From a bacterium (lineage in GTDB: Bacteria; UBA10199; 2-02-FULL-44-16; DYJF01), in contig JBGSNL010000027.1 in the NCBI GenBank assembly GCA_041739675.1, positions 1-15,750 of the forward strand: a DNA stretch of 15,750 bases, given 5' to 3'. This document shows, one piece after another, positions 1 to 15,750 of the stretch. Every line of letters starts with the position of its first letter. Position 1 is the stretch's first letter. The notes under the pieces were generated by a model. That model saw only the letters and a program-made list of their open reading frames with translations, had not been told where the DNA came from and made no database searches. The translations under genes and the position numbers were made by a program.

Positions 1-1022
1 GCCGCAAGATGTCAAAGAGCCTCGGCAACTCGCCCGATCCGCTGGATCTTATCGATTTATACGGCGCGGACGGTGTCCGCTTCGGCCTCATGTTAATCGC
101 GCCGCAGGGTCAGGACATTCTCTTCACGCAGGAGCGTCTGGAGATCGGACGCAATTTCTGCAACAAGCTCTGGAACGCGACAAGGTTCGTGCTGATGAAC
201 CTCGAAGGCGAGAAAAAAGAAACGAAATTGAATCTCGCGGACAAATGGATATTGAACCGCCTTGAGCACACGGTGAGGGACGTGAACGCGGCGCTGGACA
301 CGTACGAATTCGACGGCGCGGCAAGGACGCTCTATCAGTTCGTCTGGGGCGATTTCTGCGACTGGTATCTTGAGCTATCGAAGGTCAGCTCAAACAATGA
401 AGTGCTGGTTTCGGTGCTGACCTCCGTTCTCAAACTTCTCCATCCCTACATGCCCTTCATAACCGAGGAGCTGTGGCGTCAGTTCGAGACCGACACGGTC
501 ATGTTTGCAGAGTATCCAAAACCCGCAAAGAAAATACCTTATGAGGAAGAGGCCCTCCACATCGAAACGGTGAAAAAAATAATAGATGCGGTGAGGAACA
601 TAAGGGGCGAGCACAACATAAAACCGCGGCTCCAAATCGAGGCCACGATAAAAGTTTCCTCCGATGCCGACACAAAGCTCATCGAGGATCACAGGGCCTA
701 CATCGAGAACCTCGCGTCGATCGGAAAACTTCAGGTGTCGCAGGGCGAAGAAAGACCGGAAGACGTCGCCACTGCGGTCGTTGAGGGGATGGAGGTAATG
801 GTCCCGTGGAAGGGTTTGATCGACGTCGAAGCGGAGCGGGCGCGACTCACCAAGGACATCTCCAGGACGGAATCGGAGATGGAAGTCGTGAAAGGAAAGC
901 TTTCAAACGAGGCGTTTGTTTCAAAGGCGCGTCCGGAAGTTGTGGGCCAGCAGCGCGAAAGGCTCTCGCAGCTTGAAGAGAAGATTTCAACACTCAAGGA
1001 TGCGCTCACCAAACTCGGCTGA
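1..1022 (+). CDS. valS: Valyl-tRNA synthetase, 5'-truncated by the window edge
   Basis: Frame opens with R-KMSKS-LGNSPDP (class I aaRS KMSKS motif). It also contains YGADGVRF, RNFCNKLWNA, FCDWYLE and LLHPYMPFITEELW, and ends in the ValRS coiled-coil arm (IDVEAERARL...KLSNEAFVSKA). Stop TGA at 1020-1022. Confidence 0.97.
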   Translation, partial: RKMSKSLGNSPDPLDLIDLYGADGVRFGLMLIAPQGQDILFTQERLEIGRNFCNKLWNATRFVLMNLEGEKKETKLNLADKWILNRLEHTVRDVNAALDTYEFDGAARTLYQFVWGDFCDWYLELSKVSSNNEVLVSVLTSVLKLLHPYMPFITEELWRQFETDTVMFAEYPKPAKKIPYEEEALHIETVKKIIDAVRNIRGEHNIKPRLQIEATIKVSSDADTKLIEDHRAYIENLASIGKLQVSQGEERPEDVATAVVEGMEVMVPWKGLIDVEAERARLTKDISRTESEMEVVKGKLSNEAFVSKARPEVVGQQRERLSQLEEKISTLKDALTKLG

Positions 1023-1029
1023 GGTTATC

Positions 1030-1863
1030 ATGGCGACAGATCACATAGACCAGCTTGTAAGGCTCGCTCTCGACGAGGATATCGGAGAGAAAGACATCAC
1101 GTCCGATGCGATAGTCGATCCATCGCTTGTAGTCACGGCGCGCATCGTCGCAAAGGAACGCCTTGTCATAGCAGGGCTCGATATCGCGCAGAGGGTTTTT
1201 CACACAGTCGATCCCCAAATCAGCTGGGACGCTAAACATGAGGACGGCGAATCGTGCGAGGCCAAAAAGGTACTTGCGATCGTGAAGGGAAACGCGAGAT
1301 CGCTTCTCGCGGCCGAACGCACGGCGATAAATTTTCTGCAGCACCTTTCAGGTATCGCAACCTCGACCGCCATGTTTGCAAACACGGTTTCAGATACGAA
1401 AGTGAAAATTCTCGACACTCGAAAAACGACCCCCGGCATGAGGGCCCTTGAAAAGCACGCGGTCGCCATGGGGGACGGCGTGAACCACAGGATGGGGCTT
1501 TATGACCGCTACCTCATAAAAAATAATCACATCGCGATTGCCGGCTCCATCCGCGAAGCGATAGACCGCGTCAAGCGGGGAAGAAAACCGGACGTCCTTC
1601 TTGAGGTGGAAGTTGAAACGCTTGAGGGCTTAAGCGAAGCCCTTGAGTGCGGCGTCGACATCGTCATGCTGGATAATATGTCGGTGGCCGACGTGCGCAA
1701 GGCCGTGGAAATAACGAAGGGGCGCGCAAAACTTGAGGTCTCCGGGAACATCACGCTCACCAACATAGAGCACTACGCGGCATCCGGCATAGATTTCATC
1801 TCGGTGGGCGCAATCACCCATTCCGCTCCGGCCGCTGACATACATATGGTAATGGAAATTTAG
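1030..1863 (+). CDS. nadC: Nicotinate-nucleotide pyrophosphorylase (quinolinate phosphoribosyltransferase)
   Basis: Motifs ALDEDIGEKDITS, ERTAINFLQHLSGIAT, DTRKTTPG, HRMGLYD..LIKNNH, EVEVE, MLDN, EVSGNI and ISVGAITHS. Likely start is ATG 1030 after GAGG, rather than the ORF-track start at 916 that overlaps valS. Confidence 0.96.
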   Translation: MATDHIDQLVRLALDEDIGEKDITSDAIVDPSLVVTARIVAKERLVIAGLDIAQRVFHTVDPQISWDAKHEDGESCEAKKVLAIVKGNARSLLAAERTAINFLQHLSGIATSTAMFANTVSDTKVKILDTRKTTPGMRALEKHAVAMGDGVNHRMGLYDRYLIKNNHIAIAGSIREAIDRVKRGRKPDVLLEVEVETLEGLSEALECGVDIVMLDNMSVADVRKAVEITKGRAKLEVSGNITLTNIEHYAASGIDFISVGAITHSAPAADIHMVMEI

Positions 1864-2252
1864 GCAGGTCTTTTAAGATAATCTTCGATGATCTCGGTCA
1901 AAAGTCTGTAAAAGCGGTGCGGCATACCGTCCGCGTCCTCGCAGACGAAAAACTCCGCCGAATCGAATATCCCGCCGTCATCCCACGTGCCGATCGAGCC
2001 GTCGCCATCGCGGTCGTCGAAAGAGAATTGGTGATCCACCCCGTAACTTTGGAACCAGCCCTCGATGTGAACCGAACGAGCCGCGAACTCCATTTCGTAT
2101 TTGATGCGCTCCGCCGCCGTGAGCTCCGGGCTTATCGTGACGATGAAAGTTCCCTGAGGCAGCTTACACGTGAACGTCCTGCCCTCATCGGGAGAAAGAC
2201 TCAAGAGATGCGCCAGGCGGTCGGCAAAAGATTTGTCGGCTATTTCGACCAT
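1860..2252 (-). CDS. Hypothetical protein, 130 aa, acidic, with a DxDxDG-like motif
   Basis: Fills the gap between the malic enzyme gene (same strand, 20 bp upstream) and nadC (convergent, overlapping stop codons). Contains DDRDGDGSIG. No family recognised. Confidence 0.65.
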   Translation of the reverse strand: MVEIADKSFADRLAHLLSLSPDEGRTFTCKLPQGTFIVTISPELTAAERIKYEMEFAARSVHIEGWFQSYGVDHQFSFDDRDGDGSIGTWDDGGIFDSAEFFVCEDADGMPHRFYRLLTEIIEDYLKRPA

Positions 2253-2272
2253 AAATCATCACAATTATATCA

Positions 2273-3568
2273 TTATATATCTTTGATGCCTAAGCGCTTT
2301 TTCAACGATTCACGATACGCATCGATGTCCTTTATGGGTTCTTTGGCGACACCGGATTTTTTCGCAGCCTCTGCAACCGCCGGCGCCTCCCACCAGAGAA
2401 CCCTGGGATCGAGCGGTTTGGGGATGATGTAGTTAGTGCCGAATGAAAACCTTGCCCCGCCGTATGCAGCGACAACGCTCTCCGGAACGGGTTCTTTCGC
2501 CAGCGACGCAAGCGCCTTCGCCGCCGCCTTTTTCATCTCCTCGTTGATCTTTGTAGCGACGGTATCCAGCGCGCCCCTGAAGATGAACGGGAACCCAAGC
2601 ACATTGTTTACTTGATTGGGATAATCGGAACGGCCCGTCGCCATGATGATATCTTTTCGCGCGGCGTATGCGTCCTCAGGCGTTATTTCGGGATCGGGAT
2701 TGGCCATCGCAAAAATTATCGGCTTCGGCGCCATTGATTTCACCATCTCCTGCGTGACAAGTCCCTTTGCGGAGACGCCCACGAAAACGTCCGCGTCCTT
2801 CATGCATTCGCCCAATGTCTTGTGAGATGATTTCTGCGCAAAATATCCGCGGTAGGGTTCGTCGTTTTTTCGGTCGTCAGTCACAAGACCGTGCCGGTCG
2901 CACAGAAAGATGTGCTCGCGCTTCACACCAAAACTTTCCAGGAATTTCGCGCATGCCACACCCGCCGCGCCCGCGCCCGAGAAAACGACCTTGATTTTGC
3001 CGATGTCCTTGTCCGCGATCTCAAGCGCGTTCAAGAGACCCGCGGCCGTTATGATCGCCGTTCCGTGCTGATCGTCATGGAAGACCGGGATATTCATTTC
3101 GCGGATGAGCGTCTCTTCGATTTCGAAACATTCCGGCGCCTTGATATCCTCAAGATTTATACCGCCGAACGTCGGCTCCATGCTCTTCACGATTTTGATG
3201 AGCGCCTTCGGATCCTTCTCGTCGATTTCGAGATCGAACACGTCGACGTCCGCGAATCTCTTGAAGAGAACTCCCTTCCCTTCCATCACGGGTTTGCCCG
3301 CCAGCGCGCCGATATCGCCCAGGCCCAGAACCGCGGTTCCGTTCGAGATCACGGCGACAAGGTTCCCCTTCGCCGTGTATTTGAGCGCGTCATTAGGATT
3401 TTTCTCTATCTCGCGGCAGGGCTCGGCAACGCCCGGCGTGTAAGCCAGCGAGAGCTCCCGCTGCGTGGTGCAGGGTTTCGTTATCTTGAGCGCGATTTTG
3501 CCGGGAGGATAATCAGAGTGATAAGAAAGCACGTCTTCGCGTGTGAATTTCACTGTCTTTAGCGTCAT
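2273..3568 (-). CDS. NAD(P)-dependent malic enzyme, MaeB-like catalytic unit without the C-terminal phosphotransacetylase domain, 431 aa
   Basis: Motifs [79 protein letters not shown] and [12 protein letters not shown]. Likely start is ATG at 3568 with SD AAAGGGGA. Confidence 0.95.
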
Positions 3569-3585
3569 ATGATCCCCTTTCTGAT

Positions 3586-3597
3586 TGTGTATACACA
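3586..3597. promoter_or_regulatory. Perfect 12-bp palindrome TGTGTATACACA, candidate operator
   Basis: Seen directly ~18 bp upstream of the malic enzyme start, in a divergent intergenic region. Confidence 0.4.
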
Positions 3598-3611
3598 TAT
3601 TTAGATTCGTC

Positions 3612-3669
3612 CGATAAATCAACGTTAAATCGACGGCGCAGGAGCCGTCGATTTATTGTCGATTTATTG
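3612..3669. repeat. Inverted repeat/hairpin built from 11-bp tandem units
   Basis: TAAATCGACGGC (3626-3637) and GCCGTCGATTTA (3644-3655) form a perfect 12-bp stem with loop GCAGGA. It extends imperfectly to 3612/3669. The right arm contains GTCGATTTATT twice (3647-3668). Confidence 0.8.
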
Positions 3670-3699
3670 TTGACGATTCGCCTTCATATGTCTTATACG
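3670..3699 (+). promoter_or_regulatory. Candidate sigma70-type promoter for the FHA-sigma54 regulator, possibly leaderless
   Basis: TTGACG (3670-3675), 18-bp spacer, TATACG (3694-3699), ending 7 bp before ATG 3707, which has no recognisable SD sequence. Confidence 0.3.
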
Positions 3700-3706
3700 A
3701 CGCGAC

Positions 3707-5329
3707 ATGATTGAGCTCGTGTTCTCCCGCGACGGCAAGCCGTGCCTGCGTCAGCAAGTGGACGAGACCTCGCTGACGATAGGACGCGACACCGACAATC
3801 AAGTCCAGTTGACCGACGAAGATATATCCAGAAAACATCTGAGGATAGAGTGGAAGGACGGAAAATACGTCGTCACCGACTTTTCAAGCAACGGCACTTA
3901 CCTCAATAATCGCCCGATCAAGACGTCCCCACTCAAAGTCGGCGACAGCCTGACCATCGGCCGATGGACCGTGGAAGTTGTGGCCGGGCGGGCGGATACC
4001 AGAAGCACAACAGTCATAGCGCCAAAGCAGCCGACATCCATCCTAAACTTCGATGCGGAGAAAAAATCCATATCTGTGGAGAGGATAAAGCTCACGGTCA
4101 CAACGCCTGATCAGAAAAAGGAAAATTTCACTTTAAGGCGGACCGAGACGGTGATCGGTCAGGCTGAAAGCTGCGACGTGGAGATAAACGATTCATTCAT
4201 ATCAAGGCGCCACTGCAGACTCATCAACAAGGGTAGCCGCATCATGCTCATGGATCTGGGCTCGACCAATGGAACGTACGTCGAGGGCGTGCGAGTCGAT
4301 AACGTCAGCCTTCCTCTCGAAGGCTCGTTCAAGATAGGCAAGAGCACGATCGATTACAAGCTCGACCGCCACTTTGAAATCGTGAGCCCCTCTCTCGAAA
4401 CCTCGCTTGGGCCCATGATCGGCGCAAGCGAAAAGATGCGCGAGATTTTTTCGCTCATCGAAAAGGTGGCACCGTCCGACGCAACGGTTCTTATAACGGG
4501 CGAGAGCGGAACCGGAAAGGACCTGGCCGCTCGCCTTTTGCATCAGATGAGCCACCGCGCCGAAAAGCCATTCATTTCGATCAACTGCGGCGCGATTCCA
4601 GCATCTATTATAGAAAGCCAGCTCTTCGGCCATGAGAAGGGTTCGTTCACGGGGGCGATTGAGCGCATGTCGGGCCTCATCGAGCAGGCGAACGGCGGCA
4701 CACTTTTCCTTGATGAAATTGGCGAGATGCCCCTTGAGCTTCAAACGCGGCTGCTTCAGGTGATCGAAAGCAAGAAAGTCAGGCGCATCGGCGGCAAGGA
4801 AGAGATTGAAGTCGATTTCCGTCTCATAGCCGCCACGAACAAAGAGCTGCAGAGGCTCGCGGCCGACGGGCGTTTCCGCGAGGATCTTTTCTACAGGCTT
4901 TACGTCATCCCCATACACCTCACTCCGCTCAGAGAGCGCGGCGACGATCTGAAAATTCTGGCACAGCGTTTCATAAAGGATCTCTCTGTGCCCCGAGCGA
5001 TGACAAAACTTACCGACGCCGCAATCGAAAAGCTAGCCTCGCATGACTGGCCGGGCAACGTGCGCGAGCTCAAAAATGTCATCCAGCGGGCGATTCTTTT
5101 CTCCACTTCGACCACACTTGATGCAAAAGACATTTCGTATGCGCCGATCGAAACAAAGGCCGCGGGTGATGCGAATCTTGAAAACAAGGAACGCGACACC
5201 ATCATCGCCTCTCTGATAAAGTTCGGCGGCAATCAAACCAAAGCGGCCACCGAATTGGGCATCGCCCGCACAACCCTCTCCGCAAAGGTCCTCAAATACC
5301 AGATCGATGTAAAAAAATTGCAGGGCTGA
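3707..5329 (+). CDS. Sigma54-dependent enhancer-binding protein with two N-terminal FHA domains and a Fis-type HTH
   Basis: FHA1: LTIGRD..ISRKH..SSNGT. FHA2: VIGQ..ISRRH..STNGT. AAA+: [77 protein letters not shown]. Confidence 0.95.
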
Positions 5330-5357
5330 TCCAGAATAATTCATTACTACATAAAAG

Positions 5358-5422
5358 CGATCGAAGATCAGGATTATGATTATGACTAAGATCGAAGATC
5401 CAGGATTAAAGATAGAAGATCA
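5358..5422 (+). repeat. Degenerate 6-7 bp GAT-core tandem repeat array downstream of four-helix-bundle gene A
   Basis: cGATcga aGATca gGATta tGATta tGACta aGATcga aGATcca gGATtaa aGATaga aGATca (about 10 units). Includes the direct repeat GATCGAAGATC(C)AGGATTA at 5359-5376 and 5390-5408. Confidence 0.75.
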
Positions 5423-5755
5423 CCGGAGCTTGTAGAGCATCTTGACCACCTGAAGAAGCTGATCCTGAAGATAAAGAGCATCAGGTTCAGTCATCAGCCT
5501 CAGTGCTAACGCGACATCAATGCAAGATGCCGATTCAGCGGCAGACGCCCTTGCGATTGCAAAAAACCTTGCCCTCTCTCCTACACCTTTCCTCGCATTT
5601 CCCTCAGCAATGTTGAGGAGCACACTTGAAATGGCCCTCTTTAGCTGATCTTCAAGATAATAAGTACCTTTTGGCCATTTGGCCACAATGCCCGGCACCC
5701 TTTTTGCCGCCCCAAGGGCCATCTCGTAACATCTCAGCTTCTGATGATTGAACAT
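5420..5755 (-). CDS. Four-helix-bundle protein A (23S rRNA intervening-sequence protein/Avd-like fold), 111 aa
   Basis: MFNHQKLRCYE...LEDQLKRAISSVLLNIAEG..R....ERARFF.IARASAAE matches the family signature (DQLxRAxxSxxxNIAEG; F-x-IAxxSxxE). Start ATG at 5755 with SD AAGGAGG. Confidence 0.9.
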   Translation of the reverse strand: MFNHQKLRCYEMALGAAKRVPGIVAKWPKGTYYLEDQLKRAISSVLLNIAEGNARKGVGERARFFAIARASAAESASCIDVALALRLMTEPDALYLQDQLLQVVKMLYKLR

Positions 5756-5770
5756 AAAAACCTCCTTATT

Positions 5771-5828
5771 TGTGTTTTTTGGCCTCATGCCTCTCACCCT
5801 CATGGGAGGCATGAGGCCAAAAAACACA
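5771..5828. repeat. Perfect 23-bp inverted repeat (hairpin/cruciform) at the centre of the divergent gene pair
   Basis: TGTGTTTTTTGGCCTCATGCCTC (5771-5793) is the exact reverse complement of GAGGCATGAGGCCAAAAAACACA (5806-5828). The spacer is 12 nt (TCACCCTCATGG); three more pairs are possible (one G-U), leaving a 6-nt loop. Confidence 0.97.
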
Positions 5829-5841
5829 CAGGAGGTATTCC

Positions 5842-6186
5842 ATGAATCATCAGAAGCTGAGATGCTATGAGGTCTTACTAGGTACCGCAAAAAGGTTGCC
5901 GGGCATTGTGGCTAGGATGCCAAGAGGACATAATTATATCGTGGATCAGCTGAGAAGGGCTCTATCCAGTGGGATACTTAATCTATCTGAGGGAAATGGG
6001 AGAACGTCGGCAAAAGAGAGGGCAAGGTTTTTTGACATATCGCTGGCATCCATCGCCGAATCGTCATCGGCTATTGATGTAATGCAGGCGTTCAACTTGA
6101 TCTCAAGACAGGCAGGCGATGAATTCAAATCCCAGCTGAGAATCGCCTATGCCATGATCGTCAATCTCAAGAAATCTGGATTCTGA
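5842..6186 (+). CDS. Four-helix-bundle protein B (23S rRNA IVP/Avd-like fold), 114 aa, paralog of gene A
   Basis: MNHQKLRCYE...DQLRRALSSGILNLSEGNGR...ERARFFDISLASIAE. SD AGGAGG at 5830-5835. Hand alignment to protein A gives 57/109 identical residues. Confidence 0.9.
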   Translation: MNHQKLRCYEVLLGTAKRLPGIVARMPRGHNYIVDQLRRALSSGILNLSEGNGRTSAKERARFFDISLASIAESSSAIDVMQAFNLISRQAGDEFKSQLRIAYAMIVNLKKSGF

Positions 6187-6223
6187 GATCTTAATCCAGG
6201 GCTAGGTCTTTATCTATCTTCTG
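6187..6223 (-). repeat. Short GAT/ATC-core repeat tract downstream of gene B, mirroring the tract after gene A
   Basis: Sense strand after stop B: GATCTTAATCCAGGGCTAGGTCTTTATCTATCTTCTG. Sense strand after stop A: TCTTCTATCTTTAATCCTGGATCTTCGATCTT. Shared core ATCTT(T)AATCC(T/A)GG. Confidence 0.55.
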
Positions 6224-6297
6224 TTCTCTCTGTTTATGCTTGTGAACTTTGTTAATATACTGTATTTACTCAAGATTAAGAAGGTCATGGGGGGTTC

Positions 6298-7164
6298 ATG
6301 TACGAATCATATTGGCTGCTCGATACCAAGCCTTTCGAGAATACGCCTGATCCCCAATTTATCTATAATTCCATGCAGCATGAAGAGGCCCTCATGCGCA
6401 TGGTCTACGCCGCCCACGAACGCAAGGAGGGCGCGCTTTTGACGGGCGAATACGGGAGCGGCAAGACGGTTCTCTCACGCGCGCTCTTAAAAGAACTCAG
6501 CCGCGACAATCTTTACAAAACGGTCCTGATCTTAAACCCCAAGATCACACGGAACGAGTTTCTCAAGGAAATCCTGTTCCAGCTTGGTTCTGCCGAGACC
6601 GGCAAGGACAAACTCGCTCTTCAGCATCAGCTGGCGGACCGCCTGAGCCGCATCGCCGACGAAGGCAAATTCACGGTGATCATAGTGGACGAGGCCCAGG
6701 TTCTTGGGGGCAACGATTTCAACGAGCTGCGCCTTCTTTTGAATTTCCAGAGAAACGACGGATTCCTTTTTACGCTCATCCTTGTCGGGCACACGGAGCT
6801 CCGGAAAAAGATATTCAGCGTGGAGCCCTTGAAGCAGAGGCTCGCCACACGTTTCCACTTGAGTGCACTGGGTGAAGAGGAGACGGCAAAATACATCCTT
6901 CATCGCATGGCGGTTGCCGGAAGAAAAGACGTGGTGTTCGAAGATGATGCGCTGAGGCTTATAAGTCGCGGCTCCGAAGGTATCCCCCGGCGGATCAACA
7001 ACATCTGCGACCACTGCCTTCTCATAGGCTACAGCCGCAAAGCGGAAAAGATCGGCGCCGATATCGCCATGGACGCCTTGAAGGATCTTGATGAATGGCG
7101 CGAAGACGACAAAGTGAGACCGTTCGTCGTGGACAAAACTGTCTCTCTGGAGAAGACGGCCTGA
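6298..7164 (+). CDS. ExeA/GspA-family AAA ATPase, ATPase domain only (copy 1)
   Basis: Family N-terminus MYESYWLLDTKPFENTPDPQF, Walker A GEYGSGKT, Walker B IIVDEAQ, then ELRLLLNFQ, YILHRM and GIPRRINNICD. Confidence 0.9.
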   Translation: MYESYWLLDTKPFENTPDPQFIYNSMQHEEALMRMVYAAHERKEGALLTGEYGSGKTVLSRALLKELSRDNLYKTVLILNPKITRNEFLKEILFQLGSAETGKDKLALQHQLADRLSRIADEGKFTVIIVDEAQVLGGNDFNELRLLLNFQRNDGFLFTLILVGHTELRKKIFSVEPLKQRLATRFHLSALGEEETAKYILHRMAVAGRKDVVFEDDALRLISRGSEGIPRRINNICDHCLLIGYSRKAEKIGADIAMDALKDLDEWREDDKVRPFVVDKTVSLEKTA

Positions 7165-7165
7165 T

Positions 7166-8248
7166 ATGGTGAGAATCGCTCAAATAATGAAGGAGAAGCT
7201 CGCCGCCGCCGGATATGAGACCCAGACGGCAGGGACCTTCAATTTTGTAGAGCTCTATGCCCGCGAGGCTGCCGTCAAGTCAGTGAAGAAAGAGATCCCG
7301 GTTGCAACGGAACCCGATAGCGATCCGGTTGAATATGCCTCCCGGGTTTATTCGGAGGCCGTCTCGGGCGTCCGTGAGACCTTTTCCAAAGCGGCCAACG
7401 ATCTGCCGATAGATTATCACGAAGTAACCTCTTCGGTGGATGCGATACTTCAGGGGATCATCTGCGGAAACGAAAACTTTATCAGCCTGGCCACGGGCCG
7501 TTGTGACGGTGAGGTCGATTATCTTTACTGCCATCCGGTGAATACGGCGATACTTTCTCTCACTGTCGGCATGGATAAGAAAGTCAACATGTCGAAGCTC
7601 CGGGAGCTGGGGGTCGCCGCGTTCCTGCATGACATAGGTATTGCGAAGGTTTCCGATCTCGTGAACAGTGCGGAGCGGTTGAGCGCCGGCGAGCTTGAGG
7701 CGGTGCGAAAGCATCCGGCGTGGGGCCTTGATACTCTGAAAAGGATAGAGGGCATCGGCGACAGCGCATTGAGGGTAGCATATGAGGAGCATGAGCGGCT
7801 TGACGGCTCGGGCTATCCTCACGGCCGTGTTGGAAAAGAGAAGCTGTGCGAGTTTTCGCCGATAGTCTCTGTCGTCGACGTTTTTGAGGCGCTGACGCAT
7901 GCGCGCCCGCATAGGGCCGCTTTGCCGGCGCATGAGGCGTTCAAGAAGATGCTCCGCGACGACGAGGCGGGCAAATACGAATCGGACATTGTGAGGAGGC
8001 TCATAAGTCATGTGGGTCTCTATCCCGTGGGGAGTTGGGTGAAACTTTCGAACGAAGAGGTCGCCAAGGTGGTGGGTATCAACCGCGGTTATCCCTTGAA
8101 ACCCAGGGTAACCGTGATCTTCGACCATAATGGTTGGAAATTGAAGCAGGCGAAGTCCATCGACCTCGTCTCGATGTCGGCGATTTCAATTTTGAGGCCC
8201 GTAAGCGACGAGGAACTGAAAAAATACTGGGAAAAAAGTCCCAGTTAA
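7166..8248 (+). CDS. HD-GYP domain protein (putative cyclic di-nucleotide phosphodiesterase)
   Basis: YCHPVNTA, AFLHDIG, KHPAWG, EEHERLDGSGYP, VDVFEALTHARPHR and the C-terminal YPVGSWVKLSNEEVAKV extension. Confidence 0.92.
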   Translation: MVRIAQIMKEKLAAAGYETQTAGTFNFVELYAREAAVKSVKKEIPVATEPDSDPVEYASRVYSEAVSGVRETFSKAANDLPIDYHEVTSSVDAILQGIICGNENFISLATGRCDGEVDYLYCHPVNTAILSLTVGMDKKVNMSKLRELGVAAFLHDIGIAKVSDLVNSAERLSAGELEAVRKHPAWGLDTLKRIEGIGDSALRVAYEEHERLDGSGYPHGRVGKEKLCEFSPIVSVVDVFEALTHARPHRAALPAHEAFKKMLRDDEAGKYESDIVRRLISHVGLYPVGSWVKLSNEEVAKVVGINRGYPLKPRVTVIFDHNGWKLKQAKSIDLVSMSAISILRPVSDEELKKYWEKSPS

Positions 8249-8277
8249 CAAACCATTTTCCAAAAAAGGGGGAAAAC

Positions 8278-8427
8278 ATGGGTACAATACTGCTTTTGAT
8301 CTTCAGATTCGCATTGGGGTACGATTCCGAGAGTTTTGCGAATTATCAGCTTCTATCGCTGACACTTTCGCTCGACACGATCGCATTTTTGCTTCTGCTC
8401 GCAGTGTTTAAAAAGAAGCAGGCCTAA
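8278..8427 (+). CDS. Small hydrophobic membrane peptide, 49 aa
   Basis: ATG at 8278 after a G-rich SD (AAAGGGGGG). Sequence MGTILLLIFRFALGYDSESFANYQLLSLTLSLDTIAFLLLLAVFKKKQA has hydrophobic segments and a basic tail. Fits the HD-GYP-wza gap. Confidence 0.55.
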   Translation: MGTILLLIFRFALGYDSESFANYQLLSLTLSLDTIAFLLLLAVFKKKQA

Positions 8428-8486
8428 GCGTCGGAATAAAAGTTTTTTTGTTGTGTGCGTGTGAGTTCCCACTTTAGGAGTGGTCT

Positions 8487-9242
8487 ATGAGGAGACATTT
8501 ATTCCTTTGTGCAGCTGTCGTGTGTGCAGCCGCCGTGACGGCATGTTCCTACACGAAGGTGCCGAAATCCTCATCGACATCGGCAAAATCGAACGGGGTC
8601 GAGGCGAAGGAACCCGGTGCTGAAGGATCCTATCCTCAGCTTCCCCCGTACAGGATAAACATTGGCGATGTCCTTGGCGTGTCAGTGTGGAGGGCGAAAG
8701 GGATGGACGTTGAGCGGGATGTGATAGTGAGGCCCGACGGAGTCATTTCTTACCCGCTGGTCGGCGATATTCATGCGATCGGAAAGACCCTGACCGAGCT
8801 CGATGCGGAGCTCACGCGCGCCCTGAGGACGTACATAAAAAATCCGGAAGTGTCGATGGCGATAAAAAGATTCGGCGGAACAAAGGTGATCGTGCTTGGC
8901 GAAGTCAGAAGCCCGGGCGTCTACAGCCCCACGGGACAGGGCAGTGTTTTAGAGGTGATAGCCCTTGCCGGCGGTTTCACGGACGACGGTGTCAGGTCCG
9001 ACACGATCCTTGTCCACGGGGGGCTTGCAAATCCGCAGCCGGTCCGCCTGAATCTGGCGCATGCAATATTGAAGGGAGATCAGAGCCAGAATCCGCCGTT
9101 GCAGCCCAACGACATAGTTTTTGTGCCGAAAAACGCGGCTGCATCCTTTAATTATTATATGAAGCAGTTGACGCCGACGCTTCAGAATTTACTCTTGGGA
9201 ACGTCGGTCTGGGCCGATCTTACAAATCAGACGGTGCATTGA
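8487..9242 (+). CDS. wza: Polysaccharide export lipoprotein (Wza/OPX family, Poly_export + SLBB)
   Basis: Signal peptide with lipobox-like VTAC. Motifs YRINIGDVLGVSVW, VRPDGVISYPLVGDI.A.GKT..EL, VIVLGEVRSPG.Y, ALAGGFT and NPPLQPNDIVFVP. SD AGGAG. Confidence 0.88.
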   Translation: MRRHLFLCAAVVCAAAVTACSYTKVPKSSSTSAKSNGVEAKEPGAEGSYPQLPPYRINIGDVLGVSVWRAKGMDVERDVIVRPDGVISYPLVGDIHAIGKTLTELDAELTRALRTYIKNPEVSMAIKRFGGTKVIVLGEVRSPGVYSPTGQGSVLEVIALAGGFTDDGVRSDTILVHGGLANPQPVRLNLAHAILKGDQSQNPPLQPNDIVFVPKNAAASFNYYMKQLTPTLQNLLLGTSVWADLTNQTVH

Positions 9243-9258
9243 GTTTAACGGGGTCATC

Positions 9259-11235
9259 GTGCAGAGGTCCGAATTACTCAGTCTTTCCGATTACTGGCGG
9301 ATAATGCGCCGCCGGAAAGCGGTTATACTCGCCTCGATGTTCATTATAGGCGGCGTCGTCTTTTATCGAAATATCACAACGCCTCCGACATACCAGACGT
9401 CCACGACAGTGATGGTCGAGGGCGGAAAGTCGCTCGCGACGGGAACGCCCGAGTATTACAATCCGTGGGAAGGCGATTATGTGGATTCGCAGACAAACGT
9501 GATCGGCAGCGCGCCTGTCGCCGAACAGGCGGGAAGATATCTGGGCTGGATCACCGATTCCACGCCTCCCCAGTACGCCGATGAAATCATCGCATATATA
9601 GCCGGGAGCGTTGCGAACGCCGAGAGGATAAGGACCACCAACCTCATCGCGATAACAATAGAGTCGGGCGATCCGCGCGAAGCTGCGGCCATTGCAAATG
9701 CCGTGGCCCACGCCTATCAGGAATGGAGCCTGCAAAAGCGGAACGAGCAAGCTCACTCGGTGAGGGTTTTCGTCGAGCAGCAGCTAATCGATGTGGGGGG
9801 GCGGCTGAAAATTTCTGAAGAGGCGCTCAGAGATTTCAAGGCGTCGTCCGATGTGGCCGGCGCCCTTGCCACGATGCAGCAGCAGCTTGTGTCTCTCCAG
9901 ACGGAATTGGCTTCGCTTCTTGAAGAATATACCGAACAGCATCCGGACGTGATCGAAACGCGGGCGAAGATTGACGAGCTCAGGGCGCAGTTGGCCGAGA
10001 GCCCCGAGCTCGAGATGAAATTCCGTCAACTCAGCCGCGACGTGGAAACAAATTCCTCTCTGTATCAGATGCTCAGACAGCGCTTTGAAGACGCGCGTAT
10101 CGCCGAAGCGGAGAAGGTTAGCGACGTTACGATAGTCAATCCGGCGACCGTTCCGGGCTCGCCCGTTGCTCCACGCGTGAAGCTCAATACAATGATAGGT
10201 CTTGTGGTCGGCCTCCTTCTGGGTCTGGTCATGGCCTTCGTCAAAGAGAACCTCGACACATCCATCGCCACCATAGAGGACGTGGAAGATTTCCTGCAGA
10301 TTCCGATCCTGGGCGTCATTCCCTATATGGAAGCGGAGGTGACGAGGAAGCGCAGATATTCGATCACAAGTTTCTTCGGAATACTGCCGCCGCCGCCGCG
10401 CCTCTCCGTCAAAGATTCGAGAAAGCTTCTGGTCGCACTCGGCGGCGGGACCTCACCGCCCGCGGAGGCATACAAGACACTTCGCACGAATATCCAGTTT
10501 GCCGTATCTCAGAAGAAGAGCAAGCTCATCGCCTTTACAAGTTCCGGGCCGCATGAAGGTAAGACGATCACGGTTGCGAACTGCGCAATTGCGTTTGCCC
10601 AGAGCGGACAGCGCGTTTTGCTTTTCTCCGCGGACTTGAGGCGTGAATTGGTCGCGGATCTCTTCGGAATCCGGACCGAGCCGGGTCTGGCTGAAATCAT
10701 AAGCGGCGACATTGAATGGCGGAAAGCGGTCCGGTCAATTGAAGATCTCATGGTCGGCGATCTGGACACCACAAAGATTTTGGAGACTCCGGGAATCGAC
10801 AATTTATCCATCCTGACCGCGGGCCGTGTGCCTCCAAATCCGGCCGAATTTCTGCAGTCGGACCGCATGAAGGAATTTTTAAAAGAGATCCGCGAGCAGT
10901 TCGATTATGTATTTCTCGATTGTCCGCCGGTTTTACCGGTCAGTGACGCGCTTGTCCTGGCCCCGCAAGTTGACGGCATCATTTTTGTATATCAGTCGGG
11001 TCAGACCGCGCGCGGCGCTCTGAAGCGTGCAAAATCAATGATTTTGGCTTCCGGCGCCACGGTGTTGGGAGTGGTCTTGAACGCCATCAAGGCGCAGGAG
11101 ATGAAGCTCGCGCCGTCATACCGCTACTATGGCGGATACTACGGCGGGAAATACGGTTATGGATACGGCTATGAGAAGGATAAGGAAGAGGGAAAAGACA
11201 AGTGGTATAACTTTTTCAAAAAGGGAAGATCGTGA
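9259..11235 (+). CDS. wzc: Polysaccharide co-polymerase / BY-type tyrosine autokinase (Wzc-like)
   Basis: GTG start. Two TM segments flank a coiled-coil periplasmic region. Motifs AEAYKTLRTNI, Walker A SSGPHEGKT, FSADLRR, PPNPAEFL and Walker B FLDCPP. C-terminal cluster YRYYGGYYGGKYGYGYGY has 9 Tyr. Confidence 0.92.
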   Translation: MQRSELLSLSDYWRIMRRRKAVILASMFIIGGVVFYRNITTPPTYQTSTTVMVEGGKSLATGTPEYYNPWEGDYVDSQTNVIGSAPVAEQAGRYLGWITDSTPPQYADEIIAYIAGSVANAERIRTTNLIAITIESGDPREAAAIANAVAHAYQEWSLQKRNEQAHSVRVFVEQQLIDVGGRLKISEEALRDFKASSDVAGALATMQQQLVSLQTELASLLEEYTEQHPDVIETRAKIDELRAQLAESPELEMKFRQLSRDVETNSSLYQMLRQRFEDARIAEAEKVSDVTIVNPATVPGSPVAPRVKLNTMIGLVVGLLLGLVMAFVKENLDTSIATIEDVEDFLQIPILGVIPYMEAEVTRKRRYSITSFFGILPPPPRLSVKDSRKLLVALGGGTSPPAEAYKTLRTNIQFAVSQKKSKLIAFTSSGPHEGKTITVANCAIAFAQSGQRVLLFSADLRRELVADLFGIRTEPGLAEIISGDIEWRKAVRSIEDLMVGDLDTTKILETPGIDNLSILTAGRVPPNPAEFLQSDRMKEFLKEIREQFDYVFLDCPPVLPVSDALVLAPQVDGIIFVYQSGQTARGALKRAKSMILASGATVLGVVLNAIKAQEMKLAPSYRYYGGYYGGKYGYGYGYEKDKEEGKDKWYNFFKKGRS

Positions 11236-11251
11236 CGAGGCTTGGGAAAAA

Positions 11252-12034
11252 ATGGCGACCTACAGACTGCATTGCCGAGTATCCCCGTATGACTATGACG
11301 CCCAGTGGGCCGCATTCTTCGATAAAAACAACTTAGTTCCTGAAATATATCTCAACAAGCACGCCCTTGACGGCAAGATTGAGGCCGCGCTGGATAAAAT
11401 GGCCGCATGGCTGGATCAAAAGAAAATCCGCCCGTCGATGCACGCCCCATTCGCCTCCAACGATCCCGTTCTCTTCGATTCCATAGCGAGAAACCATGCA
11501 GAGAAGGTAACGGACAAGACGATAGCACTCGTCAGGCGTTTCAACGCAGAGATCGTTGTCTGCCATCCCGTGTTCGAAAAATACAGGAACAGAAAATCCT
11601 ATTCCAAATGGATAGACGAAAATGTTCGCTACTTCGATCACATGGTCGCCCAGACGCGGAAGTCCGGCACTATCGTTGCCGTAGAGAATATCTTCGAGGA
11701 CGGGCCGGATTTCATTCATGATATTCTGTCTGAGGTGCGCTCCGAAAGGCTGAAGTTTTGCCTGGATGTGGGCCACTACAATAAGTATTCAAAAGCGAAT
11801 CTCGCGAAATGGTTCAAGGTTCTGGGAGACAAACTGTGCGAGATCCACGTCCACGACAATTCGGGAAAACATGACGAACATCTGCCGCCGGGTGAGGGGT
11901 TGTTCCCTTTCCCAAAACTCGCGGTTATGCTGCAGAGCCTTGATAAAGATCTCATCATGACACTGGAACCGTTAAACAGGGAGGCCGCCTTGCGTGCGGT
12001 TAAAAACGCGAGGCGTCTCTTCGGTATAAAATGA
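11252..12034 (+). CDS. Sugar-phosphate isomerase/epimerase-like TIM-barrel protein (AP endonuclease 2/xylose isomerase-like family), 260 aa
   Basis: Metal-ligand motifs SMHAPF, VCHP, AVENIFE, CLDVGH, EIHVHDN, DEHLPPGEG and TLEP. Start ATG at 11252 avoids overlap with wzc. Confidence 0.85.
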   Translation: MATYRLHCRVSPYDYDAQWAAFFDKNNLVPEIYLNKHALDGKIEAALDKMAAWLDQKKIRPSMHAPFASNDPVLFDSIARNHAEKVTDKTIALVRRFNAEIVVCHPVFEKYRNRKSYSKWIDENVRYFDHMVAQTRKSGTIVAVENIFEDGPDFIHDILSEVRSERLKFCLDVGHYNKYSKANLAKWFKVLGDKLCEIHVHDNSGKHDEHLPPGEGLFPFPKLAVMLQSLDKDLIMTLEPLNREAALRAVKNARRLFGIK

Positions 12035-12540
12035 CGAACCATGCAAGGCGCTGGTCAATCGCGCTTGGTTATCTGGCCCTGATGTATTGGACCACGTACG
12101 TTATCAACTCAGAGGGGGTCCTTGAAGGCGCAGGTGTGGCTCACGCCGCTTTTTTGGCCGCGTATATAATTGCGGCAATTGCCCTTCTGGTTTTAGGGCT
12201 CGTCAAATTCGGCGTCAAAAACGATTACGCGTGGATCTGCCTTGGGATTATTGTTCTCTTATTGATGATGGCGGTTCTGAATCTTTCCGACCCCAAGGGG
12301 AGGTTGCATTTTCTCGAGTACGGTCTGTTTTTCGTGCTTGTGTACCGCGCCTTGAAGATGCGTGTCTCGGGTTTTACAGCATACGCGTCGGCGATAATTT
12401 TGACCTGTGCAGCGGGGGTTGCAGACGAATTCTTGCAGTCGCTTTACGGCAGAGGCTTCTTCGATATGGCCGATGTCTTGAACAACACGTTCGCGGCATA
12501 TCTTGCCGCAGGCGTAAGTCTCGTATGGGAGAGGTGTTAA
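12031..12540 (+). CDS. VanZ-like family membrane protein
   Basis: About 5 hydrophobic segments with LHFLEYG and GVADEFLQSLYGRGFFDMADVLNN, resembling the VanZ-like H-F-x-x-Y and DE-x-x-Q...R...D...N pattern. Start overlaps the upstream stop. Confidence 0.75.
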   Translation: MTNHARRWSIALGYLALMYWTTYVINSEGVLEGAGVAHAAFLAAYIIAAIALLVLGLVKFGVKNDYAWICLGIIVLLLMMAVLNLSDPKGRLHFLEYGLFFVLVYRALKMRVSGFTAYASAIILTCAAGVADEFLQSLYGRGFFDMADVLNNTFAAYLAAGVSLVWERC

Positions 12541-13356
12541 ATGTACGAACAATACTGGAAACTCACTGAAAAACCGTTCGAGAACACTCCGGATCCGCGC
12601 TTTCTTTTTCGTTCGGCGGAGCATGAGGAGGGGCTCTCAAGACTTCTCTACGCAGTGAAAGAGTCCAAAGGGGCCGCCATGCTCACGGGCGTGTTCGGTT
12701 GCGGAAAAACTCTTTTGGGGCGTTCGATCATGAAGGAGCTGGGAAAAGATTCCTATCGCATGGTCTATATCGGAAACCCGCTGCTTTCGCACGTGGAGCT
12801 CCTGATGGCGGTCGCAACGGGGCTCGGGGTGACGGATCTCCCCACGAAGAAGACCGAGATCCTCACGAACGTGGTGCTCGATTCGCTGGAAAAAGTTCTC
12901 CTGAACAACCGGCGCGATGGAAAGCGGACCGTTGTCCTCATAGACGAGGCGCATATCATAACTGAGCATACGGTCTGGGAAGAGCTGCGTCTTCTCTTAA
13001 ATTTTCAGCTCGATGACGCTTTTCTTCTGACGTTGCTTCTTTTCGGACAACCGGAGCTCAAAAATAACATCACTGCCAACAAGCAGCTTTCGCAGAGAAT
13101 CGCGATACGTTTCCATTTGAGCGGATTCAACGCGGAGGAAGTCGCTCTCTACATCAAACATCGTTTGAGCGTTGTCGGACGGACAGATTGCATGTTCACG
13201 GACGAATCGCTTGCCCTCATCTTTAAGAAATCGGGGGGCATTCCGCGGCGCATAAACCATATCTGCGACATGTGCCTAGTCGCCGGTTTGGGACAGAAGC
13301 TGGGCAGCATAGGGCCCGATCTGGTTCAGGAGGTTGTGGCGGATATGGAAGAATAG
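12541..13356 (+). CDS. ExeA/GspA-family AAA ATPase, ATPase domain only (copy 2)
   Basis: MYEQYWKLTEKPFENTPDPRF, Walker A GVFGCGKT, Walker B VLIDEAH, then ELRLLLNFQ, GQPEL, YIKHRL and GGIPRRINHICD. Confidence 0.92.
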   Translation: MYEQYWKLTEKPFENTPDPRFLFRSAEHEEGLSRLLYAVKESKGAAMLTGVFGCGKTLLGRSIMKELGKDSYRMVYIGNPLLSHVELLMAVATGLGVTDLPTKKTEILTNVVLDSLEKVLLNNRRDGKRTVVLIDEAHIITEHTVWEELRLLLNFQLDDAFLLTLLLFGQPELKNNITANKQLSQRIAIRFHLSGFNAEEVALYIKHRLSVVGRTDCMFTDESLALIFKKSGGIPRRINHICDMCLVAGLGQKLGSIGPDLVQEVVADMEE

Positions 13357-13376
13357 TGAATTCGGAGCTTTGATAT

Positions 13377-15509
13377 ATGAAGATACAGACAAGGATACTG
13401 CTGGCCCTTATCGTCGTCTTTTCTCTGTTTGCTATTTTTGCAGTGTGGAGCGGACTGTCCGAAATCCGGAAAGAGAAGACGGTCTTCGAGCAGAAGGTGG
13501 CCGAAAAGGGACATCTCTTTGACGAGGTGATGGAGCTGAAAGGGGCGTCCAGCAGATCGCAGGCCACCGATTATACCTTTTGGGACGAGATGGTCCGGTT
13601 TGCGGAAAGAAAGTTGGGCAAAGAATGGGGGGTTGAAAACATCGAGGCGAGCCTTTCGGGCTTCAAGGACAACGCGGCGTGGGTATATGATACGGACATT
13701 TCCCTCGTCTATTCGGTGAATAATCTGGGCAGCGGGACCATAAGGGATATCCCGATTTCAGCCGATGCCGTCAGACAGGTCTTCGCCGACAGCCGCTTTT
13801 GCCACTTCTTTGCAATGACCGATCTCGGCGTAATGGAGATCTTCGGCGCCACGATTCACCCCACGGGCGATCCCAGAAGGCTGACATCTCCAAGAGGGTA
13901 TTTTTTCGTCGGCACTCTTTGGGATGAAAGCTACATCGGTTACTTCTCGCGCATCTTCGAAGGTGAGGTGAAAATTTTGCCCGTGGAAGAGGCGAACGGG
14001 GCTTCCGAAAATCTTAAGGAAGGGACGATCTATTTCACAAAGACGCTCTACAATTGGGACAAGACCCCGCTTGTCGACGTCCGCGTGGAAAGCCATTCGG
14101 AGAGTTTGCGCGTGATTTACGCGGCGTTCAAACAGCGGCTTATCGTGTTCGGTGTCTTTGCTCTCGTCATAATGTTCATAATCGTGTTCACGCTTTTACG
14201 GTGGGTCAACAGGCCTCTCAGAATGATCTGGGACAGTCTCGAAAACGACAGGATAGACAAAATAGTCCCTCTCGAGAAAGAATCCACCGAGTACGGGATG
14301 ATCGCAAAATTGATAAGGCGTTCCTTCGAGCAGAAAGAGAGCCTCGAGAGCGAAATAGCGTTCAGGAAACTTGCAGAGGAGCAGCTCAGATATTCGAAGG
14401 ATCAGATGGAACTCCTCTATCATTTGGTCCCCAGCGCCATCTTCACGGTCGATAAGAACCGCCGAATCACCAGCTGGAACAACATGGCCGCCGAGATGAC
14501 CGGCTACGAGGCCTCCGAGATCATAGGGCGCGAGTGCACGGTCTTTGCTGAGGCGCCCTGCAAGGAAAAATGCGGTCTTTACTCCGACGACATAACCAAA
14601 CCCATAAGGGGCAGGGAATGCATTATAAGAAGAAAAGACGGGCAGCTGAGGTTTGTCTTAAAGAACGGCGACTATCTGAAGGATCCGGAGGGGAAGATCA
14701 TAGGCGGAATTGAAAGCTTTGAGGATATAACCGAGCGGAGACACGCTGAGAAGAAGCTGGAGGAATGGAGCAAGACCCTTGAGGAGAGCGTCAGGATCAG
14801 AACCGAAGAGCTCCAAAAATCCCAGGAGAAGCTGGCGCGTTCGGAGAAACTGGCCCTCATCGGGCAGCTCTCGTCGCAGGTCTCTCACGAACTTAGAACC
14901 CCGCTCACGGCCATCAAAAACGCCGCCTATCTCATTAATATGCAGATGGACAGTGGCAAGACCGACAAGATCGCTGAATATGTCGATCTGATCAGCAAGG
15001 AAGTGGACGTCACGACCCAGGTCATTTCAAACACTTTGGGTTTCGCGAAACGCAAGCCGCTTGAGAGGAAGGAGAGCGACATCAACACCGTCCTTCGCGA
15101 AAGTCTCCAGGTATCGGTTGTGCCGGCGAACATCAGTGTGAAGCCCCTCTTCAATGAGGCGCTGCCGCATCTGAATGTCGATCCCGTGCAGATCCGCCAG
15201 GTGTTTGACAATATCATAAAAAACGCCGTGGATGCGATGCCGGAAGGCGGCGAGCTGGAGGTCAAGCTCACCTCCGACATGACTTATCTGACGGCGGAGT
15301 TCAAAGATACGGGCGTCGGTATTTCAAAAGAAAATATGAATAAAATATTCGACCCCCTGTTTTCAACTTCGCCCCGCGGGACGGGGCTGGGGCTTCCCGT
15401 GTGCCAGCAGATAGTGGAGTCACATGGGGGCCTGATAGATGTTGAAAGCGTGGAGGGGAAGGGGGCTGTTTTCAAGATTAAATTACCGCTTCGGCAGTCT
15501 GCGGTGTGA
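13377..15509 (+). CDS. Membrane sensor histidine kinase (TM - CHASE4-like - TM - PAS - HisKA - HATPase_c)
   Basis: DYTFWDE (CHASE4-like) between two TM helices. PAS: AIFTVD..RITSWN..AEMTGY..SEIIG...DITER. H-box SHELRTPL, N-box NIIKNAVDA, G1 DTGVGI, F IFDPLFST, G2 GTGLGL. Confidence 0.93.
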   Translation: MKIQTRILLALIVVFSLFAIFAVWSGLSEIRKEKTVFEQKVAEKGHLFDEVMELKGASSRSQATDYTFWDEMVRFAERKLGKEWGVENIEASLSGFKDNAAWVYDTDISLVYSVNNLGSGTIRDIPISADAVRQVFADSRFCHFFAMTDLGVMEIFGATIHPTGDPRRLTSPRGYFFVGTLWDESYIGYFSRIFEGEVKILPVEEANGASENLKEGTIYFTKTLYNWDKTPLVDVRVESHSESLRVIYAAFKQRLIVFGVFALVIMFIIVFTLLRWVNRPLRMIWDSLENDRIDKIVPLEKESTEYGMIAKLIRRSFEQKESLESEIAFRKLAEEQLRYSKDQMELLYHLVPSAIFTVDKNRRITSWNNMAAEMTGYEASEIIGRECTVFAEAPCKEKCGLYSDDITKPIRGRECIIRRKDGQLRFVLKNGDYLKDPEGKIIGGIESFEDITERRHAEKKLEEWSKTLEESVRIRTEELQKSQEKLARSEKLALIGQLSSQVSHELRTPLTAIKNAAYLINMQMDSGKTDKIAEYVDLISKEVDVTTQVISNTLGFAKRKPLERKESDINTVLRESLQVSVVPANISVKPLFNEALPHLNVDPVQIRQVFDNIIKNAVDAMPEGGELEVKLTSDMTYLTAEFKDTGVGISKENMNKIFDPLFSTSPRGTGLGLPVCQQIVESHGGLIDVESVEGKGAVFKIKLPLRQSAV

Positions 15510-15519
15510 AAGGGGTTCG

Positions 15520-15750
15520 ATGAAGATACAGGCCAAGGTGATCTGGCTTTTGGTAGTCATAGCTGCCGTGTTTGCGGCGTTTCTCGTTCTTTACGGACGC
15601 TCCGAAGTGAAATGGATGAACTCCCTTTTTGAAAACAGGGTGGCGGAGCAGAAGAGATTTTTCGACGAGTTGATCGAACTCAAAGGGGCTTCTCTCAAGG
15701 CTCACACGGTCGATTACACGTTCTGGGACGAGATGGTTTCGTTCGTAAAA
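15520..15750 (+). CDS. CHASE4-like sensor protein, paralog of the upstream kinase N-terminus, 3'-truncated by the window edge
   Basis: ATG at 15520 after AGGGG. Hand translation: MKIQAKVIWLLVVIAAVFAAFLVLYGRSEVKWMNSLFENRVAEQKRFFDELIELKGASLKAHTVDYTFWDEMVSFVK. It shares MKIQ, FDE..ELKGAS and DYTFWDEMV with 13377..15509. Confidence 0.88.
   Translation, partial: MKIQAKVIWLLVVIAAVFAAFLVLYGRSEVKWMNSLFENRVAEQKRFFDELIELKGASLKAHTVDYTFWDEMVSFVK

Follow-up and report, generated by a model that had tools for sequence, protein, structure and literature searches.

Proteins of the PF05635 family form a very large group with solved structures whose function is, to our knowledge, established only within diversity-generating retroelements (DGRs). 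Among elements with hairpins, those of the IS200/IS605 and REP/RAYT groups transpose as single strands, carry a hairpin with a strand-asymmetric feature and leave no visible target duplication, while viroid-like elements and Obelisks are rod-like ambisense RNAs and flip/flop hairpin telomeres occur with two loop orientations. The closest design is that of the ORF-bearing intervening sequences (IVSs) of 23S rRNA genes (S23p/PF05635). The relevant parts of two reports describe these as selfish and patchily distributed, with a long stem and a ribosome-binding site unfavourable for translation (PMC4990558; 10.1101/2024.02.27.582315), and the first of them has IVSs cut out by RNase III (PMC4990558). 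For the DGR protein Avd, the relevant portion of its published account describes binding to an RNA stem-loop and a role as cofactor of the reverse transcriptase (10.1101/2023.10.23.563531).

We analyzed a 15,750-nucleotide stretch of bacterial DNA (the window) containing a cassette of about 0.88 kb, an imperfect palindrome in the order tract, gene A (minus strand), central hairpin, gene B (plus strand), tract (Table 1). The cassette shares protein family and fold with the ORF-bearing IVSs and, as far as the partial accounts above go, the other features listed there. Unlike an IVS, it lies outside rRNA genes, dispersed over non-homologous intergenic sites; it has two divergent paralogs where an IVS has one ORF, and its perfect repeat is central rather than terminal. 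It resembles Avd in having basic proteins and, as judged from a structure model of protein A, the same fold (PDB 4DWL and 8UB7, TM 0.77-0.81), but identity is 10-12% and no reverse transcriptase, template or variable repeat is present in or near the cassette. The nearest relatives are single PF05635 genes between mirror-image hexamer or heptamer tracts, of which we found no description in the literature; these share the RATCNN tract type and the intergenic position, but have one gene, with a tract upstream and its complement downstream, no central hairpin, and a separate clade of their own.

With IS200/IS605 and REP/RAYT elements the cassette has in common a strand-asymmetric hairpin, the lack of a visible target duplication and the single-stranded circle that we propose below, but it encodes no HUH transposase and its hairpin is central. 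With viroid-like and Obelisk RNAs and flip/flop telomeres it shares a size of about 0.9 kb, a rod fold, genes on both strands and two loop orientations; unlike the RNAs, it is integrated in chromosomal contigs and present in DNA sequencing runs, and its arms are only about 70% complementary. Filled and empty alleles at three orthologous sites are as expected of an insertion sequence, but a transposase is not encoded, and both genes show selection (dN/dS about 0.15), whereas MITE and REP sequences have no selected coding capacity. The cassette fits none of the definitions that we tested (IVS, DGR, IS, MITE, viroid-like RNA), and an element that carries genes but disperses with no transposase, integrase or reverse transcriptase belongs to no family tested. 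It is apparently new as an element; its parts and nearest design derive from ORF-bearing IVSs. An earlier reading of the window made from sequence alone (the sequence-only reading) knew of no description of this architecture, and our full-text literature search agreed, finding no account of paired genes with a central hairpin or of dispersed PF05635 cassettes, with supplements and most subscription journals beyond its reach.

Organization of the cassette

The anatomy proposed by the sequence-only reading (divergent genes, perfect 23-bp arms, Shine-Dalgarno sequences and end tracts) was confirmed by gene coordinates and a repeat scan, and recounting gave its values for A/B identity (57/109) and GC (413/900) again. 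The low GC that it noted holds here (0.46, against 0.53 for the genome) but is not general, since another subfamily has 0.54. The arms pair perfectly and an AGGAGG adjoins each; when either strand folds, each AGGAGG is predicted to pair with the complement of the other gene's AGGAGG. Folding predictions gave z = -10.2 for the central hairpin as DNA and z = -17.6 for the whole 883-nt block as an RNA rod. An inverted repeat of 236 nt at 71% runs across genes A and B, and hexamer-type tracts lie downstream of both stop codons, with an inverted match between the two end tracts of only 24 nt at 71%. The source genome has nine perfect inverted repeats whose arms measure at least 17 bp, and six of these are cassettes.

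Table 1. Positions of the cassette features and of the adjoining host genes in the window
Feature	Position	Strand	Basis or remark
FHA-domain sigma-54 activator, host flank outside element	3707..5329	+	profile search; radical SAM gene next in congener
A-side repeat tract	5353..5419	-	degenerate RATCNN hexamers on minus strand
Gene A (111 aa), A-type four-helix-bundle protein of net charge +7	5420..5755	-	PF05635/TIGR02436 profiles and structure model
Shine-Dalgarno-like AGGAGG of gene A	5761..5766	-	sequence and fold
Left arm of central hairpin, 23 bp	5771..5793	.	inverted-repeat scan
12-nt loop	5794..5805	.	minus strand reads C…TGA; either orientation occurs across family
Right arm of central hairpin, 23 bp	5806..5828	.	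inverted-repeat scan
Shine-Dalgarno-like AGGAGG of gene B	5830..5835	+	sequence
Gene B (114 aa), B-type four-helix-bundle protein of net charge +8	5842..6186	+	PF05635/TIGR02436 profiles and structure model
B-side repeat tract	6187..6235	+	right element end ~6231-6235
ExeA-like AAA ATPase, host flank outside element	6298..7164	+	profile search; mannose-1-phosphate guanylyltransferase-like gene precedes in two relatives

The left end of the element, at 5353-5354, is the same in a copy from a congener (L079) and in a contig with another flank. At the right end, host sequence shared with the congener begins at about 6231, and one contig has non-element DNA before 6235. A fold-back assembly artefact, against which the sequence-only reading had argued, is excluded because contigs from independent samples bridge each element junction. 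We found no rRNA match in 5200-6400, where the flanks are protein-coding genes, no Rfam family at threshold (the hairpin gave sub-threshold matches only), no direct repeat of the template/variable type differing at adenines in 4800-6800, and no excess of promoters or terminators.

The two proteins

Both proteins exceed the cut-offs of PF05635 (33.8 bits) and TIGR02436 (24 bits), A with 74.4 and 67.9 bits and B with 51.2 and 54.6 bits, as the family assignment made from the sequence had anticipated. PF05635 is the sole Pfam match of both cassette ORFs; no transposase or recombinase is encoded. In a structure search run with the model of A, the best agreement was with 2GSC, the Xcc0516 protein (TM 0.86-0.88), and 2RLD also matched; Avd was more distant by this model. 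B is modelled as four helices with a pLDDT of 92.8. Each type keeps its own set of residues. Among pairs with dS of 0.02-1, A had a dN/dS of 0.148 over 37 pairs and B one of 0.158 over 34, and every pair was below 1, which indicates that both genes are under purifying selection. A pseudogene-like copy, which the sequence-only reading had named as evidence against its proposal, is thus not present.

Copies and distribution

The source genome (G000; 1.91 Mb, 94.6% complete) has 20 PF05635 matches, all from such cassettes. Fourteen of them form seven divergent pairs, with the hairpin intact in six; five are halves at the ends of contigs broken at the hairpin, and in the last the hairpin is kept and gene A is reduced to a short remnant. 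This amounts to about 11 elements in at least three subfamilies, located at unrelated housekeeping loci with no recurrent neighbour. Two sister copies of the window element, at 94.8% and 96.9% identity, have other flanks. The repeats break short-read assemblies of carrier genomes and probably misjoin them as well.

The sequence-only reading had suggested scanning for divergent pairs with a central inverted repeat elsewhere, and these occur both in other genomes and in metagenomes. Judged by coordinates, pairs are present in at least 11 other genomes among 41 searched, and 40 stretches were taken for comparison. A profile of B matched in 16 of 93 genomes of the phylum, belonging to 4 of 24 families, and was not found in the other 77. 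Among 80 metagenome loci kept of 260, which overlap the genome set, 58 have a divergent A, 2 lack one, another 18 are too close to the end of their contig and 2 went unscored, so that A stands beside 58 of the 60 scorable B genes. A genome scan (79 of 357 loci kept) gave further pairs in records labelled by their submitters as Bdellovibrio sp., Oligoflexia, Myxococcales and delta proteobacterium. At its 34 most distant loci the gene stands alone, and inspection by eye placed the majority between mirror-image hexamer tracts. In a tree, one branch (SH-aLRT 94) splits 42 pair proteins from 38 single genes. No match was found in viral contigs, in plasmids searched with protein B or in phages searched with protein A.

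Single PF05635 genes in Verrucomicrobiota (L159-L195) occupy a small number of conserved positions between co-oriented genes, with mirror-image tracts on either side.

Filled and empty sites

We compared the source genome with a relative of the same genus (G001). At three sites both flanks are present and the element is absent in one of the two genomes: L051 is empty in the source genome, where the flanks abut at C10:8560; the site of the second element of L050 is empty there at C65:7936-7959; and the element at C31:7085 has an empty site in the relative. Three further sites have one flank only, or flanks split over two contigs, and one site is filled in both species. No target-site duplication is visible at the empty sites, where the flanks are only 66-80% identical. 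Many copies, together with absence at matching sites in a close relative, are the behaviour of a mobile element, and we consider it very probable that the cassette is one, in keeping with the self-contained mobile module that the sequence-only reading had suggested. Movement appears to be slow or past, since the closest copies differ at dS 0.11-0.25, both window junctions are occupied in strains from other studies, and one site is filled in both species.

The genes flanking 26 scored sites, called from rough ORFs (9 were unscored), point in/in at 9, away/in at 7, away/away at 6 and in/away at 4. Every combination occurs, and an obligate read-through context was rejected. Deleted copies are frequent. 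Directly after the hutU stop codon, the relative has an internally deleted element (L078:1122) and the source genome a solo tract of another subfamily (C11:20582).

Flanks of the window copy

The sequence-only reading placed the cassette between two unrelated host loci and proposed looking in relatives for an empty site between the activator and exeA genes. No such site was found, and both genes have other neighbours in relatives. In the congener an AmmeMemoRadiSam radical SAM gene starts at most about 30 nt after the sigma-54 activator, and in the source genome the same radical SAM gene follows a B half at the start of contig C24. The exeA-like gene is preceded in both the congener and G018 by a divergent mannose-1-phosphate guanylyltransferase-like gene, which tblastn did not find in the source genome. 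Each window junction is real in independent samples, element depth was doubled in the best run, and no contig in the sequencing runs examined spans both flanks. By synteny in relatives, the flanks belong to two different insertion sites. With the doubled depth and the missing spanning contig, this means that the window contig probably joins two element copies, which either recombined with each other or were misassembled across a near-identical repeat.

The hairpin and exchange between genes A and B

To the hairpins of 36 intact pairs and of one pair at a contig end we added 14 loci, which gave a set of 51; duplicates and four copies without a hairpin were excluded. At every one of the first 22 positions the arms pair in 41-50 of 50 hairpins, with wide variation in the arm sequence itself. 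The loop is closed by C·A on one strand in 50 of the 51, and position 11 is G in all 33 oriented 12-nt loops; as the orientation is itself set by C1 and A12, G11 is what remains independent in the C…GA motif. The motif points towards B in 31 cases and away in 19. A tree of 36 leaves requires a minimum of 10 changes and shuffled orientations do not require more, so orientation is not clustered; in metagenomes the two orientations number 24:23, with 3 others. Sequencing runs X5 and X8 each contain both, but in X8 the flipped contig examined has 14 differences in 74 bases and does not establish flipping at the same locus. The invertible module of the sequence-only reading is borne out for the loop, which inverts relative to the genes, but not for inversion of the whole cassette at one site. 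Three hairpins of the source genome (C31:4427-4484, C49:5771-5828 and C72:3510-3559) carry a nested flip: set against sister copies, their inner six loop bases are turned round with respect to the closing mismatch.

At fourfold sites, the A and B genes of one element agree at 570 of 996 positions (57%), against 6845 of 21768 (31%) in comparisons with distant elements and 35% with distant elements of the same genome. The excess is present in 36 of 36 elements and declines outwards (67, 53 and 47%). At the level of sequence comparison, these sites establish that A and B exchange sequence within each element; given this exchange, the 52% identity that the sequence-only reading held against a recent duplication is no proof of independent evolution. 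An AU test of A versus B monophyly gave no rejection (p 0.17 and 0.685). Since A is not rejected as a clade, conversion between A and B is partial, and it is the fourfold-site test that carries the claim of exchange.

The pertinent part of one report describes template switching at inverted repeats as a passive process that homogenises arms and inverts spacers (PMC8604942). As far as that account goes, it can act at any inverted repeat, so equal arms and loop flips point to copying at the DNA level and need no free intermediate. Pairing of an arm with its gene's own 3' tract was rejected, because across 78 elements the own tract ranked no better than others. There are two exceptions, L058 and L267, with long arms similar to the B tract's complement (z -3.5 and -3.0).

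End tracts

Of 50 elements examined for the position of the A tract, 26 have it solely on the A side, 8 solely beyond the B tract and reversed, and 3 in both places; 13 were unscored. The plain split arrangement is therefore the rule (26 of 37 scored elements). A Fisher test of placement gave p = 0.036, a value in which related elements are not independent. The eight elements with the tract only behind B belong to two subfamilies and four genomes; in all eight the A side has no A tract, and the moved tract ends near the A stop. Direct repeats of the tract-junction sequence, 24-105 nt long and consisting of tract sequence, bracket 5 of 37 elements, as is also seen in C25, and L290 has the mirror arrangement of a repeated tract junction. 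The inverted match between an element's two tracts has p <= 0.01 in 7 of 37. Tracts at either end or at both are as expected if a circle or concatemer opens at different points. The circular forms that the sequence-only reading proposed to look for would have B, tracts and A joined head-to-tail; no contig with this junction was present among the metagenome loci scanned or in 8 sequencing runs. The sequencing runs listed as carriers include no RNA run.

Solo tracts without genes, some of them palindromic, occur in the source genome at C34:10381-10519, C79:10090-10200, C37:12170-12242, C31:52406, C11:20589-20671 and C25:57475, and are possibly footprints or non-autonomous units. In L009 (C53:10714-11375), L080, L081 and L160, tract sequence replaces the hairpin and the 5' parts of both genes, in the first three in the order reversed B tract, then A tract. 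These four loci suggest that tracts get written into the hairpin site.

Mechanism and alternative explanations

We infer a circle, the DNA nature of the intermediate and a role for the proteins, and we give about an even chance to a mobile element with a rod-folding, joined-end, single-stranded DNA intermediate that is bound by A and B and processed by host enzymes. The strand would fold to a rod, closed at one tip by the central hairpin and at the other by the joined tracts. Copying with template switches would keep the arms equal, flip the loop and partly convert A and B. The basic proteins, likely pentameric rings by analogy with solved relatives and perhaps mixed, would bind and protect the strand and recognise the loop, leaving the chemistry to host replication and repair enzymes. 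On integration, the circle or concatemer would open at variable points of the tract junction. Within read-through transcripts both ribosome-binding sites would be masked by the hairpin, and the genes would stay mostly silent until it is opened.

A dedicated partner enzyme was sought among PF00078 and PF01797 matches and in the ORFs beside elements, and within that scope was rejected. The source genome has no match to the reverse transcriptase family PF00078, nor do 6 of the 12 pair-bearing genomes, and association across 41 genomes had p = 0.28; PF01797 (Y1/HUH) is in 78 of 93 genomes, was not found in two carriers and does not follow the element's distribution. Of integrase-family and Y1 matches the source genome has two each, all outside the element, and ORFs flanking elements share no recurrent enzyme family, reverse transcriptase included. 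These results bear on a route through RNA, which we think rather unlikely: a read-through rod transcript released by RNase III, with the Avd-like A and B as cofactors of a reverse transcriptase supplied in trans. It would draw on the modelled fold that A shares with Avd and the IVS protein, the strong predicted RNA rod, the nearest single-gene relatives between mirror-image tracts and, from published accounts as far as they bear on this, the precedents of Avd on an RNA stem-loop (10.1101/2023.10.23.563531, PMC10053308) and of IVS excision by RNase III (PMC4990558). It is hard to reconcile with the carriers that have no PF00078 match, with the 6 sites, of 26 scored, whose two flanking genes are both directed away, or with G·U pairs, which show no strand bias by gene (183 vs 147, p = 0.054) or by loop (165 vs 165). 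The missing reverse transcriptase in half of the 12 carriers and the lack of G·U bias favour a DNA intermediate.

Re-insertion beside remnants is a real alternative to a circle, given the solo tracts, the reused sites and the lack of a junction contig. The cassette would then spread passively as linear DNA, through host recombination, repair of hairpin breaks and DNA uptake, and odd tract arrangements would come from such re-insertion and from deletions. The hutU site (solo tract in one species, deleted element in the other) and an element sitting in the remnant of an older A gene fit this account, but tract number is kept while place is changed in 8 of 8 elements, in two subfamilies and four genomes the end of the moved tract falls close to the A stop, and a purely passive cassette leaves the conserved loop motif and the selection on both genes unexplained; we think this route, too, rather unlikely. 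That selection, the fixed A- and B-specific residues, the absolute pairing, as we would call it, of A with B (58 of 60 scorable metagenome B genes) and the age of some sites, one being filled in both species, might instead reflect a benefit to the host, with the cassette a regulator, defence or addiction pair switched by the hairpin and kept by selection at the cell level. About 11 copies at unrelated housekeeping loci without a recurrent neighbour, the 77 of 93 genomes in which it was not found and the frequent deleted copies make this very unlikely.

Returning to the single-stranded DNA intermediate, a bolder form of it, which we advance tentatively, would be a new mobile class: a 0.9-kb ambisense, rod-folding single-stranded circle encoding just two Avd-like ring proteins, which would assemble on the hairpin tip and drive copying and integration, through host enzymes or an unrecognised activity of their own. 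If this were true, the large PF05635 family would gain a function, and the arrival of IVS-type elements at new sites would be explained. Since the compact unit combines defined ends and empty sites with a conserved loop motif and two paralogs of distinct function, mobility, binding and intermediates are directly testable.

Other observations

The element at L001 (C72:2996-3158 of the source genome) lies directly against what is left of the 3' part of an older A gene, one that belongs to another subfamily. L006 and L050, from different subfamilies and two species, share one short hairpin-like repeat just past the A stop, which may be REP-like. A separate repeated hairpin with 13-bp arms, unrelated to the element, occurs in the source genome at C36:24-64, C36:7963-8001 and C37:2135-2166, and heptamer tandem tracts with no adjoining detected PF05635 gene lie at C1:16189, at C64:32046 and at the ends of C12 and C87.

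Elsewhere in the window, a 130-aa ORF without a Pfam match occupies 1863-2252 on the minus strand, and a small cluster of palindromic repeats lies at 3610-3680 between the divergent malic enzyme and activator genes. In 6298-15509, two ExeA-like ATPase paralogs (47% identical) surround polysaccharide export, chain-length, HD and VanZ-like genes, and this gene order is kept in both G001 and G018.
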